The notes under the pieces: model-generated
The model's input: only the letters and a program-made list of their open reading frames with translations
What the model was told of the DNA's origin: nothing
Database searches by the model: none
Made by a program: the position numbers and the translations under genes
Part shown: piece after piece, positions 1 through 64,000 of the stretch
Numbering within the stretch: position 1 is the first letter of the stretch
Layout of the letters: each line of letters begins with the position of its first letter
Virus record (IMG/VR): IMGVR_UViG_3300025066_000012
Location: 32,001-96,000 of that record
DNA length: 64,000 nucleotides
Origin: a virus
Taxonomy: Duplodnaviria; Caudoviricetes
Direction: 5' to 3' (one strand)

Positions 1-3000
1 TCTTTTAGGATTGCCTTATATCTTTCGTAATCATCAGCCCAAAGCGTCATACCACAAGTGTCTCCATTGACATCCTCTACTAAGTATTTTGCAAATTTCT
101 TCCCTACATTTTTACCATTTTTGATCTTAAATTCCTTAATTTTTGTTTTAATTATTGCTTCTATTTTTAGCCTAACTCCTTCTGATTGAATCTTGACATC
201 AGAAAGCTGAGTTACCATCGGCCCGCCAGTAAAGAAGCTCTTGAACACTTCATGTAAACTTCCTGACAACGAGCGGCCCATAACCTCTCTTTCGTTAAGA
301 AGAATCTCTTTTCTATCCCATTCGTCAGCGTTTGTCGTAAAGGCTGTAGCTGCTACAATTTCTGAGAATCTACTTGAGTCGGCCGGAATGTTATACTCCT
401 CAAGCAGCAACTCAAAATTATCTTTTGAAACCTTTTTCCAGGCAGGATTGTCGGCAAGAATTTTCTTTTCTATAGTCTTCTTTACTGCCGTCCTTGCTTT
501 GGACCTGTACTTTTGATAGTTATCATGCATATCTTTTCTTGACAACTCAAAGCAATCCATTGCTCCAGACTTCGACAGTGACTCAAGGACTATTTTTCCA
601 ACCGTTCTGCTGTTGTTTTTTGAAACAAATTCTCCAAAACTAGCATATGGTTTATTTTCAAGAATGCTCTCGATAGCCTTTTCTCCGACACCCTTTACTG
701 CAGAAAGTCCGGTGATAATCGCTCCGTCCTCTCCTATTGCATAGGGCCCAATAGACTTATTAACATCTGGATGCGTAATATCTATTTCCATATTCTTGCA
801 CTCAGATATATATTCCTGCGTCTTATCGCTATTCGGATCTTCTGAGTTTATCAGAGCGCACATAAACTCTGTTGGATAATGATGGCGAAGCCACGCGGTA
901 TAAAAAGATATTTTAGAATAAGAGATAGAGTGAGACTTGTTGAAACTATATTTTCCAAGAGGAAGTATAAAGTCTCTCCATATTAAAGTAGCAGTTTTGT
1001 GGGTCATATTGCTATAGTCCATGCAGTCTTTTATGAATGCCGCCTCAGTTCTGAGAACCATATCCTTGTCTTTCCCCTTTAGTTTGCTGATTTTGCGAAG
1101 AGCATCTGCCTGATTTAGATCCCACCCGGCGCAATCCTGAGCGATAAACATCGCCTGTTCCTCATAAACTAGCACCCCATAGGTGGTCTTTAGTGCTCGC
1201 TCTAGCTTTGGGTGCTCATAGTCAAATTCCCCCTTTCCAAGACGTCTCTTTATATACTTCTTTCTTGCCTCAGGAAGACAAGACGGCCTACCCAATGCGT
1301 TAATATCAGATATATCTCCAATAACTTTAGGCTTTATCTTTATGCATAGGGGCGTTAGCGATGACTCAAGCTGAAACACTCCTGACGTTTCTCCCCGCCC
1401 AAGCATATCATATACTTCTTGGTCATTTAAATCGATGTTATCGGTTGTAAGGCTTTTTCCAGTTGTCAAGCTTATAAGTTTAAAGGCATTATCGATCACC
1501 GTCAGTGTCTTGACACCCAAAAGATCCATCTTTATAAGGCCATTATCTTCACATCTAGTTTTTTCCCACTGGGTGACGGTGTTTCCATCTTTGTCAATTC
1601 TCAATGGAATAGTCTCATACAGCGGATCTTCGCCAATAACTATGCCAGCAGCATGGACAGACCAGTTTCGAGTTAGATTCTGGAGCTTATTGCCATATTC
1701 GTAAAGTTCGGGATACTTTTTCATAAGCTGAGAAAATTGAGGACTATCTTCTACGGCCTCTTCTAAAGTTTTTGCGTCAGGCATTATAGATGTAATATAA
1801 TTTGAAATCTTAAATGCTTGAGATTTATCACCACCCAAACGAAGGCTTCTTGCTACGTCCTTGATGACGACCTTTGGAGACAGAGTGCTCCAGTTAGAAA
1901 TCGATGCAACCTTATCATTTCCATATTTTTCTTTAATATATTCCTTGACAACGCCGGGATCTGAGAAATCCGTATCTATATCTGGGAATGATTTCTTTTG
2001 ATTATTGTGAAATCTCTCAAAGATCAAATCATATTCGATTGGATCTACATCGGTGATTCCAGTTAAATATGCAACCAAACTTCCAGACGCCGATCCTCTT
2101 CCAGGCCCAACAGGCATCCTTTTTTTCGCCCAATTTATGTAGTCAGAAACGATGAGCATATAAGACGAGAAGTTCTTCTCCTCCAACACTCCGAGTTCAA
2201 CCTTTACTCTATCCCAATAGAGTTCTTTTTTCTCATTATCAAACTCTGCTGCTTTCTTTTTAAATCCATCAATACATCGGTACCTTAGGAGTGCTTTATC
2301 CTCCGAAACTGTAGACCCAGTTTTCTCATACCACAAAGAAAAGGCATCATAATCTGGTTCGTTTTTAACCGGAAAAGTCGGAAGTCTTGCGCCCTTTGGC
2401 TTAATATAGTGTGGTTCATCACAAGCATTCATGATCTTGATTGTATTTTCCATGCCTTTGCTGGCGATTTTATTGCCAAAGAAATCAACAATTTCACTTG
2501 AAGCCTTTAAATACATGTCCTGTACACCATATCGGAATCTATCAGGATCATTAACAGCCTTTTTATCTTTGATTGCTAACATAAAATCGTGATACTTTGC
2601 GTGTTCTTTATCTCGATAGTGAGCATCACAAGTTATTACATACGGAATACCAAGGTCGCCTGAGATTCTCAGGAGAGACTCATTAAGCTTTACTTGATTA
2701 ACTTCTGTTCCGTTTTTATTTGTTGCCTGCAAAGCGTGCGGCTGCAACTCAAGAAAGAATCGATCATTAAATATTGAATGGAACCGATTGATGTACTCTA
2801 TGGCCAACTTCTCATCTTGCTCGGTTATAAGGGTCTTTGCGACAAGACCATTGCAACAAGCTGTAAGTGCGAAAACACCTTCATTATATTTCTCGATATG
2901 CTCCCAGGAAATTCTCGGAACTCTTTTTCCCATGTATCCAGAAACTTGATTTTGAAAAGCTAAGTAATTTAGTCTTAAGATATTTTTATATCCTGTCTCA

Positions 3001-3272
3001 TTTTTGGCCAACAAAACAAGATGGTAGTTCTTTTTCTCCGAGAGATCATCCGCAAAATACGCTTCCATACCGGGAATAAACTTTATGCCAGTTTCTTGGC
3101 TTGCGAGATAGGCGTCATAGGTGGCAGTCAGTGTTCCGTGATCTGTCACGGCTACTGCTGGATGCCCAATCTCTTTGGCTCTCTTAAATAAATCTAAAGT
3201 GTCGTTCATTCCGTCGAGCGGGCTTCCCAGCTCTGTATGATTATGAAGCGATACGAATGGGCCTTTTGACAT
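1..3272 (-). CDS. dnaE: DNA polymerase III alpha subunit (3' end lies beyond window)
   Basis: Manual translation: AAGGAG SD, then MSKGPFVSLHNHTELGSPLDG...AVTDHG (PHP domain), VGPGRGSASGSLVAYLTGITDVDP, FERF, PDIDTDF, YSFNKSH. Absent from the ORF track, consistent with a frame that stays open to position 1. Confidence 0.96.
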   Translation of the reverse strand, partial: MSKGPFVSLHNHTELGSPLDGMNDTLDLFKRAKEIGHPAVAVTDHGTLTATYDAYLASQETGIKFIPGMEAYFADDLSEKKNYHLVLLAKNETGYKNILRLNYLAFQNQVSGYMGKRVPRISWEHIEKYNEGVFALTACCNGLVAKTLITEQDEKLAIEYINRFHSIFNDRFFLELQPHALQATNKNGTEVNQVKLNESLLRISGDLGIPYVITCDAHYRDKEHAKYHDFMLAIKDKKAVNDPDRFRYGVQDMYLKASSEIVDFFGNKIASKGMENTIKIMNACDEPHYIKPKGARLPTFPVKNEPDYDAFSLWYEKTGSTVSEDKALLRYRCIDGFKKKAAEFDNEKKELYWDRVKVELGVLEEKNFSSYMLIVSDYINWAKKRMPVGPGRGSASGSLVAYLTGITDVDPIEYDLIFERFHNNQKKSFPDIDTDFSDPGVVKEYIKEKYGNDKVASISNWSTLSPKVVIKDVARSLRLGGDKSQAFKISNYITSIMPDAKTLEEAVEDSPQFSQLMKKYPELYEYGNKLQNLTRNWSVHAAGIVIGEDPLYETIPLRIDKDGNTVTQWEKTRCEDNGLIKMDLLGVKTLTVIDNAFKLISLTTGKSLTTDNIDLNDQEVYDMLGRGETSGVFQLESSLTPLCIKIKPKVIGDISDINALGRPSCLPEARKKYIKRRLGKGEFDYEHPKLERALKTTYGVLVYEEQAMFIAQDCAGWDLNQADALRKISKLKGKDKDMVLRTEAAFIKDCMDYSNMTHKTATLIWRDFILPLGKYSFNKSHSISYSKISFYTAWLRHHYPTEFMCALINSEDPNSDKTQEYISECKNMEIDITHPDVNKSIGPYAIGEDGAIITGLSAVKGVGEKAIESILENKPYASFGEFVSKNNSRTVGKIVLESLSKSGAMDCFELSRKDMHDNYQKYRSKARTAVKKTIEKKILADNPAWKKVSKDNFELLLEEYNIPADSSRFSEIVAATAFTTNADEWDRKEILLNEREVMGRSLSGSLHEVFKSFFTGGPMVTQLSDVKIQSEGVRLKIEAIIKTKIKEFKIKNGKNVGKKFAKYLVEDVNGDTCGMTLWADDYERYKAILK

Positions 3273-3285
3273 TTTTCTCCTTAAA

Positions 3286-3323
3286 AATAGGTGTAGCGGA
3301 CGCAATGGCCCGCTACACCTATT
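3286..3323 (-). terminator. Intrinsic terminator-like hairpin immediately upstream of the dnaE RBS
   Basis: 14-bp stem AATAGGTGTAGCGG/CCGCTACACCTATT followed by TTT, then AAGGAG, on the minus strand. Confidence 0.7.
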
Positions 3324-3352
3324 CTACTCGCGCGATTAAAGTTGGCCTAAGA

Positions 3353-3649
3353 TTATTCGGCTACCATTCCGTGGATATTATCATAGATTTCATTAACGAT
3401 CTCCATATCGATATCTTTCTTGGCAGCCGCCAGCGCCTGTGCTAGCTCCTTCTTTGGAAGGCTTTTCGCCTTAAGGAAGTCGGAGGACCAATCTCGTCGG
3501 GCCTCCTGCAGATCCTTGATGCTTAGCTCATAAACCATATACTGCTTCACATACTCTTTTACGTCTTCCATGGCCCAAGTAGTTCCGCCATCTTCTGACT
3601 CGTTAAAAATTCGGACCATACTACCCTGTTCTGCCTCTTCTGCACTCAT
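3353..3649 (-). CDS. Small helical protein, possibly T4 DsbA/GapR-like dsDNA-binding protein
   Basis: 98 aa, coiled-coil pattern EDVKEYVKQY...IKDLQEARRD...LPKKEL; AGGAG SD. Confidence 0.5.
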   Translation of the reverse strand: MSAEEAEQGSMVRIFNESEDGGTTWAMEDVKEYVKQYMVYELSIKDLQEARRDWSSDFLKAKSLPKKELAQALAAAKKDIDMEIVNEIYDNIHGMVAE

Positions 3650-3663
3650 AAAAACTCCTATTA

Positions 3664-6600
3664 TTAAATACCGGTGGTTATCCTCCAGAGGTTCCAGAGG
3701 GCTTCGTCAATAATAATAACCCCAGAGTTAGAGCTGACCTTTAAAATTTCAGATCGATTTATCGATTCGTCATTTTCTGGTAAGAGTTCCTGCGAAAACG
3801 ATGCCTTCTTTTCTAACCTATCTTTGTATTTGGCGGTAATGATTTGATTCATTTTGTCCAAATAATAGATCTTTATTGCGGCTGCCACAGAGTTTAATCC
3901 AACCGCAACAGACGAGATGCTCGCCTTGAGTTCTGGATGTAGTCTTAGTGTAACGGGGTTACTACTTAGTGCGTGTGAGGCATATCTGTAGATCTTTAAT
4001 GCGTTCATAATTGTGTCTGAATCTGGGTCTTGTATTGACCTAATTTCTTCTGCATTCTCTCCAATTGGAAACAATGTATTTATTACTTGAAGGAAAGACA
4101 CATTATCTTCTGGAGCATTATCATTCGGTGCTGGCCGGAAAAATTCTCCATGTCCTCCTGCTAAATGTGGAAACAAATTTTTAGATTTTGTTTCCATTGG
4201 ATCTGTATTTTGCCCAGAAGAAAGCCTCAATCCAGTTTCCTTATCAAATTCGTCTACAGAAAAAAGATTAGGCAAATCTAAATTGCCCCTCTTTAAGACT
4301 AAGCTTTTATATGGATCTAATAAATCTTTGGCCAATATTTCAGACGAGCCACTTAGTTTTAACTCTTCATTTAGCTTCCTAGCCGCATAATCTAATCCGT
4401 GTGTTTTTATAATAAATTGTTGTGCGGAGTTAAGCAAGTCTACGTTAGGTGTTTCGCCCAAAAAGACCTGATGTCCAGCCCACTTCTCAGAGAAACATTC
4501 TAGTGTTAGAACTTTATTCATTAATACATAATCAATAAACGGAACATAATATCCACTAGCCGCGACATACGAGGCGTCGACTACGCCTTCTTCCGCCTCA
4601 TCTTCGTTATCATTTTCGAGACTTTTGAATTTTACCGGTGACCTTTCAATCTTTGTTCTGCAATTGCTCCTTCGAACAACATTGAATGGCATTCCACGAT
4701 AATGCTTGAATAATATTTCTATGTTTTCTTTAGCATTGGACCTTAAGTCCTCTGCTCCTTGCTCGGACAACCCCGAAGATACCTCTTTAAATTTATTATA
4801 AATTTTAATAATTTTTATTAAAATATTTGCAGCGTCTTTAGTTGGAGTTCTTTGCAGCAAGTCTGATAACTCTAACTTATAATTGTCAGAAAATACTTCT
4901 ATTCTAGCTCCAACCATCGGTATTATCTCTCCTGCAATCTTGGCTGTCGTTGGAGAGTTTTCAATCGGAACCGGAACTCCGACATTGCTAAATGTATCGA
5001 TTGAGAGATCACTTATTGGCGGAAAAAGAAGAGACTTTCCTTTTTTCCTAAACTGCGGCCCAATATTAAATCCAGAATCACTAGCAAAGTTTGTTAGCGT
5101 ATTTCTAACGCTAACTTCGCCCGCAACATTAGATATTTCCGTATAGGGGTGATACATCATACTGACGTTATCGCTGCTTATCTTTATGTCCTTCTCTGGC
5201 AGGGCAAATGCCCTAAATCCATTTGACCGTATGCCTTCAGGAAGGCTTGCCGTAATTGCTTCAACAAAAATTCCGATTGATGAAAGATCTAATCTTGTAA
5301 GCACGCAAATAAATCCGTCTGGCACAAGAGCCTTTTCCTCATTAGAGAATGACAAGTCAAAACTACGATAGTCATCTTTTGAATTAAATAACGCATATAC
5401 TGGTTCCGAAAATGATTCTTTTTTGTCCTTTGGAACACAGGTATTCGCCCCAAAGCTTGGGATCATCATAGTTCTTATTGACTCTCCGGACTCCAAAGGT
5501 CTTGGCTTGAAGTATTTTGAATACTTTGACTGATCATTCAGGTTTATATTAGTCTCCGGAGTCGTTATAAAAATATTTTTAAGAATACTTTTTGCCTTTG
5601 TTTTCTCGTCAGACTCCTCGTCCTCTTCGAGAGTGCCTTCTAGTTTCTGCTTTATATATTCCAAGGCAGGCTCTTTGTACAGCCTGCTATTGGCCGCCGT
5701 TTCCATTCCGTGCGGAATAGCGTTCAGGCCGGCAATGCAGCCTAAAATATTGCCAATATAATCATCCAAAGAGTCGTCATCCATGTCTGCTGTGTATCCG
5801 AAAAAATTAAAGTTACTATGTGCAGAGCATAGGTCTATTACCTTTTGAGGAGAAGACAAATCAACAGACTCATAATTTAGATCTATTTCAAATCCTATAT
5901 ATGAATATTGATTATTATCTTTAATAAATTTATTGAAAATAATTGATAATTGATCTGCAATATAAAAAGAGATAGAAGCATATATGATTCGAGATAAATA
6001 CATTTGGCCGGACATCCTGGCTATTATTTTAGACTTGGTTCCTCCGGGTCCAAAAACGTATTTACTAAGCTTCTTAACATCTTTCTCATTAATGTTGATA
6101 GCTTCAAAAATTTCGCTCCTAATATCATCAAAGTGAGATAAGAATTCACTTTTAATTTGTCCTTCATCATATAATGAGTTTCTTATTCTCCATCTTTTTT
6201 TTATATCTATCTTCGGATCTAATTTTTTCAAAAGAATATCATAAGAATAATTTATAATATTTCTAAATAATGGATCAATAAACTCATCTTCTAAGAATGA
6301 TAAAAATTTAGTATCAGTTTTCATTGTCTTATTGATAAATGACTTTTCATCATCTTTTATTTTATTAAAAATTTCAAGCATAACATCTGTTGTGGCAAGT
6401 TCATCATCCAGCTTGCCATCTTGATTTAGTTTATTTAATAAATTTTGAATCAATTCCTTTATAGACTCATAGATTTTATCCTCATACTTATCTAGGCTGA
6501 ATACTTTCGTCCCAAGCAGAGATCCTCTTACATCTAAAGATGATGATAATCTTAGGAAATTAGAACAAGTTTTGAAAGACGAATTCAACAGTTCTGTTAT

Positions 6601-9600
6601 TGTCTCTCCGCATATATCTTTATTCTTTCTTAAAACGGCCATATCTATTGGCATATCGGGAACCTGCAGGGACTTATTGTATGTTCTGGAATCTCCGGCG
6701 TTTCTGACGTGCCCCTCGCCGCTGCTAGTCTCTATGCCCTGCTCTTTTCCTGACCTCTCATATCTCGTTCTAAAAGTATCTGAACTCTCCTTTAGAGAGC
6801 TACTTACTATGGATTCATCAGTCTGGGGCCCGCCCCAAGCAAATGATTTACTCTTATATTGTGTTTCGGAAAAATAATACTTGCCTACTTCGCCTTCGTC
6901 TGTTACTGAAAACGACAACCTTCCCAGCTCATGGTCTTTGCTCTTGACCCACGTATTATAATCATATCGATCTAATATAGTGTTCTCCGGAACTCTGCTG
7001 ATCATATTTTTCTTCATTGCTATCTCTAGATTCTTTCTTCCGCTAGATCGCAACAACTTTCCGAGCTGCCTCACTTCGGCTCCAAGTTTTGGCACAAATC
7101 TACAATGTGTATTGCCAAAGTTAACAGAGTTATTTACAGTAAAGCTATGCCCGTGACGACAGGTCAGAACTACATCTCCAATTAGATTTGCCGCATCATC
7201 TTTTATGTTTTTAGACGCCATAGCCATAGATAAAATCTTAGCAAACTTTGTTAGCCTTCCGTCCTCCCCCGTAAAGAATGATTCTTTTATTGCCTCTGGG
7301 CTTCCTAAAACATAAGTTAAATCTGTTGCCTCAACGCCATACGAAATTAATGCCTCAGTTAAATCTTTTTTATATTCTACATCAGCAGATACCAACAGCT
7401 TCTTCAGCTCCGGAAAATTAAAGGAAGAAAGACTCGTAGCGGCCCCACACGCCATATAGACGACCGTCCCCGGCTCTAGCTGGGCAACTCCTCCGGCTCC
7501 ATCAGAAGGAAGAGACATCGCTGACAAGTCGCTATCTTCGGCAGTAGGCCCAGATAAAGGAGAGACTATATATCCATATTTTTTATACAAGGACTCTATA
7601 TCATCCTTATCGGCTATATCAATAAGCGTCGGACACCTAAAGTAGGTATTAGAGTATTTCCATCCTCCAGACCTTCTGGAATTTAAAAGCCCTCTGACCT
7701 CCTCTGCGACGTCAGCTGTAAATGTTTCATTATTTATAGCTGATGATAAAGCCCTCTCTATCTTTCCGTCGTCAGTTAGAACCTGACTTCGACTAGAGTT
7801 AAAAGTACCACTCCTTAGAGCCTTAGGATCTATACTATCACCCTGACCCAACACGCTTAAGGAGGCAGATAAATCTACCGAATATCCGCAATTAAAATCT
7901 TGTGTCTTCCGTTGACCTTCGGTTTCTGGTGCGCCCACGACTAGCTCCGGAGGTATCCCCGTTTGATCCTTAAATGGACACTTAAATCTTTTCTTAATAA
8001 CATCTGACCTCCCAAGATATTTTGCCTTGTCCTTTCTTAATACTTCGGCCCTCCTGAGAAGCCCCTCTGCATGTTTTGTTTTGTTTCCAGAATTTATAAG
8101 ATCATCAATTTGTGACCATGTTTTCGGCCCAGTGTCGAATCTTTTGCCGTAAAACAAATCACCCCAATTCCTCATAGGCGCAGACCTCGGTGCCGTCGGA
8201 ACTCCCCGGCTAGAGCTTAACTCAAACTTCTTCGGAGGAGAATGCAGATACTCTTCTCCGGTCTTTGAATTTACTGATAATTGATCAATTGAAATTTGTG
8301 ACCCATCTTTTCTGAACAAAGAATATAAAGGCAGCTTAAAATCGGAATATTCTCGCAGGAATTCATTCCTATCTTTGCGAGAGGCGGAAGCCCCCTCATC
8401 TGTAGACTTTCCGGCTTCTCTTCTGTACTTTCCTCCAAATCTCTGAACCATCTTTTTTATATAAAGACCCTTTCCGCACATTGAGCAATTTGCGTATGTC
8501 CAAGAATACCGACTTTTGCCCTGAACAACATTTACAACATCTTGTCGTATTACTTCTTGACTTATATTTTCAGAAAGATATCTACATAAATTCTTATCTG
8601 TATTTTTTATATCAAAAAATGCGCCAATCTTTAATTTGATATTTGTAGCATAAGACGCGATAAAGAGATCGTCCATCTCGTCCGTCCAACCGCCAACCAG
8701 CACGTCCTGGGTCCTATCATCGTACTCTCTAAATTGAGGCTTATGGCGATAAGCCTGAGACAAAACATCAGGGAAGACTAATCGATATATCAAATCCTTT
8801 AGCAGGCCAAATGACTCAGAGTCTTGATTTTTAATATTGTTTACCAAATATATTGGGTGGTATTCAATTGGAAATTCCCTAAGTAAGTCCAAGTCTTTTA
8901 GCATCATATAAATTTCTTTATCACGATATTTTATTGACATAATAAATCTGTCAATATTATCCGCTATTGACTGTCTGCTCTTTTCAAATTTATGCAAGTT
9001 TGATTTAGTGTTAACTGTCGAAGTCGCCTCAGCAGCTGCTAGCTTTGAGCTAAAGTTACCAAGTACAACAGCTATTTCACTTAGCATCTCACTTATATAT
9101 TCGGGTTTGTACTCAACCTCATCAGTTTCTTCGTCAAGCTCAAAACCCAAGCCCCTGTTTCCAAACCCCTTAAAGAAAGATGAGAATTCAAATATATCTT
9201 TTCCTGATGCCTCCAAGAGCTTGAAGAAAGACCTTGGGTCCTTATCTGATAAGTATGTTGCCTTATATTCCAAATTTAAACTTGCATATATACCAACGGT
9301 AGACCCTGTGTTAAGAGGCTTGACACTCGGCTTTCTAAGAACTTCTTTTGATTCTAATGCGAGCGAGTCAAGTGTTATGATGGCTCCCGGCACAAGATCA
9401 TCCGGCTCCGGCTCCGGCTCCGGCTCCTCTATCTTTTCGGGCTGCCTACCGGGACTTACTTTCGGCTCAGCAACATCATCTGGCTCGTCACCGAGTGTTT
9501 TGTCAAATATGTCAATGGACTCTCTCTTTTCTGGCTTGACCTTTTCTCTCTTTTCTGGCTTGACCTTTTCTCTCTTTTCTGGCTTGACCTTTTCTCTCAG

Positions 9601-10086
9601 CACTTCTAGGGAAGCTTTTATATCTAAGAAATCTGCTTCAACAAAAGTTTTTATTGAAATAAGTTTCAGAAGCTGAGATACAGGTCCGTCATGATCTGCG
9701 GAAAAAGAATAATCTTGATAATAAGCTTCGGCCTCAAGGTAAACCGCAGCAAGCTCTTCATTCAGGCCTCTCACTCCGCTTAAGTGAAGTGACTCCTCTA
9801 TTCTTGTTATGACCGATGCTTTTGTAGTCTCGAAAACTTCATTAGATATTTCCGGCCAGCTCTGCGATCCGTCGCGGGCGGTGTGGCTATCTTCTGACAT
9901 CTGCTCGGCCTGGAAAATAAGCGTCGGAAGTTCATTTACTGCTGTACTTAAATATTTATGATACTCCTCTAGCTTGTTTGCAAATGCTTGGAATCCACTA
10001 TCGGCAGATCCATCATCATAAAAGACCTCTGGATATTTTCTTTTCAGCATGTTTGTGACTGTACTAAAGTCTTGGCCATTACTCAT
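3664..10086 (-). CDS. Giant hypothetical protein (2140 aa) with several Cys/His knuckles
   Basis: Uninterrupted ORF; CSMCG, FKCP, FNCG, FRCP, ACG, CRHGH motifs; function not recognised. Confidence 0.85.
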   Translation of the reverse strand: MSNGQDFSTVTNMLKRKYPEVFYDDGSADSGFQAFANKLEEYHKYLSTAVNELPTLIFQAEQMSEDSHTARDGSQSWPEISNEVFETTKASVITRIEESLHLSGVRGLNEELAAVYLEAEAYYQDYSFSADHDGPVSQLLKLISIKTFVEADFLDIKASLEVLREKVKPEKREKVKPEKREKVKPEKRESIDIFDKTLGDEPDDVAEPKVSPGRQPEKIEEPEPEPEPDDLVPGAIITLDSLALESKEVLRKPSVKPLNTGSTVGIYASLNLEYKATYLSDKDPRSFFKLLEASGKDIFEFSSFFKGFGNRGLGFELDEETDEVEYKPEYISEMLSEIAVVLGNFSSKLAAAEATSTVNTKSNLHKFEKSRQSIADNIDRFIMSIKYRDKEIYMMLKDLDLLREFPIEYHPIYLVNNIKNQDSESFGLLKDLIYRLVFPDVLSQAYRHKPQFREYDDRTQDVLVGGWTDEMDDLFIASYATNIKLKIGAFFDIKNTDKNLCRYLSENISQEVIRQDVVNVVQGKSRYSWTYANCSMCGKGLYIKKMVQRFGGKYRREAGKSTDEGASASRKDRNEFLREYSDFKLPLYSLFRKDGSQISIDQLSVNSKTGEEYLHSPPKKFELSSSRGVPTAPRSAPMRNWGDLFYGKRFDTGPKTWSQIDDLINSGNKTKHAEGLLRRAEVLRKDKAKYLGRSDVIKKRFKCPFKDQTGIPPELVVGAPETEGQRKTQDFNCGYSVDLSASLSVLGQGDSIDPKALRSGTFNSSRSQVLTDDGKIERALSSAINNETFTADVAEEVRGLLNSRRSGGWKYSNTYFRCPTLIDIADKDDIESLYKKYGYIVSPLSGPTAEDSDLSAMSLPSDGAGGVAQLEPGTVVYMACGAATSLSSFNFPELKKLLVSADVEYKKDLTEALISYGVEATDLTYVLGSPEAIKESFFTGEDGRLTKFAKILSMAMASKNIKDDAANLIGDVVLTCRHGHSFTVNNSVNFGNTHCRFVPKLGAEVRQLGKLLRSSGRKNLEIAMKKNMISRVPENTILDRYDYNTWVKSKDHELGRLSFSVTDEGEVGKYYFSETQYKSKSFAWGGPQTDESIVSSSLKESSDTFRTRYERSGKEQGIETSSGEGHVRNAGDSRTYNKSLQVPDMPIDMAVLRKNKDICGETITELLNSSFKTCSNFLRLSSSLDVRGSLLGTKVFSLDKYEDKIYESIKELIQNLLNKLNQDGKLDDELATTDVMLEIFNKIKDDEKSFINKTMKTDTKFLSFLEDEFIDPLFRNIINYSYDILLKKLDPKIDIKKRWRIRNSLYDEGQIKSEFLSHFDDIRSEIFEAININEKDVKKLSKYVFGPGGTKSKIIARMSGQMYLSRIIYASISFYIADQLSIIFNKFIKDNNQYSYIGFEIDLNYESVDLSSPQKVIDLCSAHSNFNFFGYTADMDDDSLDDYIGNILGCIAGLNAIPHGMETAANSRLYKEPALEYIKQKLEGTLEEDEESDEKTKAKSILKNIFITTPETNINLNDQSKYSKYFKPRPLESGESIRTMMIPSFGANTCVPKDKKESFSEPVYALFNSKDDYRSFDLSFSNEEKALVPDGFICVLTRLDLSSIGIFVEAITASLPEGIRSNGFRAFALPEKDIKISSDNVSMMYHPYTEISNVAGEVSVRNTLTNFASDSGFNIGPQFRKKGKSLLFPPISDLSIDTFSNVGVPVPIENSPTTAKIAGEIIPMVGARIEVFSDNYKLELSDLLQRTPTKDAANILIKIIKIYNKFKEVSSGLSEQGAEDLRSNAKENIEILFKHYRGMPFNVVRRSNCRTKIERSPVKFKSLENDNEDEAEEGVVDASYVAASGYYVPFIDYVLMNKVLTLECFSEKWAGHQVFLGETPNVDLLNSAQQFIIKTHGLDYAARKLNEELKLSGSSEILAKDLLDPYKSLVLKRGNLDLPNLFSVDEFDKETGLRLSSGQNTDPMETKSKNLFPHLAGGHGEFFRPAPNDNAPEDNVSFLQVINTLFPIGENAEEIRSIQDPDSDTIMNALKIYRYASHALSSNPVTLRLHPELKASISSVAVGLNSVAAAIKIYYLDKMNQIITAKYKDRLEKKASFSQELLPENDESINRSEILKVSSNSGVIIIDEALWNLWRITTGI
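9400..9598 (-). repeat. Coding tandem repeats: 24-nt unit x3 (REKVKPEK) and 6-nt unit (EP)n
   Basis: ctctcttttctggcttgacctttt x3 at about 9522-9598; tccggc repeats at about 9400-9426. Confidence 0.9.
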
Positions 10087-10087
10087 A

Positions 10088-11434
10088 TTATTTATTCCTT
10101 AGAAATTCCTGATATTTAATCTTTCTGTTATCAGAATTATCATGTATCGACTCTATATGAAATTTACTTTCATAATCATCTTTTATTTCTTTTATTAGTA
10201 ACTTAATCCAAAAATGGGCCTGATTTACATGAGCTGTCTCAGATCTAGTTGCCGCAACTAATATCTTACTGTCTTTTTTATTTAATTTTATACTGCCATT
10301 ATTATTGTTTACTGCCATGTAAATATTCTTATCTAAAAAATCCAAACTTCCAATAAGTGGCATGGAATCTAGCCCTAGGAGACTAAGAATTTCCCTATTT
10401 AAATAAAGATTATTCATTTTTTCTGGGAATTCCCAAATCGGAACAGTAGCTATTGCCTTGCTATATTCTTCTTTAACTTTTATATTATAAAAGCTTTTTG
10501 TCATAATGCTGTTCAAGCGGGTTCCGGATGAACTAAATAAATCTAAATATAGTAAATCCATTGTTTCATTTCCGACCCTAGGGATAGGAAGGACAATAGA
10601 AAATCCTCTTTTTATAAATTTCTTATTTATTCTAACCCCAGTCTTTGAGAAGAAATTTCTATCTTCACCCAAAACCCTATCGATGCTCAGGTTGCCATCA
10701 ATAGAATCCGTGAGATTTACCAGAGGATAAATACATGGAACATAATCATTGTGCCCCATTGTTCCGTTTATGAGAAGCGGAACCTCTGTTATCCCAGAGT
10801 TATAATGTTTGAATATATTATTTATTCCAAAATCAAAAAGGCCATCAATTCTTGATTTTAACACTCGAATATCTTTATTTTCGCCATCTTTCAGCAGGCC
10901 TATCTCGGCCTCTATGCTTGAGAGTTCTTTGTGAATTACCCTCGCAAAGCAATAAATTAAGATTTGAATTCTTGCCCGCTCTTTTGAAATGAGGGCTCCT
11001 TCATTTTTTCTTATCGAATCTATGCCGGTAAGCTCGGCGCCATCAGCTCTATCCCCACCTAAAGATGACTCCTCAATTAAATTGACTTTTCTTATTTTAT
11101 TTTCTAATAAATATTTATATAGATTTTTAAAAAAGTTTATTCTTTTATTTAAATTTAAAGTTGAAATTATAAAAGCTTCTGGAGCTTTGGAGTCTAGATT
11201 ATTATTATATACTTTGTCAAAAAGCTCTCTATCTGTCTTAAACATTAAGACAGCCTTTCTGAATGCATCAATATCATCAATGCCAAGTGACTCAAACGGA
11301 AACTTTAGAAAGTCTCTCTCAATTGCAAGCAATCTATTTTTATAGGTCTTTTTGCTTCCTCTATCTAAGGTTATTATCTTATACTTAGATATAGATATCT
11401 CTTCTTCTAAAAACTCCAGTAATTCTTTTTTCAT
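10088..11434 (-). CDS. Hypothetical protein (448 aa)
   Basis: Long ORF tightly packed between neighbours. Confidence 0.8.
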   Translation of the reverse strand: MKKELLEFLEEEISISKYKIITLDRGSKKTYKNRLLAIERDFLKFPFESLGIDDIDAFRKAVLMFKTDRELFDKVYNNNLDSKAPEAFIISTLNLNKRINFFKNLYKYLLENKIRKVNLIEESSLGGDRADGAELTGIDSIRKNEGALISKERARIQILIYCFARVIHKELSSIEAEIGLLKDGENKDIRVLKSRIDGLFDFGINNIFKHYNSGITEVPLLINGTMGHNDYVPCIYPLVNLTDSIDGNLSIDRVLGEDRNFFSKTGVRINKKFIKRGFSIVLPIPRVGNETMDLLYLDLFSSSGTRLNSIMTKSFYNIKVKEEYSKAIATVPIWEFPEKMNNLYLNREILSLLGLDSMPLIGSLDFLDKNIYMAVNNNNGSIKLNKKDSKILVAATRSETAHVNQAHFWIKLLIKEIKDDYESKFHIESIHDNSDNRKIKYQEFLRNK

Positions 11435-11441
11435 TTTAAAA

Positions 11442-12206
11442 TTAGATTAGATCTTCTAATATATCACTTATAATCTTATTAGACTTTATCTTCTTGAGCC
11501 GCATACTTGCGGCCCACCCGGTGATGCCAACGTGCCTTGCTGCATCACCAATCGAAAATCCTTCCAAGCAAACCATCTTAAGTATAGTTTGAGTCTTTGG
11601 GTCAACCTGACCTCCAAGCCTCTCTATTGCCATGTTTAAGTGTACTTCATCATATGGAGACTTATTTGATGAAAACATTCCGTCTGTTGATGAGAGTGAT
11701 GATTCAAAATCAAGATACTCTTCTCCGTCAGACTGGCTTCTCTTTGGCATTAAGCTAAAGAGAAGCTCCTCTCTTGAGCCTCTATAGACTGGTCCATATT
11801 TATTTCCACATTCTTTGCAGATGTTCTCCTTCCCCTTTTCCGAAAAGATTCCACCACATGAGCAAATACTTTTTGTCTTCTCTTCTGATAGTCCATATGC
11901 ATCATTCGATAATTTGTTTATACTTTTTAATTTTGATATTAATTTATTTTTTAAATGATTATGCAAAAAGGAACTCAGCTTTACCTTTTTATCTGGATCA
12001 AAAGCATTTATTCCTTCTATGATTATAACGGAAAGCTCTTGCTTAATGTCATCAAATCCATATCCGGACATATAAGTCCGAGAGGCCCACTTGCACAAAA
12101 GAGGATCTATCTTTTTTAGTACTTTGCCGTATCCCTCTTTTGTTTTTGTGTTAACGAAAATCTTCTCATCATACATCTCAACAAACTGCTCATATTCTTT
12201 TGCCAT
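11442..12206 (-). CDS. Sigma-70-family RNA polymerase sigma factor with Zn-ribbon insertion
   Basis: Region 2-like DDIKQEL...EGINAFDPDK.VKLSSFL; CSC...CKEC insert; region 4 HTH EGFSIGDAARHVGIT. Confidence 0.8.
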   Translation of the reverse strand: MAKEYEQFVEMYDEKIFVNTKTKEGYGKVLKKIDPLLCKWASRTYMSGYGFDDIKQELSVIIIEGINAFDPDKKVKLSSFLHNHLKNKLISKLKSINKLSNDAYGLSEEKTKSICSCGGIFSEKGKENICKECGNKYGPVYRGSREELLFSLMPKRSQSDGEEYLDFESSLSSTDGMFSSNKSPYDEVHLNMAIERLGGQVDPKTQTILKMVCLEGFSIGDAARHVGITGWAASMRLKKIKSNKIISDILEDLI

Positions 12207-12215
12207 AGAGGTTCC

Positions 12216-12980
12216 TTACTTGTCCCATGCATCTTGGCATATTGACTGATAGTCACACCATCCGCATAATACTGTTGGCTTTTTAACCCAAGTCTCATCT
12301 GTATTGATTGACTCAGCCCTCTTTATGATTGTATCAACACAGTTATCGAGATCATTATGAGTAAAGGTAAAATCCTTTGTTGTGCAGCCATGCTTAAGTA
12401 GAACATAAGACCCATATACCTTTTTGACATCTTTAAATCTTCTATTTAGAGCCTCCGCATATACCAGAAGCTGGAATTGAGTTAGATACTTTTGATTTTT
12501 GCTTGTCTTATAATCGACAACCTTATAAATTCCTGGGCTTATACGATCAACTCGATCAATAAATCCACGAACCAAGGTGTTCTCATCTATGTTAAAAGCG
12601 TAATCCAATTCGATTCCAATCACATCTGGAGTGCCCTCTTCTTTTAACTTAAAAAGATAATCTTGAATCACCTTTCTGAGGGCAATCATCCCTGGCAGCT
12701 CTCCATTTGGCATCCACGTTGGCTCCTGTAATACGTTTATGTCAAACTCCTTCACACCCTCTATAAAACACTGCTTCATTAGGGCCGAATAGTCTTTCTC
12801 TTCAATTTTCTCCTTGAGAACCTTAAGGTGAAATAACTCTAGAATACGGTGGGCACATGACCCAAATTCTGAAGATCCCCATACCTGCTTCTCAACATCA
12901 GGTTTTTCGATATACCTATAGTGGTATTGTTTTGGACACTTTTTATAAGTGTCCATAGATGATACAGATAACTTTAACAA
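12216..12980 (-). CDS. PD-(D/E)XK nuclease (RecB/AddB/Cas4-like, probable Fe-S staple)
   Basis: LSVSSMDTYKKCP, GFIDRVD, VVDYKT, QL..Y, C-terminal CGWCDYQSIC. Confidence 0.9.
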   Translation of the reverse strand: MLKLSVSSMDTYKKCPKQYHYRYIEKPDVEKQVWGSSEFGSCAHRILELFHLKVLKEKIEEKDYSALMKQCFIEGVKEFDINVLQEPTWMPNGELPGMIALRKVIQDYLFKLKEEGTPDVIGIELDYAFNIDENTLVRGFIDRVDRISPGIYKVVDYKTSKNQKYLTQFQLLVYAEALNRRFKDVKKVYGSYVLLKHGCTTKDFTFTHNDLDNCVDTIIKRAESINTDETWVKKPTVLCGWCDYQSICQDAWDK

Positions 12981-12996
12981 ATTAAACTCCTAAGGA

Positions 12997-13872
12997 TTAA
13001 AAGGCTCCACTGACAGATCTGTCTTGGATCCAGCGATATACAAAGTGGTTTCGACTACTAGCTCCATTTTTAGAAACTGTTCCCTCTGCTCTTTGAACAG
13101 ACCTTATCCATCTAGACTCTAGACTTTCCCAGTAATAAGATACAAAAAGCTGCCTAGCTTCGTCGTAGAAGCTGCGAATATAATTCCCGGTAACAAGGGG
13201 CTCAGACTCGCCCAATCTTTCGTCATAAAATTTGGACGTGGGGCCAAAGGTACTATACGTCCGGTTTACGATCTTGACAACTTGTTCGTCTAGCTTCGCC
13301 TGTGTCGAGCCATCAATGGTTATAAATTTGGCCCTTGGGTCGAATTCAACATTATCGTTTACTGTGGACACAGTAAATCGATCTGATACATCATTAGCCT
13401 TTGGAAAATTTACGAAAGGAACAGAGGTCTTTCCGTCCTCAACCCAAACACCATCAGTGGATACTTTTGACGCCTTAACATCTAGGTCTACAAAGGCTAT
13501 CGCCGTTTCTTGGGCGGCATCACCCGACGAATCAAATGACAGACTCTCCAGAACTATCCCGCTCGGGGGAAGTATGGATATCCCTTCATCACCGATTCTT
13601 CTTGGACCATTATAATCTTCGGAGTCAGTGCTGTATTTTTTAGTGGTCACGACAGAGGTATCTGTTGGGGATATGGCTATAGCCTTCAGGGTTAGTCCGC
13701 GAGAGCTTGTTGGCATATAAACCTTGCCAACTGCGATCAGGGAATTTACACCTGGGGTTTCGCCGTCTAATGTGTAATAGACCGTTGATGGAACATCTGT
13801 AGAGAAAGTAATATAAGATGGAATGCCAGATATAAATTCCACTTCACTCTCGGCTATGGTTAAGCTTATCAT
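12997..13872 (-). CDS. Probable virion protein with chitobiase/Fn3-associated domain
   Basis: VYYTLDGETP...TLKAIA motif. Confidence 0.6.
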   Translation of the reverse strand: MISLTIAESEVEFISGIPSYITFSTDVPSTVYYTLDGETPGVNSLIAVGKVYMPTSSRGLTLKAIAISPTDTSVVTTKKYSTDSEDYNGPRRIGDEGISILPPSGIVLESLSFDSSGDAAQETAIAFVDLDVKASKVSTDGVWVEDGKTSVPFVNFPKANDVSDRFTVSTVNDNVEFDPRAKFITIDGSTQAKLDEQVVKIVNRTYSTFGPTSKFYDERLGESEPLVTGNYIRSFYDEARQLFVSYYWESLESRWIRSVQRAEGTVSKNGASSRNHFVYRWIQDRSVSGAF

Positions 13873-13908
13873 AATTGCCTCCGCATATTGTATGATAAAA
13901 TTAGCATG

Positions 13909-16014
13909 TTACCTTGTGGCGAATTTGATAGTACTATCTCCGCCAACTTTAGTTACGTCAACAACGTTATCAAACTTTTCTTTCAATGATTCATCATGGG
14001 TAATTACCAGAATCTTATACTTATCCTCTAGCGCTTTTATCACATTTACGAAAAGAGTCTCAACTCCATAGCGATCTAGCGGAGAGTTTACTTCATCCAA
14101 CAAGAGAAACTCTAGCGAGGAGCCTCCGTATCGACTGGACATATCGCTTAACCCAATCCTGAGAGCCAAGGAAATTCTAAATTTCTCACCACCACTTAGT
14201 GACTTAAAGTTTTGTAGATATCCATCCTTTTGGACCTTAAGATCTAACGTTTCTATTGTCGAAACTCCATCCGATCCTAATCGCTGTGTTTCGAGCACGA
14301 TAGCTACTGGCTCATTACATATTGAGGCCAGAATTACATTTGATGTCTTTTCCAAGTCTTCTATGATTGTATCTAGCAGAACTGCTTGAATTCCGCTCTT
14401 TCCGAACATTCGTCCAAGCTTTTCAAAGACGGCTATTTTCTTCAGTTTCGCGGAAATATTCTTTTTGTCTTCTGATATCTTCTCAAAAGACTTTGCCAGA
14501 TTACTTTCTCTTTCGAGAAGCCGCCCGATATTTATATCCTCTTTGGTTATCTTTTCTGTAAGATCTTCTTTTTCTGCCTTCAGTGCCTTGATATGCTTTC
14601 GGAGCGTTTGAAAATCCTCATTCTTTATAGACTCAAGAAGGGTCTTGTTAGTCTTCAATCGACCTAAGGCTTTATCCCTAAGGCTCACTAGGTCGGCCAA
14701 TTCAACATTATGCTTAACAATGTTATCGTTCACTATTGTTAACTTATAATTCTCAGACTCAAGCCGATCCGTTGCCTTCGTGATCTCCTTGTTGTCTGCT
14801 TGGGTCTTCAGAAGACGATTCAGTTCTTTGTCTATTTTTACGATTTCTTCGGCAGCAATACCTCGTTTCTTTAAATATTCATCCTTCTTAGAGGTAATAT
14901 CGGACTTTAGCGAATCATAAAGCTCCTGTCCAATTTCCTGCCGGCAAACGTAACAATGATCGTGAGATATATTAATATCATTAAGATTTTTAATCAGCTC
15001 ATCTGATGAACTTTTTTCAACCTTATTAGACGATAGCTCAGCTTTTAAATCGCTAAGCTTATCTTCGCTAACTTCTACTATATTCTTACCACTTAAATAA
15101 TTATTTAGCTTTTCAACTGTGCCCGAAAGCGGAACCTTCTCCAGCTCCAAGCCCTTAATCTTTTCGATATATGCCTTAATCTGTTTGGAAAGGCCAGCCT
15201 CTTTAGCCTTTAGTGTGGCTATCTCCTCTGTAGCTTTATCATAAGTATCCGTATCAAGGGATCGCTTTAAAGCTAAATACTTCTCCTCTAAAGAGGAAAC
15301 ATCGCTAATGCATGAGCCCTTTCGCTTGGTTAATGCTTCTGATTTTAATTTGGATTCAGCAATTTCAAGCCTAACACCCTCAAGGCCCTTGTGGGTTTCG
15401 TCATACTCTTCAACTGATTTCTTAAGAACCTTGCACTCAAGAGTAATTTCCTTGGCCTTTTTTCTGGCCTCCTTTTCGTATTTATCCCACCTTGATATAT
15501 CAACTATTGATTTTAAAATCTCTTTCTTCTTCGAAGCTTCCACTTCTGCAAACTCAGAAATATCATTTTGTCGGAAGTAGATAGAGTTTACAAAAGTCTT
15601 ATGATCAAGCTTAATGATTTCTTCGATCTTCTTGTTCGTGCTACCAGATGTAGAACAGGAAATATCTATCCAGTCCCCGGCTTTATCTAAATAGCTCAAC
15701 TCAACAACAGAGCTTGATGTAATCCGATTTCTAGTTCTGTTTACTCGATATACTTTATCCTCATGTTTGAATTCGATAACTACAGCACAGGAGGCTTCGC
15801 CCCACCGAATTATATCGTCCATCATCATGGATCTAGATTTATTAAACAAGCCCCACAGAATAGCTTCAAAGACCACAGACTTTCCTGATCCATTACTCTT
15901 CGTGTAATCTCCTTCTGTGTTTCCAATCAGGAGGGCTGAGTCAAATTTTGAAAAATCAATCTCGCTCTCCTTGTGGGAGAAAAAGTTTTTTATTTTTAAA
16001 TTAATTGGAATCAT
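13909..16014 (-). CDS. sbcC: SbcC/Rad50 (gp46-like) SMC ATPase
   Basis: Walker A NGSGKS, coiled coils, Zn hook CYVC, signature LSGGE, Walker B LLLDE, ITH. Confidence 0.93.
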   Translation of the reverse strand: MIPINLKIKNFFSHKESEIDFSKFDSALLIGNTEGDYTKSNGSGKSVVFEAILWGLFNKSRSMMMDDIIRWGEASCAVVIEFKHEDKVYRVNRTRNRITSSSVVELSYLDKAGDWIDISCSTSGSTNKKIEEIIKLDHKTFVNSIYFRQNDISEFAEVEASKKKEILKSIVDISRWDKYEKEARKKAKEITLECKVLKKSVEEYDETHKGLEGVRLEIAESKLKSEALTKRKGSCISDVSSLEEKYLALKRSLDTDTYDKATEEIATLKAKEAGLSKQIKAYIEKIKGLELEKVPLSGTVEKLNNYLSGKNIVEVSEDKLSDLKAELSSNKVEKSSSDELIKNLNDINISHDHCYVCRQEIGQELYDSLKSDITSKKDEYLKKRGIAAEEIVKIDKELNRLLKTQADNKEITKATDRLESENYKLTIVNDNIVKHNVELADLVSLRDKALGRLKTNKTLLESIKNEDFQTLRKHIKALKAEKEDLTEKITKEDINIGRLLERESNLAKSFEKISEDKKNISAKLKKIAVFEKLGRMFGKSGIQAVLLDTIIEDLEKTSNVILASICNEPVAIVLETQRLGSDGVSTIETLDLKVQKDGYLQNFKSLSGGEKFRISLALRIGLSDMSSRYGGSSLEFLLLDEVNSPLDRYGVETLFVNVIKALEDKYKILVITHDESLKEKFDNVVDVTKVGGDSTIKFATR

Positions 16015-17180
16015 ATGCCTCCCATAATTGTTTTGGCTTCTTTCAACAAAATCTTTTTATATTCTTTGTCAATATCTTGTGATCCAGAAAACGCCTTAAA
16101 CATAGAGTAATCATCTTTATATTTGGTAATTTCGATATCTCGAATGATTCGTTTCGCAGCTACTTCGACAATAACCTTTGAGACAAAGAACGCTCCATTA
16201 TCATAAAGCTTTGTCTGTATGCTCTTCTTATCTACAGCCGGCAACACTTGCTCGTCTATGGCGACTCGAAACCTTACCACTTTCCCATTAATATCGAAAG
16301 CTCCAATCGCATCATCTAAGTTCTTTATAATCTGTGAAAAATCAGATCCAGTTAAATCATGAGACATATCCAGCAATCCTCTTACTGGTATTTTTCGGAA
16401 CTTGGCACGCTTCCTGCTTATATCATAATCTACAAAGTACTTATCAACATTGGCATCCCCAAAGTTTGACTTTTCCATTGAGCCAGTATATATGCAAACT
16501 GGAGAGCTTGTTCTTACGATTCGATGTTGATGAACATGGCCCATCATAGCTACATCACACCCCGTGAAGGCTAGCGGGTCAGCCATAACCTCTGCGCCGC
16601 CGTAGGCGTTGTAGCTTCCTTCGTAAAAGAAATTGTGCCCAACTGCAACTATCGGGATATTTGGCTCGCAAGTTTTAACTAAAGACTGAACCTCAAGGTC
16701 ATACTCCTTAGATTGTTCTAGGGTATTTTTGCCCTTGTACATGCGCTTATCTCGATAAGGAAGCAGAAGTAGATTTACTTTTTCATCATCTTTGTTTGAC
16801 ACCTGTATAACATCTTGATTTAAAATCATTCTAACATTAGGATATTCACAAGCCCCCAAAGATGAAATTGAGCTGATAAAGTTTTCTCCACTTCGTTTAT
16901 AATCATGGTTGCCCATCAAAATAAATGACGCAATATTTGCATTTGATAGCCGCTTAAGCGCTCGATCTATAATTCCCATATGCTCAGGCTCGGGATCTCG
17001 AAACTCAAAAACATCACCAGTTTGAATGAAAATGTCAGCCTTTGTGTCGATTACGTAATCAATTACGTAATTTAAACTCGCTTCGTAATCATCAACCCTT
17101 GTGTTGCCGCCAGTTCCGTTTGGCCTCCCTAGCCCAAACACAGCGCCCATATGAACATCTCCACACACTATTACTCTCAT
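16011..17180 (-). CDS. sbcD: SbcD/Mre11 (gp47-like) nuclease
   Basis: GDVHMG, TGDVF, GNHD, GHVH, YTGS metallophosphoesterase motifs; overlaps sbcC start. Confidence 0.93.
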   Translation of the reverse strand: MRVIVCGDVHMGAVFGLGRPNGTGGNTRVDDYEASLNYVIDYVIDTKADIFIQTGDVFEFRDPEPEHMGIIDRALKRLSNANIASFILMGNHDYKRSGENFISSISSLGACEYPNVRMILNQDVIQVSNKDDEKVNLLLLPYRDKRMYKGKNTLEQSKEYDLEVQSLVKTCEPNIPIVAVGHNFFYEGSYNAYGGAEVMADPLAFTGCDVAMMGHVHQHRIVRTSSPVCIYTGSMEKSNFGDANVDKYFVDYDISRKRAKFRKIPVRGLLDMSHDLTGSDFSQIIKNLDDAIGAFDINGKVVRFRVAIDEQVLPAVDKKSIQTKLYDNGAFFVSKVIVEVAAKRIIRDIEITKYKDDYSMFKAFSGSQDIDKEYKKILLKEAKTIMGGI

Positions 17181-17716
17181 ACGCCTGGATACCTCCGCTT
17201 TAAAATCTGCTTTAATTTTTTCTGTACCTCTCTAGCGCCAATAACATCTTTACGATCTAGTAGGGTCAACTTTAAATCCATTTTTTTAATCAAAAGACCA
17301 ATCCACTCTAGATCATCTTGATGATTTGTCTGCGCTTTTCTAATTTCAGTAGAGATTTCCAGCAAGACCGAGAAATTGTTTTGCTTATTTTCTGCGGCGC
17401 AAACCTTAACTTTGGATGGATCAACTACCTTTGACAGGTCTTCCAAGGCCTCCGAAAAGCTTTTCTCTGTGCAAAGCATGTAAAAATCTATAACGTTATT
17501 TGAGGCCCCACATCCAAAACAATAAAAATTATTATTGATATTATCAATATATAGCGAACCAGTTCTCTCCAATCCAGACTTATGATCTACGGCAGGACAC
17601 TTACACTTATGCGTAAAGTTGCCGCTGTTAGTCTCGATCATAGAGACTCCCTGACTACTTGCTATATCAGAAATCCTCAGAGAAGATAATATCTCTTTTT
17701 TAGAAAAACGTCTCAA
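17177..17716 (-). CDS. Stand-alone DnaG-type CHC2 zinc-binding domain protein
   Basis: CPAVDH...FYCFGCG..NNVIDF...SFSEALEDL; no TOPRIM domain in 179 aa. Confidence 0.85.
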   Translation of the reverse strand: MRRFSKKEILSSLRISDIASSQGVSMIETNSGNFTHKCKCPAVDHKSGLERTGSLYIDNINNNFYCFGCGASNNVIDFYMLCTEKSFSEALEDLSKVVDPSKVKVCAAENKQNNFSVLLEISTEIRKAQTNHQDDLEWIGLLIKKMDLKLTLLDRKDVIGAREVQKKLKQILKRRYPGV

Positions 17717-18804
17717 AACAAAATCCTCTCCCAGAGTGGGCGTATCTTCCTTTTAACACCCAAGTTATCTAGCTCTGTATCAATGTCAATAATATTTGGG
17801 GCCCTAAATAATTTAGGCTCTGATAATGTTCCGTCCAAATATAGCCCAGTTCCAATATCAGATATCTTTTCTGCTCCACCGGTGTCCAATATAATCCTGC
17901 TATCTACTGCAGATGCAACTTTTAGAGCAATTCTTGCTGGAAAGTTTGCCTTCATTAAGCCGGATATAACGGTTGCTGACGGCCTCTGGGTCGCCAGAAT
18001 TATAGATATACCTGCGGCACGGCCCTTCTGAGCCAACAAACATAGCTTCTTTTGTATCAACTTATCTTGCAAGGTTAGATCTGCCCACTCATCAATAACT
18101 AAGACAATTGGCTCCATAAATGTTTTTCGCTTTGCTTTCGCGTTATATTCCTTTGCACTTCTTGTTTTTGATCGCTGCAAGAAAACAAAACGCTCTTCCA
18201 TTATTTTGGTGATATCTTCTATTATATCTGTAGCCTCTTCTGCTGAATGCACAATTCTCCTTACAGAGGAGACTCCCTTGTAGCAAGAGAACTCGACCAT
18301 CTTTGGATCTATAAGGTAGATGATTGAGTCGCCACCAATTAGTGACAATATAAAGTTATGCAATAGCACGCTCTTCCCTGAGCCAGTAGTTCCCCCTATT
18401 AGAATGTTTGGCATCTTATTAAGATCTAAACTTATAGTGTTTCCGTGTGCGTCAACGCCGAGGGCCACAGGAACATAGTGCTCCCTATTTAAGGTCTGAT
18501 ACGTTTCTGCAAAGGATGGCGATGGAATCTGCCGAGTCTGTATATGAAGTCTATACACTCCGCTGTTCATTGCCGTAAAGCCAGTCGGATAAGAGTAAGC
18601 TCTGAGGGCAGTGCCCAAGTCCCTTAGAGAGCGATCTATCTTTAGAGAGCTCTCTCCCTGCTTTAATGATATATCATATATATCGATATATTCTTTTTCC
18701 TCTAAAAAAACGGAGTCAACCTTTATTTTAAACGCAGTAAGCAGGCTCTTTAAATTATCTTCTTTTGTTTTCTCGAAAATTTGGACCCGGTTCTCTTCCG
18801 ACAT
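17713..18804 (-). CDS. FtsK/SpoIIIE-family ATPase (motor domain only)
   Basis: GTTGSGKS, LIDPKMVEF, VIDEWADL, GRAAGI..ILATQRPS, DSRIILD.GGAEK. Confidence 0.92.
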   Translation of the reverse strand: MSEENRVQIFEKTKEDNLKSLLTAFKIKVDSVFLEEKEYIDIYDISLKQGESSLKIDRSLRDLGTALRAYSYPTGFTAMNSGVYRLHIQTRQIPSPSFAETYQTLNREHYVPVALGVDAHGNTISLDLNKMPNILIGGTTGSGKSVLLHNFILSLIGGDSIIYLIDPKMVEFSCYKGVSSVRRIVHSAEEATDIIEDITKIMEERFVFLQRSKTRSAKEYNAKAKRKTFMEPIVLVIDEWADLTLQDKLIQKKLCLLAQKGRAAGISIILATQRPSATVISGLMKANFPARIALKVASAVDSRIILDTGGAEKISDIGTGLYLDGTLSEPKLFRAPNIIDIDTELDNLGVKRKIRPLWERILF

Positions 18805-18991
18805 TAATACTCTTAACCTCCTCTAGAATGTCCTGCAGCGCCGCACGATATCCTATACGTGCAATATAGGCACCGTCCTTTGTGGGGTCCAGAGAAAATT
18901 TGCTAGCCTCATCTTTCAGGAGTCTAATAATTTCATTATTCTTTGATATCTTTTCAAGAATTAATGAGATTAATTTTTCCTTAGCTATCAT
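18755..18991 (-). CDS. Hypothetical protein
   Basis: ORF coupled to neighbours. Confidence 0.6.
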   Translation of the reverse strand: MIAKEKLISLILEKISKNNEIIRLLKDEASKFSLDPTKDGAYIARIGYRAALQDILEEVKSINVGREPGPNFRENKRR

Positions 18992-19341
18992 TTCGCTCCC
19001 TGATTTTTCTTTACCCTATCAATTTCCCTCTTAAGCTCTCTTATCTCTAAGGCTAACTTAATATTATCATCTCTTAATTTTAGTGACGATCTTAGCGATA
19101 GAACTATAAGGCCAAAGATTCCCTCTCCTGGGTTTGCCTCATCTAGTGAATCTGCTGCCACCAATAACCTATTCAAGGTAGATACAACATTTTTATGATA
19201 TCCAGGTGTTTGATTATCAGGATGTGTCTTATCTGAAAGAAGCTTTTTGTAATCATTGAAGGCTGCCTCTGTATCGTTTCGTGCCTTCTCTTTTTTTGAA
19301 TCTAAATATCGATTATTTGTAGGAACCCTTACATCAGACAT
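18988..19341 (-). CDS. Hypothetical coiled-coil protein
   Basis: ORF with GGAGG SD. Confidence 0.7.
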   Translation of the reverse strand: MSDVRVPTNNRYLDSKKEKARNDTEAAFNDYKKLLSDKTHPDNQTPGYHKNVVSTLNRLLVAADSLDEANPGEGIFGLIVLSLRSSLKLRDDNIKLALEIRELKREIDRVKKNQGAK

Positions 19342-19663
19342 TGAAGCCCTCCTTTGATATCAGCATTATATATATGCCACATCTTTTGTGCATTCTTAGA
19401 AAAGCCTGTATTTCATGCAGTCCTTCTTCGCTTATAATACCGAATTGTCTGTATAAAAAATTTATTATATTAACACACTTGTTATGATCATTGCACGGAG
19501 CATCAAACAGATTACATGCATGCCCCAAAAAGTGGGAAGCCTTTTCTCTGGTTTCTTTTTTAACTTTTGATAGATCTACGATTGGGTTAACTATAGAATT
19601 GCAGCAAATAAATCCAGACTCTTCGACATGGCCGTTACAGCCAAATAAGATCAAAACATCCAT
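19334..19663 (-). CDS. Cys/His-rich hypothetical protein
   Basis: ORF with multiple Cys and His. Confidence 0.7.
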   Translation of the reverse strand: MDVLILFGCNGHVEESGFICCNSIVNPIVDLSKVKKETREKASHFLGHACNLFDAPCNDHNKCVNIINFLYRQFGIISEEGLHEIQAFLRMHKRCGIYIMLISKEGFNV

Positions 19664-19750
19664 TAATTTCCTATAGCCTTACGACTTATGCGGCAGAATC
19701 AAAACAATATAGCTAGGATTAATTGGCCGTTATGTCCAAACCCACAATGA

Positions 19751-21373
19751 TTACCAAGTCCATTCAATCTGACAGTATATAAGGTGTACGTCATCTTCAT
19801 ATTCATCTTCTTCGTGCTCGCCAATCCTTCCAATGCGAATATGAATATATCCAGTGTTACTAGTTGCTAGCGCAACACTAGCGTGAGTAGCTATTCCGAC
19901 CTTAAGATTCCCTACTATTAGCGTTTGGACGTTGTCTGCAGCCCAAGTAAACGAAAAGGGATCGCCCTGAACTTGAACATCAATTCCGCCGCTATCGCTA
20001 TAAGACATTCCTGTAGCTATTTCCCCGTCGGGCTGGGAGCCCTCCCCTACCCACGCCGTAGTTACTACAAAGCTAGCCGGATTAGCTCCGGATGCATTTT
20101 TCGGAACAGCAACAGGGAAAGACGCATAATAGGAACCGGAAGCAGGATAATTTTTCGAAAGGGCACAAACATCGCCAGCTGCAGTTCCAGTGCCTGAGTA
20201 TATTTTGTCATCTGACGGATTAGCCCCGTGAGAACATAAATTGTGTGGCATAACCTGTGTCGCCGTTGTTGTCGGAACTCCAGATGGAGCACCTGCCGCT
20301 ATCTTCACCGTGTCGGTCCCGGCAGTCGCTGTTAAAGTAATTCCTGCACCAGCAGTTAAGTTGAGGGTATCTGTTGCACTATCCGCCTCAACGGGGCCTC
20401 CAGCGGCGGTTCCTCCGTCAGCGGCAACAGTTACTGTGGAAAATAAATTTTGTTCAGCGGGAGCCTGCGAAACAAACTCGCTTACTCCGTCATAAACCAG
20501 AACGTCACCAGAGCTCGGAGCAAGCGGGCTCGCAACTGTAACACCCTGAATCTTTCGAGCATCCCACCAAGCAGCGTCATTAAGCGCTGTAATCCCTGCG
20601 GCGGTCTTGGCCAAAACTATATCGCCAGATACATCAATTTCAAGAGAGAACTCAGATCCAGTTAATTCAATTCCTTGTCCATCAGCAGTATAAGCACCAA
20701 TTGCAGCATCTGTATAGAAGTCTCCGTTAGCATCTATACCGAGCGGAGTTCCTCCAGATCCAGATGGAATTCCGGTAATTCTGATTGGCGGATTAACTGC
20801 GTCTACAATGTGCAAAGCCCTAACTGGAGTTACTGTTCCTATGCCTACTCGGCTAGTATCATAGTCGTAAACAAATCCGTTGTCGCCGCCGAACGCACCA
20901 GCATCATTAAACTGAACGTTCTTATCTGATCCACCAGCAGAGGAAGATAGGTCTAAGTAGTATTTCTTTTCACCGCTAACCGGGTTTTCTATGTATTCCG
21001 GTATGGCGAGATTAACCAATGGATCTCCAGATAGAAGCGCAGCAGCCCTTCTTGACGCCGGGGATCCATATACAAGATCAGAATAGCTTTGGATATTGAC
21101 ATGCTGAACTGCCGGAATTGTCCCGTTGTATCCTCCGAGGTTTGCGTGAGCCAACTGGCCTCGCACATGGCCTCCATCTGTTAAAAGGACTTTAGAGGAG
21201 CGTCCGTTCGCGTGCGTGCCATCGTGTACGTGTCCAGCGACAAGTGGGTGAAACGCATCAACGACTGTATTATATCCGTATTCTCCGCCGTACAAACGGT
21301 TCATTACATCCGCCGTGACAATTGTCACGGCGGATGTATATCTAGTTAATTGAGTGTCGGTATCGTTGGCCAT
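19751..21373 (-). CDS. Probable tail fibre / virion structural protein
   Basis: Gly/Ala/Thr-rich; GHVHDG, VQFNDAGAFGGD..FVYD....VGIGT..P...LHI fibre-type motifs. Confidence 0.75.
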   Translation of the reverse strand: MANDTDTQLTRYTSAVTIVTADVMNRLYGGEYGYNTVVDAFHPLVAGHVHDGTHANGRSSKVLLTDGGHVRGQLAHANLGGYNGTIPAVQHVNIQSYSDLVYGSPASRRAAALLSGDPLVNLAIPEYIENPVSGEKKYYLDLSSSAGGSDKNVQFNDAGAFGGDNGFVYDYDTSRVGIGTVTPVRALHIVDAVNPPIRITGIPSGSGGTPLGIDANGDFYTDAAIGAYTADGQGIELTGSEFSLEIDVSGDIVLAKTAAGITALNDAAWWDARKIQGVTVASPLAPSSGDVLVYDGVSEFVSQAPAEQNLFSTVTVAADGGTAAGGPVEADSATDTLNLTAGAGITLTATAGTDTVKIAAGAPSGVPTTTATQVMPHNLCSHGANPSDDKIYSGTGTAAGDVCALSKNYPASGSYYASFPVAVPKNASGANPASFVVTTAWVGEGSQPDGEIATGMSYSDSGGIDVQVQGDPFSFTWAADNVQTLIVGNLKVGIATHASVALATSNTGYIHIRIGRIGEHEEDEYEDDVHLIYCQIEWTW

Positions 21374-21404
21374 TTAAGATAGGCTCCCATAAATATTCGC
21401 CATT

Positions 21405-21689
21405 TTATTTGATATTCTTAAAATGCTTTTTAATTTTATCACTAACCTTAAACTTCACTGATTGATAAGTGTCCAACACCATTTCTTCTTGAGTTTTTGG
21501 GTTTCTAACTGGCCGCGCGGCGTGAGTATATAGGTAGTACTTTCCGAATCCAACAACTGATACTTCTCCGTCTTCCTCTAGGCCCTCTAAGATCGAGGCG
21601 ATTGTTGCATCCAACACTTGGTATGCCTCCTTCTGAGAGAGTAGAGTCTTCGAAGCAATTCTTTTTGCCAATTCTTTCTTGTTTATCAT
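21405..21689 (-). CDS. hup: HU/IHF-family DNA-binding protein
   Basis: NKKELAKRIA, VGFGKY, RPVRNPKT, VKFKVS. Confidence 0.93.
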   Translation of the reverse strand: MINKKELAKRIASKTLLSQKEAYQVLDATIASILEGLEEDGEVSVVGFGKYYLYTHAARPVRNPKTQEEMVLDTYQSVKFKVSDKIKKHFKNIK

Positions 21690-21761
21690 AAGTTCAACTT
21701 GTCCTCACGCACGCATGAACACGTGTGTTATATCTATAAGGCTATAATTATTAATAGTAAA

Positions 21762-21965
21762 TCAAAGTATATCGTTATCAAATTTCCCATAAAATTTTCT
21801 GGACTTATCTAGGTCTGCGTCCAATTCTTTTGGCTTCTGTGCATAATAATTATAAACATCAATTAAATCATTTTCATCCATGCTCTTGGTATCAATACCA
21901 TAATTTTGATATATTTCATTTACCTTCTCTTCAAATTTCGTCAACCCTCCGTCTCTATATAACAT
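21762..21965 (-). CDS. Hypothetical protein
   Basis: 67-aa ORF in operon context. Confidence 0.6.
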   Translation of the reverse strand: MLYRDGGLTKFEEKVNEIYQNYGIDTKSMDENDLIDVYNYYAQKPKELDADLDKSRKFYGKFDNDIL

Positions 21966-21979
21966 AATTCAAAAGTCCA

Positions 21980-22351
21980 TTATTTTTTATCTGCTTTTTT
22001 GATAATTTGCCTACAGATTTTCAGCATATCATTTACCGGCATTTTAAGCTTAAATGAGTTTATGCAATATGCACACCAAACAACATTCCCATCTATATAT
22101 CCTTTCTCTGGATCAATACAGTCTAATGACATTTTCAGTGGATCATGTACATGATTCCCATTAACTTTCACTATATTAAGTTCTATATCAGAGTAGAAGC
22201 ATCGTCCGTCTTGCTTGACGAACAGATCTTCTATATACTCTCTTGTAATGGTGAATGGCAGCTGCCTTTTGGAGGCTCGCTTTCTTGCACTTCTTAGTGA
22301 GGATCCGAACATTACGCCGGGATACTCTATACATTTTTCTCTCCACTTCAA
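21980..22351 (-). CDS. His-Me finger/HNH-like endonuclease domain protein
   Basis: QDGRCFYS...SLDCIDPEKGYIDGNVVWCAYCIN..K. Confidence 0.7.
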   Translation of the reverse strand: MKWREKCIEYPGVMFGSSLRSARKRASKRQLPFTITREYIEDLFVKQDGRCFYSDIELNIVKVNGNHVHDPLKMSLDCIDPEKGYIDGNVVWCAYCINSFKLKMPVNDMLKICRQIIKKADKK

Positions 22352-22360
22352 AATGCCCCC

Positions 22361-22618
22361 TTATTCCTCTCCCAATGGCTTGTTAAACACATTGACCATG
22401 ACATGAAGGCCCTTTTTCGCCGCAGTAGCTTTAATCACAGTTCTTAACGCTGCAGCAATTCTTCCCTGCTTTCCAATGACCTTCCCAACATCATCCCTTC
22501 CAATTCTAACTTCCAGAAGGAAGCCTTTATCGGATTCGGTCTGAGTTACTTGAACCGAGGTTTCGTCATCAACAATATTTCTGACCATTTCGGTCAACAA
22601 AGACTTAATCTCTAACAT
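22361..22618 (-). CDS. khpA: KH-domain RNA-binding protein
   Basis: DVGKVIGKQGRIAAALRTVI (GxxG KH loop), 85 aa. Confidence 0.92.
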   Translation of the reverse strand: MLEIKSLLTEMVRNIVDDETSVQVTQTESDKGFLLEVRIGRDDVGKVIGKQGRIAAALRTVIKATAAKKGLHVMVNVFNKPLGEE

Positions 22619-22619
22619 T

Positions 22620-23192
22620 TCAAAGCTCCTTTATGCTTATAATTCTTGATGCTACTTCTTCTTTCCTAGGAACAGTAAGCTCCAAAAGGCCATCCTTCAT
22701 TGATGCCGTCGTCTTTTGGACATCAAATGAAGGGTTTATATAAAATCTACTCTTAAAGTTTCTTCTGGCTATGCCGCGAACTATCATGCCCTTTTGAACA
22801 ATAATATTCGGAGTTTTAGCCGGATACTCTTCGATATCGACACCACTTTCCACCTTTGTCGCCAGAACCTCGATAACAGAAGCAGCATTGCCGAGCTCAG
22901 TTCGAATATTTTCTGCCGGCCCAATTGAAGTCAGCTTTGTTCCAGATCCAGTTATACAAATCTCACTGCCCCCGACTTCAAGTGTGACATCTTTTGGAGA
23001 ATATCCCGCAAGAGCAAACGCCATATGAAAGCCGCTATCATCACACCACTGATCACACCTTGGAAATTTTCCAGAAGAAGAAACTTTCTTATTCGAAGAA
23101 ACCTCTCTGAAAAACTCATCATCTGTCCATAGCATTTCCAAAATTCTAGCCGGAACAGAAACCCTGCTAATTACATCCTTTACATCTTTCAT
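22620..23192 (-). CDS. Small heat-shock protein (Hsp20/IbpA family)
   Basis: ALAGYS...RGIARRNF...ASMKDGLLELTVPR; long internal insertion. Confidence 0.9.
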   Translation of the reverse strand: MKDVKDVISRVSVPARILEMLWTDDEFFREVSSNKKVSSSGKFPRCDQWCDDSGFHMAFALAGYSPKDVTLEVGGSEICITGSGTKLTSIGPAENIRTELGNAASVIEVLATKVESGVDIEEYPAKTPNIIVQKGMIVRGIARRNFKSRFYINPSFDVQKTTASMKDGLLELTVPRKEEVASRIISIKEL

Positions 23193-23198
23193 ATCAAT

Positions 23199-23504
23199 TT
23201 ATTCCTCGTCTTCAATAGGGGTATCAAGATTTGCAGCAATTGAGTTAGCTGCGTCAACAATATTATGAATGGACCAGCTTGTGACGCTTGCAATTGATGC
23301 TCCAATGATTGGATTGATATCAAAATACAAGGACAAAAGTGCACCGACCCAAACTCCAGTACACATGGAGCAGTTTATGAGCTTTTCTAGCCATAGACTT
23401 TTGGATAAAAGCCTTCTAACTGGAGCCATAAGATCTGATGCAACTATTATTATAGTTATTCCAGCGGAACTTAGACAAAATATTAACAAATCAGTTAAAT
23501 GCAT
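23199..23504 (-). CDS. DUF1360-like membrane protein
   Basis: Hydrophobic helices, LINCSMCTGVWVG. Confidence 0.65.
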   Translation of the reverse strand: MHLTDLLIFCLSSAGITIIIVASDLMAPVRRLLSKSLWLEKLINCSMCTGVWVGALLSLYFDINPIIGASIASVTSWSIHNIVDAANSIAANLDTPIEDEE

Positions 23505-23575
23505 TCTTCTTCCATTTAGATATAGTTTACTTTATTTATATTTAAATATCAATATTTTTAAGTTAGTCTATGCCG

Positions 23576-23652
23576 AATTGAGGCGGGGCGCAGGAATCCT
23601 GTGAACCTTTTGCCCGAGGAGCGAGCCGCTCGTTTCGCTGCTCGCCTCAATT
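23576..23652 (+). other. GC-rich multi-hairpin (four-way junction) intergenic element
   Basis: 12-bp outer stem AATTGAGGCGGG/CTCGCCTCAATT enclosing three small hairpins. Confidence 0.45.
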
Positions 23653-23683
23653 ATATTTTAGGCAGGATATTTGAAGCGGCAAG

Positions 23684-23923
23684 TCAACCTTTAGATTCGC
23701 CCTCATATAAGGCTATTTGTCGATCCAGATACCACTTTGCTTTTCTCAAATCTTCTAATACATTTTCATGCTTCTTCCCGGCCCTAGAGATATACTTAAC
23801 AGTATTGCCTAGATTAAATCCAAGCTCCCACGCTTCGATAACATTGATTGCCTCATAAGTAGACGAGCCGTCCGACAATCTTTCCCCGCACTGATAGTGG
23901 CTCGGATGATCAACTTTGCTCAT
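23684..23923 (-). CDS. DUF3310-family protein
   Basis: MSKVDHPSHY...EAINVIEAW.LGFNLGNTVKYISRAGKK...EDLRKAKWYLDR; start trimmed to the ATG at 23923. Confidence 0.88.
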   Translation of the reverse strand: MSKVDHPSHYQCGERLSDGSSTYEAINVIEAWELGFNLGNTVKYISRAGKKHENVLEDLRKAKWYLDRQIALYEGESKG

Positions 23924-24090
23924 CTGTCGAAGTCTCCATTGACAGGCCATTCCTCTGTGCAAAACCCAACATCATCCCCATCTGACTCATTCTCATAAAT
24001 GAATTCTTCTGCAGCTTCCTCCGTAGAAAACACGGCAACAATTCTGTTCTCATTTGCATATGATTCTTCTGTAACTATATAAATTGTCAT
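23920..24090 (-). CDS. Small acidic hypothetical protein (56 aa, not in ORF track)
   Basis: MTIYIVTEESYANENRIVAVFSTEEAAEEF...; ATGA overlap with next gene. Confidence 0.7.
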   Translation of the reverse strand: MTIYIVTEESYANENRIVAVFSTEEAAEEFIYENESDGDDVGFCTEEWPVNGDFDR

Positions 24091-24097
24091 TTTTCCC

Positions 24098-24340
24098 CTA
24101 TAGTGGATCTAAATATGGCTGGGATCTCAGAGTAAAGGCCGGAACATCAGTCTCGGAAATTATCATATCAATCTCTAGGCCGCGAAACTCTTCTTGCTCA
24201 AGAAGCATATCCTCTAAGCTTCCCTGCTTAAGCGGATATGCTGCATGAATTTCAATTACACCAATCTTCCCGTCGTTATTAGTATCAGTTGTTACTACAT
24301 AATAAGTCATATAACTGGTAAACTTTTTCTTTTTTGGCAT
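24098..24340 (-). CDS. Hypothetical protein
   Basis: GGAGG SD, coupled ORF. Confidence 0.7.
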   Translation of the reverse strand: MPKKKKFTSYMTYYVVTTDTNNDGKIGVIEIHAAYPLKQGSLEDMLLEQEEFRGLEIDMIISETDVPAFTLRSQPYLDPL

Positions 24341-25066
24341 TTAAATAACCTCCTTGTCTGCGTCTTCGATAATATGTTCACTTGATATATTATTTGTCAA
24401 CCTAGAAGAACTCTGAACTTTGTCACCACCAATGTTCCACAAAGATACTATGCCATGAACATCGCACAAGGTGACCTCTGGCGTATTATCCTGCTTTCTA
24501 TCTCCGCCATTAGCGAAGTAGTTTGGATTTATATCTACCAAGGCGGTACACACTGTTCCGTCCGAATCATCAACAGAGCACACAGAATGGACTCTCGCTA
24601 TAGACTCTAGGATTTCACGTCGTTCCTCATATGGCATAAAGACATAACCCTTCTTTCTCATTAGCCATTCATCGGAGTTTAAGATTACAATTACATTCCC
24701 ATACTCTGATGCATCCTGTATCATTCTTACATGCCCAACATGAATTGGGTCAAATCCGCCTGATACGCAAACGGTGGTATACGGAGTTGGAACTGGTTTC
24801 GGATTATTCATATTATCTTTCTCCTTAATAAGTTTTGATTTATCTATACATCTTTGACAGACAACTACTCCCGCAATTGTTGGCGAGTTTACTACTTCAA
24901 AGTTATTTGATTGATTTCCACAGGCATCACAGATTGCAGATTCATCCTCTGGCCCCCATGACTGGTAATCTGCCGCACAACCTACTGAGCAAAAAGCATT
25001 ATATCCAACATCATATGTTGTATAGGCCTTATTACACTCTCTGCATTTAGAGATTATTTTCGCCAT
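24341..25066 (-). CDS. Cytidylyltransferase (TagD/RfaE-II-like) with N-terminal Cys-rich extension
   Basis: SGGFDPIHVGH (HIGH motif), NSDEWL.RKKG, FANGGDR, SSS; internal AAGGAG plus ATG at 24811. Confidence 0.9.
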   Translation of the reverse strand: MAKIISKCRECNKAYTTYDVGYNAFCSVGCAADYQSWGPEDESAICDACGNQSNNFEVVNSPTIAGVVVCQRCIDKSKLIKEKDNMNNPKPVPTPYTTVCVSGGFDPIHVGHVRMIQDASEYGNVIVILNSDEWLMRKKGYVFMPYEERREILESIARVHSVCSVDDSDGTVCTALVDINPNYFANGGDRKQDNTPEVTLCDVHGIVSLWNIGGDKVQSSSRLTNNISSEHIIEDADKEVI

Positions 25067-25069
25067 TAC

Positions 25070-25246
25070 TTACCTGCTCAGAATGTGTGTTGAGCTTTCA
25101 TGCTGCCCTGCGCCGGTCTGCCTGACAAACCTTGCCTTCTCATGTAGCTCACCGATTGTTCTTGCCCCCGAGTATGAAAGCCCACCCCGAATGCCCCTCT
25201 CTAAATCACTCAGTATATCCGCTACAGGGCCTTTGTACGGAACAGC
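25070..25246 (-). pseudogene. Orphan 3' fragment of an IMPDH/GMPR gene
   Basis: Translates [58 protein letters not shown], closely similar to the C-terminus of 29962..30981; preceded by in-frame TGA, no start codon. Confidence 0.92.
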
Positions 25247-25278
25247 TCAGTCAGTTGCATCAGGTTATCCTCTTCCAT

Positions 25279-25307
25279 AATATACTTTATTATGTTTTAA
25301 TAATCAA
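25279..25307 (-). promoter_or_regulatory. Sigma70-like promoter
   Basis: TTGATT-N17-TATATT. Confidence 0.5.
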
Positions 25308-25352
25308 GAATATTAAGGTATCTTGTCATAGTTCTCAGAGCGCCTCACGAAT

Positions 25353-25571
25353 TTATGCAAAGCTTTTAATCACGTTGGTCTGAAGCATGGTAAATTCAAC
25401 TATCTCACAATCCTTAAACATTTTTCTTGTCCCAGAATAAGAATTTGAGTTTAACCAGTTAGTAATTGCCGCTAAAGACCTATAAGCTTTTCCGTTTTTC
25501 TTCCAACTTGGATAAGATCCTCCGTCTGAGAATAATCCAGTTAGTTTATTTCTAATCTTATAAATCTTCAT
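25353..25571 (-). CDS. Hypothetical protein (resembles 58081..58359)
   Basis: YKIRNKLTGLF...W...GK pattern. Confidence 0.7.
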   Translation of the reverse strand: MKIYKIRNKLTGLFSDGGSYPSWKKNGKAYRSLAAITNWLNSNSYSGTRKMFKDCEIVEFTMLQTNVIKSFA

Positions 25572-25580
25572 ACAATCCTC

Positions 25581-25817
25581 TTAACTATCTAAATGCTTCC
25601 TAATCTCTTGAAACAGCCTTCTTAGATTTGGAAATACAACATTATCCTTACCCTTGGCGCTTAGAAAGGCGGCTGTGAATCCATGGTTTCCAAGATACTT
25701 TTCAGTGACCCTTGTTCCATTAACCTTGTTTAAATAAATCCAAGGAAGATTAGCTTGGAACTCAACAGAGATTCCGATGCGATCAAGGCGGGCTGTCAGT
25801 CTTTGAATCTTAGTCAT
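25581..25817 (-). CDS. Hypothetical protein
   Basis: 78-aa ORF, NLPWIYL motif. Confidence 0.7.
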   Translation of the reverse strand: MTKIQRLTARLDRIGISVEFQANLPWIYLNKVNGTRVTEKYLGNHGFTAAFLSAKGKDNVVFPNLRRLFQEIRKHLDS

Positions 25818-25820
25818 TAT

Positions 25821-26438
25821 TTAACCTTTCAATAGAAACAGAAGCTTTTCCTTATCTGCATCCGAAGCAGCCTCAAAGACTGCTTCAATATTTCCGAAGC
25901 CTTGATCATTCTTGACCTTATAATCAATGATGAAGCTTAGATTCTTATAGAGAATATTGTGGATATACTTGCTGGTAGCAGCAGCATAAACAGCAGCTTC
26001 AGCAGCACAAGCCGCAGTAGCAGCTTCAGCGGCAGCATAATAAGCAGCAGCACAAGTAGCAGCTTCAGCGGCAGCATAATAAGCACAAGTAGCAGCTTCA
26101 GCAGAATAAGCAGCAGCTTCAGCAGCACAAACAGCAGCATAAGCAGCAGCACAAGTAGCAGCTTCAGCAGAATAAGCAGCAGCATAAGCAGCTTCAGCAG
26201 CACAAGCAGCAGCATAAACAGCATCAGCAGCAGCATAAACAGCATCAGCAGCATCAGCATCAGCAGGATTCCTCAGCCATGCTTCAGCAGTTTCGATTGC
26301 TTTCAAAGGTCGTTTATCCTTCGGATACACCTTCTCAAAGAGAGGCAGAACTTCTCTTGCAAAGATGCAAGCAACCCAAGCGGACAGAGGCTTGTCGAGT
26401 CTTAAGTCTTTAACGGATAAGAGGCTCATTGTCTTCAA
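25821..26438 (-). CDS. Imm5-like helical domain protein with Ala-rich repeat tract
   Basis: ACIFAREVLPLFEKVYPKDKRPLKAIETAEAWL followed by AAYAAAEAAT-type repeats. Confidence 0.7.
   Translation of the reverse strand: MKTMSLLSVKDLRLDKPLSAWVACIFAREVLPLFEKVYPKDKRPLKAIETAEAWLRNPADADAADAVYAAADAVYAAACAAEAAYAAAYSAEAATCAAAYAAVCAAEAAAYSAEAATCAYYAAAEAATCAAAYYAAAEAATAACAAEAAVYAAATSKYIHNILYKNLSFIIDYKVKNDQGFGNIEAVFEAASDADKEKLLFLLKG
25975..26265 (-). repeat. GCT-codon-rich degenerate tandem repeat
   Basis: Repeated gcagcagcttcagcag / gcataagcagcag units. Confidence 0.9.
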
Positions 26439-26533
26439 CTATCAACAGATATCTAAATCTTATTTATAACTTTAAAAGTTCTCGTCGGCCTGCGGTGGTG
26501 GCAGCCGCCCGACGACTTGCCGAGCGGCTTCAA

Positions 26534-26802
26534 CTACAATTTAGGCGCGGGAACTGTTGCGTCAAGACTCGTTGCAGATTCCTTTTCACGAGTCTCGATT
26601 AAGCGGTCCAGATACCACCTTGCCTTCTTCAAATCTTCCAGAACATTGTCATGCTTTTTCCGGCCCTAGATATATACTTAACAGTATTTCCCAAATGGAA
26701 TCCCAGGTCCCATGCTTCGATAACTTTAATCGTTTCATAAACCGAAGAGTCTCCCTGGGCAGCGCCGCTCTGATAGTGATTCGGATGTTTTACATTGCTC
26801 AT
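26534..26802 (-). pseudogene. Second DUF3310 paralog with a 1-nt frameshift
   Basis: MSNVKHPNHYQ...LGNTVKYISRAGK, then -1 frame KHDNVLEDLKKARWYLDRL...; break in A5 run at 26655-26659. Confidence 0.85.
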
Positions 26803-26813
26803 TTATTTCTCCA

Positions 26814-27486
26814 TTATTCCAACCTTCCCTTTAAAAGATCACTAAATTTAGTAACCTTGCCAGTCCTGTGATCTGTAACTTTATCTCTTTGAATCTGATA
26901 AGTTTTAATCTTATCTCCCCTCATTCCCGAGCCAACCTGAGAGGATCTAATCCTTGAGCGTTTTTTCCCAAGCGTATCAGATTCTATCTCATAAAGCTTT
27001 GCCCGAAGTAATCTTAAGGCGTTCTCTTTATTCAGGCGTTGAGAGCGCTCCTGCTCACATCGCACAGATATCTGAGTTGGGATATGCTTTAGCTGAACAG
27101 CAGAGTCAGTTGTATTCCTGTGCTGACCTCCCGCTCCAGAGCCACGACAGGTTTTCCATTCAAGATCTTTTTCTAAAATCTTTATGTCAGCCTGCTTAGG
27201 CTCCTCTAAAACTGCAACAGTTATTGTTGAAGTATGAATTCGCCCTCTTTTGTCAGTAGGGGATGCTCTCTGAAAACGATGACCCCCCGCTTCTCTGCCA
27301 AACATCTTTAAAGCATTCTTCCCTTTTACTAGGGCGATTATAATCCCTGGACGAGAATCTATTAGGCTTAAGCTAAAGAGAGTTCCGGCGACAGACCTTG
27401 GCGTAAATTCCAAATTGATCTTTAACAAGAAGTTTGCTGTCCCTGCCGCCTTCGGCGGCTCTAATCTCTAATATAATAGAATTCAT
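26814..27486 (-). CDS. Class I peptide chain release factor homolog lacking domain 1; needs +1 frameshift at CTT TAG C (27378-27372); about 223 aa
   Basis: AAGGAG SD plus MNSIILEIRAAEGG...RRNSL-TAG; +1 frame continues SLSLIDS...EAGGHRFQRASPTDKRGRIHTST...GSGAGGQHRNTTDSAV...ERSQ...KIKTY. Confidence 0.92.
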
Positions 27487-27568
27487 ATCTACTCTCCTTA
27501 GTTTGTTCTGGTTTAATACCAGAAGCCATAATCATTTTACCTAGAATAATCTCCGTCAACAATCCATT

Positions 27569-28069
27569 TTATTTTAGACATATCTTATTTCTCTCTTTAG
27601 GATAAACATAAACAAGAGTACTATTCTTAAATAGTCTTACCTCGCCGGATGGAAGGTCTGTTAGTCCAACGATTCTCACACAAATGGTGCTGCCCAGATG
27701 TGATCCATTGTTGGCTCCAGTCTCTGTTCCAATCATCCACCTTGCTCCTGAATCATCCCAAAAGAATTTATCGTTGCCTTCAATAAGAACCTCGCTCAGT
27801 GTGACTTCTTTTTCATCGCCAAACACCATCGCCACAGTCTCAAGTGGTAACGCCTTCACCAAGCCCTCTAGAGAGGAACTCATTTCTTCGTCATTCATAA
27901 TGCATGTGCCAGAAACCATCCAAGATTCTTCTTTTTCATCCCAAGAGACATCTAATTCCAATCCAAATAGATTAAAATGTCCTCCGTGATATTTTTCATT
28001 TCCCCTGTCATTAATACCGGGGCCAGGATGCGGTGCTAGATATGGGTGTAATCTTTTTTTCATTTTCAA
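27569..28069 (-). CDS. Hypothetical protein
   Basis: 166-aa ORF. Confidence 0.65.
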   Translation of the reverse strand: MKMKKRLHPYLAPHPGPGINDRGNEKYHGGHFNLFGLELDVSWDEKEESWMVSGTCIMNDEEMSSSLEGLVKALPLETVAMVFGDEKEVTLSEVLIEGNDKFFWDDSGARWMIGTETGANNGSHLGSTICVRIVGLTDLPSGEVRLFKNSTLVYVYPKERNKICLK

Positions 28070-28072
28070 CTC

Positions 28073-28309
28073 CTATTCGGTTCCATTAAGATAAAGTTTC
28101 AGTGCTTCTCGGTAATCAAAGGTCCTTCTTACACAATCATATTCCCATCCGCGTAATCCTCTGCGTTTACACTCAATAGTGATTACTCCATACTCTGCCG
28201 AATCAAAATTTATCCAATATTCATCCCCGACCTCTTCCCGGACAATATCCATAAGATTCTTAACAATCGCATCTTGTAACCATTGGTTAATTTCAATTGT
28301 AGTTTTCAT
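28073..28309 (-). CDS. Hypothetical protein
   Basis: ATGA-coupled ORF. Confidence 0.65.
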   Translation of the reverse strand: MKTTIEINQWLQDAIVKNLMDIVREEVGDEYWINFDSAEYGVITIECKRRGLRGWEYDCVRRTFDYREALKLYLNGTE

Positions 28310-28752
28310 TGCTCAATCCTTTCAGTCTTATCCCACATGTCTAGCTGCTGCTCGTTAAGCTCTTGCCTCTTTGCATTATCAAAAATAACTCTTTCCTCAT
28401 AGTGTTTATCGCAGAGAGTGCTGTTCCAAGCAGTTCTTCTGAGCTTACCTTTTCCTCCGCAAGTCTCGCAGATTTCGTAAGACATTGTCTCTGCAAAAGT
28501 AATCACTCCCGAGATAAAATCATCGCCGCCGTTAAAATAGGCTCTGAGTCCTCCAAACTTTTCTTTTATTTGACAAAAATAAAACGAGTGCATATAGTGA
28601 CCGTTCAAAGGCGGTTCTGCACCGTCCTCTATGATGGCCTTTCCCGTGTACTTAAGGTAGTGCTCAATATGCGCGCACATTGCCTCAAGAAGATTCGACC
28701 ACCCCTCTCCAACGCAGGGGTAGCAATTGCTCAAGAGATCTGAATATTTCAT
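28306..28752 (-). CDS. Phage hypothetical protein with QIKEKFGGLR motif
   Basis: VGEGW..LL...QIKEKFGGLR.Y...S..ICETCG...TLCDKH; start uncertain. Confidence 0.75.
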   Translation of the reverse strand: MKYSDLLSNCYPCVGEGWSNLLEAMCAHIEHYLKYTGKAIIEDGAEPPLNGHYMHSFYFCQIKEKFGGLRAYFNGGDDFISGVITFAETMSYEICETCGGKGKLRRTAWNSTLCDKHYEERVIFDNAKRQELNEQQLDMWDKTERIEQ

Positions 28753-28885
28753 AGTCAATCGAGCCTCCCACGTCAATACAGTCTTCGCACAAAGTAACGC
28801 GCCGAGGCCCGCGTGACCCAACTTGGCTTAGGTTATCGCACTCTTTCTTGCAACCTGTGCAGATTCCCATTTCTTTCTCACTCAT
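28685..28885 (-). CDS. Small Zn-finger hypothetical protein
   Basis: CTGC...CEDC. Confidence 0.5.
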   Translation of the reverse strand: MSEKEMGICTGCKKECDNLSQVGSRGPRRVTLCEDCIDVGGSIDYEIFRSLEQLLPLRWRGVVESS

Positions 28886-29022
28886 TTTCTTTCTCCGGTA
28901 AATCTAGGGCTCCGCAATTACATGCGTGCCAGTCTTGATGCCAAGGGCAATCTTCTGTGTGATCTACGACTCTATCGTAAATAATAAACTTAGTATTTGT
29001 ATACTTATTTTTCATTTTCTAC

Positions 29023-29235
29023 CTACGCCTCTCCAAGTGATTCAAAAAAGATCCCCACTGAAACAAGATTTGGTTTGGGAGCTGAAAGCCGAACATCCTC
29101 AATAGCTCTGACTCTTTGCAGAATTTGGTCAACCAAAGCTAAGTCTCCCACTTGAGGTATATCTTGTGGCGGCAATTCAGCCAGATAAACAAACCCTCTG
29201 TTCTCTATTTTACAGCAATCGTTATATTTGAACAT
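29023..29235 (-). CDS. Hypothetical protein
   Basis: 70-aa ORF. Confidence 0.55.
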   Translation of the reverse strand: MFKYNDCCKIENRGFVYLAELPPQDIPQVGDLALVDQILQRVRAIEDVRLSAPKPNLVSVGIFFESLGEA

Positions 29236-29255
29236 TTTCTCTATTAACCCAAAAA

Positions 29256-29543
29256 TTATACGAGGACCGGATTAAGGGGAAGTTCTTCCGGGTAGTATGT
29301 CGAAACATTGGCTGAATCATAATAGTGAAGAAGAGAGGAGGACTTAAACTTAAATCTACCCTTCTGAACACTTGACATATACTTTCCGGTCTTCGCGCTA
29401 GCTAGCGTAGAGTCTTCAATATATTTTAGAGCCTGCTCTCTTGCATCAAAGAGGGCAATGTTTTCTTCAGTCTCAGAAACATTATCAGTCCATCCGCCAT
29501 AGCCATATTCGCGTTCAGTTTTAAATCCAATTAATACAAACAT
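29256..29543 (-). CDS. Hypothetical protein
   Basis: 95-aa ORF. Confidence 0.7.
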   Translation of the reverse strand: MFVLIGFKTEREYGYGGWTDNVSETEENIALFDAREQALKYIEDSTLASAKTGKYMSSVQKGRFKFKSSSLLHYYDSANVSTYYPEELPLNPVLV

Positions 29544-29550
29544 AATTTCC

Positions 29551-29748
29551 CTAAACCTCTCTAACTATATAAAAGTCGTTCCTCTTATAATCCGGAATTG
29601 TTTTCCACGGAGAAATTTGACCTCTATGAAAACAATACTCTGCACATTCAATCCAACTGCCGGTATATTTGGGAGGAGAATGCTTGCTTAAAATATACAG
29701 CTTTCCATCTCTTTTTGATTTATATATTGTCATTCTTGCTATTTCCAA
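29551..29748 (-). CDS. Hypothetical protein (resembles 53472..53654)
   Basis: IYKSKRDGKLY versus IFKRKKTGKLY. Confidence 0.65.
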   Translation of the reverse strand: MEIARMTIYKSKRDGKLYILSKHSPPKYTGSWIECAEYCFHRGQISPWKTIPDYKRNDFYIVREV

Positions 29749-29954
29749 CGAGATGAATAAGAGTTTGCCATTTTGACAAGCTTATAGTTTGAATCAGGTG
29801 ACTCCCCGTAAAGAATAATGCTCGCTACAATTAACGAGTTGCCTCCCAATTGTTCTAGAAGATTAATCGTTGCCTCAGTCGCACCTAATCCGGCGTTCTT
29901 CCTCCTAACAATTAGGTCTAATACGGCAGCCTCCTGTGGTGAAAACATTATCAT
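29739..29954 (-). CDS. Hypothetical protein
   Basis: 71-aa ORF. Confidence 0.55.
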   Translation of the reverse strand: MIMFSPQEAAVLDLIVRRKNAGLGATEATINLLEQLGGNSLIVASIILYGESPDSNYKLVKMANSYSSRWK

Positions 29955-29961
29955 ATTTGCC

Positions 29962-30981
29962 TTATTTGCTCAAAATATGTGTAGAACTCTCGAACTGTCC
30001 AGCGTTAGTTTGTCTTACAAAGATGGCCTTTTCTTGCAATTCTCGAACAGTCCTCGCTCCAGAATAAGAAAGTCCAGAGCGAATACCTCTTTCCAAATCG
30101 GCTAACACGTCTGCCACAGGCCCCTTGTATTGTACGGTCGTTGCTATGCCCTCTGCCGAGGCTTGCCGCCCGCGCCAATCCATCTGAGCATCTTTAGAGG
30201 CCATTCCTCGATAAGACTTAACTCTGCCCTCATTCGTTATAAGTATTTCGCCAGGAGTTTCGTCCGTTCCAGAGAGCAGTGAGCCAATCATTACAAAGCT
30301 TGCTCCTGCGGCAAGAGCCTTAACTATGTCTCCAGAGTTGCGAATACCACCATCTGCGATGATTGGCGCACAATAACTTGACTGAGAACAATCGATAATA
30401 GATTGTAACGCAGGCACTCCGTGTCCCGTCTGAATTCTTGTGCTACAGATGCTGCCTGAACCTATTCCCGTCCTTATGCTATCTGCTCCCCAATCAACCA
30501 AAGATTCATATCCATCTTTCGTTGCGACATTTCCGGCCATTATATGAATCAAACTTCCAAATTCTTTTTTCAAATTTCTTAAAGCAGTCTTCATCAGAAT
30601 GTGATCGCCATGTGCCGTGTCAACGCAGATGGTTCTAACGCCAGCATCTACGAGTGTGCGCGCACGCTGAAGCTCATCTGTTGACGTTCCTATTGCGGCA
30701 GCTATATGCGTTACGGCTCCTGAGCTAATGGCCTTTTTTGCAATCAAAGCCTGCCGCTCAGGCGTGTTGTACCTGTGAACAATTGAAAGACCGCCAGCCT
30801 TGCCCATTGCTATAGACATTTTTTCTTCTGTGATCGTATCCATTGGGCTTGATATAATCGGCAGCCTAAATTCAACATCGCCAAGCAAAGTGGTCGTGCT
30901 AACTTCTTTCCTGCTGCGTATATCTGAATATTGAGGCGCAATTAAAACGTCTCCATAGCTTAATGCTTCTTTAAATTTCAT
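29962..30981 (-). CDS. IMP dehydrogenase / GMP reductase family enzyme (no CBS domains)
   Basis: [29 protein letters not shown] (catalytic Cys), IIADGGI, YRGMAS, AEG; lacks the IMPDH flap Arg-Tyr. Confidence 0.93.
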
Positions 30982-31026
30982 TCTTTTTCATCCTCGTGGC
31001 GAGGTTAAGCCCCGCCGCATCGTTCG

Positions 31027-31263
31027 TCAATCTTCCTTTTGAGTATTTGGACTTCCATTTTTGACACACTTCAGCAGTTTTTTTAATGCTATTACATTAA
31101 AATATTCGTCTTTAGCATTCTCAAAAAAACTAATTGTATCATGGCAATATTCGCATAGAAAGCTTTGTCTTTTCTCCCCAGACTCCACCGTGCAATCGTT
31201 TTCGCGATTACCATATTTACATCCATGAACAGAGCAGCAATGCTCGGTGTGTACGTCGCTCAT
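31027..31263 (-). CDS. Cys/His-rich hypothetical protein
   Basis: HTEHCCSVHGCKYG...C...CEYC. Confidence 0.7.
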   Translation of the reverse strand: MSDVHTEHCCSVHGCKYGNRENDCTVESGEKRQSFLCEYCHDTISFFENAKDEYFNVIALKKLLKCVKNGSPNTQKED

Positions 31264-31923
31264 CTAACAAGCTGCCCAACCGCCGACAACCCAAGCTATC
31301 TTCCTGCTTGGCCTTTGCGCGCCAGCATCCTCCACTTTCGCTATCGCCTTAGACTCTTTTTCTGACCAAGAAGCCACTCTCTTGACAGCTGTCTCGCTAA
31401 GTAAGTTAGAGCTACAAAGCGGACACTTTGGAAGTTGCGGATAAGATATATAACTTGACAATGCTTCTGACTTAATTGGGAAATTATATTTTGCTTTAAG
31501 TCTGTCTAAGCTAAGACGCGAAGAGCATGTTGAACACCCGACAAATGTTGATTTTCTGTTGAAAAATGATTCACACAAAGTCGTCATTCCGTGATACTTC
31601 TTTTCTTTGGTCTTTCTCAGCACTAACTTTGCATCTTCAATCTTCTTATTTTACCTCTCTGTTAGAGAAAGGGGAACAAAGAAGGAACATGCAATAGCGC
31701 TATCTCGCTTGTTATGATACTCCAAGATATAATCTCGAGCTTCAGATTCAGAGTTAAAGCTATGACCCTGAAAGCGAACCCCTCGGGCGAAGGTTGTTGA
31801 GTTACCGGCGTAAGCACCAGAGCCAGACTCATAGGTATCTTCTTCTACACAGTTATCCCATGCCGTCCGAACACCCTCTCTGTCTGATGCATTTACTCTA
31901 ATGATATAATCATGTGCTCCCAT
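31264..31923 (-). CDS. Hypothetical Zn-ribbon protein split by one in-frame TAA (31653-31651)
   Basis: ORFs 31651..31923 and 31264..31623 share a frame: ...LSLTER*NKKIEDAKLVLRK...CSTC...CPLC...WVVGGWAAC. Confidence 0.65.
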
Positions 31924-31924
31924 A

Positions 31925-32188
31925 TTATTCTCCCTCTTTGCTAGAACGCAAGTCTGTTGCTATCAATTTTTTATCCCAAGCCTTATTAAATTCTTCTTTT
32001 AGAAAATTACTAATTGCAGAGTCATCATATTCCCACCCTACAACTTCGCCATGAGACAAACCTTTGGCCGCCTCTGTAACAAGATATTCATCAATTGCTC
32101 CCTTATCATTTATATCGAAGTCGCTCAAATCTATATCGACTTCCGCTTCATGAGTAAGGATATAATCTATGGTTATTTTAATTTTCAT
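31925..32188 (-). CDS. Hypothetical protein
   Basis: Coupled ORF. Confidence 0.65.
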   Translation of the reverse strand: MKIKITIDYILTHEAEVDIDLSDFDINDKGAIDEYLVTEAAKGLSHGEVVGWEYDDSAISNFLKEEFNKAWDKKLIATDLRSSKEGE

Positions 32189-32412
32189 TAATTAACCCAT
32201 TCTCTCAAGTCAATAATGTCATACCAATCATAATGGCACCCGCGAATTTCCCACTCTCCGAGCCAATGACCATGCAGACCTTTCTGAGAAGCTTTGCTCT
32301 TTAACTCAACCTCCGCTCTCGCCTCTTCCTTCGTCTCAAACGTGGCAATCCAATCTTCTGTCCCGGGCGATGGATAATAATTATCTCCTGCTATTAAAAG
32401 AAACTTTTTCAT
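32188..32412 (-). CDS. Hypothetical protein
   Basis: Coupled ORF, YYP.PG..DW motif. Confidence 0.7.
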   Translation of the reverse strand: MKKFLLIAGDNYYPSPGTEDWIATFETKEEARAEVELKSKASQKGLHGHWLGEWEIRGCHYDWYDIIDLREWVN

Positions 32413-33389
32413 TACTTTGTAACTCCAAAATGTTCTTTATAAATATTGATAATGAACTCTTCTATCTTCTCTCTATTAGATTCCTCGGGAAGAGAGCTAT
32501 TTTCAACAGCCTTCTCTAGTAACTCCAGCCTATTATCAATTTCATTAGAAACTTCTTTAGCTGGAATATCTCCCTTGCGAACCTCTAATAAAAAACTTCT
32601 ATCCAAAAGAGGCATGGTTATATTTCCCGTCCTCATTAACTCAATCGCTTCGCCAGCGACTCTTAGTGCGTGCATCATAGCCTTATAGTCTGCTCCATCT
32701 GCATCGGCAGCGGCCCTAGCTCGCCTCCCATGTTTATTCTTAGCCGGATATAAGACATTGTCAAGAGAATAGCCTATCCTTGTTGTCATAGGGAGATATC
32801 TCCCGCAAACCGTAAGGGCTAGAATCTTTTTACCATCACCTGTGCCAACTTCAATTTCTCGCAACTCTATATGCTCTCTTGAACATAGAGATCCCAAAGC
32901 ATCTATGTGAAGCTCCAATCTATCTTCTGGTGGAAGCCTCTCAAACAAATCTATAGCAGCCTCTACGTCATTTAGCCTATCTCCCTTAACAGAATATCTC
33001 GATGCTTGGCTGCGACAATATCCTACCATAGCTTTGATCTTCCTATTTAACAGATGTGGCTTAAGCTCGATAACTCTATCCCAAATAGGAGAGCTTTCAA
33101 TCCAGAATTCTTCCGGAGTAAACAGCATATCTATTGCGTTGGTTTGACCTTGCATACAAAGATCTAGAAATCTTCCTAATTCAATTGATTCCATATCAAT
33201 ATCTTCTGATGTATTTTTTCCGGCAGAGCTAGTCGATGCGGTGATTCTCTTTCCTTTGAACAAAGCCATGTCATCAAAGCTGGACAAAAATACCTGCTTG
33301 TAATCTGTATCTGAGGTGGGCAGGTTTGTGCCATAAACTCTGCTTCCAAAAAGCATTTTTACGATTATCTTCATTCTATGCTCCTGCAA
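32412..33389 (-). CDS. Pol-beta-superfamily nucleotidyltransferase (T4 NrdC.11/YcgL-like)
   Basis: FGSRVYGTNLPTSDTDYKQVF; DYKAMMHALRV; LLEVRKG. Confidence 0.88.
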   Translation of the reverse strand: MQEHRMKIIVKMLFGSRVYGTNLPTSDTDYKQVFLSSFDDMALFKGKRITASTSSAGKNTSEDIDMESIELGRFLDLCMQGQTNAIDMLFTPEEFWIESSPIWDRVIELKPHLLNRKIKAMVGYCRSQASRYSVKGDRLNDVEAAIDLFERLPPEDRLELHIDALGSLCSREHIELREIEVGTGDGKKILALTVCGRYLPMTTRIGYSLDNVLYPAKNKHGRRARAAADADGADYKAMMHALRVAGEAIELMRTGNITMPLLDRSFLLEVRKGDIPAKEVSNEIDNRLELLEKAVENSSLPEESNREKIEEFIINIYKEHFGVTK

Positions 33390-33400
33390 ATCCTATCTCA

Positions 33401-33967
33401 TTACAAAACTTCATCTATAACACCAAGAGATAAAGCTTCCTCTGCGGTCATAAACCAATCAATCTTATTCTTTAAGATCTTTTTGAGCTTCTTTTTTGTA
33501 ATGCTTGTTTTCTCTAAAGTGATATCCTCAATCTTTTGTTGAAGCCTTCTGGTTTCTACAATCTTCTCTTCTAAGTCTTGTATTTTTCCCCAGAATCCGG
33601 TTGATACCTGATGATACAGTGGAGTTGAGTGGGCGTATCCGAATCTCTTATGTCCAGAGATAAGAATCATAAAGCCACAAGACATTGCCGCACCAGTTAC
33701 GATTGTGTAAATGGGAGTCTTGCTGCTCTCCATAATGCCAAGCAATCCCAAGCACTGGTAAACTGCCCCACCGTAAGAATCAATATACATCTTAATAGGA
33801 TTTGGAACATACTTTATGTTATATATTCCATACATCTTTTTTAGAAAGGCATCATGTTCGTTTATCAAAACAATGCTCTTAGTCAAATCATTCATGGACT
33901 TTTGATCAACCTGACTCGGAAGATAAAGATTCCTCTCTTTGGGGGCCGGAAGTGTCGCTGAGTCCAT
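33401..33967 (-). CDS. clpP: ClpP-family serine protease
   Basis: YIDSYGG.V, GAAMSCG (Ser), LYHQ (His), DWFMTAEEAL.LGVIDEV; AAGGAGG SD before the ATG at 33967. Confidence 0.9.
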   Translation of the reverse strand: MDSATLPAPKERNLYLPSQVDQKSMNDLTKSIVLINEHDAFLKKMYGIYNIKYVPNPIKMYIDSYGGAVYQCLGLLGIMESSKTPIYTIVTGAAMSCGFMILISGHKRFGYAHSTPLYHQVSTGFWGKIQDLEEKIVETRRLQQKIEDITLEKTSITKKKLKKILKNKIDWFMTAEEALSLGVIDEVL

Positions 33968-33968
33968 T

Positions 33969-34199
33969 TTATTTTTCCTCCTTACTTCCGTAAACATCAT
34001 CTAGCCACTCTTGGATAGTTGCGCCAGCTTCATACTCCCAAATGCCCTCTTCGTTTTTACGCCTTATATCAATTCTTACAAAGCCGCAGTCCTTGCACGC
34101 GTCTGCGAGTGAGTCTGGCATGTGAAACCACTCAACCGTTTTGTTGCAGCAGTTACAATGATCGCCCAATACTATTTGTCCGTCAAATTCATGCGGCAT
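33969..34199 (-). CDS. Small Zn-ribbon hypothetical protein
   Basis: CNCC...CKDCG. Confidence 0.6.
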   Translation of the reverse strand: MPHEFDGQIVLGDHCNCCNKTVEWFHMPDSLADACKDCGFVRIDIRRKNEEGIWEYEAGATIQEWLDDVYGSKEEK

Positions 34200-34422
34200 T
34201 TTTATAAATCTCCATAGAAGTTTCCTTCGCTTCTGCTAGACTGCGACAGTAGCCTCTTGCAACACAGACTGGCGGGGTATCGCCAAACCCAAGGTCTAGC
34301 TCATACCTCATTATAACCCAACTATATTTCTCGGAACTATCTTTTGTTATCTCTACGCTGGAGAATCCATCACCAGCAGACCAGACCGTTCTCTTATTCC
34401 ACTTCATTTTAAATAATCCCAT
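34189..34422 (-). CDS. Hypothetical protein
   Basis: Coupled ORF. Confidence 0.6.
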   Translation of the reverse strand: MGLFKMKWNKRTVWSAGDGFSSVEITKDSSEKYSWVIMRYELDLGFGDTPPVCVARGYCRSLAEAKETSMEIYKNAA

Positions 34423-35062
34423 CTGGAAGCATACCAGCCTCTTTCATTGCTTTGATCGTTAGTGGAAAACTCCCTTCGGCAGCAACTAGCGTTAGCATTT
34501 TTTCAGCTATAGTTCTAATTTCTACCTGAGAGTGCTCGCTGTTTCTTAGTTTCTGAAAGTGAGCGAATGATCTCCAGTTAAACATAACATCGCATGTAAT
34601 TTGGATTCCATATGGAAGATAGAATCTGGCGCTCTCTTTCGCCCTCTTTCTTGAAACTCCAGACTTTTCTAATCGTTCAATACAAGAATGATACCTCAAG
34701 AAAGACGCCTCTATGTGTGCCCTAAGCGCACACTGCTGTGCTACAGGCCAATCATTTGGAATGTAATAGTCATCAGAAACAAATTCCCGATAACGTGCCG
34801 ATTGACCATTCAAGCTCACACCTATTCTGTGCTTTAGAAGGTGAATGTGTGACGCAATGTCTGATTTAACTAAGAAATGTAGACTTGACTTCTCGTAAGG
34901 CGTGTGATGGCCCTCTTTCGCCAACATAGACAAGAGACTTCCGATTCTGCCCCTCTTTTTCTCTGTTAATTCACGACTTGTACTTGTCCAAGCTGACAAC
35001 GCATGTGTCTCATCTGTCCCGTATACACCTACAAGCTCTACGCTATTCTCGTAATTCATCAT
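34409..35062 (-). CDS. thyX: Flavin-dependent thymidylate synthase
   Basis: GHHTPYE, KHRIGVSLNGQSARY, ESARFYLP, NWRSF.HF.KLRNSEHSQ.EIR. Confidence 0.93.
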   Translation of the reverse strand: MMNYENSVELVGVYGTDETHALSAWTSTSRELTEKKRGRIGSLLSMLAKEGHHTPYEKSSLHFLVKSDIASHIHLLKHRIGVSLNGQSARYREFVSDDYYIPNDWPVAQQCALRAHIEASFLRYHSCIERLEKSGVSRKRAKESARFYLPYGIQITCDVMFNWRSFAHFQKLRNSEHSQVEIRTIAEKMLTLVAAEGSFPLTIKAMKEAGMLPDGII

Positions 35063-35200
35063 TCAACTCCTTTCCGCCCACACTGACCCGGGCAAAATCT
35101 TCACATCCGCTTATCCTAATTAATTGATCAAGCAACCACCCACTTAACCATGCCCATAAGGCCCACCCGCTACAAGCGGGGTAACTTCATTTTGCAATCT

Positions 35201-35392
35201 TCAAAGAGGAAGAGTATCTCCATACTCTGGCACTCTTCCGAATCTCCAAGTTGATTTCCTTATTGTTCTGTATCCATTTCCATCATTCACAAACTCTAAT
35301 GCTTCCTCTTCCATTTCAGGAGGAAAGACCGCCTGAACTATTATTGGAACATCAGGAGCAGTCGCAAAAACAAAAAGCCAATAATCTTGCAT
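35201..35392 (-). CDS. Hypothetical protein
   Basis: Coupled 63-aa ORF. Confidence 0.6.
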   Translation of the reverse strand: MQDYWLFVFATAPDVPIIVQAVFPPEMEEEALEFVNDGNGYRTIRKSTWRFGRVPEYGDTLPL

Positions 35393-36586
35393 TTATTCAC
35401 CCCTACAGATAACCGTAAACTGTTTCTCTTGGTCAAAGATTCTATTGGCAGCAGAAGTTATACCTGACGGCGTAACCGCCTCGACGCTCTTCATATGATC
35501 TTCGATAGAGGATAGCCCGTCGAGCCTACGCTTAATTGCCCAAAAAGCTAAGCTATAGCTATCTTCCATAGCAGAGTAGAAAGAGGACTTTATTTTATTC
35601 TTGGCCCTCTGAACTTCCTCTTCACTAGGCATATCCAATTTAATCCTAGTTAGCTCCGTGTCTACAATTTCTATAGCCGGAGTTATATTCTCTTCTCTTG
35701 TAGAAAACTCAATCATAGAAGCGGCTCCACCCTGGAAGTCTGTTGTTCCGGCAGAGATACTATATACCAATCCGCGCTTCTCTCTTACCTCTTCAAATAA
35801 TCTAGAATCCATACCTCTTCCTAGGACAGCTGATAGCACCATGATTTCGCTATCAATCTCAGAGTTCGTCGGAACGGACGGCATAGCCAACCAAACATAA
35901 GAGTGCTCCACTCCGCCCTTAACAAGCTCCCCGTATCGCCTGCCGAGATAGTTTGACCCCTTAAACTTGTGTGGATTTCTAGTTCTTCCAGACGCCTTAC
36001 CAAAGTATTTATTTAGAAGAGCCTTTGAATTCTTCTTGTTCAGATTACTGCAGATAGAAACTATAGCATCTTTTCTGTTGCAAAATTGAGCATGGAAGCG
36101 CCTTACTTCGTCTACTGTAAATTTCGATATAGACTCCTGTGTTCCGATTACTGGATTAGATAAATAGTTATCAAAGAATTCATCAGAAAACATATTCCAC
36201 ATGTATGAAGAGACGGCATCTAATGATGACATTTCCTCTTCTTTTACTACCTCTATCTCTCTAATTACATCTTCATCTGGAAAGATTGGATTAAAAATCA
36301 TATCCGACAGAATGTCCATGCATGGTTCTAGATTTTCATAGGGAACAGAAATATAATAAGCGACTGCCTCGTGCGATGTAAACGCATTAGAGTGGCCGCC
36401 GTAGAATCCTATTTGCCTCTGAATGTCGTATGCAGTTCTTGCGGCCGTTCCTTTGAACAAGGAGTGTTCTAGCATATGAGCTATGCCAGGATTATATCCG
36501 CCTTTCTCTTCCACTCTGGCCCCGGCATTAAATGCCACTATGATTGTAGCAATCCTACTGTGCGTTTTTGATATTTCATGTATCAT
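35393..36586 (-). CDS. M16 (pitrilysin/insulinase) zinc peptidase
   Basis: GIAHMLEHSLFKGT (HxxEH), NAFTS, SRLFEEVREKRGLVY. Confidence 0.95.
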   Translation of the reverse strand: MIHEISKTHSRIATIIVAFNAGARVEEKGGYNPGIAHMLEHSLFKGTAARTAYDIQRQIGFYGGHSNAFTSHEAVAYYISVPYENLEPCMDILSDMIFNPIFPDEDVIREIEVVKEEEMSSLDAVSSYMWNMFSDEFFDNYLSNPVIGTQESISKFTVDEVRRFHAQFCNRKDAIVSICSNLNKKNSKALLNKYFGKASGRTRNPHKFKGSNYLGRRYGELVKGGVEHSYVWLAMPSVPTNSEIDSEIMVLSAVLGRGMDSRLFEEVREKRGLVYSISAGTTDFQGGAASMIEFSTREENITPAIEIVDTELTRIKLDMPSEEEVQRAKNKIKSSFYSAMEDSYSLAFWAIKRRLDGLSSIEDHMKSVEAVTPSGITSAANRIFDQEKQFTVICRGE

Positions 36587-36604
36587 ATTTTCTTTATTAA
36601 CTCC

Positions 36605-36643
36605 AAAAAAAGGAGGCGAAGGTTAGACCCTTCGCCTCCTTTT
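36605..36643 (-). terminator. Intrinsic terminator
   Basis: AAAAGGAGGCGAAGG-loop-CCTTCGCCTCC followed by T7. Confidence 0.9.
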
Positions 36644-36678
36644 AACAGAAGCAAAAGCTTCTGGTATATTTTAGACAG

Positions 36679-37815
36679 TTATTTCTTTTCGTCAATAACA
36701 ACTTTCTTTCCGTAGGGAAAATTAACTCCCTCATCCTGCTTACATACGGCCCAAAGAACCCTTGCTCGCGGCTTTGCCGGGAACGGGGCATAACCATCTG
36801 TAAAGACAGCAAGTCCGTCATACTTCTTCTCATCAACTAGCTGAATCACAGGATGGAAACACGTACCTCCGCGACCCTTAATGGCAATCTTTGCAGTCTT
36901 CTTTGAGAAGGGCTTAGGCTTACCATAAATCTTAGTATCAAACTGAATGAAGTCAACTTCAACGTGGTCAATCATTCCGTTTAATTCTGTCGCAAAGTAT
37001 TCCAGTTGCTTATTAGAAACAGAGCCAGAGGTATCAAAAGCGACAAGCAGCTTGCTTGTATAATTGCGCTTTGTTCCGGGTGACTGAAACTCATAGCGTC
37101 GGTTAGGGCGCATACGAGTGTTCTTTCGACCCATCATTACCAGCTTGTTAATAAACCAGCGAACCTCTTTCTTCCAGTTTACCTTCGGCTTGTTTGCGGC
37201 GATAATCTGTGCAGCAATGCCACCGGGAATGTTGCCCCAACCCTTCTTTTCCTGGGCCTTAATCGCCTTCTCTGCGATACCTCTAATCTTCTCTTCGACA
37301 ATATCACCATCAAAGTCGCCCCACATTGAGTGGTCGTCAACGGTATCTCCGTACTTGTCACCAAGTCCATCAAATCCGCCCTCTTTGTCGGCCTCTTTCT
37401 TTAGACTTTCATAGTACCACTCTGCCGACTGATTATCAGGAAGCCCAAGTGTAGAGGGATAAACAGCCCCCTCTGGCAGACCCTCAATGTGACAGTTAAT
37501 AGCACTGTCGGCAGCAATGTTATAGCCCTTCGCGTTATATGCGAAGTGCTTTGAGCGAGTAAGGTGGTGAAGCAGAATGTGCAGAGCCTCATGCTTTAGC
37601 ACACCGCGAAGCTCAGTTGCGGTTAGCTTCTGAACAAACTCGGGGTTGTAATATAGTGCTAGGTCTACACGGCGGATAACTCCAACCGCCATTGTGGGCA
37701 GGTCCAGCCGCTCCTTCTTGTTCAGAAAGAGGAATACCTCTCCGTAAAGAGGTTGAAACGCAATCAGCTTAGAGATAGCTGAGTCGAGCTTATTTTTAAC
37801 GCTAGTGTTTGCCAT
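36679..37815 (-). CDS. DUF2201-type metallopeptidase plus vWA domain protein
   Basis: HEALH, N.AAD.AIN, DDHSMW, DTSGS MIDAS, GRGGT, FTDG. Confidence 0.9.
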   Translation of the reverse strand: MANTSVKNKLDSAISKLIAFQPLYGEVFLFLNKKERLDLPTMAVGVIRRVDLALYYNPEFVQKLTATELRGVLKHEALHILLHHLTRSKHFAYNAKGYNIAADSAINCHIEGLPEGAVYPSTLGLPDNQSAEWYYESLKKEADKEGGFDGLGDKYGDTVDDHSMWGDFDGDIVEEKIRGIAEKAIKAQEKKGWGNIPGGIAAQIIAANKPKVNWKKEVRWFINKLVMMGRKNTRMRPNRRYEFQSPGTKRNYTSKLLVAFDTSGSVSNKQLEYFATELNGMIDHVEVDFIQFDTKIYGKPKPFSKKTAKIAIKGRGGTCFHPVIQLVDEKKYDGLAVFTDGYAPFPAKPRARVLWAVCKQDEGVNFPYGKKVVIDEKK

Positions 37816-37887
37816 AATAATACTCCAATGTATTTAAAGAGAAAGTTTAGACACCTGATAACCCTATGCCTACCTGTGGGCGCAAAA

Positions 37888-38964
37888 TTACTTTGAGAGA
37901 TAAATCTGCTTTAGATGCTCTCGGAAGTCATCATCACTCTGCCAATCCATGACAATCTTCTTCGTCTTTGCTCCGGCAAGCATGGCTACCCATGCCTGAG
38001 AAGCAACATCATTCGGAAGCATCATAAAGAATGCACGAAGGTTTGCACGCTGCTTATCCTTCATCTTTGTGAGGCTTCGGCTGTTTACCTCAGCGACAAC
38101 CGACCTAGACATAGCGGCGATAACCTCAATGTCGTTGCAGGCCGACTCAACCTTTGACTTAACCTTATCGAAGGTGTCAATGATTTCTTCCGGGCGAAGA
38201 TGCGAGAACTCATTGGTCAGAAACTTCTGGAAGGAAATGGCGATTTCTCGCCCCAACCAACCCTTCGTAACCTGAGTTAGCATTCCATCGTCAGTCCGAC
38301 TATCTAGGTTCATGTGGATAAGGGTGTCGCTGAACGCAACCCAACTTCTGCGAGAGGGATACACTCGGCCAGCCTCAAGGTTTCCAACCGGAGGGTCGAG
38401 AAGGTTCTGGTTGCGGTTGACGAATTCAACAACAGCCTTATGAACCTTTTCATTTCGAGCCCAATCCATCCACTCAATAGCTGAGGGGTCAAAGTCGATG
38501 TGGAACCAGCGATCATTAAGCGCCGGGTCTAGCTCGACAACATCGTAATCATCGTCTGAGTTTACAGCAGAGACTACACGCCAACCGTCAGGCAGCTTCT
38601 CTCCGTCCAAACGACGGTCGAGACAAATCTCGAAAACAGCCTGTAGCACATCCTTTGATGCCCGGTTAAGCTCGTCAAAGAAAAGGATTCCCTTTGAATC
38701 CTGAGCGCGGGGCCACCATTCCTGCTTAAGAAAGCGAATGATGTTCTTTGCCTCATCCTTATGGGGCATACCCTTAATGTCTCCAACCTCACACTGAGAG
38801 AGCCTTACGTCAAAAAAGCCATAAGTATCGCCAGTTTCGGCTTCTAGTTCGTATGCCACCTGTCGAACGACAGAGGACTTTCCAACACCATGCTTCGCGT
38901 GAAGCATGATGCTTTTATCATAAGGCATATTCTTTAGAATTTCCTTGGTCTGACTAATGTTCAC
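37888..38964 (-). CDS. MoxR-like AAA+ ATPase
   Basis: HGVGKS, LFFDELNRA, VSAVN, LDPALNDRW, PSRRSW; adjacent to vWA partner. Confidence 0.9.
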   Translation of the reverse strand: MNISQTKEILKNMPYDKSIMLHAKHGVGKSSVVRQVAYELEAETGDTYGFFDVRLSQCEVGDIKGMPHKDEAKNIIRFLKQEWWPRAQDSKGILFFDELNRASKDVLQAVFEICLDRRLDGEKLPDGWRVVSAVNSDDDYDVVELDPALNDRWFHIDFDPSAIEWMDWARNEKVHKAVVEFVNRNQNLLDPPVGNLEAGRVYPSRRSWVAFSDTLIHMNLDSRTDDGMLTQVTKGWLGREIAISFQKFLTNEFSHLRPEEIIDTFDKVKSKVESACNDIEVIAAMSRSVVAEVNSRSLTKMKDKQRANLRAFFMMLPNDVASQAWVAMLAGAKTKKIVMDWQSDDDFREHLKQIYLSK

Positions 38965-39014
38965 AACGTATCTCCTAGCAGCGGTTACAGTTCGTGGAGG
39001 ATTCCACCCCCCTA

Positions 39015-39044
39015 TATAGTAGGCTCCCGAATGATATTAGAAAA
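39015..39044 (-). promoter_or_regulatory. Phage promoter motif A, copy 1
   Basis: TTTTCTAATAT-N10-CCTACTATA. Confidence 0.75.
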
Positions 39045-39115
39045 ATATCAAATGCTGCTTATCTTCGTAGTAAATGGTTATTTCGAGAAACCAAGGGGAC
39101 CATCCCCTCACAGCA

Positions 39116-39146
39116 CTATAGTAGGGCAATATGTTATATCAGAAAA
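39116..39146 (-). promoter_or_regulatory. Phage promoter motif A, copy 2
   Basis: TTTTCTGATAT-N10-CCTACTATAG. Confidence 0.75.
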
Positions 39147-39149
39147 TAT

Positions 39150-39494
39150 CTATTCGCTTGTCTCTTCGGATGTTAGGCTCGATAAGTCTGGCGGAAGAAT
39201 AGACTTAAGATCCGTTAATTTTTCTCGAAAAGACTGCAAGGCCGACGTTAAGTCTGCTAGCTGTCCTTGCTCATCGTCACCGGCTTCGGACCCGGCCTCT
39301 GCTGAGTTCGTTAGTGACGACATAACGTCCCGAATCAAACTAAAGTCAAGGGCTCCTAGTAAGCCCCCATCTTCGCCTATCATATTACTTGCAAAGTTGG
39401 TTGCCTCATCAAATCTTGCCTCTATGTTTTCAAGACGCTCATCTATTGATGATAACTTTTCTCTGACAAATGCTTCAAACGCTATACTTGACAT
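39150..39494 (-). CDS. Acidic coiled-coil hypothetical protein
   Basis: 114-aa ORF with AAGGA SD. Confidence 0.7.
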   Translation of the reverse strand: MSSIAFEAFVREKLSSIDERLENIEARFDEATNFASNMIGEDGGLLGALDFSLIRDVMSSLTNSAEAGSEAGDDEQGQLADLTSALQSFREKLTDLKSILPPDLSSLTSEETSE

Positions 39495-39507
39495 GTTTAT
39501 TCCTTGT

Positions 39508-40113
39508 TTAATCAGTGTTTTTGTCTATGTACGATTCGAATCTCTTTGAGAAGGATTCTGAATCACTTCCATAGTGGGAGGCCAGACATTGCCTGTCCCA
39601 CATATAATGTGCAATTTCATGAGCCAGGGACAGATAGTTTAGCCTAGGTGATAAATCTGTCAAAAGGATAGATGAATTACCTCTAATCTCAGGGGTTGCA
39701 TCATAGAAGGCATACACCCTTCCTCCCTCCCATCCAATGGATTTAAAGTAATCAGCAAATCTACTTGAAGAAGACATTTCCTTGCTGCCTATAATAAAGA
39801 TGTTTAAATTAAATCCGCTTTGGCAGTCTGAACCCCGAAGCCCATCACTAAGCAAATATAAAGAATAATACGATACAATCTCTTCTAGAGCAGACTTTAT
39901 GTCTACCAATGGATATGCCGTAGTTAATGCTAAATATTTGCTACTCTGAAACGATACAGTATAACTTATCATCAAATTAGCTGTACCGGCGTAATCGCTT
40001 ACACTATGTGTCGTTTTTAGGTCTGCTATATATCTGGACTTATGTGGCTCGGCAAATGCCGAAGAGAATCCAAATATTATTATAGCACTAACGATCAGTA
40101 GTTTTTCTATCAT
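39508..40113 (-). CDS. Putative secreted HExxH metallopeptidase
   Basis: Signal-peptide-like N-terminus (..SAFA), LAHEIAH, downstream SE.F. Confidence 0.65.
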   Translation of the reverse strand: MIEKLLIVSAIIIFGFSSAFAEPHKSRYIADLKTTHSVSDYAGTANLMISYTVSFQSSKYLALTTAYPLVDIKSALEEIVSYYSLYLLSDGLRGSDCQSGFNLNIFIIGSKEMSSSSRFADYFKSIGWEGGRVYAFYDATPEIRGNSSILLTDLSPRLNYLSLAHEIAHYMWDRQCLASHYGSDSESFSKRFESYIDKNTD

Positions 40114-40273
40114 TCTTTCTGCCGCCCCTGCGACCTATAACCTCAACCTTAAGATTCGGATTCATTCTAATCATTTCAACATGATCAAGCGGAACTCCGA
40201 CATGCTCGAAAACTACCTTTGTGTCTTTGTTGACAACTCTTATGTTTAAGTAAGTCTCTCTTTTTGATCTCAT
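40088..40273 (-). CDS. Small basic hypothetical protein
   Basis: Coupled ORF. Confidence 0.6.
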   Translation of the reverse strand: MRSKRETYLNIRVVNKDTKVVFEHVGVPLDHVEMIRMNPNLKVEVIGRRGGRKNDRKTTDR

Positions 40274-40283
40274 CTTGTTATCC

Positions 40284-41213
40284 TTATTGGGCGTTTTGCA
40301 TTAGTCTTTCGACTCGCTCCGTTAGCCAGCGATTATTAACCTGTGATACCGCTGGTAAAATCCACGGCAGATTATCTGTTGATATTGCCTCCGCAACACT
40401 CTCTAGGAGTTCTCGGTCAGGTACACTTGCAAATAAGATAATCAGCGATTCAAAATAATCCACATTTTTTGTGATATCAGCCTCCAAACCCTTATTCTGT
40501 TCATATCGAAGACTATACTTGAGGTTATTAATCTTGTCAGATAGCAAGCGCGTTACCTGCCTCTTTAAAGAGATCGGGGCAGACTTAGCAATCTTCCTAA
40601 TAAGACCCTCTGACAAGGCCTCGTTTTCTGCGGCAGAAGATACAATATTGTATTTAATATCGACTCCGCCAACCTGTCTCTTGACTTTCGAGAAACAGAA
40701 GTCATAAAAGTTTGAGTCCTTAGAGTTGAGTAGTCCATGCGCCTTTAGCGTTTCAGCACATTTATCATTTCCACGAAGTTCTGCGCCTGTCAGAGCCTCT
40801 AAGTAATCATAGCCTGCATCAACGAATGGCTGAATCCGCAGCTTCGTAGAGAGAAAATCCCAAGCATCTTCCTGTTCGGTATCTTCCTCGGAGAGGAACC
40901 AGTACAGTTTTGATATCCACTTCATTGAAAACTCAGCAGAAAGATTCATCTTATAATAAGAACCGCTGGAGGCTGTTGCACAACTGAGTATCTGTTCCAA
41001 TAGAACACTCTGTTTGTCTGGAAAATTCTTCCAGATATACTCGAATGTATCGTCATTAATAATCTTACTCGATTCGGGAGTCGAGTAATAGCCTCCCATA
41101 TTTTTAAGAGCCTGACTAACTGCGTATGCCAAGATATCCTTCTGGCTCGGACTAACAATCGGATTGCCACTATCAAAAGTATCAAGTTTAGATGGCATAT
41201 TTATATTCTCCAA
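40284..41213 (-). CDS. Helical-repeat hypothetical protein (paralog family)
   Basis: C-terminus LPWILP...RWLTERVERLM. Confidence 0.75.
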   Translation of the reverse strand: MENINMPSKLDTFDSGNPIVSPSQKDILAYAVSQALKNMGGYYSTPESSKIINDDTFEYIWKNFPDKQSVLLEQILSCATASSGSYYKMNLSAEFSMKWISKLYWFLSEEDTEQEDAWDFLSTKLRIQPFVDAGYDYLEALTGAELRGNDKCAETLKAHGLLNSKDSNFYDFCFSKVKRQVGGVDIKYNIVSSAAENEALSEGLIRKIAKSAPISLKRQVTRLLSDKINNLKYSLRYEQNKGLEADITKNVDYFESLIILFASVPDRELLESVAEAISTDNLPWILPAVSQVNNRWLTERVERLMQNAQ

Positions 41214-41234
41214 AATCTATCGTATGAAATGTTA

Positions 41235-41981
41235 TTAAAAACTCGTAGCATGACTCATTCTTTCTTCCACAATTTTCGATACCCATCTTGACTTTAGATT
41301 TCTGTTAGCCAGGATAAGGGGCAGTGATGCAGTAGAAACCTTTGAAACCATTATTGCAAATGGCCTTTTGGCAATCTCTTTTGTTATCGCAACCTCTAAG
41401 CCCTTGTATCCAAACGGTGCCGCCATTGCCCCCATCACCCTAATGTCTGCCATTTTATCTGTTAACATTTCATCTAAACACTCGACTGCGCCGAGTCTTC
41501 CGAATACTATTTTGCGTATCTTCATATCACCATCATTCTTTAGAGTCCGCAAAGTATCTATAGAACAATGTTGTGCCGCAAACATTCTCTCATCAGTAAT
41601 CTTTGACTTTGCAAATTTATTTACAAATGATATATCTGAATAAAACCCATTATCCAAACAGTATTTTCTGGCAGAAGGAAGCTTTGATTTCTTGATGATC
41701 TGATCACCCAACTGTGGAAACCTGCTAATGGAAGCTCTAATAAATCGATTTACAAAAGTCCGTAAATAATAACCCTGATTATAGCTAGCATAGCCATAGC
41801 TCACATTAGAATCGGAATTTTTAATAACCTCAAATCCAGCATCTGTTAGGAGCAGCGCTTTGGCTTGGCCGAGAGTGATATTATCACAAACCTTATCACT
41901 TTTGTCTCGAAAGGCGGACCAATCATCAGCCTCTAAAACAGCGTCAATGTTACTAAAAAATTTAAGATTCTTACTCGCCAT
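41235..41981 (-). CDS. Helical (HEAT/LRV-like) repeat protein (paralog family)
   Basis: L..LKND.D.KIR / L.D...DIR repeats; C-terminus LPLIL...RWVSKIVEERM. Confidence 0.75.
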   Translation of the reverse strand: MASKNLKFFSNIDAVLEADDWSAFRDKSDKVCDNITLGQAKALLLTDAGFEVIKNSDSNVSYGYASYNQGYYLRTFVNRFIRASISRFPQLGDQIIKKSKLPSARKYCLDNGFYSDISFVNKFAKSKITDERMFAAQHCSIDTLRTLKNDGDMKIRKIVFGRLGAVECLDEMLTDKMADIRVMGAMAAPFGYKGLEVAITKEIAKRPFAIMVSKVSTASLPLILANRNLKSRWVSKIVEERMSHATSF

Positions 41982-42810
41982 CTTTGTTTCCCATTCTTAA
42001 GCTATCAATACTTTCAGTTGTAAATCCTGCTGCGTTTCTATGTCCACCGCCGCCGAATTCAAGAGCTACCTCTGACACATCTATTCCATTTTCTTTTGAC
42101 CTTAAAGAGAACCTGTATCTATATCCATCGAAAAAATAAACCGCAGCGTAATCTGCGCCTTCACTTAAAATATTCCCTATCTCTGATTGAAAGCAGGAAG
42201 AGTTTACGGCAATTACTTCGTCGCCAAGGATGTTTACCTTATGAGCATTCGAAACTACTGTTTTTATAATAGAGTTCTTATACTTTAAGATATCCCTTCC
42301 GGACTCCACCATTTGATACCAGCCACTAGAGTATATCATTCCAATCTTGTTATTTAGATTGTCCCAATTTGCAAAGGATCTATCATAGGAATCAACAACA
42401 CTTAAGATTTCTTTTGAATTTGGAATAGCCCAAGTCCACAAATCTCTGTCTTGAACGTGCTGAATCAGTGCTGGAACCGGAATATCCTTGAATAGATATT
42501 TCCACGCCAATACTGCTCCCGACTGATGCATATCAAAGTGGCAGTATTTTAAATCTGCACAAGCTTTCTCTGCCGTCTTATGGTGGTCTAAGACCACAAT
42601 GCTGGCGGCATCCCTTGCTATCTCCCTCATTATAGGCTCAGGGTAACAAAAGTCCACAATAAATACACTGCGGCCTTTGACGTTCGGAGGCTTGCAGTTG
42701 TGAAAGACCGGAACATATGTTGCTCCGCTCCCATATTTTTGATAGAATGACCATGCAGCACCAAATCCGTCTGGACAGCCCGCATGATACAGAATCATTA
42801 TTTTTGCCAA
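41971..42810 (-). CDS. DHH/DHHA1 phosphoesterase
   Basis: YH..CPDG, VDF, LDHH, DRDLW, SLRS, GGGHRNAAGF. Confidence 0.93.
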   Translation of the reverse strand: MAKIMILYHAGCPDGFGAAWSFYQKYGSGATYVPVFHNCKPPNVKGRSVFIVDFCYPEPIMREIARDAASIVVLDHHKTAEKACADLKYCHFDMHQSGAVLAWKYLFKDIPVPALIQHVQDRDLWTWAIPNSKEILSVVDSYDRSFANWDNLNNKIGMIYSSGWYQMVESGRDILKYKNSIIKTVVSNAHKVNILGDEVIAVNSSCFQSEIGNILSEGADYAAVYFFDGYRYRFSLRSKENGIDVSEVALEFGGGGHRNAAGFTTESIDSLRMGNKDGE

Positions 42811-43830
42811 TTAAACCTCCTTCGGAGAGTGTGAATACTTAATGCTTTTCACAAGAGGACACTCGTTTGTAATAATGAGTGTTATCGCCTTAGACATAGC
42901 ATCAAAGGTTTTAAAGGTTCTAAGAGAATTCTCACTGAACATCTTAAACTTTTTAAGCTTTTTTAAAATATCACACTTGCTTATCACAAGATTCGTTGTT
43001 CCAGTAAGATTGATCGACGCTATTAACATATCCAAGTTTAGCCAATTAACTTTTCTCGGCCTACCAGTCGTTACGCCAAACTCTTCTCCCAAAGAAGCAA
43101 TCTTTGAAAGCTCAGGATCTTCAAGTAAGCTAGAAGGAAATCTTGGATCTTCGCCAGACCTAGTATCATAAATCTTCGCAGCACCCCAAATGTTTTCAAT
43201 CTTCTGCGGAGGAAATCCCACAGAACATGCGGCATATGGAAGTGTGGTAGACGAAGTTACATACGGATAAAGTCCGTAATCAATATCAAGCCAAACTCCC
43301 TGAGCCCCCTCACATAATACATTTCCACTTAATTTTTCATCCCAAATAATATCTGGAGACAAAACATCTTTAGCTAAGATTCCGGTTCTAGCAGATTTAT
43401 CAGCATAGCAAGGAGCAATACCTTTGCTTGTTGTTCCTAGCTTTGCAGCTAGATGCCTCTTATCATAAGCGATATGCTTATCAGTTACAATGTGGCATCT
43501 TGGAGAAACCTTGACCAAGCTTGTGTCGAATCCATTATCTTCTAAATAGGATAATTCCTTCATAAAAGACTTCGGATGAAGAACACACCCAGGACCAACA
43601 ACAGAGGCTATTCCATAGAATACGCCGGATGGAACAAGGTGAGTGCTATACTTTTTATCATCAACCCAAACTGTGTGTCCTGCGTTGTTTCCTCCCGCCC
43701 ACCTTACAACGAAATTATACTTACCACTACTCGCCAAGTAGGCTGTAATCTTTCCTTTTGCTTCATCACTGGGGTTTTAACCCCAGGCTAAACCAATTAC
43801 AATATCTGCAAAATTGACTAACCTGGACAT
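42811..43830 (-). CDS. purA: Adenylosuccinate synthetase (short form), interrupted after codon 17 by a 12-nt TAA-containing insert
   Basis: AAGGAGGT SD plus MSRLVNFADIVIGLAWG[*NPS]DEAKGK...GGNNAGHT, HLVPSG, GTTSKGIAPCY.DK, EGAQG..LDIDYG.YPYVTSS, GVTTGRPR. Confidence 0.93.
43769..43786 (-). other. Stop-in-loop hairpin CTGGGGT-TAAA-ACCCCAG inside purA
   Basis: Perfect 7-bp stem with 4-nt loop starting with the in-frame TAA (43779-43777). Confidence 0.85.
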
Positions 43831-43924
43831 AAAAGCACCTCCTTTTCTTTCTTCTGCCTTGGGGTGTTAAGGTTTTTTCTACTAATTTCAAGGCAAATAG
43901 TAGAGGCCACTATTACATACCAGA

Positions 43925-44497
43925 CTATCCGACTGGCTCGATAAAAATAACTTTTTGGATTTTTGTCGGTCGCTTAAAGAAAGAGATTCCTTCTCCATGA
44001 CTTGTTAGCTGGCCGGAGAACGAAATAGAATCTCCTTTGTCAAAGTCATGTGCCTTACTTGTTTTAAAGTAATACTTCCACCCATTCTTGTCAATGCAAA
44101 TTAGGGCTGGCATTGGAAACTCCACATTCATTTTTGGCTCCACAATCTTTTCAACAATTACTGGTCCGATTAGATTCCTGGCTCCGACAATAAGCGCGGT
44201 AGGGGGATCTAAGACCATAGCTTTCATTTGAGATTGAGCCCACTTATTAAGTGAGTTAATCCAGTTGTCTGACAATCTATAAGGATTATTGCAGATAACG
44301 TCCTGACTGGACGTTAAGAATGAATTGCTTGGACTATTCTTTAGGCCGACTGCTAGCAGCGGAATGACCATTGGGTCGAGCTTATCTAGCTTTTCTTGAC
44401 CGAGCTTATCTTGCTTCTTAGGGTCGGCTTTCGCCCTCTTCTCTCTGATCTTAGGTTTAGGATTTGACGAGGGACTACTGCCGAATATCTTAATCAT
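43925..44497 (-). CDS. Hypothetical protein, possible C-terminal OB-fold
   Basis: ORF; start set to the ATG at 44497 after GGAAGG. Confidence 0.7.
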   Translation of the reverse strand: MIKIFGSSPSSNPKPKIREKRAKADPKKQDKLGQEKLDKLDPMVIPLLAVGLKNSPSNSFLTSSQDVICNNPYRLSDNWINSLNKWAQSQMKAMVLDPPTALIVGARNLIGPVIVEKIVEPKMNVEFPMPALICIDKNGWKYYFKTSKAHDFDKGDSISFSGQLTSHGEGISFFKRPTKIQKVIFIEPVG

Positions 44498-44526
44498 AAA
44501 GCCTTCCGTACTATACTCCACCCGAA

Positions 44527-44556
44527 TATAGTACGGAAATGCATTGTTTCAGAAAA
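44527..44556 (-). promoter_or_regulatory. Phage promoter motif A, degenerate copy
   Basis: TTTTCTGAAAC-N10-CGTACTATA. Confidence 0.6.
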
Positions 44557-45948
44557 TTATTTAGTAGACCTTGCTCTGAGATCTCTTCGGGCCTTGTCCG
44601 CCCTATCTCTGCCGCGAGTTCTTTCCAGCGGGTTGATGCCCCGAGAAGACCTCCTTTGGCCGGCAATGCTCTGACGATACATTCTTCTCGCAGCAGCATT
44701 AGACGGTCCGGGCAGTTCCTGCCTTACCCTTCTCATCAGCTTTCTCTGCTCTATATTGGTTAGATAGCTCGTTCCATCTCTCTTTATGCTTCTTTCAGAA
44801 AGAGGCGTTAATTTATTTGGCTTACTCGGATCTGATGCATAGAATACTTCACCATCAGTCTTTCTCATATAGAGATTACCATCTGAAATAAAATCTGCGC
44901 TATTGAAAGTAGGTGTTGCTGGTGCAGCAGCCTGTGGTCTATAGAACTGTAACTTCATTTCCATCTTTGGATTCTTAGCTTTATCTGCAAGATACGCCTT
45001 ATGGATATAATCTTTTTGAGCATTATTCAGATCATTATAATCCTCTATATCATTTACAGTTCTTTTAGCTGCTTTATAAAAATCATTTCTAGCAGCCAAA
45101 ACCATCTCCGGATCTCCATCAGGGAACTTCATATATGCATTATATATTGTAGCCTTTGTGGCATTAGCCGTCTGAGTCTGAGCTGGCTGAGCTGGCTGAG
45201 CTGGCTGAGCTGGAGCAATCTGATTCAACCTAGCTAAAGCTTGAACTGGAGTTAAATCAGTTGACTGAGTAGCTGTAGTTTTTTCTTTGGTAGCGTCATT
45301 CCACGCCCTAGAAGTCTTCGGACCCCATTTCCCATCTGGATCTAATTGATTTCCATCTGAATCTTTAGCGCCAAGAGCATTTAATTTATTCTGAACATCA
45401 GTCCAATTAGCAGATCCCTGCTGCTGCTGACTCTGCGACTGCTGACTCTGCGACTGCTGACTCTGCGACTGCTGACTCTGATTGCCAACAGCGGGATTTA
45501 ACCATTTCCCAGCAACTGGATCAAAATTAGTTTTATTGATAGTTCCATCGATTATCATCAGGGCTATATGCTCCTCGGTGCCTGAAAAATCAGCTTTTGT
45601 CGCATCTATTACATCTGCTGACGACTTATCGGTTCCATAAAACAATGCCGCATAAACTTCTCCATCGTCAGTCCCCCAACCTTTGACGGCAGCGTCAAAC
45701 ATTGCTGTCGCGCCTGACGCAGAGCCCAAAACCTTGTAATGATCAGAGACCTTGTGATATTTCCAATAGTATTCCACCGAAGACCAAGTTACATACGGAT
45801 ATTTAGTTTTATTTGGATAATTGGTTTGAGCTGGACTCAGCGAACCCATCTGTTGAGCTAAGGATAATATGTTATTCTTGAAATCTTCATACCCAGACTT
45901 GCCCAAAGCTTTTGCTAATTTTAGTAATTCATTCTTTGCATTAACCAT
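44557..45948 (-). CDS. Probable virion protein: helical leader, annexin-like motif, peptidoglycan-binding domain, Q-rich linkers, Arg-rich tail
   Basis: ELLKLAKALGKSG; AVKGWGTDD; VQNKLNALG...DGKWGPKT; (QSQSQ)n; (PAQ)n. Confidence 0.65.
   Translation of the reverse strand: MVNAKNELLKLAKALGKSGYEDFKNNILSLAQQMGSLSPAQTNYPNKTKYPYVTWSSVEYYWKYHKVSDHYKVLGSASGATAMFDAAVKGWGTDDGEVYAALFYGTDKSSADVIDATKADFSGTEEHIALMIIDGTINKTNFDPVAGKWLNPAVGNQSQQSQSQQSQSQQSQSQQQQGSANWTDVQNKLNALGAKDSDGNQLDPDGKWGPKTSRAWNDATKEKTTATQSTDLTPVQALARLNQIAPAQPAQPAQPAQTQTANATKATIYNAYMKFPDGDPEMVLAARNDFYKAAKRTVNDIEDYNDLNNAQKDYIHKAYLADKAKNPKMEMKLQFYRPQAAAPATPTFNSADFISDGNLYMRKTDGEVFYASDPSKPNKLTPLSERSIKRDGTSYLTNIEQRKLMRRVRQELPGPSNAAARRMYRQSIAGQRRSSRGINPLERTRGRDRADKARRDLRARSTK
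45178..45481 (-). repeat. Coding tandem repeats: 9-nt (PAQ) and 15-nt (QQSQS) units
   Basis: ctgagctgg x4 near 45178-45213; ctgctgactctgcga x3-4 near 45424-45481. Confidence 0.9.
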
Positions 45949-45950
45949 TG

Positions 45951-46646
45951 TTACTCCATAGTCCTTATATCGGATATAATTTCTTTATAAACTTCTTTTT
46001 TCGCATTAGAAATTAAATTATCCATATTAATTCTTTTTTCTAACATTATTTTCTGAGCTTTACTCAGCCCTTCTTTTACATTAATTAATATAATATTATT
46101 AGAATTGCTAAATTTTGAAAAATAAATAGATCCAGTACTTTTCTTTAGCCAAATTTTACCATTATCTGCAACATAATAATCTTTCTTTATTAAATCATAA
46201 TCTTTATTATTCGACAGAGACATTAAGAAGTCAAAGAAGTCAAAGTCTTTCGAGCTAAAATCATTATCTTTCTTTTTTCTGTCAATATTAATCGGATGCT
46301 TATCTTCTTCAACATCAATTATAGAGGGCCCGCCAAAGCCACCCTTATGTCCTGCCTCGGCATCTTGTCCATCAATATCGTAAGAGTCTCTTTCTCGAAA
46401 CCCCAAATGTCCATCGGTTGCACCGCCAGGAACATCGAGAAGTCCCAGGGCTTCTTTGTACAGAGTATTCAGCCTTTGTTTACTTGTAGATTTTTTGCCC
46501 GGTTCGCCCTCGGCCTTATTGGTAAATATGCTTTCATCTGGACCGAACACAACTCGGTTTACATCCGGAGTCCTCTCTCGAATCACCGGGCCTCCCTCAT
46601 AGTATTCTATGAGATCTAATAAACTTAGTTCTTCGCCCTCTTCCAT
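45951..46646 (-). CDS. Hypothetical protein
   Basis: 231-aa ORF. Confidence 0.75.
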   Translation of the reverse strand: MEEGEELSLLDLIEYYEGGPVIRERTPDVNRVVFGPDESIFTNKAEGEPGKKSTSKQRLNTLYKEALGLLDVPGGATDGHLGFRERDSYDIDGQDAEAGHKGGFGGPSIIDVEEDKHPINIDRKKKDNDFSSKDFDFFDFLMSLSNNKDYDLIKKDYYVADNGKIWLKKSTGSIYFSKFSNSNNIILINVKEGLSKAQKIMLEKRINMDNLISNAKKEVYKEIISDIRTME

Positions 46647-46676
46647 AACTTATGTTTACCCAATAAGGTATAGTTA

Positions 46677-48029
46677 CTATCTGCTAAACTTTGGCATTCC
46701 GGAGCTAAAGGCGGATGATAGGCTACTAACAACATCGTCCATTGCCTTGTTTGCTACGGCTGTTGGCTCAGTTACACTCTGACCCAGCCAGGCTGGCGCT
46801 ACATATTCTGTCGATCTATCATCCTCTAGGGCCTTCAGAGAACTTAACGCTGACTGATCTTTGCTCTCTAAGTCTTTTAGGAGCTTAAGCAGGCCACCCC
46901 AATTTCCGGGATAGCTTCCGGGCTTAGAAACACCTTCCACAGAGATAGTCCTAAAGCCTGAGCCCCAACTCATAACCTGCTTAACTCCGGCGGTTCCCTC
47001 TGGAACAAGGTGTTTGTCATACTTCGTTAGGAAGCTCTCAAGATTATCTCTTGTATCACGGTTCCATTTTCCAGTCGCCTCTGCTCCTACCAAAGTCTGT
47101 ATACTCTGAAGAGGGCCTCCGGTCCGAGTAGCCTTAGCTTGTGACCCATCACTCTTCGCATTTATCTTATCTATTGCGCTACGAATAAGCCAATCAAAGT
47201 TTGGAATCTCCCTAAGAACAGCCTCCTTAAAGCCTCTTCCTCCCTCCGTAGCAGAGAAGTTTGGATCAGACCAAAGACGAGAGACGTGCGAGACCATGAA
47301 GTCGTCTTCTTGGTTGTCATAATAGTCGACGTCCAGATCGTCGGGGTCGCCAACTTTATATTTAGCCAGATCGGCACTAAGAAGTTTTTTATTCCAAATA
47401 TTAAGTGCGACTTGCTCCTCTTGAGAAAAATCTATTCCCTTCTGAACGCTCTTTCTGGTCGGCATTTCTGCAAGCTTTATATTTGAAGCTATAATTGAGT
47501 CTAGTTTATCTGCGAGTTTTATTTCACCAATTTCATCTAGATGGTTGGCTAATTTTTGTAATTCTTTAAGCATGTTTAAATTCCTTCCTTTAATGTTATT
47601 AAACGTTAATAATGACGAGCTAGAATTTAATCCGCTCTGTATAGTTGATTCGGATTGTCTCTCGGCAGCTTCCGCCGCAGCTTCGCCGCCTGGAAATCCA
47701 GTCTCTGTATCAAAATCTTCAATGTGGCCATATTCGTGAACCAATGTTTTTGCGACCATCTCTATAATTGATTCAACCTCATCTTCACTAGCATTTGGCG
47801 GAAACTTAGATAAAACAAAATGTATCTTATCGATCTTCCCATCGTTATTCTTGTCTTCCGAAGATACATAGGCTATAGCATTTGGGTTATCAGCCGGGGG
47901 AGAATGATCCCATACTATTTGGTTTGCACTATTTAGCATAGCTATAATTTCAGGCCGCAGTCCAATAGACTTAACCCTCTCTACAACTTGCGGCCAGTAA
48001 TGCGGACCTTGTGCTCTCTTCTTTAGCAT
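46677..48029 (-). CDS. HExxH metalloprotease-like domain fused to a leader-bearing probable virion protein; internal start at 47573
   Basis: TLVHEYGH...GEAAAE; AGGAAGGA SD before internal MLKELQKLANHLDEIG; PG-binding-like IQTLVG..ATGKW..DT. Confidence 0.7.
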   Translation of the reverse strand: MLKKRAQGPHYWPQVVERVKSIGLRPEIIAMLNSANQIVWDHSPPADNPNAIAYVSSEDKNNDGKIDKIHFVLSKFPPNASEDEVESIIEMVAKTLVHEYGHIEDFDTETGFPGGEAAAEAAERQSESTIQSGLNSSSSLLTFNNIKGRNLNMLKELQKLANHLDEIGEIKLADKLDSIIASNIKLAEMPTRKSVQKGIDFSQEEQVALNIWNKKLLSADLAKYKVGDPDDLDVDYYDNQEDDFMVSHVSRLWSDPNFSATEGGRGFKEAVLREIPNFDWLIRSAIDKINAKSDGSQAKATRTGGPLQSIQTLVGAEATGKWNRDTRDNLESFLTKYDKHLVPEGTAGVKQVMSWGSGFRTISVEGVSKPGSYPGNWGGLLKLLKDLESKDQSALSSLKALEDDRSTEYVAPAWLGQSVTEPTAVANKAMDDVVSSLSSAFSSGMPKFSR

Positions 48030-48035
48030 ACTTCC

Positions 48036-48455
48036 TTATAAACCTTTTGGATCAATTATTCTTGGCTTTGATGGCCTAAAATATCGAGTAGTTGTCCCTA
48101 TGATATCAATAGAACCTGGCCTAATAATAGAAAAGAAGAAGTGAAATGGCCTAGATGATGCCGCCTCTCTTCTGATTTCTATCCAAGTTCTTTGCCTAGA
48201 CGCTATATCTGACTGATTTCCAAGAAACATATGCACGATATTTTGTGCGTTCGCTCTAAAGTCTTGAGCTATAACTTCATTTAGTTCAGGATTATGAAGA
48301 CCATATAGCACGTCCCTTCTGTCTCCCCACTCTTTACCAAAATAACGTCTGTATTTCATCCTAACAGTAGTAGAAACTCTTATAGGAAGGCCAGATCTAG
48401 GGTCTGTAACTCCTGAATCTTCAAGTCCTGCATTTTTTACAAATCCATTATCCAT
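48036..48455 (-). CDS. Hypothetical protein
   Basis: 139-aa ORF after motif B. Confidence 0.7.
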   Translation of the reverse strand: MDNGFVKNAGLEDSGVTDPRSGLPIRVSTTVRMKYRRYFGKEWGDRRDVLYGLHNPELNEVIAQDFRANAQNIVHMFLGNQSDIASRQRTWIEIRREAASSRPFHFFFSIIRPGSIDIIGTTTRYFRPSKPRIIDPKGL

Positions 48456-48518
48456 ATAGATATCCTACTCTTTTAGCATTAGATATTAGCAGATAAGTAT
48501 AAAAACAATAGAACGCAG

Positions 48519-48550
48519 AAAGCCCCGATTGCCTAGGCAATCGGGGCTTT
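48519..48550. terminator. Perfect 32-bp palindrome, probably a bidirectional terminator
   Basis: AAAGCCCCGATTGCCT/AGGCAATCGGGGCTTT. Confidence 0.85.
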
Positions 48551-48568
48551 TCCTGTTTGTGGGAACGA

Positions 48569-48847
48569 TTAAAGTTCTACGTAATGAGCAAGAACCTTAT
48601 AAATAGTATCTAATCCTTCAATCTTTGGCCACTTCTCAGCCTTCTTATATCCCATCCTGATATTCTGTACACCCTCATTGGCATAATGCTCTTCAACCTT
48701 ATCGAGCCTAACTGCCATGATTGATCCGTCTACACTAATCATTAATGTATCCAGAATCTCTGGATGCTCTTCCCAATTAAACTTTCCAAAGGCATTCTTA
48801 TGCAGCGGCTCTTCGAGCCAAACAAACTCTGACATTCTATTCTCCAA
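48569..48847 (-). CDS. Hypothetical protein
   Basis: 92-aa ORF. Confidence 0.65.
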   Translation of the reverse strand: MENRMSEFVWLEEPLHKNAFGKFNWEEHPEILDTLMISVDGSIMAVRLDKVEEHYANEGVQNIRMGYKKAEKWPKIEGLDTIYKVLAHYVEL

Positions 48848-48854
48848 ACATTAC

Positions 48855-49709
48855 TTAAATAATAGCGTTAATCTTTAGCTCTGCTTCTTGCGCTCTTTCG
48901 TGAGCTTCCATTCTTCGCTCAACAAGTCCTAATACATACTGTGAATCTGTCCCCATAATCGAAGGAAGCAAGTGGATTGGGAGAGTCATCGCCAACGTAA
49001 TCAGAACCCGCTCATGCTTTGAGTCAGAGATAACCAAAACTAAATCATCATAGTTCGGGTAAAGCTCTTCGTTATCAACGAGAGCCTTAACTGCTATCTC
49101 AGATGCCTCCGCACTTGACTCGCTGCGAATCTTTCTTGCTTCCTCTTTGGTCAGACTGCCATTAGCAATGTAGGCTTTGTAAAACATTCCTCTGCATGAA
49201 AAAGCATGTTGTCCCGGTGTCTTAAACACGCTGTCTTTGACAAAGGCTTCAAATGAATCGGGTTCGTACTCTGCATACTTATTAAGAACGGACCTAACTG
49301 CGGGCTGAATATATCTTGATTTTTCCGGCCCATACTTATATGACAGGTGAAAGAGATTCTTCCAGTCAAAATCTATATTGCGCTCTGCGGCACTAAGGAT
49401 GCAGTTTGCATCCCCCCTTTTGAAATCTAAAAGATTTGATTCGATAAAACCAGTAGACGAATAAAACTCAACTCCCTTTTTAACAAAGGGAGATAATGCT
49501 ACTGAGGCTAGATTGGCGTGCCTAAGATACGATTCAAACAAAGACCTTGTTCCTTTTTCTAGAAAGTTAGTGGAACTTAATATAGAATCTATAAGACCAG
49601 AGTCAAAGACCTTGCTCTTCACATCATCTAAGTCTAGATGACTATTCGCATAACTATAACGCTCAAATAGCGCACTCAATCCAAATTGAATAATTTCATC
49701 TTTATTCAT
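48855..49709 (-). CDS. Helical-repeat hypothetical protein (paralog family)
   Basis: C-terminus LLPSIMG...YVLGLVERRM. Confidence 0.75.
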   Translation of the reverse strand: MNKDEIIQFGLSALFERYSYANSHLDLDDVKSKVFDSGLIDSILSSTNFLEKGTRSLFESYLRHANLASVALSPFVKKGVEFYSSTGFIESNLLDFKRGDANCILSAAERNIDFDWKNLFHLSYKYGPEKSRYIQPAVRSVLNKYAEYEPDSFEAFVKDSVFKTPGQHAFSCRGMFYKAYIANGSLTKEEARKIRSESSAEASEIAVKALVDNEELYPNYDDLVLVISDSKHERVLITLAMTLPIHLLPSIMGTDSQYVLGLVERRMEAHERAQEAELKINAII

Positions 49710-49962
49710 TGTCTAGATAGTCCTTAATGAGGTCATCAAAAAACTGCCTCTTCGAATCAATAACTTTAATCTTGCTTGCCTGATTTAGCCACTCCCATGA
49801 TTGCAGAACGTCCTTAACAGGTAGCGCATAAAAATATTCCCTCACCTTGATATGAGTTTTATTATAGGTGCTTTGACATGAGTTTATCGCAATAGCGATA
49901 AGCATATTTATAACAACCTCTTTGGATAGAGGCTCTTCTTCTACAACTTCTTCATCAGACAT
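49702..49962 (-). CDS. Hypothetical protein
   Basis: First ORF after motif A copy. Confidence 0.7.
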   Translation of the reverse strand: MSDEEVVEEEPLSKEVVINMLIAIAINSCQSTYNKTHIKVREYFYALPVKDVLQSWEWLNQASKIKVIDSKRQFFDDLIKDYLDNE

Positions 49963-49999
49963 ATTCTAATCCTTTCAGCAAATACGTGGGTCCACCCAA

Positions 50000-50030
50000 C
50001 TATAGTAGGGCCGTGGGTCATATCAGAAAA
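50000..50030 (-). promoter_or_regulatory. Phage promoter motif A, copy 3
   Basis: TTTTCTGATAT-N10-CCTACTATAG. Confidence 0.75.
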
Positions 50031-50041
50031 TATTAGGATGA

Positions 50042-51640
50042 TCAATCAGCTGGCGGGCTATAGATCGTAACTTCCGTTGTCAGCAGGATTCCGCCAGAAG
50101 ATGCAGCGTTTTCTAAGGCAACTCTAACCACTTTTACTGGATCTATAATTCCTGCGCTTATCATATCTTCCTGTAAGTCTCCAACTAGCGCATCAAATCC
50201 CATCAAAACGTTGCCTGAGCTTATAATCTTTTCCATATGCAAGTGATATTCTATACCTGCGTTTTTTAGAATCTGCACAAATGGGGCCCTCATAGCTGAG
50301 GCAATCACATCACATCCAACTATTTCTTCTGTAGTTAAATTTGAATTCTCTTTAAATTCCCTTAAGGCCGGCAAGCAATGTAACAATGCTGCGCCACCAC
50401 CGGGAACTATACCTTCTTCGATAGCAGCTTTAACCGCATTGATAGCATCTTCAACTCTATCTTTTCTTTCTCTTACTTCCGCTTCCGAAACCCCTCCAAC
50501 TTTCAATACTGCTATAGAGCCGGTTATTGCTGATAGCCTCTGCCTAAGCGCAGCAATTTCATAACCCTCTAGGTTTGGCTCTTCCATCCTCATTTGCATA
50601 GACTTAATCCTCCCTGCAACATCATCAGGCGTTCCGGCTGCGTCTATGATAGTAGTATCATCTCTTGTGACAGAAACCCTCCTAGCCGTCCCCAGGTCGT
50701 CTAACGTAGCTTTATCAAGCGGGGAGCCTACCTCGTCTGTAAACAAAGTTGAATTACATACTGTCGCAATATCACCAAGTATATCACGCCTTATCTCACC
50801 AAACCCAGGAGCCCTAACCGCACAGGAAGATAGTGTTCCGCGAGCCCTGTTTAGAACCAGCGTCTGCAATGCCTCACCCTCGGTTGTCTGTGAGATAATC
50901 AATAGCGGCTTACCAGTTTCTGCAACCGCAGTAAGAATAGGCATCAATTCATAAGTTGATTTAATTCTTCCGTCATAAGTTAATATAAACGGATCTTTAA
51001 ATTCAACAGTCATTCTGTCTGTATTCGTTGAGAAGATTGGATTTATATACCCCCTATCAAATGATAGGCCCTCAGAATAAATAACCTTTGTCTCTGTTCC
51101 CGCTGATTCCTCTACTGAAATTAAGCCATGATCTCCAACAGAAGAGACTGCTCCGCCTATGATTCTTCCCAACTTTTCATCATTGTTCGCAGATATGATC
51201 GCAACACTATTTATTAAATCTTCACTAGAAACACTTTGCGCAAGATCCTTAAGCTTTGCTGAGACAACCTCAACAGCTTTATCAATCCCTCGTTTAATTA
51301 AAACCGGATTGTGTCCAGCTGCGACCATCTTTGAGCCTTCGGTATAGATAGCTTGGGCCAAAACTGTTGCAGTTGTAGTTCCGTCACCAGCCAGAGAGTT
51401 AGTAGAGCTAGCTACGCTCTTTATTAGTTCTGCGCCCATATTCTGGATTCTATCTTTTAGAACGATAGCTCTAGCCACAGTTACTCCATCCTTAGTAATG
51501 AGCGGTGGACCAAAGTCTCTATCTATTGCTGCGTGTCGGCCCCTTGGACCTAGAGTTGCCTTAACTGCGTTTGCAAGGATATCAAGACCTTCTTGCAGGC
51601 CGAGTCTTGCCTCGGCATTAAACTTAACTTCTTTAGACAT
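50042..51640 (-). CDS. groEL: Chaperonin GroEL
   Basis: AVKATLGPRGR, ITKDGVTVA, GDGTTTATVLA, KDRVEDA, GIVPGGG, GIIDPVKV; no GGM tail. Confidence 0.97.
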   Translation of the reverse strand: MSKEVKFNAEARLGLQEGLDILANAVKATLGPRGRHAAIDRDFGPPLITKDGVTVARAIVLKDRIQNMGAELIKSVASSTNSLAGDGTTTATVLAQAIYTEGSKMVAAGHNPVLIKRGIDKAVEVVSAKLKDLAQSVSSEDLINSVAIISANNDEKLGRIIGGAVSSVGDHGLISVEESAGTETKVIYSEGLSFDRGYINPIFSTNTDRMTVEFKDPFILTYDGRIKSTYELMPILTAVAETGKPLLIISQTTEGEALQTLVLNRARGTLSSCAVRAPGFGEIRRDILGDIATVCNSTLFTDEVGSPLDKATLDDLGTARRVSVTRDDTTIIDAAGTPDDVAGRIKSMQMRMEEPNLEGYEIAALRQRLSAITGSIAVLKVGGVSEAEVRERKDRVEDAINAVKAAIEEGIVPGGGAALLHCLPALREFKENSNLTTEEIVGCDVIASAMRAPFVQILKNAGIEYHLHMEKIISSGNVLMGFDALVGDLQEDMISAGIIDPVKVVRVALENAASSGGILLTTEVTIYSPPAD

Positions 51641-51760
51641 GTATTCTCCTGAGAATTAATTTATCTTATTCGCGTGGCGGATATAAACATTATACTTCTG
51701 TATTCATCCGAAATATACTATTAATATTGAATTATTTACCAGAATACGTTCGGAGGGATA

Positions 51761-52795
51761 ATGCTTACAAAATTGAATAACTTAGCTAACTTTTTAGATA
51801 ATGCTGGCCAGAGCGAGCTTGCTACCAAAGTTTGTGACCTTGCGTCTTATTGTATGATTTCTAAATATGCTGATTTAAATCCTAATAATTTCTTCTTGCT
51901 TAGCATAGACGATCCAGAGCTCGCCAAGTGGGATAAGCTTCTGCTTGAAATAGATGCTCCGTCAAAACTTGCTTATGAAATAAAGGGCCCACAAAAAGCT
52001 ATGAAGGGCATTATCACCGAGCTATTTTCTTTGAAAGCTAAATTTAATACTCCAATATCTGAAACGCAAAGAGCTGAGACTATTAAGTCTTTATCCAGAC
52101 TAACTGATCCAGAAATTGTAGTTACAGGAAAAGACAAATTATATCTTTCAAAGGATTACAAATTAGCTGCAACAAAAATAAAGCCAAAGTTTTGGGGCAG
52201 AGCACTCCCTGTCGCCGGTGGCCTTATATCAGTTGGACTAGCAGCCAAAAACATATCCGAAGCAACACATAATGCCAGGGTTATTGTCGAAAAATTACCA
52301 CTAGATAAGTATGGGCTTTCCACCAGAATGATATTCTCCCCTGCCGTCCCACTGGTAGGAAGGTCTATCTCAAAGCAAATTGAAGAAAATAAAGATAATC
52401 CAGAGAATCTACTAGAATTACTGGAGGTATCCAAGGTTATCTCAACTTTTTATATAGACTTCCTGCTAGCCCTCACCAACAGCGTAATGCTTGTTATTGA
52501 TATCTTAACCGTGATATCAGCGGCTATTGACGGACCGCTTCCAATAGCAGATGCAATTGCCGGAACAATTGGATTCATTCTAAGCTTGGGCCTTATCGGA
52601 GTTGAGCTTGGTACAGAATATCTGTCGGAGAAATACTGGTCTAAAGTTTTTGATAAAATCAGAGGAATAGCCTCAGAGAATATTAAAGCGATAGAAGAGT
52701 CTTATAGGCCAGCATCAGCGCCTGCGCCGGACACAGCCCAAGGGAAGCTACCTTTACTTTCCTCTTTTGGGAGAAGTTCTCTTCCACCAGCTTAG
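51761..52795 (+). CDS. Leader-bearing membrane/virion protein
   Basis: GGAGG SD; MLTKLNNLANFLDNAG; hydrophobic helices around IDGPLPIADAI. Confidence 0.8.
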   Translation: MLTKLNNLANFLDNAGQSELATKVCDLASYCMISKYADLNPNNFFLLSIDDPELAKWDKLLLEIDAPSKLAYEIKGPQKAMKGIITELFSLKAKFNTPISETQRAETIKSLSRLTDPEIVVTGKDKLYLSKDYKLAATKIKPKFWGRALPVAGGLISVGLAAKNISEATHNARVIVEKLPLDKYGLSTRMIFSPAVPLVGRSISKQIEENKDNPENLLELLEVSKVISTFYIDFLLALTNSVMLVIDILTVISAAIDGPLPIADAIAGTIGFILSLGLIGVELGTEYLSEKYWSKVFDKIRGIASENIKAIEESYRPASAPAPDTAQGKLPLLSSFGRSSLPPA

Positions 52796-52906
52796 CCACT
52801 CTCTCTCCCACTCTTCTCGCGAAACCTTTGCCCTATATCCATTTCTGTTTGAAAAATAAAACACAACAGCCCCTGACTCTTTTGACTCTTTTGACTCTTC
52901 TGGCAT
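52754..52906 (-). CDS. Small hypothetical protein (50 aa, not in ORF track)
   Basis: AAGGAG SD plus MPEESKESKESGAVVFYF...; overlaps the 3' end of the convergent gene. Confidence 0.5.
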   Translation of the reverse strand: MPEESKESKESGAVVFYFSNRNGYRAKVSREEWEREWLSWWKRTSPKRGK

Positions 52907-52915
52907 AACGTCTCC

Positions 52916-53449
52916 TTACTTGGTTAAAGAATACTGCCTACAGTATTCGCTCATAACAGCCGTACCGGCCTGACTAACATTCAGACAATATCCTGGGCCA
53001 TTCATCGGAATGTAAATTGAATCATTCCTTAAAAGTATCTCTGCCGGAACTCCGGTCTGCTCATTGCCCAATACAATTATTGTCTTTTCTTCAAAGTTAA
53101 ATTCATAATCATATATACTTTGAGCATCATCTGTCAGCTCTACCGAGACAATCTTATAGCCATTGGCATTACAATATGCTGTGAATTGCCTTGGATTAGA
53201 GAAGGTTTTGAAGCTCACATAATCATACAGAGATCCTGTTCTTGTATTTAGATAACTTCTGTCTGGCAGCGTTCCGATTACAAATACATCACTTATCCCG
53301 AAGCAAGCGGCACTCCTAATCATAAACGCTAGGTTTTCATCAAACAAAAAGTTAATCGTAGCAATCGCTGCTGGCAACATTATGTTGCTCTTTAGCTTTT
53401 CGTTGTATCTTTCTCGTCTAGTCTTATCCCTGTTTGTATCCAGAAACAT
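52916..53449 (-). CDS. SpoU/TrmH-family RNA 2'-O-methyltransferase
   Basis: ENLAFMIRSAACFG, VLGNEQTGV, IYIPM.G...CLNVSQA. Confidence 0.93.
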   Translation of the reverse strand: MFLDTNRDKTRRERYNEKLKSNIMLPAAIATINFLFDENLAFMIRSAACFGISDVFVIGTLPDRSYLNTRTGSLYDYVSFKTFSNPRQFTAYCNANGYKIVSVELTDDAQSIYDYEFNFEEKTIIVLGNEQTGVPAEILLRNDSIYIPMNGPGYCLNVSQAGTAVMSEYCRQYSLTK

Positions 53450-53471
53450 TTCTAATCCAATCAGTGTCTAG

Positions 53472-53654
53472 TCAACTTCTTTCTCCGACAGTTTCGAAGT
53501 CACGCTCAATATGTTCTTTAAGCTTTATCTCAACCTTATCACCGAACCACATATAAGGCTCCGCATTATAATGCGGGCCAAGATAAGGAGCTTTGCTCAC
53601 ACCAACAGTATAAAGCTTGCCAGTCTTTTTGCGCTTAAAGATTTTCATTTTCAA
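53472..53654 (-). CDS. Hypothetical protein (resembles 29551..29748)
   Basis: IFKRKKTGKLY. Confidence 0.6.
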   Translation of the reverse strand: MKMKIFKRKKTGKLYTVGVSKAPYLGPHYNAEPYMWFGDKVEIKLKEHIERDFETVGERS

Positions 53655-53677
53655 ACTCCGCTTTCATCTAATTTTTA

Positions 53678-54130
53678 TTACGGAGAGATTACCTTATAGA
53701 TTCTTCCAAACTTCACAAACTTATCCCCAGACACAATTAGTCTTGATAGTTTGATCAGAAAGTCTCCCTCCCCACTTCGGTATTGGGGATTCTCTGACTC
53801 ACGAAGAGACTCTAGTTTATCCAAAGAGTCCTTCCATTTGTCCAAGAAGTTCTCTGGACTCTCTCCGGTGGCAGCTACAAAGTAACGTCGGTAGTCGGCC
53901 AATGAAGTTGCAGAAATACCCTCCTGCTTAGACCAAGAGGCCTCATCGTCTGTAACTTTTTTAGACTTAGATGCAGTAGATAGAACTAACTTTTGTGAAG
54001 TGTCAATTACATCTGATTGCTCCCATCCATAAAATATATTAGAAACAGTAGGTGTAACGGCAACCTTCTCTTCAACATAAGAATAAAATTTGTTAACCTT
54101 ATACTTGGCTTTAAAATCAGAAAGAGCCAC
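53678..54130 (-). CDS. Hypothetical protein
   Basis: Coupled 150-aa ORF. Confidence 0.7.
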   Translation of the reverse strand: MALSDFKAKYKVNKFYSYVEEKVAVTPTVSNIFYGWEQSDVIDTSQKLVLSTASKSKKVTDDEASWSKQEGISATSLADYRRYFVAATGESPENFLDKWKDSLDKLESLRESENPQYRSGEGDFLIKLSRLIVSGDKFVKFGRIYKVISP

Positions 54131-55210
54131 TTATCCCTCCAGTGGACAAACCAGAGAAACAAGTGTCGCAGCAACTCTGTACGGGTCTGCATTTGAGTTT
54201 GGTCGCCTATCCTCAAAGTATCCGGCCCCATCATGCTTCACATGATGGGGGATTCGGACAGATGCCCCACGGTCTGCTACTCCATACTTATATTCGTCTA
54301 CAGAACAAGTCTCATGCTTTCCGGTGAGCCTTCTCTCTAGTCCCTCTCCATAAGATTCTTTCGCCATAGCAAGAGCCTCTTCGGAACCCAAAGCCTCACA
54401 AGCCTTATTGATAACAGAAATACCACCAGCCTCCCGCATGGTCTTTGTGCTAAAGTTAGAATGCATACCACTTCCGTTCCAGTCGCCCTCTAAAGGCTTC
54501 GGGTCAAAAGTAATCCCAACCTCTTGTAGCTCACAAATTCTTTGCAGAATGAATCGAGAAACCCATAGATGGTCGCAGGCTTGAAGCGTGTTAATTCCCG
54601 GCCCACCGACCTGATACTCCCACTGCCCCAATGCAACCTCTGCATTAACTCCAACAATAGAGAGCCCAGAACTAATACAAGCATTCAGATGTAACTCTGC
54701 AAGATTTCTTCCGACCACATTATCTGTGCCAACTGAGCAGTAATACTGTCCCTGCCCTTTTAAATCCTCTTTGTGCCCAAAGATTCCGCCGTCTTTGGTC
54801 ATAAAGTATTCTTGCTCAAAGCCAATAACAGGCTCTGTCGCATGATGCTTTATCATTTCATCAACAAGCTTTGCTCGATGATTTGTTTCGTGCGGAATCA
54901 TATCTAGGCCCAATACATCACATAAAACCAGCACACCATTTTCTCTGTTTGAATCTACACATGCAAACACTGGTCGAAGCACTAAGTCTGACACCTCTGT
55001 CGTTGCCTGACTAGTGCTAGACCCATCAAAGTTCCATAGAGGAATATCCTTTAGTGATAGATTCCAATTTTCATCGGAAGAAGAGATAGTTAAAATCCTA
55101 GTCTTTGACCGTAGCTTCTGAGTCTTGCCGCCGTCTAGCCACAGATATTCACACTTCAATGTTGTCTGCTTCAATGGAGGGGCTGTCGGCTCTGCTGTTG
55201 ATTGTGTCAT
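54131..55210 (-). CDS. glnII: Glutamine synthetase, type II
   Basis: EYLWLDG, LRSKTR, WNFDGSST, GFEQEY, NAEV..GQWEYQVG, DWNGSGMH.NFST, RLTGKHET, YFEDRRP.SNADPY. Confidence 0.95.
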   Translation of the reverse strand: MTQSTAEPTAPPLKQTTLKCEYLWLDGGKTQKLRSKTRILTISSSDENWNLSLKDIPLWNFDGSSTSQATTEVSDLVLRPVFACVDSNRENGVLVLCDVLGLDMIPHETNHRAKLVDEMIKHHATEPVIGFEQEYFMTKDGGIFGHKEDLKGQGQYYCSVGTDNVVGRNLAELHLNACISSGLSIVGVNAEVALGQWEYQVGGPGINTLQACDHLWVSRFILQRICELQEVGITFDPKPLEGDWNGSGMHSNFSTKTMREAGGISVINKACEALGSEEALAMAKESYGEGLERRLTGKHETCSVDEYKYGVADRGASVRIPHHVKHDGAGYFEDRRPNSNADPYRVAATLVSLVCPLEG

Positions 55211-55223
55211 TGTTATTCCTGTA

Positions 55224-56099
55224 TTATAGATTTATAAACGTTTTTTCATACTTATCTATAGACGACTCACTCAACATAGAGTTGAATCCCATAGATTCAA
55301 AATCGTCTGTTATGCTAGCCATATCTAGCATAGATTTTGTAATAATTATTCTACTCTCTTCGTCTTTAAGGTCAATAAATTTTATTAAACTATAGCTTTT
55401 TTCATAAGATTTTCTGAACTTATCGTTCTTCAATCTTTCATCTAGAGCGCCAGCCGTAGCCAGAATCGTTGAAGCTGTCTTTTTTCCTACGCCTCTGACG
55501 CCAGGAATGTTGTCTGCCTTATCTCCAACCATCGCCTTCCACGAAACATAATCATATTCCGTGTTCGGTCTATATTCTTTTGAGATAGGATTATACAGCC
55601 TCACTGTGTCTGGATGCTTATTCAGCAGCTGAATGAAGTCAGTATCAGAAGATATAACCACTACCTCATCATCAACGTGATGATAGTCGATTATATACTG
55701 AACCAAGTCGTCACACTCTTGGTCAGGGTGATAGACCGTTATCACCGGATAATCTTTTTGAAGCGCAGAAATAATTACTCTCTTCTGCCGATGGAAAGAC
55801 TCCCAATATTTAACAACTTCTGGATCAGATGTATCTACAGTTCTATTTCCTTTATAGTTTGGGTCGGCCAACAGCCTTGCTGCTGGCTTTCCGTCTAATG
55901 GAAAGTATACAACGTCCGGGGAGAACTGATCTATAGTAGAGCGTAATACTCTAAAGAAATTATAGACAATCTGAAACTCTCCATCAGCTGGTCCGGTATC
56001 TTTAGTTTTCTGATAACCACTCCACTGAAAGCGGCACCGATGAATCATATTGTAACCGTCTATAATTAGGACTTTTTTAGATGATACTTTTGATGTCAA
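55224..56099 (-). CDS. 5'-3' exonuclease / flap endonuclease (T4 RNase H or Pol I N-terminal-like)
   Basis: LIIDGYN..HR, YKGNR, ECDD, SSDTDF.QL, GDKADNIPGVRGVGKKTA. Confidence 0.93.
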   Translation of the reverse strand: MTSKVSSKKVLIIDGYNMIHRCRFQWSGYQKTKDTGPADGEFQIVYNFFRVLRSTIDQFSPDVVYFPLDGKPAARLLADPNYKGNRTVDTSDPEVVKYWESFHRQKRVIISALQKDYPVITVYHPDQECDDLVQYIIDYHHVDDEVVVISSDTDFIQLLNKHPDTVRLYNPISKEYRPNTEYDYVSWKAMVGDKADNIPGVRGVGKKTASTILATAGALDERLKNDKFRKSYEKSYSLIKFIDLKDEESRIIITKSMLDMASITDDFESMGFNSMLSESSIDKYEKTFINL

Positions 56100-56781
56100 C
56101 AGACTTCTCCGTAGCGTCTTTCATAGTCTTTCCGCTTCCATGGACCCGGAACATAACTATGAGGTTTTTTGTCTTATCATTTACAGAACACAGCGTACAC
56201 GTATTACATGTAATATCCGCTTTGCCCTCTACGCCATTTCTGGCAGGACACAGAACTGCTCGCTTGCCCATAAACCCAAAGCTCTTTGGAATGTTACTTC
56301 CAGATACAGCCAGCGTTGTAGACCATCCGGCGGCGACCGCATCCTCTACGTCTTTAACAGTATTACACGATGCCCTAAACCACTTCTTTAGTGGAGCAGA
56401 ATAGCCTTCCCTCCAAGCATGTGTATATCCGATGTTAATCAATCCAGCGGACTCAACCTCTTTACACTCCAAGAGTGTGCCGGGAACATCGCCAACGATA
56501 TCTCCTGCCACTCTATGTCGAGCCACCCTTGCGCTCTTATCCATCTTCTTCAAGGCTTCGGTAAGAGTCTTAGCCTTAAGCTTTCCATTCTCTATCTTCT
56601 TTCCAAGAATCCTCAAATAGAAAAGCCCCCAAGCATAGCATCCACCGTCCTTGAATGAACAAGAATCGGGACACGAACTAAGGGGGGAATACGATGCGGT
56701 TATCTTGCCAATCTTCTTATCCGAAGATTTAGATACCCAATGAACTAGCCTTGCCTTATTAGTCATAAATACAGCTTCCAA
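56077..56781 (-). CDS. Cys-cluster phage protein (Gp88/radical-SAM-like)
   Basis: SCP.SC...GGCYA, RHRVAGD, GYTH, CPA...TC.TC.LC, F.VHG. Confidence 0.55.
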   Translation of the reverse strand: MEAVFMTNKARLVHWVSKSSDKKIGKITASYSPLSSCPDSCSFKDGGCYAWGLFYLRILGKKIENGKLKAKTLTEALKKMDKSARVARHRVAGDIVGDVPGTLLECKEVESAGLINIGYTHAWREGYSAPLKKWFRASCNTVKDVEDAVAAGWSTTLAVSGSNIPKSFGFMGKRAVLCPARNGVEGKADITCNTCTLCSVNDKTKNLIVMFRVHGSGKTMKDATEKSVDIKSII

Positions 56782-56799
56782 TCGCGGAGATAACAGAAA

Positions 56800-56836
56800 C
56801 TAAGGATAGCCGCAGATATTCCGCGGCTATCCTTAG
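56800..56836 (-). terminator. Intrinsic terminator-like hairpin
   Basis: 14-bp stem CTAAGGATAGCCGC/GCGGCTATCCTTAG followed by TTTCTGTT. Confidence 0.75.
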
Positions 56837-56858
56837 CTATAGATTCAATCAGCAGTTA

Positions 56859-57056
56859 TTACTCAGTCAGGTTGTCGTTAAGAAACGAACGAAGAGACTG
56901 AGCCTCGCGGACTGTCATATTAACCGTATGACTCGGAATTCGCCAGTCCTCAGACCGTACAACAATCTGTAGTCGATTGCTTCCTGCCTGCTTACGAGTA
57001 TCTCCATTACGGAGGTTTAGAATTAGTGACTTAGTCTTCTTTGTCTTGTTTAGCAT
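56859..57056 (-). CDS. Hypothetical protein
   Basis: 65-aa ORF. Confidence 0.7.
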   Translation of the reverse strand: MLNKTKKTKSLILNLRNGDTRKQAGSNRLQIVVRSEDWRIPSHTVNMTVREAQSLRSFLNDNLTE

Positions 57057-57224
57057 TTAATCTTCCTTTTCAAAAATCATAATCCCCGATTTCTTAGGGG
57101 ATTTTCTGTTAATACTCTTAGGCCTAGAAGTCTTTGCCTCAGAGTCTTTCTTTACAATAACATCGCCTGTAGGCGATGTGTCCTTTAAACTATCTGTTTC
57201 ACTCTCAATTAATGTTGATTTCAT
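57057..57224 (-). CDS. Small hypothetical protein (55 aa, not in ORF track)
   Basis: AAGGGA SD; stop abuts the next ATG. Confidence 0.55.
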   Translation of the reverse strand: MKSTLIESETDSLKDTSPTGDVIVKKDSEAKTSRPKSINRKSPKKSGIMIFEKED

Positions 57225-57261
57225 CTATCCCTTCTTTTAAATGTTTCTGACGTTTCAGAGG

Positions 57262-57564
57262 TCAGTCTAACCAGCCCGACTCGTGCCCCTGCAATGATAC
57301 GATATCATTAATTGTCACAGCACAATCGCTATTTGCTGCTGTGAAATACCTGATAACATTAGCCTCTAGGTCAATTGACGTTACGATACCCTTTATTAGC
57401 TCTCCGCCCCCTGACCTTACTCGGATACAATCCCGAGACTCAAAGTCCCTAATGTGGAAGCAGTTAAACTCATCAAATGGTCGGCCACTTAGCCGACCAA
57501 ACTCTGCTCTATTACTCATCTTTTTCTCAATCGTTAGTTGTTTTCGCCTGCTGTTCGCAGACAT
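57262..57564 (-). CDS. Hypothetical protein
   Basis: ORF; start uncertain. Confidence 0.65.
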   Translation of the reverse strand: MSANSRRKQLTIEKKMSNRAEFGRLSGRPFDEFNCFHIRDFESRDCIRVRSGGGELIKGIVTSIDLEANVIRYFTAANSDCAVTINDIVSLQGHESGWLD

Positions 57565-57710
57565 TTCCGCACATCTACATGATAGCCACGGAAAGTTTGT
57601 TCATCCACAGAATTTTTAATCCTCTTTAGATGAATTTAGAATCTTCTTGCGAAGAACCTTGTGAGGCCCCGGATTAACCCGGAGCACATTCACGCCAGGG
57701 GTTCAGCGAA

Positions 57711-57741
57711 CTATAGTAGGGTTGAGAATGATATTAAAAAA
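57711..57741 (-). promoter_or_regulatory. Phage promoter motif A, copy 4
   Basis: TTTTTTAATAT-N10-CCTACTATAG. Confidence 0.7.
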
Positions 57742-57838
57742 GCAGTTTAGGCCCATTAACTTTGGTTGAATTTAATTTCAAAAACCTGCTAATATTCATC
57801 GGTAAGGCACAAATAATATAACTTATTTAGAGCAGCAT

Positions 57839-58084
57839 ATGAAGTACCTAAAATATTTTTTCCTAATACTATTACTATTTAGTATTGCAATTCCGGCGAA
57901 GCCTATCTTGGACGGTACAACGCCCAAAAATGTAACAGCAAATAATGCCTACATTTTAAAGTCCAGAGTTTCTCAGACTCCATACCATACCGATAGCAGC
58001 CCCAATGAAAAGATAGCAATTAGATCAAAAATCATAATTTCCAATCCAATTATGACAACAATTATAGCTGAGCTGCCAGATTAA
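57839..58084 (+). CDS. Small protein with signal peptide
   Basis: MKYLKYFFLILLLFSIAIPA; preceded by motif B. Confidence 0.6.
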   Translation: MKYLKYFFLILLLFSIAIPAKPILDGTTPKNVTANNAYILKSRVSQTPYHTDSSPNEKIAIRSKIIISNPIMTTIIAELPD

Positions 58085-58359
58085 CTAGAGAGATCTCCCA
58101 GATAGAATAGGACAGACTCCGACTCTCCCTCCACTAAATTTACTATTTCCCACTTAAGAGATTCTTCTTGTAAATTGTTCGCAGACTTTGGCTTCCATGG
58201 TTTTATCTTTATTTTAGATTTAATTGCATTAATTGCGTTATGCCTTCTGGCCCAAATTGCACCGACCGTTGTCCAGCTTCCACTCTTAGATAAGAACAAT
58301 CCACTGCTAGGATCTCTAACTTTAAATCCAAATATTTTTATCTTTTCTTTCTTTGCCAC
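58081..58359 (-). CDS. Hypothetical protein (resembles 25353..25571)
   Basis: FKVRDPSSGLF...W...G.IW. Confidence 0.65.
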   Translation of the reverse strand: MAKKEKIKIFGFKVRDPSSGLFLSKSGSWTTVGAIWARRHNAINAIKSKIKIKPWKPKSANNLQEESLKWEIVNLVEGESESVLFYLGDLSS

Positions 58360-58385
58360 ATCCTCTCCGGTTTTGCGCGAATGGT

Positions 58386-59198
58386 TTAGGTAGACATTTG
58401 TAAGATCAGCGAAACTACTTCTTCTGTTCGCTGATCATTAAGTAAATCTAAAGAAAAGATTATCTCTTCTGCTGACATTTTGGCAACGACGAGTCCTAAA
58501 ATGTCTTTATTAATAATCGCGGGGCCAGACTTAATTTCATCAATCAAGTAAGAGACATCATCTCTTGTTGCCATCGCTAATGAACGACGCCCATTCCAAG
58601 TAAGTCTAGCGTCACCAATACTCCTTGGAAGAAATTCTTTATAACAACTCACAAGGCCAACTCTTTGAATTAGCTTGTGTATCAATCTGTGTTCGGCGGC
58701 ACTGATCCTGCGGCTTCCAGACCTACTCCTAGACACCTTATCCTTCAATACGCGACTAGCAATATTTGCAGGAAGAATATTGCAAGACTCAGCCGCCAAC
58801 CTTTGGTCTTTAGATGTAACTAATCTTTTTGCCATAATTATTTTCTCTTTTGCATTCATGTGACCCACTGAGCAGTAGGCAAAAATACCCTGTGAATGAT
58901 TCTTTAAAATAGCTTTATCACCTGAGGAATAAACAATTGTTTTAACTAAATTATCAATTACACCGCCGAAGGATCTGCCATCATTCAATGAATAAAAATA
59001 CCTATACCTCGGATAGTGATTCCATCTAGAGTCCTTTATCACAGCAATCTTGGCTCTATCAGAAAGGGCCATCCAATAATTTAGAATTTTCTCTTGATCC
59101 TTAAACTCTGGCATCCAGTTATACTTTGTTTCGACCCCCTCCAAAGAGAGAAGTTCTTTCATAAAATTATCATAATTTTTATTAATCTTTTTTGGCAT
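58386..59198 (-). CDS. Helical hypothetical protein (possible distant member of the paralog family)
   Basis: 270 aa, helical; LVTSKDQRL repeat-like segment. Confidence 0.7.
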   Translation of the reverse strand: MPKKINKNYDNFMKELLSLEGVETKYNWMPEFKDQEKILNYWMALSDRAKIAVIKDSRWNHYPRYRYFYSLNDGRSFGGVIDNLVKTIVYSSGDKAILKNHSQGIFAYCSVGHMNAKEKIIMAKRLVTSKDQRLAAESCNILPANIASRVLKDKVSRSRSGSRRISAAEHRLIHKLIQRVGLVSCYKEFLPRSIGDARLTWNGRRSLAMATRDDVSYLIDEIKSGPAIINKDILGLVVAKMSAEEIIFSLDLLNDQRTEEVVSLILQMST

Positions 59199-59238
59199 CT
59201 TAATTTTCCATACATACTATGCTGGTGATCATTAGCTG

Positions 59239-59592
59239 TCAAATTCCGTGTGGAATCGGCATACGAACTCCGCCCACACTACCTACACAAACGACGACAA
59301 TTTTATTGAAAATTGCCATTACATTTCGTTCTTTATTTTTCAATACTTTAATCTTAAATACAAGACTTGTTACTCCTGACTCATAGAAAGAAACATCTAA
59401 TGTGATTATATCTCCACACCGGGCATCATGCAAAAAGTCAGCAGATTCAATATGGCGAACAACACAGTTTAGATTTGTTAGTTCTTTTGCATGAACCTCA
59501 CAAGACTCCGCTGCCCATCCCAATAAGATTGGCCCCGTAAGGCAATCATGCTCATCCAACTCCGCTTGAGTTACTGGGTATCTAAATATCAT
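59239..59592 (-). CDS. Hotdog-fold acyl-CoA thioesterase-like protein
   Basis: ELD.H..L.G.ILLGW, DFL..AR.GDII, G.TSL, PIP. Confidence 0.75.
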   Translation of the reverse strand: MIFRYPVTQAELDEHDCLTGPILLGWAAESCEVHAKELTNLNCVVRHIESADFLHDARCGDIITLDVSFYESGVTSLVFKIKVLKNKERNVMAIFNKIVVVCVGSVGGVRMPIPHGI

Positions 59593-59602
59593 ATATTACA
59601 TC

Positions 59603-59827
59603 CTAAATTTGGAAGTCGTAACATCTTGACGGGTAAAGATCTAACCGCAATCCTTCTGCTGGAAGTCTAATTACATTAAAGCCAACAGGATTTACCTTGT
59701 CCATAATCTCACAGGTTTTTATGGCCTCTTCCTTCTTTGTAAAGAATCTTGGCGTTTGATCTTCCGGCCATGAAGAGCCTGAGTATGGCAAATGGCCGCG
59801 CTTTGTTATGAAAAATACATACTTCAT
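59603..59827 (-). CDS. Hypothetical protein
   Basis: Coupled ORF. Confidence 0.65.
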   Translation of the reverse strand: MKYVFFITKRGHLPYSGSSWPEDQTPRFFTKKEEAIKTCEIMDKVNPVGFNVIRLPAEGLRLDLYPSRCYDFQI

Positions 59828-60888
59828 TAGAAGGTCAGTGCTGGCGGGAGATCTCCGCCACTCTCTGAGCCTGGAACATATACTCCGCCATTGTCTATGT
59901 ATTCTCTGAGGCCCCTTAAGCCCTTGGCGTTATCAACCAAGAAGAGAGCATGCTCTTGCTTGAAGTTTTTCATAGCCAGAAAAACAGGAAACATACTTGC
60001 CAGGGAGAAAACCGTAGACCTGAATGTATTAACTGTGGATCGACTCAACCCATAGGCTGAATTAATATACTTCACCTTCGCCTTCTCGTTGTAAGCTTTG
60101 AAATCAATATCATTGCAGTCAACAAAAACCTTGAACACGTGCTCTGTGAGACTTGCGTCAAAGTCTAGCTGATATCTCTTGCTATACTTGAAAGCGCGGA
60201 GTGCATTAAAAACCTTAGATGGAAGAGTTCCAGAATCATAAACCCCTCCATTGTTAAGCTCTAGAGTTCCATTATTAAATGCATCCATAGCTGCGCTTTC
60301 ATAATAAATCTCTCCATCTTTCCATGCCATCATACAATTCTTGAAATCAAATCCAGACAAAAGGTCTTCAACCAAAGAAACTGGCCTCTTTATGAATTGG
60401 TGATTTACAAGCCTGAATCTATTATAATCACCATTCGCCTGCGTTGCCTCAAAAGTGTTCGCCCACTGAGTTGACGTAAGCAGCGTTGACAGACCTAAGG
60501 CATCAAACTTAGGAATAGACTTCCTAGTATCGAACAATGCATTGCCCTCGACGGTGTCCTTTTCTGGATGATCACAAACAAGCTTATGATATTCATTATC
60601 ATCTTTAAAGACTTCGTTATCATCTGCAAACCAGATATCTATATCAGAAAACGAACCAGAAAGCAATCCCCCTGGTCTGATTGGAACATTACTCTTAATG
60701 TTCTTTACCAGAAGATTCCAGTGGAAGTCTTGCTGGCAAGCCTTCTCAAGAAGGTACAGATAGACTATCGACCCACCGGCAACGATGGGATCTAAATCTC
60801 TTAGCTTCTGATTCGGAATCAGAAAATTTTCTACAAGGAAATTAATTCTATCATTCTTTTCAACACAAATCATACTTGCTCCGCTCAT
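59827..60888 (-). CDS. Nucleotidyltransferase, poly(A) polymerase/CCA-enzyme head-like
   Basis: IVAGGS, SDIDIWF, FDF.NCM, RAFKY..RY. Confidence 0.7.
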   Translation of the reverse strand: MSGASMICVEKNDRINFLVENFLIPNQKLRDLDPIVAGGSIVYLYLLEKACQQDFHWNLLVKNIKSNVPIRPGGLLSGSFSDIDIWFADDNEVFKDDNEYHKLVCDHPEKDTVEGNALFDTRKSIPKFDALGLSTLLTSTQWANTFEATQANGDYNRFRLVNHQFIKRPVSLVEDLLSGFDFKNCMMAWKDGEIYYESAAMDAFNNGTLELNNGGVYDSGTLPSKVFNALRAFKYSKRYQLDFDASLTEHVFKVFVDCNDIDFKAYNEKAKVKYINSAYGLSRSTVNTFRSTVFSLASMFPVFLAMKNFKQEHALFLVDNAKGLRGLREYIDNGGVYVPGSESGGDLPPALTF

Positions 60889-60903
60889 TCTTGGTTAGTA
60901 AAC

Positions 60904-61356
60904 TCAAGCCAATAATTTGTAAATGCAAAACCTACTCCCAACCTCTTTGACAATCGGAAGGCCTAAGAGAACATTTCTCTGAAAACCGCGAGTTGTTTTG
61001 CCGTCTGCCTTAATATCTCTTCTTACCGATAGATAAGCAATTCCGTTCGGAGCTAATAAGCTCTTTATTTTTTCAATCACAATATCAGACTCTTCTACGG
61101 AAAGAACATTCAAAACGTATGTACACAATATGGTGTCGTACTTCTTTGACACAAGATTTGCTGGTTGCCAATGCGGGTCATAGCCACCTACTCGATAACC
61201 CTTCTTATCTAAGTAGGTTAAATCATCACCGCGACCGCAGCCATAATCCAGAACCTCTCCCACAATTAGCTTCTCTGACTCTAAATGAGATACTATCGAG
61301 GAAGGTTTATTCCTTTTGATCGCCGTTTTCCAGCTGGAAACATCCTCGGCTGGCAT
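60904..61356 (-). CDS. Class I SAM-dependent methyltransferase
   Basis: VLDYGCGRG.D, YDP, YDTILCTYVLNV. Confidence 0.9.
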   Translation of the reverse strand: MPAEDVSSWKTAIKRNKPSSIVSHLESEKLIVGEVLDYGCGRGDDLTYLDKKGYRVGGYDPHWQPANLVSKKYDTILCTYVLNVLSVEESDIVIEKIKSLLAPNGIAYLSVRRDIKADGKTTRGFQRNVLLGLPIVKEVGSRFCIYKLLA

Positions 61357-61359
61357 TAC

Positions 61360-62205
61360 CTAATACTCCCTAATCCCATGCTCAGATGCCAGCCTCTTCT
61401 TAAGACGATCAATCGCTCGTATTTCTAACTTTCTAACCCACTCTCTCGAAATTCCCATTTCTTTTGAAACTTCTCGCAGAGTCTTTGGCTCGTCTGTTAG
61501 AAATCTATATCTCAGAATGGCGCTCTCATCCTTTGGCATATTATCAATGAGCGAATTAAGAACGAGACTCATCTTATCTTCTTCGGATAGAACTCTGGAC
61601 AGTTCTTTGTCCGCTCTTTCGTCAGGTATCAAGTCCAGTCGGAAGTTGCCCCGGCTTCCATCGTCACTCTTAATTGGGGCGTCAAGCCTGGTATCAAAAC
61701 CTCTTAAAGAACCAGACATAGACTCGACTGAGTCCCTGCTGACATTGAGCTTTTCCGCTACAAATTCAAGCTTCTTTTCTCCTGATAAACCTTTTTCTTC
61801 TGCTAGATTCATTGTCTTTGAGAGGTTCGAGAACAAAACTCTATCATCCCTTGTGGTTCCGAGCTTCACGATAGAGCGGTAAGTCATAACATGCTTTCGC
61901 ATATTAGCCTTCACCCACCACATAGCATACGTTAAAAACGTAACCCCCTTATCTTCGTCAAACATTTCTGCGGCCTTCAAAAGCCCCGCTATACCCTCTT
62001 GAATCAAGTCGCTATACGATAGATACTGGTTCCTCTTCTTAAAAGAATATGCTTCTCTCGTAACAATTCTCATGTTAGACAGAATAAGACTATCTAGCGC
62101 CGCCTTATCCGCCTGCTCTTGCCACTTCTTAACGAGTTCCGTCTGTCCGGCATGTGATATAATCGGATTGTTTTTTATAATCTTATCTATTAGATTTGTA
62201 TCCAT
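61360..62205 (-). CDS. Sigma factor, RpoH/RpoD-like (regions 1.2-4)
   Basis: NMRIV, DLIQEGIAGLLKAAEMFD..KG..F.TYA.WW, RpoH-box-like IVKLGTTRDDRVLFSNL, TLREV..EMGISREWVRKLE. Confidence 0.93.
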   Translation of the reverse strand: MDTNLIDKIIKNNPIISHAGQTELVKKWQEQADKAALDSLILSNMRIVTREAYSFKKRNQYLSYSDLIQEGIAGLLKAAEMFDEDKGVTFLTYAMWWVKANMRKHVMTYRSIVKLGTTRDDRVLFSNLSKTMNLAEEKGLSGEKKLEFVAEKLNVSRDSVESMSGSLRGFDTRLDAPIKSDDGSRGNFRLDLIPDERADKELSRVLSEEDKMSLVLNSLIDNMPKDESAILRYRFLTDEPKTLREVSKEMGISREWVRKLEIRAIDRLKKRLASEHGIREY

Positions 62206-62217
62206 TGTGCTCCAATG

Positions 62218-62463
62218 TTATTTTTCAAAAGTTTTATCGATCTTTCGTTCAGCTCTCTTAAAGCGCTCTTCTCTTTCGCTATAAATAAGATCATCATACA
62301 GATGATCCCAACTATCTTCATAGTCTTCATCATATTCATCTGAATGAATTTCGCGCGAAATACCGTCTGAGCGTGGCTTTGGTTTCCGCCGAGCATTATT
62401 CGCGTCTAAAATAGCTTTTCTATTAAAATCTTTCATGTCCTTCTTTTGTGGCTTTAGCCACAT
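62218..62463 (-). CDS. Charged hypothetical protein
   Basis: AGGAG SD. Confidence 0.65.
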   Translation of the reverse strand: MWLKPQKKDMKDFNRKAILDANNARRKPKPRSDGISREIHSDEYDEDYEDSWDHLYDDLIYSEREERFKRAERKIDKTFEK

Positions 62464-62543
62464 ATTCTCCTATTATCTATAGTTAATTACGAAGCATTAC
62501 CCCATTCAGATGCCTTGGTGTAGAGATCTATCTCAATTTCAGG

Positions 62544-63698
62544 CTATGACATATCCCATTCTGGCCTCAGGCCAATTCCTACGGGAAAACGAGGTACTCC
62601 GTCGTCTGAAAGCTCAAAAAACTGAACGGTTAACTTCTCTCCGATATACTTACTTCCATTCTTAAACAACTCGGCTCGCCTTTCGTGAGTCCCCTTTGGT
62701 CGCACTCCAAACTCGTCTCCAGAGTCAGTAATGCATCGCCAAACAACAAGTCCGGACTCTCTTCCGTCCCCGTCTGTAAAGCCTACAACCTCATATTCGT
62801 CTGAAATGAAGCGCTTGATTTTTTGCAAACTATACGAACGATTCTTATAGACGTAAGGACTTCCGACGTTTCTAGCCATTAGTCCCTCATAAGAATCCTT
62901 GATAGCCGCAGCCTCATGCTCACCTAGCTCGTTCTCTGTCTTTGCAAGCGAAGCCTTCGCTACAATAACATTAGGAGCCTTAGCTAGACCATACTCAAAG
63001 TTTTGATTATGTTCTGTATAGATAGCCTCTCCATCATCAGTATGGGTAATCATCCTCTCTTCAAAGGGGAGAGACGTATGGGGAAGATCATAAATGTGAT
63101 ACTCTAAGAGATCAGTATCCGGCCTCTGCTTCTTTGCCGCAGAGATAATCCTCTGGAATGTCCAGCCATGAACGTAGACCTCACCATCTGTACACTGTCC
63201 TTCGTCTAGAAAGAGTTCTAGCTGTGACCGAATGTTCTCAAGAACGTCAAGAGGCTTTCCCGTTCGTGACCAGATAGTAACTACTCCATCTTCCTTTCGA
63301 GCAAGAAGTCTCAGCCCATCATACTTAACCTGAGTATAACAGGGGAATTTAATCTTCGACGCATACTTGTCGTATCGGTGAGCAAGCATCGGAAGGAACA
63401 GGCCATCTGACGTAGAAGGAATCTTAGTTTTGTCTTCTACATATCCTTCGTCCTTCTTCTTACTATGCGAAGACTTAGCCTCTGAACATGCCTGCTCGTA
63501 AATCGTAGTCTCATTGGCCCTGCCAATATTCTTTCCCTCTCCTACATAGCGAGAGTCAAGCTGCTTCTTTCCATCGGCATAACCATGCTCGGTTTCAATA
63601 TAGCAGGTTCCGTCGCCCATCTGACGAACAGAGATATTCCATTCCTTAAGCTTTCCGCTCTTTGACTTGCCATACAGTGTATTAAATTTCATTTTCAA
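62544..63698 (-). CDS. ATP-dependent DNA ligase
   Basis: PMLA, KYDGLR (motif I), SRTGK, DGEVY, YHIYD, EGLMAR, KIK, PRFP. Confidence 0.95.
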   Translation of the reverse strand: MKMKFNTLYGKSKSGKLKEWNISVRQMGDGTCYIETEHGYADGKKQLDSRYVGEGKNIGRANETTIYEQACSEAKSSHSKKKDEGYVEDKTKIPSTSDGLFLPMLAHRYDKYASKIKFPCYTQVKYDGLRLLARKEDGVVTIWSRTGKPLDVLENIRSQLELFLDEGQCTDGEVYVHGWTFQRIISAAKKQRPDTDLLEYHIYDLPHTSLPFEERMITHTDDGEAIYTEHNQNFEYGLAKAPNVIVAKASLAKTENELGEHEAAAIKDSYEGLMARNVGSPYVYKNRSYSLQKIKRFISDEYEVVGFTDGDGRESGLVVWRCITDSGDEFGVRPKGTHERRAELFKNGSKYIGEKLTVQFFELSDDGVPRFPVGIGLRPEWDMS

Positions 63699-63931
63699 TC
63701 CTTACAGCTAGTGTTAATTTCAATCCAACTCTGGATGGAAGCATATTCAACTTGCATAACAAACTTTAATTCAAATCTCTGTCCCCAATATTCAGGCTCG
63801 ACTATTGAGAGAAAACAAGTTCCGTCTGTTCTTTCATAACAGAAGTAATGGTTCCCAATAATTGGCTCTAACGCCAATTCTGCGTCAATGGTTGCAGGCT
63901 CATCGAGTCGCTCAACTTGAACAAAGCTCAT
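63695..63931 (-). CDS. DUF2452-like protein
   Basis: EPIIG..Y.CYER.DG..FLSIV.PE.W. Confidence 0.6.
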   Translation of the reverse strand: MSFVQVERLDEPATIDAELALEPIIGNHYFCYERTDGTCFLSIVEPEYWGQRFELKFVMQVEYASIQSWIEINTSCKD

Positions 63932-64000
63932 ACTTCCTCAGAATCTCTCGGAGAAAACTCAGCTTTTGCAAAAAACATATCTGTTGGGTCACGCTGATAT

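Follow-up and report, generated by a model that had tools for sequence, protein, structure and literature searches.

We describe a viral gene that appears to encode a release factor of the RF1 type reduced to domains 2 to 4, and whose full-length product is probably made through a +1 frameshift built like that of prfB, the gene for RF2. Autoregulatory recoding has its textbook example in the prfB frameshift. Here the same cassette seems to have been built a second time, at another position, in a viral RF1-type gene and with any of the three stop codons. The gene lies on the minus strand of a 64,000-nucleotide stretch of DNA (positions 32,001 to 96,000 of IMG/VR record IMGVR_UViG_3300025066_000012; hereafter the window), which is part of a 113.5-kb virus contig of 40.8% GC.

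Anatomy of the split gene

The elements of the locus, in window coordinates, are the following.

27494..27499, minus strand: Shine-Dalgarno (SD) sequence AAGGAG, 7 nt 5' of the ATG at 27486, recognized from the sequence
27373..27486, minus strand: ORF1, 37 codons and TAG, covering the first strand of domain 2 and helix alpha-5 (EIRAAEGG motif)
27382..27386, minus strand: GGAAC, vestige of an internal SD-like stimulator, 3 nt 5' of CTT (family consensus GGAGG)
27372..27378, minus strand: +1 frameshift heptamer CTT TAG C, with slip codon CUU, amber stop and a weak-context 3' C
26814..27374, minus strand: ORF2, read in the +1 frame and running from AGC (Ser38) to TAA; it encodes the remainder of domain 2, the GGQ-bearing domain 3 and domain 4
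27255..27263, minus strand: stop-codon recognition tripeptide Ser75-Pro76-Thr77 (SPT), in the place of RF1 PxT or RF2 SPF
27123..27131, minus strand: GGQ (Gly119-Gly120-Gln121), the peptidyl-tRNA hydrolysis motif; G119 and G120 are invariant and Q121 nearly invariant in the family

ORF1 starts at ATG 27486, encodes the peptide MNSIILEIRAAEGG...RRNSL and ends at TAG 27375..27373, while ORF2 is open in the +1 frame from AGC 27374 through TAA 26816..26814. Reading CTT as Leu, skipping one T and resuming at AGC gives a joined product, P0001, of 223 amino acids. The sequence 5' of the slip codon, GGAAC-TCT, is a poor SD. The initial annotation had described a strong SD before a 37-codon ORF that ends in CTT TAG C, with the internal SD of prfB only weakly mirrored, and both the coordinates and the description hold.

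A minimal release factor of the RF1 type

What does the joined frame encode? Comparison with NCBIfam profiles places ORF1 on RF1 positions 105-137 and ORF2 on positions 157-332, so that ORF1 is indeed, as first proposed, the beginning of release-factor domain 2, continued in the +1 frame by the remainder including GGQ. The joined product scores 200 bits against RF1 (below the cut-off of 400), 153 against RF2 and 76 against PrfH (cut-off 167). Pfam PCRF is matched with 69 bits (cut-off 24), over profile positions 100-194 only, and Pfam RF-1 with 111 bits (cut-off 35). Domain 1 appears to be absent, because the ATG and its SD stand directly before domain 2 and the RF1 profile match begins at position 105.

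Residues 88-312 of Thermotoga maritima RF1 align with P0001 without a gap across the junction. Leu37 falls over the conserved Trp that follows RF1 helix alpha-5, and SPT over the PVT tripeptide. The frameshift site corresponds to about residues 121-122 of the T. maritima protein (K-G-W|N), in domain 2, which upholds the earlier view that a slip codon and 3' C identical to those of prfB occupy a non-homologous site. An AlphaFold (AF2) model of P0001, built on 28 family sequences, has a mean pLDDT of 89.7, with values above 90 around the junction. It places a strand at residues 3-12 and a helix at 15-34 (pLDDT above 90), and the junction between that helix and a strand at 38-45. In Foldseek comparisons the model matches ribosome-bound RF1 with a TM score of 0.90 and an rmsd of 2.0-2.1 A, as against a TM score of 0.64 for PrfH. 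Sequence and model together identify the predicted product as a minimal class-I release factor, RF1 type, consisting of domains 2-4 only.

The residues of the RF1 type that read the third stop base are kept, Gln72 being invariant and Thr85 nearly invariant in the family. In the window copy the tripeptide departs from PxT and reads SPT; across the family the consensus is PPT. Work by Ito et al. in 2000 reportedly suggests that a tripeptide beginning with Ser and ending in Thr might have a broader specificity. A codon-specific release reaction does not need domain 1, as stated in a passage of PMC1586002.

Several relatives (L001, L036, L048 and L058/L069) carry a deletion of about four residues that removes the PxT loop, as in QRTSNGRIHSS, and retain GGQ. 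All of these keep an internal stop at the gating codon, within the +1 cassette in L001, L048 and L058/L069 and as an in-frame TGA in L036. Such loop deletions hint at altered or lost codon specificity.

Conservation of the split across the family

A profile scan of IMG/VR returned 341 relatives, of which the best 80 were tabulated, corresponding to 74 unique genes from contigs of huge phages. These fall into five classes.

+1 split, CTT followed by TGA: 44 of 74 unique genes
+1 split, CTT followed by TAG: 10 of 74 unique genes
+1 split, CTT followed by TAA: 3 of 74 unique genes
Uninterrupted: 8 of 74 unique genes
In-frame stops in place of the shift: 9 of 74 unique genes

An internal stop of some kind is thus found in 66 of the 74 members. 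Every one of the 57 split genes among the 74 (from the best 80 of 341) is split at the identical codon, directly after CTT. Immediately 3' of the gating stop, 47 of these 57 have C, 9 have G, 1 has A and none has T. A core resembling an SD, 4-5 nt long and ending 2-4 nt before CTT, is present in 45 of the 57 and in 0 of the 17 unsplit genes (Fisher p = 2e-9; kinship is ignored in the SD and stop counts). Uninterrupted members have TTT GAR, CTC GAR or similar sequences at the site, without an SD, so a single inserted or deleted base interconverts the split and unsplit forms.

The initial annotation had called the site an amber version of the RF2 frameshift and had asked whether CTT-TAG-C with an SD is kept at this alignment column. 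A conserved, programmed prfB-type split is what the family displays, with CTT plus a stop in 57 of 74 members and an SD core in 45 of those 57, but the amber codon does not define it, TAG being the stop in only 10 of 57. Homologs uninterrupted at this point are a minority, 8 of 74.

Individual relatives carry the same message. The gene of L005, present on IMG/VR contigs of 211 and 106 kb, is 77% identical to that of the window, has a 37-codon ORF1 and keeps CTT TAG C intact, while the flanking codons on both sides of it have changed; no SD-like element precedes its slip codon. In GenBank the nearest phage, LR745208.1 (485 kb), also has an ORF1 of 37 codons, which ends in GGAGG-GGT-CTT TGA C, the cassette in its canonical prfB form. 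Among six amber-type genes, CTTTAGC is the sole invariant block of 7 nt, and ORF1 is evidently under amino-acid conservation. In a search of 5.8 billion proteins, 108 of the best 120 matches were gene calls comprising ORF2 only, whose N-termini are what the cassette encodes when read in the +1 frame. Among those that show the junction, 41 read GG-x-F-D/E, which implies TGA; 34 read F-S, most likely TAG, and 3 read F-N/K, for TAA. Judged by this conservation, the split is a programmed +1 frameshift, neither a sequencing error nor the mark of a pseudogene.

Some members deviate. L008, L009 and L036 have a single TGA or TAG exactly at the frameshift codon (37/38), at loci that otherwise look standard-code. 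L002, L079 and L084 are also among the members with in-frame stops instead of a frameshift. L076 and L077, the same gene on two independent contigs, have TGA at codon 44 and TAG at codon 52, a pair of stops that, on the sequence, no single code change explains.

Stop codons and stimulators

Does the kind of stop follow from the kind of factor? No link was found between stop type and recognition loop: each of the stops is found together with PPT, PPN, SPT and deleted loops. Comparison of the gating stop with TGA/TAG usage in flanking ORFs or with GC gave a weak, non-significant tendency toward the commoner of TGA and TAG. Nor is there a sign of a downstream RNA stimulator in the window or in L005, where the 79 nt 3' of the site fold worse than shuffled sequences (z +1.4). 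In L005, the 69 nt ending at the slip site (2547-2615) form a predicted hairpin that pairs CUUUAG (-18.8 kcal/mol, z -3.3); the window has no equivalent upstream hairpin (z +0.2). Since the window cassette has neither an SD nor a substitute RNA structure, its frameshift efficiency may be low.

Across the family the SD is frequent in the cassette and, with the window as an example, apparently dispensable, while CUU, a stop and a 3' base other than U are the parts that look fixed. That T never occupies the +4 position, that UAA, the stop read by both host release factors, is rare, and that the SD is tied to the split state fits selection for slow termination. The property conserved by these alignments is, as we read them, gating by a slowly terminated stop and not RF1-specific sensing.

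Proposed mechanism and its alternatives

How, then, might the full-length factor be made? Ribosomes would initiate at ATG 27486, read 37 codons and pause there, the P site holding CUU (Leu37) and the A site UAG. Should termination in the weak UAG-C context be slow, the peptidyl-tRNA-Leu would re-pair from CUU to UUU, decoding would restart at AGC, and the full 223-aa factor would follow; without the slip, a 37-aa peptide would be released. Factor yield would then fall as UAG termination in the infected cell speeds up and rise as it slows, a rate set by host RF1. The phage factor itself would also set that rate if the product reads UAG, giving negative feedback as in prfB. The slip is proposed because the anatomy of the cassette is identical to that of prfB, and a stop selected for slow termination leads one to expect more factor whenever termination at the gating codon, here UAG, is slow. 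On these grounds we consider it likely that the factor is made by a prfB-type P-site +1 slip with an output inverse to the UAG termination rate.

Whether the amber copy of the window regulates itself is close to an even question, tilting slightly toward no. Self-feedback is plausible because Gln72 and Thr85 are kept and domain 1 is dispensable for codon-specific release. It is held back by the SPT tripeptide in place of PxT, by the UGA gating of most relatives and by the independence of stop type from the recognition loop. For an RF1-type factor, with PxT and Gln, reading of the UGA found in 44 of the 57 split relatives is unexpected, so self-feedback cannot be the logic of the family as a whole.

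Another possibility is a circuit in which the cassette senses host RF1 only and the phage factor, with its altered SPT loop, does not read UAG and so exerts no self-feedback. In the UGA-gated majority, whose decoding residues are nonetheless RF1-like, it is probably a host factor that reads the stop, and L001, L048 and L058 have lost the PxT loop yet retain the cassette. For the window copy, however, the retention of Gln72, Thr85 and the Thr of the tripeptide makes UAG reading the default expectation, and we regard a purely host-directed sensor as unlikely, if still a serious candidate. It would be a sub-case of the termination-coupled slip proposed above, not a contradiction of it.

A frameshift might instead be constitutive, setting a fixed low ratio of full-length factor to 37-aa peptide, or serving a peptide with a role of its own, with cellular release-factor levels having no meaningful effect. 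Since an excess of release factor is toxic (PMC12421855), selection could favour plain attenuation, and the occurrence of all three stops, their exchange between close relatives, their lack of a link to the recognition loop and the absence of an SD from the window cassette would all be in keeping with it. Any slip at a stop codon in the A site must, however, compete with release factors, which builds in some dependence on termination rate; the strongest termination context, T at +4, is never used and UAA occurs in only 3 of 57, both of which point to selection for slow termination; and a weak start signal would be a cheaper means of attenuation. A constitutive device is accordingly improbable in our estimation.

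Production of two polypeptides, with ORF2 started independently, or decoding of UAG in frame, as in a recoded phage, we hold to be very improbable. In relatives, the SD-like motif inside the gene might in principle bind ribosomes, and some family members have an in-frame TGA or TAG. Against independent initiation, the +1 frame offers no start codon close to the junction, whether in the window gene or in L001. Read-through or recoding of TAG in the window contig was ruled out on three counts. The zero frame past TAG has no similarity to release factors and reaches a stop after 42 codons; the code of the contig is standard, long ORFs covering 88% of it and 126 of them ending in TAA (81), TGA (26) or TAG (19); and the only tRNA on the contig is one tRNA-Ile, with no suppressor tRNA and no code-change module. 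The invariant CTT would be unexplained by either reading. A gene broken by a one-base insertion, through assembly error or decay into a pseudogene, is scarcely credible: indels do exist in the contig, as the nearby DUF3310 split at the A5 run 26655-26659 attests, but the same +1 split with invariant CTT plus stop in 57 independent, diverged genes, bacterial chromosomes included, together with the conserved amino acids of ORF1 and the fact that CTTT is no error-prone homopolymer, speaks against it.

The termination-coupled slip can be extended to a wider picture, which we put forward tentatively and with appreciable doubt. A minimal RF1, carried by huge phages and by a few bacteria into which it has passed, would be wired to a convergently evolved termination sensor that one base can reset to RF2 (UGA), RF1 (UAG) or both (UAA). 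The phage would thereby monitor host termination and supply a back-up factor upon its failure, for example under host shut-off or a ribosome-targeting defence. Amber lineages would close the loop on the factor itself and so constitute the first autoregulatory frameshift of the RF1 type.

Evolution and distribution

In a tree rooted with cellular RF2 and RF1 and obtained by quick tree searches, the genes that lack domain 1 form one group (SH-aLRT 93) whose first branches are uninterrupted. Nested inside it is a large clade dominated by CTT TGA. This topology is consistent with the frameshift having arisen once, following the loss of domain 1, and UGA looks like the ancestral stop. Amber would have arisen at least three and up to nine times. 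UAA appears in the tree as three singletons, and close relatives differ in stop type; UAA is the only one-step route between UGA and UAG that preserves a stop. Uninterrupted forms nested among split ones point to losses of the frameshift. The window gene and that of L005 are a well-supported amber pair in which the SD has been lost in both.

Among the members examined in the GenBank phage set, the only other split one belongs to LR745208.1, an uncultured huge phage, and no cultured phage in that set has a close full-length relative. Copies of the cassette are also present in some bacterial assemblies. An amber-type GGAGG-GGN-CTT TAG C with a full SD occurs in Archangium gephyra SDU49 (L087/L172) and Pyxidicoccus fallax DSM 14698 (L089); other Myxococcota and a few other phyla carry TGA. 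The A. gephyra SDU49 copy lies at about 3,543,000 of the chromosome, in a genome that also has normal RF1 and RF2. The gene was found in 2 of 61 genomes of the Archangium order. A prophage was considered for the Archangium copy and rejected, its neighbours being ordinary cellular genes (glycosyltransferases, an MFS transporter and a 5'-nucleotidase). Its place among cellular genes and its presence in only 2 of 61 genomes make it look acquired.

Relation to known systems

How far does the viral device resemble prfB? In prfB the cassette consists of an SD, a 3-nt spacer and CUU UGA C, and the regulated gene, as here, is that of a class-I release factor. The phage gene shares the CUU slip codon, the stop in the A site and the 3' C, and most relatives add a GGAGG-type SD 3 nt upstream. 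Unlike prfB, it is RF1-like and has no domain 1. The site lies at codon 37 in domain 2 rather than at codon 25/26 in domain 1. The stop is UAG in the window and UGA, UAG or UAA in the family, and the window, again unlike prfB, has no functional-looking SD. On this comparison the novelty lies in the gene family, in where the site falls and in which stops are used; the mechanism is expected to be the same as that of prfB.

The prfB device has been regarded as confined to RF2 and to UGA, rarely UAA, and never UAG (PMC12421855; PMC1586002). A 2025 survey of prfB in more than 12,000 genomes found TGA in 98.6% of motifs and TAA in the rest, with TAG in 0 of 8,164 (PMC12421855). The same survey reports no programmed frameshift in prfA (PMC12421855), and a reviewer comment describes RF1 genes as being without such a device (PMC1586002). 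Our full-text literature search turned up no account of frameshifting in genes for RF1-type or phage release factors. The papers on phage release factors and huge phages mention release-factor genes and no frameshift, and a review of how release factors evolved is silent on both phages and frameshifting.

PrfH (RF-H), which is paired with RtcB, is similar in having no domain 1, a decoding-like domain with GGQ, and a sporadic, mobile distribution. The phage factor is nevertheless far closer to RF1 in both sequence (200 versus 76 bits) and fold (TM 0.90 versus 0.64); its gene is accompanied by neither RtcB nor any conserved neighbour, and PrfH has no frameshift. The RF1 and RF2 genes of recoded phages (Lak, Jade and crAss-like; 10.1101/2021.08.26.457843) are likewise phage-borne class-I release factors. 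The in-frame TGA or TAG of some family members might be expected in recoded phages, whereas the window contig is standard-code. No frameshift is mentioned in that work by Borges et al. (10.1101/2021.08.26.457843).

What can be learned from such a family? It constitutes a natural experiment on the requirements of the cassette and offers a handle on why large phages carry termination factors of their own. Compact, stop-specific frameshift sensors could be of use in synthetic biology. The amber copies in cultured myxobacteria make the device testable.

Genomic neighbourhood

Around the locus are phage genes for a baseplate protein, an SbcC-like nuclease, GroEL, an IMPDH/GMP-reductase-type enzyme and DUF3310. 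Pfam and PHROGs scans of seven ORFs of the window, all lying no more than about 4 kb from the gene, showed no RtcB. No neighbour family is common to more than 4 of the 74 loci, which argues against an operon partner.

The DUF3310 gene, just 3' of the release-factor gene on the minus strand (26534-26802), is itself split at the A5 run 26655-26659, its C-terminal part (KKARWYLDR...) lying in the -1 frame after GCC GGA AAA AGC. The homologue in L003 (3692..3961) is uninterrupted. The split may be either a homopolymer indel of assembly or real decay. A 205-aa ORF at 25821-26438, also on the minus strand, shows weak Imm5-like similarity (25 bits), and its long middle part is Ala-rich and imperfectly repeated, with units of the AADAVYAAA type; the repeat is also open on the opposite strand and in other frames.

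Follow-up and report, generated by a model that had tools for sequence, protein, structure and literature searches.

How could a complete PurA be produced from a gene whose P-loop is broken by a stop codon? The window analysed here, a stretch of 64,000 nucleotides from a 113.5-kb IMG/VR virus record (CheckV completeness 34%) described as a marine phage, carries on its minus strand (43830-42811) a PurA-type gene that is split after the P-loop Trp-Gly by 12 nt. A strong Shine-Dalgarno sequence (AAGGAGGT, 43837..43844, minus strand), read from the window sequence, precedes the ATG at 43830 that opens a 17-codon leader ORF (MSRLVNFADIVIGLAWG, 43780..43830, minus strand), whose final codon is the GGT at 43782-43780, referred to hereafter as the take-off codon. 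This codon is followed by a 12-nt coding gap, TAA AAC CCC AGT (43768..43779, minus strand), made up of a stop codon (TAA, 43779-43777), a loop and the complement of the codons before it, the last triplet (AGT, 43770-43768) being the presumed landing site. On the 3′ side of the gap the leader frame continues with GAT GAA GCA AAA GGA AAG and then with 312 more codons; this remainder of the gene (42811..43767, minus strand; 318 codons; PF00709, 2.5e-75) starts with the codon for the catalytic Asp (GAT, 43767-43765) and ends at the stop at 42813-42811. The succession of ribosome-binding site, start codon, TAA AAC CCC AGT and in-frame DEAKGK described in the original prediction was confirmed on the minus strand, and in silico deletion of the gap restored the PurA motif as had been claimed, the resulting GLAWGDEAKGK being the sequence found in dozens of uninterrupted homologues.

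The PurA fold was assigned by PF00709; the His of the NAGH motif is present, and the P-loop motif G-D-E-x-K-G-K is complete only when the 12 nt are skipped. Solved PurA structures from Pyrococcus (2d7u and 5k7x), which are similar in length to the window protein (about 335 residues), align to it from residue 12 onward, which places the break between the P-loop Gly and the catalytic Asp. In its Pfam family, its length, the Asp of GDE and the His of NAGH, the window protein resembles the short archaeal-type PurA. On the contrary, it differs from phage PurZ at the catalytic position, where a Ser replaces the Asp of PurA (bioRxiv 10.1101/2025.10.22.683976), and its score with the PurZ model NF038379 was 86.6 bits against a cut-off of 300. 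The presence of the Asp and this low score rule out PurZ and indicate an enzyme of the PurA type, and nothing pointed to a 2-aminoadenine pathway.

The identical 12-nt insert was found in eight other assemblies. The 308-residue truncated product is recorded from 12 contigs, and the seven of them that were fetched, corresponding to six ENA assemblies and one Logan run from different samples, showed 100% identity to the window over 201 nt spanning the insert; the same insert, followed by the same downstream ORF, is also present in the JGI metagenome contig L091. In a search among 5.8 billion proteins the nearest uninterrupted protein was 73% identical, and blastn of the window region against the phage collection gave no match. 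Strain variants both with and without the 12 nt had been envisaged in the original prediction: the former were obtained, and an uninterrupted allele above 73% identity is not on record in the same protein search.

Relatives were identified by protein search through N-terminally truncated or oddly started homologues, whose contigs were then retrieved, and further cassettes were found with degenerate DNA patterns in viral and metagenome contigs. Most of the metagenome matches to these patterns were due to chance, lying in ordinary purA N-termini, and were dropped after translation. Fourteen distinct cassettes were obtained including that of the window, the other 13 residing in diverged phages (relatives 58-73% identical), and around 16 of the best 120 protein clusters are interrupted. 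The position of the cassette is invariant, between TGG GGT and GAY GAR, and its length is 8, 11, 11, 12, 12, 13, 13, 13, 14, 14, 29, 30, 32 or 32 nt, that is, eight different lengths in which all three frame classes are represented. The take-off codon is GGT in all fourteen cassettes, and GGT, GGC, GGG or GGA in uninterrupted genes; a stop codon follows it directly in every case, either UAA or UGA then C. The last triplet of the cassette is GGN in 11 of the 14 and AGY in the remaining three, the AGT of the window among them. Counting only the 13 cassettes of relatives, it is GGT or GGC in seven, GGA in four and AGC in two. The match of the window AGU to GGU at two of three positions, as noted earlier, is a real weak point, and AGC recurs in two other lineages.

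Three size groups can be distinguished among these cassettes. The nine short ones (11-14 nt) consist of TAA, a loop of 3-6 nt and the complement of the codons located just 5′, and the four long ones (29-32 nt) start with TGA, followed by a hairpin with a CC-TTCG-GG tip and an A-rich tail, the stem being at least 11 bp long with the Trp-Gly codons in its 5′ arm. The single 8-nt cassette (L136) has a GGU, a stop and the next GGU 8 nt further on. In a quick maximum-likelihood tree, uninterrupted genes were intermingled with interrupted ones, the latter occupying at least seven separate positions. In this tree the body of the window gene groups with genes bearing long cassettes, its 5′ module being of the short type, with a leader peptide nearly that of L029.

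The take-off hairpin of the window (CUGGGGU-UAAA-ACCCCAG, 43769..43786, minus strand) has a 7-bp stem with the take-off GGU in its 5′ arm and the stop codon in the UAAA loop, in accordance with the fold described in the original prediction, and reaches -16.6 kcal/mol when folded within 43 nt of sequence (z = -3.1; 2 of 200 shuffled sequences were at least as stable). An equivalent hairpin with differing loops is present in the eight other short cassettes. Take-off hairpin folds were significant in most relatives (z = -5.0 for L024 and -4.5 for L038), and the 8-nt cassette gave no hairpin on folding (z = -0.2). No Rfam family matched at the site.

Analysis of the leaders with RNAalifold revealed a second structure, a 5′ stem-loop (43782..43827, minus strand) in which codons 2-5 form a helix with codons 14-17, extending as far as the first G of the take-off codon; this helix has 10 bp, with 94% of cells paired. 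This leader helix, the gene-60-like long cassettes of the relatives and the link to a homing endonuclease described below had gone unnoticed in the original prediction. All nine short-type genes have a strong Shine-Dalgarno sequence (GGAGGT in eight, GGGAGGT in L137), that of uninterrupted relatives being weak (AGAGG), and an N-terminal extension, MS[RK][LQ], is conserved in the short-type genes and confined to them; it amounts to three residues in the window leader and is lacking in uninterrupted genes, and it may act as a peptide, as RNA or as both. The RNA of this extension pairs with the Leu-Ala-Trp-Gly codons, so that the entire leader folds into a single stem-loop, which reaches to the take-off codon and directly adjoins the take-off hairpin. 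The stop is kept in 14 of 14 cassettes, and the leader helix pairs AGG with GCC and AAG with GCU (Arg or Lys versus Ala codons) in nine of nine short-type genes, a covariation that could stem from one evolutionary event. The minimum free energy of the window leader was -16.1 kcal/mol (z = -3.4), and that of the short-type leaders ranged from -14 to -26 kcal/mol, with z values from -3 to -6 in eight of nine; leaders of ten uninterrupted genes were unstructured (z from -1 to +1.9). A long-range pairing of an element upstream of the gene (ACCCCAAGG) with the take-off site was seen by eye, but RNAalifold did not choose it and the leader helix fits better.

From the anatomy of the locus, the recurrence of the insert, the RNA structures and the selection described below, we infer that the 12 nt probably constitute a programmed translational bypass (hop) cassette, by which the ribosome would cross a scar that would protect the gene from an endonuclease. 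A hop is likely when the family is taken as a whole, and a working hop in the window copy itself appears somewhat probable. Having translated the 17-codon leader, the ribosome would stall with UAA in its A site and peptidyl-tRNA(Gly) on GGU, whereupon the peptidyl-tRNA would detach from the GGU codon and the mRNA would shift forward by 12 nt, aided by the take-off hairpin, with GGU in its 5′ arm, and by the leader stem-loop, which would refold behind the ribosome. The tRNA would then re-pair at the last triplet of the gap, AGU in the window and GGN in most relatives, and decoding would restart at the catalytic Asp codon to give a normal PurA. A single mechanism, the hop of a Gly peptidyl-tRNA from GGU, would account for all fourteen cassettes and for a canonical enzyme each time. 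The comparison of relatives, with the same codon interrupted by eight lengths in three frames, strongly supports the compact hop advanced in the original prediction; nothing supports the alternatives given with it, excision or a switch controlling PurA.

The most serious competing explanation, which we nevertheless regard as unlikely, is that the insert is an immunity scar in a dead or crippled gene, guarding against a homing endonuclease or derived from break repair, with no full-length PurA being made and the loss of an auxiliary gene being tolerated. PurA is indeed an auxiliary metabolic gene, the AGU landing triplet of the window is a poor match, and in L041 the loss of 2 nt relative to its sister L028 has changed GGC to AGC, in a way that resembles decay; moreover, the 12 known window-type copies are all identical, so that selection after insertion is not measurable on them. 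Against this, the protein encoded downstream of the window insert showed no deviation at the 110 columns that are at least 95% conserved in 100 uninterrupted relatives, and the claim that the remaining 318 codons retain the recognisable motifs is borne out at each of these columns; deviations numbered 0-3 in all interrupted genes and 0-5 in uninterrupted ones. The dN/dS values among interrupted genes ranged up to 0.18 around a median of 0.12 (dS mostly saturated), although much of the purifying selection so measured may predate the cassettes if these spread horizontally. In the clade of L024, L028 and L041, one long cassette is shared across dS >1 with dN/dS of 0.07-0.09. The cassette also evolves more slowly than synonymous sites, as 30 of 32 positions are identical between L024 and L028, compared with around 63% of the flanking synonymous third positions. 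Furthermore, the frame, start, Shine-Dalgarno sequence and peptide of the leader ORF are kept across many synonymous changes (7 synonymous differences and 1 conservative non-synonymous difference between the window and L029), and no second lesion was found in any interrupted gene.

Conventional recoding, in which the insert would be translated, is improbable. The 12-nt inserts would be read through, those of 13 nt would call for a +1 shift of frame and those of 8, 11 and 14 nt for a -1 shift, with 3-5 residues added before G-D-E-x-K-G-K. The short cassettes are open in the needed frame and end in Pro-Gly or Gly before Asp-Glu, a GxxxxGK motif would survive, G GGG U is a possible -1 slip site, and gene callers did produce such proteins (P0036, P0044, P0056, P0071 and P0093). 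Three separate mechanisms would be needed, however, for what is evidently one evolving element, and the 29- and 32-nt inserts, as read from their sequences, contain stops in the frame that a frameshift would require. The would-be slip site falls within the hairpin rather than 5-9 nt upstream of it, the insert peptides are not conserved (LNTPG, KSPG, NYPG, xNPS, LTG), and the link from strand to P-loop would be lengthened in a catalytic loop that is invariant in the 100 uninterrupted relatives.

Slightly less probable still is removal at the RNA level, by which the hairpin would be cut out as a micro-intron or by an editing-type excision and the mRNA religated before translation. A hairpin does stand at the site, and its exact deletion restores the frame. 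Inserts of 8-32 nt are nevertheless far smaller than group I or II introns, the hairpins are simple, with no bulge-helix-bulge geometry and no Rfam family, and the insert comprises the loop and one arm only, so that the cut sites would be asymmetric. The 8-nt cassette, moreover, gives no hairpin, and splicing would have no use for a stop right after the Gly codon or for a last triplet resembling Gly. An assembly or sequencing artefact, or a recent template-switch mutation private to one genome, is excluded in spite of the quasi-palindromic relation of the insert to its flank that template switching would yield, since the same sequence stands in eight other independent assemblies, thirteen other cassettes interrupt the same codon in diverged phages, and the 5′ leader and upstream element are common to those phages; a template switch may still be the origin of the first short cassette. 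Two further candidates were rejected. An alternative genetic code is at odds with the other window ORFs, which look intact under table 11, and recoding of TAA cannot explain inserts of 13, 14, 29 and 32 nt; as regards re-initiation, there is no in-frame start between the stop and the TTG at 43737, itself past the P-loop.

The bypass proposed here for purA shares many traits with the 50-nt bypass of T4 gene 60 and its MobA nuclease. In both cases the take-off codon encodes Gly and is directly followed by a stop, the take-off stem-loop includes this codon in its 5′ arm, another stem-loop is located 5′ of the take-off site, the landing triplet is of Gly type (in purA for most cassettes), and the cassette is scattered over the tree of the host gene. 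The likeness to gene 60 suggested in the original prediction (Gly take-off, adjacent stop and hairpin) extends further in the long purA cassettes, in which GGU UGA CC-UUCG-GG UCA can be set beside GGA UAG CC-UUCG-GG CUA of T4 (NC_000866), CC-UUCG-GG being the conserved tip of gene 60 homologues (bioRxiv 10.1101/2022.08.31.505936, Manning and Atkins). For gene 60 it has been proposed that forward movement is driven by the 5′ stem-loop as it refolds behind the ribosome. The two systems differ in the gene concerned, which is the large subunit of topoisomerase II in T4 and the P-loop of PurA here, and in the size of the gap, 50 nt in T4 (and down to 20 nt among known gene 60 clades) as opposed to 8-32 nt. 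The purA site lies only 14-17 codons from the start, so that no long nascent-peptide signal can be involved, the leader peptide of 14-17 residues being far shorter than that of gene 60, and the short gaps have no space for a Shine-Dalgarno-like motif 6 nt before landing. In addition, purA stays a single gene, some of its cassettes end in GGA or AGY, neither of which is equivalent to GGU by wobble, and the purA bypass is a predicted one.

Two other systems are comparable in part. Short tRNA hops in E. coli reporters, as outlined in the introduction of the work on gene 60 homologues (bioRxiv 10.1101/2022.08.31.505936), also move a peptidyl-tRNA a few nt past a stop to a similar codon, and the 8-nt cassette of L136 looks exactly so; these hops are, according to that outline, unprogrammed, occur at around the percent level and concern artificial constructs with a stop or slow codon, whereas the purA sites are natural and conserved, with dedicated RNA structures and a gene under selection. 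The byp elements of Magnusiomyces capitatus mitochondria (27-55 nt), cited in the same work, are likewise numerous short mobile non-coding inserts; they interrupt conserved protein genes and have landing codons that match their take-off codons, with a bypass presumed efficient. They differ in belonging to yeast mitochondria, in having an unassigned sense codon instead of a stop in the A site, and in spreading like GC clusters to dozens of sites with no endonuclease partner.

The landing triplets constitute a weak point of the bypass reading. The landing codon of gene 60 homologues is always the same as the take-off codon, wobble aside (bioRxiv 10.1101/2022.08.31.505936). The window AGU mismatches GGU at the first codon position, and under this matched-codon rule the window copy could be inefficient or recently disabled. 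Four short cassettes end in GGA, a codon not normally decoded by the tRNA that reads GGU. It has to be noted that the GG of the last triplet in short cassettes is in part forced by the complementarity of the hairpin to the Ala codon.

Regarding the origin of the cassettes, a gene resembling those of homing endonucleases (HEG) and matching phrog_3339 (3.5e-20) and PF24308 (DUF7487), with a TnsA-like N-terminal domain, adjoins the interrupted purA in divergent orientation in L138/L139 and L075/L089, and a 30-residue remnant of it occupies the same place in L032/L033. It is absent in the fetched uninterrupted loci (L003-L016). The link between endonuclease and cassettes is limited to three lineages. 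An intergenic element of around 40 nt located 5′ of the PurA-type gene (43854..43892, minus strand; columns 1-45 of alignment A2) is common to the window, L033, L075, L042, L129 and L138 and absent 5′ of uninterrupted genes, and it sits between the HEG and purA in L138/L139 and L075/L089. Judging from the relatives, the cassette, the strong Shine-Dalgarno sequence, the extended leader and these upstream nucleotides may together be the footprint of a free-standing homing-endonuclease element, whose target would be the conserved coding sequence of the P-loop and would be destroyed by the insert. The logic of such an immunity role would be that of mobA and gene 60, in which DNA carrying the bypass insert is shielded from the nuclease, whose gene frequently degenerates (bioRxiv 10.1101/2022.08.31.505936); both systems have the insert in a highly conserved coding sequence beside a free-standing homing endonuclease that can decay or disappear later, although MobA is an HNH enzyme and the purA relatives have DUF7487 with a TnsA-like domain. 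No HEG was found beside the window purA, where the spacing between the genes is 94 nt only, nor elsewhere in the 113.5-kb record; the window phage has presumably lost its endonuclease gene since. Among viral contigs the relatives of the endonuclease amounted to two distant matches, and the one inspected (L143) lies in a repeat-rich, giant-virus-like context with no purA.

These lines of evidence can be joined in a broader reading, which we put forward tentatively and consider possible though doubtful. Marine jumbo-type phages would hold an undescribed, diversified family of natural short-range ribosomal hops, whose distance of 8-14 nt would be governed chiefly by a pair of adjoining mRNA stem-loops, the leader helix refolding behind the ribosome and the take-off hairpin, and not by strict codon-anticodon re-pairing, which would explain the persistence of GGA and AGY landing triplets. 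A gene-60-like architecture would have been recruited independently to the same codon, both types would make the DNA immune to homing endonucleases of a new class, and the efficiency of the hop might be tuned by a release factor, one being encoded by the window phage.

For more than 30 years T4 gene 60 was the only efficient programmed bypass known in phages, and the extension of 2022 reached only homologous cassettes in the same topoisomerase gene. In full-text searches of the literature bypass was not reported in purA, and in phage genes it was found only for gene 60 homologues and one Streptomyces phage candidate. If the hop proposed for purA is true, it would represent an independent bypass family in another gene. 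It would also offer a natural mutational series of fourteen cassettes with eight lengths, three frames, two architectures and both matched and mismatched landing triplets. Such a series could address the minimal needs for take-off, slide and landing of the ribosome, whether mRNA refolding behind it drives forward movement, and how far landing needs re-pairing. There would be consequences for annotation too, as gene callers truncate the interrupted genes or misframe the leader, affecting 16 of the best 120 protein clusters. The purA cassettes would lend further support to a recurrent role of homing endonucleases in driving how recoding signals evolve within conserved phage genes.

Further sites of this kind were also sought. 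The tip of the long cassettes, used as an exact 19-mer, matched only one unrelated hairpin outside purA, with no sign in this search of spread to other genes, and a genome-wide search for a stop, a gap and a matching codon returned 1096 unspecific matches and was uninformative. The scan for stop-in-hairpin sites suggested with the original prediction, run as a strict search of the 113.5-kb record, returned the purA site and identified no second cassette; the other hits were weak 6-7-bp hairpins, mostly A/U-rich and by their coordinates inside long ORFs read in another frame. The long ORFs of the window are nearly all on the minus strand and include GroEL, an SbcCD-like nuclease, an ATP-dependent ligase and an IMPDH/GMPR-type enzyme. 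Directly abutting the purA stop lies a DHH/DHHA1 phosphoesterase gene (41971..42810, minus strand), which forms the same operon with purA in all relatives.

The shortest of the stop-containing insertions interrupting the P-loop of purA was found in the relative contig L136 (363-400), where an 8-nt cassette, TAACTGGT, stands without a hairpin and without a leader extension, and where the landing codon is GGT, a perfect match. This cassette is the minimal form, and possibly it either had a separate origin or was derived from a 13-nt cassette by deletion. Public gene calls of genes with 8-, 11- and 14-nt cassettes, represented by the proteins P0036, P0044, P0056, P0057, P0071 and P0093, start in the wrong frame or have their leader read in it, so that the resulting proteins are full-length and look plausible but carry a false N-terminus.

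The window also encodes a class-I release-factor-like protein (26814-27486, minus strand) with PCRF and RF-1 domains, whose best NCBIfam match is RF1. The sequence CTT TAG C stands between the start and the body of this gene, a layout as in the +1 frameshift of prfB, from which it differs in the use of UAG. The codon-recognition tripeptide is PxT in RF1 and SPF in RF2, and that of the phage protein is SPT. A release factor made by the phage could shift the balance of termination vs hop frequency at the purA stop.

The conserved element upstream of purA (43854-43892, minus strand) includes ACCCCAAGG, which nearly repeats the take-off hairpin's 3′ arm and, on the opposite strand, the interrupted purA site itself. 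This sequence could be what is left of an endonuclease target, could act as promoter or operator, or could be a third partner in pairing, although it was not chosen in the consensus fold. The homing-endonuclease gene adjoining purA is intact in the relatives L138 (1516-2385), L139 and L075, and is cut down to a 30-residue remnant in L032/L033 (L033 1462-1884), forming a decay series comparable to that of mobA in T4-type phages.

The 255-kb viral contig L143 contains at 50-5787 several tandem genes made up of many DUF7487-type repeats (GVE[NY]P.QS), adjoining a large protein with repeats judged HNH/AP2-like by eye. Nuclease-type genes seem to be clustered in this region, which has no relation to purA.

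Directly 3′ of purA, without a gap, lies a DHH/DHHA1 phosphoesterase gene (41971-42810, minus strand), an arrangement kept in all relatives. An IMPDH/GMP-reductase-fold gene (29962-30981, minus strand) is located 12 kb downstream of purA in the window, and only 2.3 kb downstream in L138. Together, the three genes look like a purine-interconversion module.
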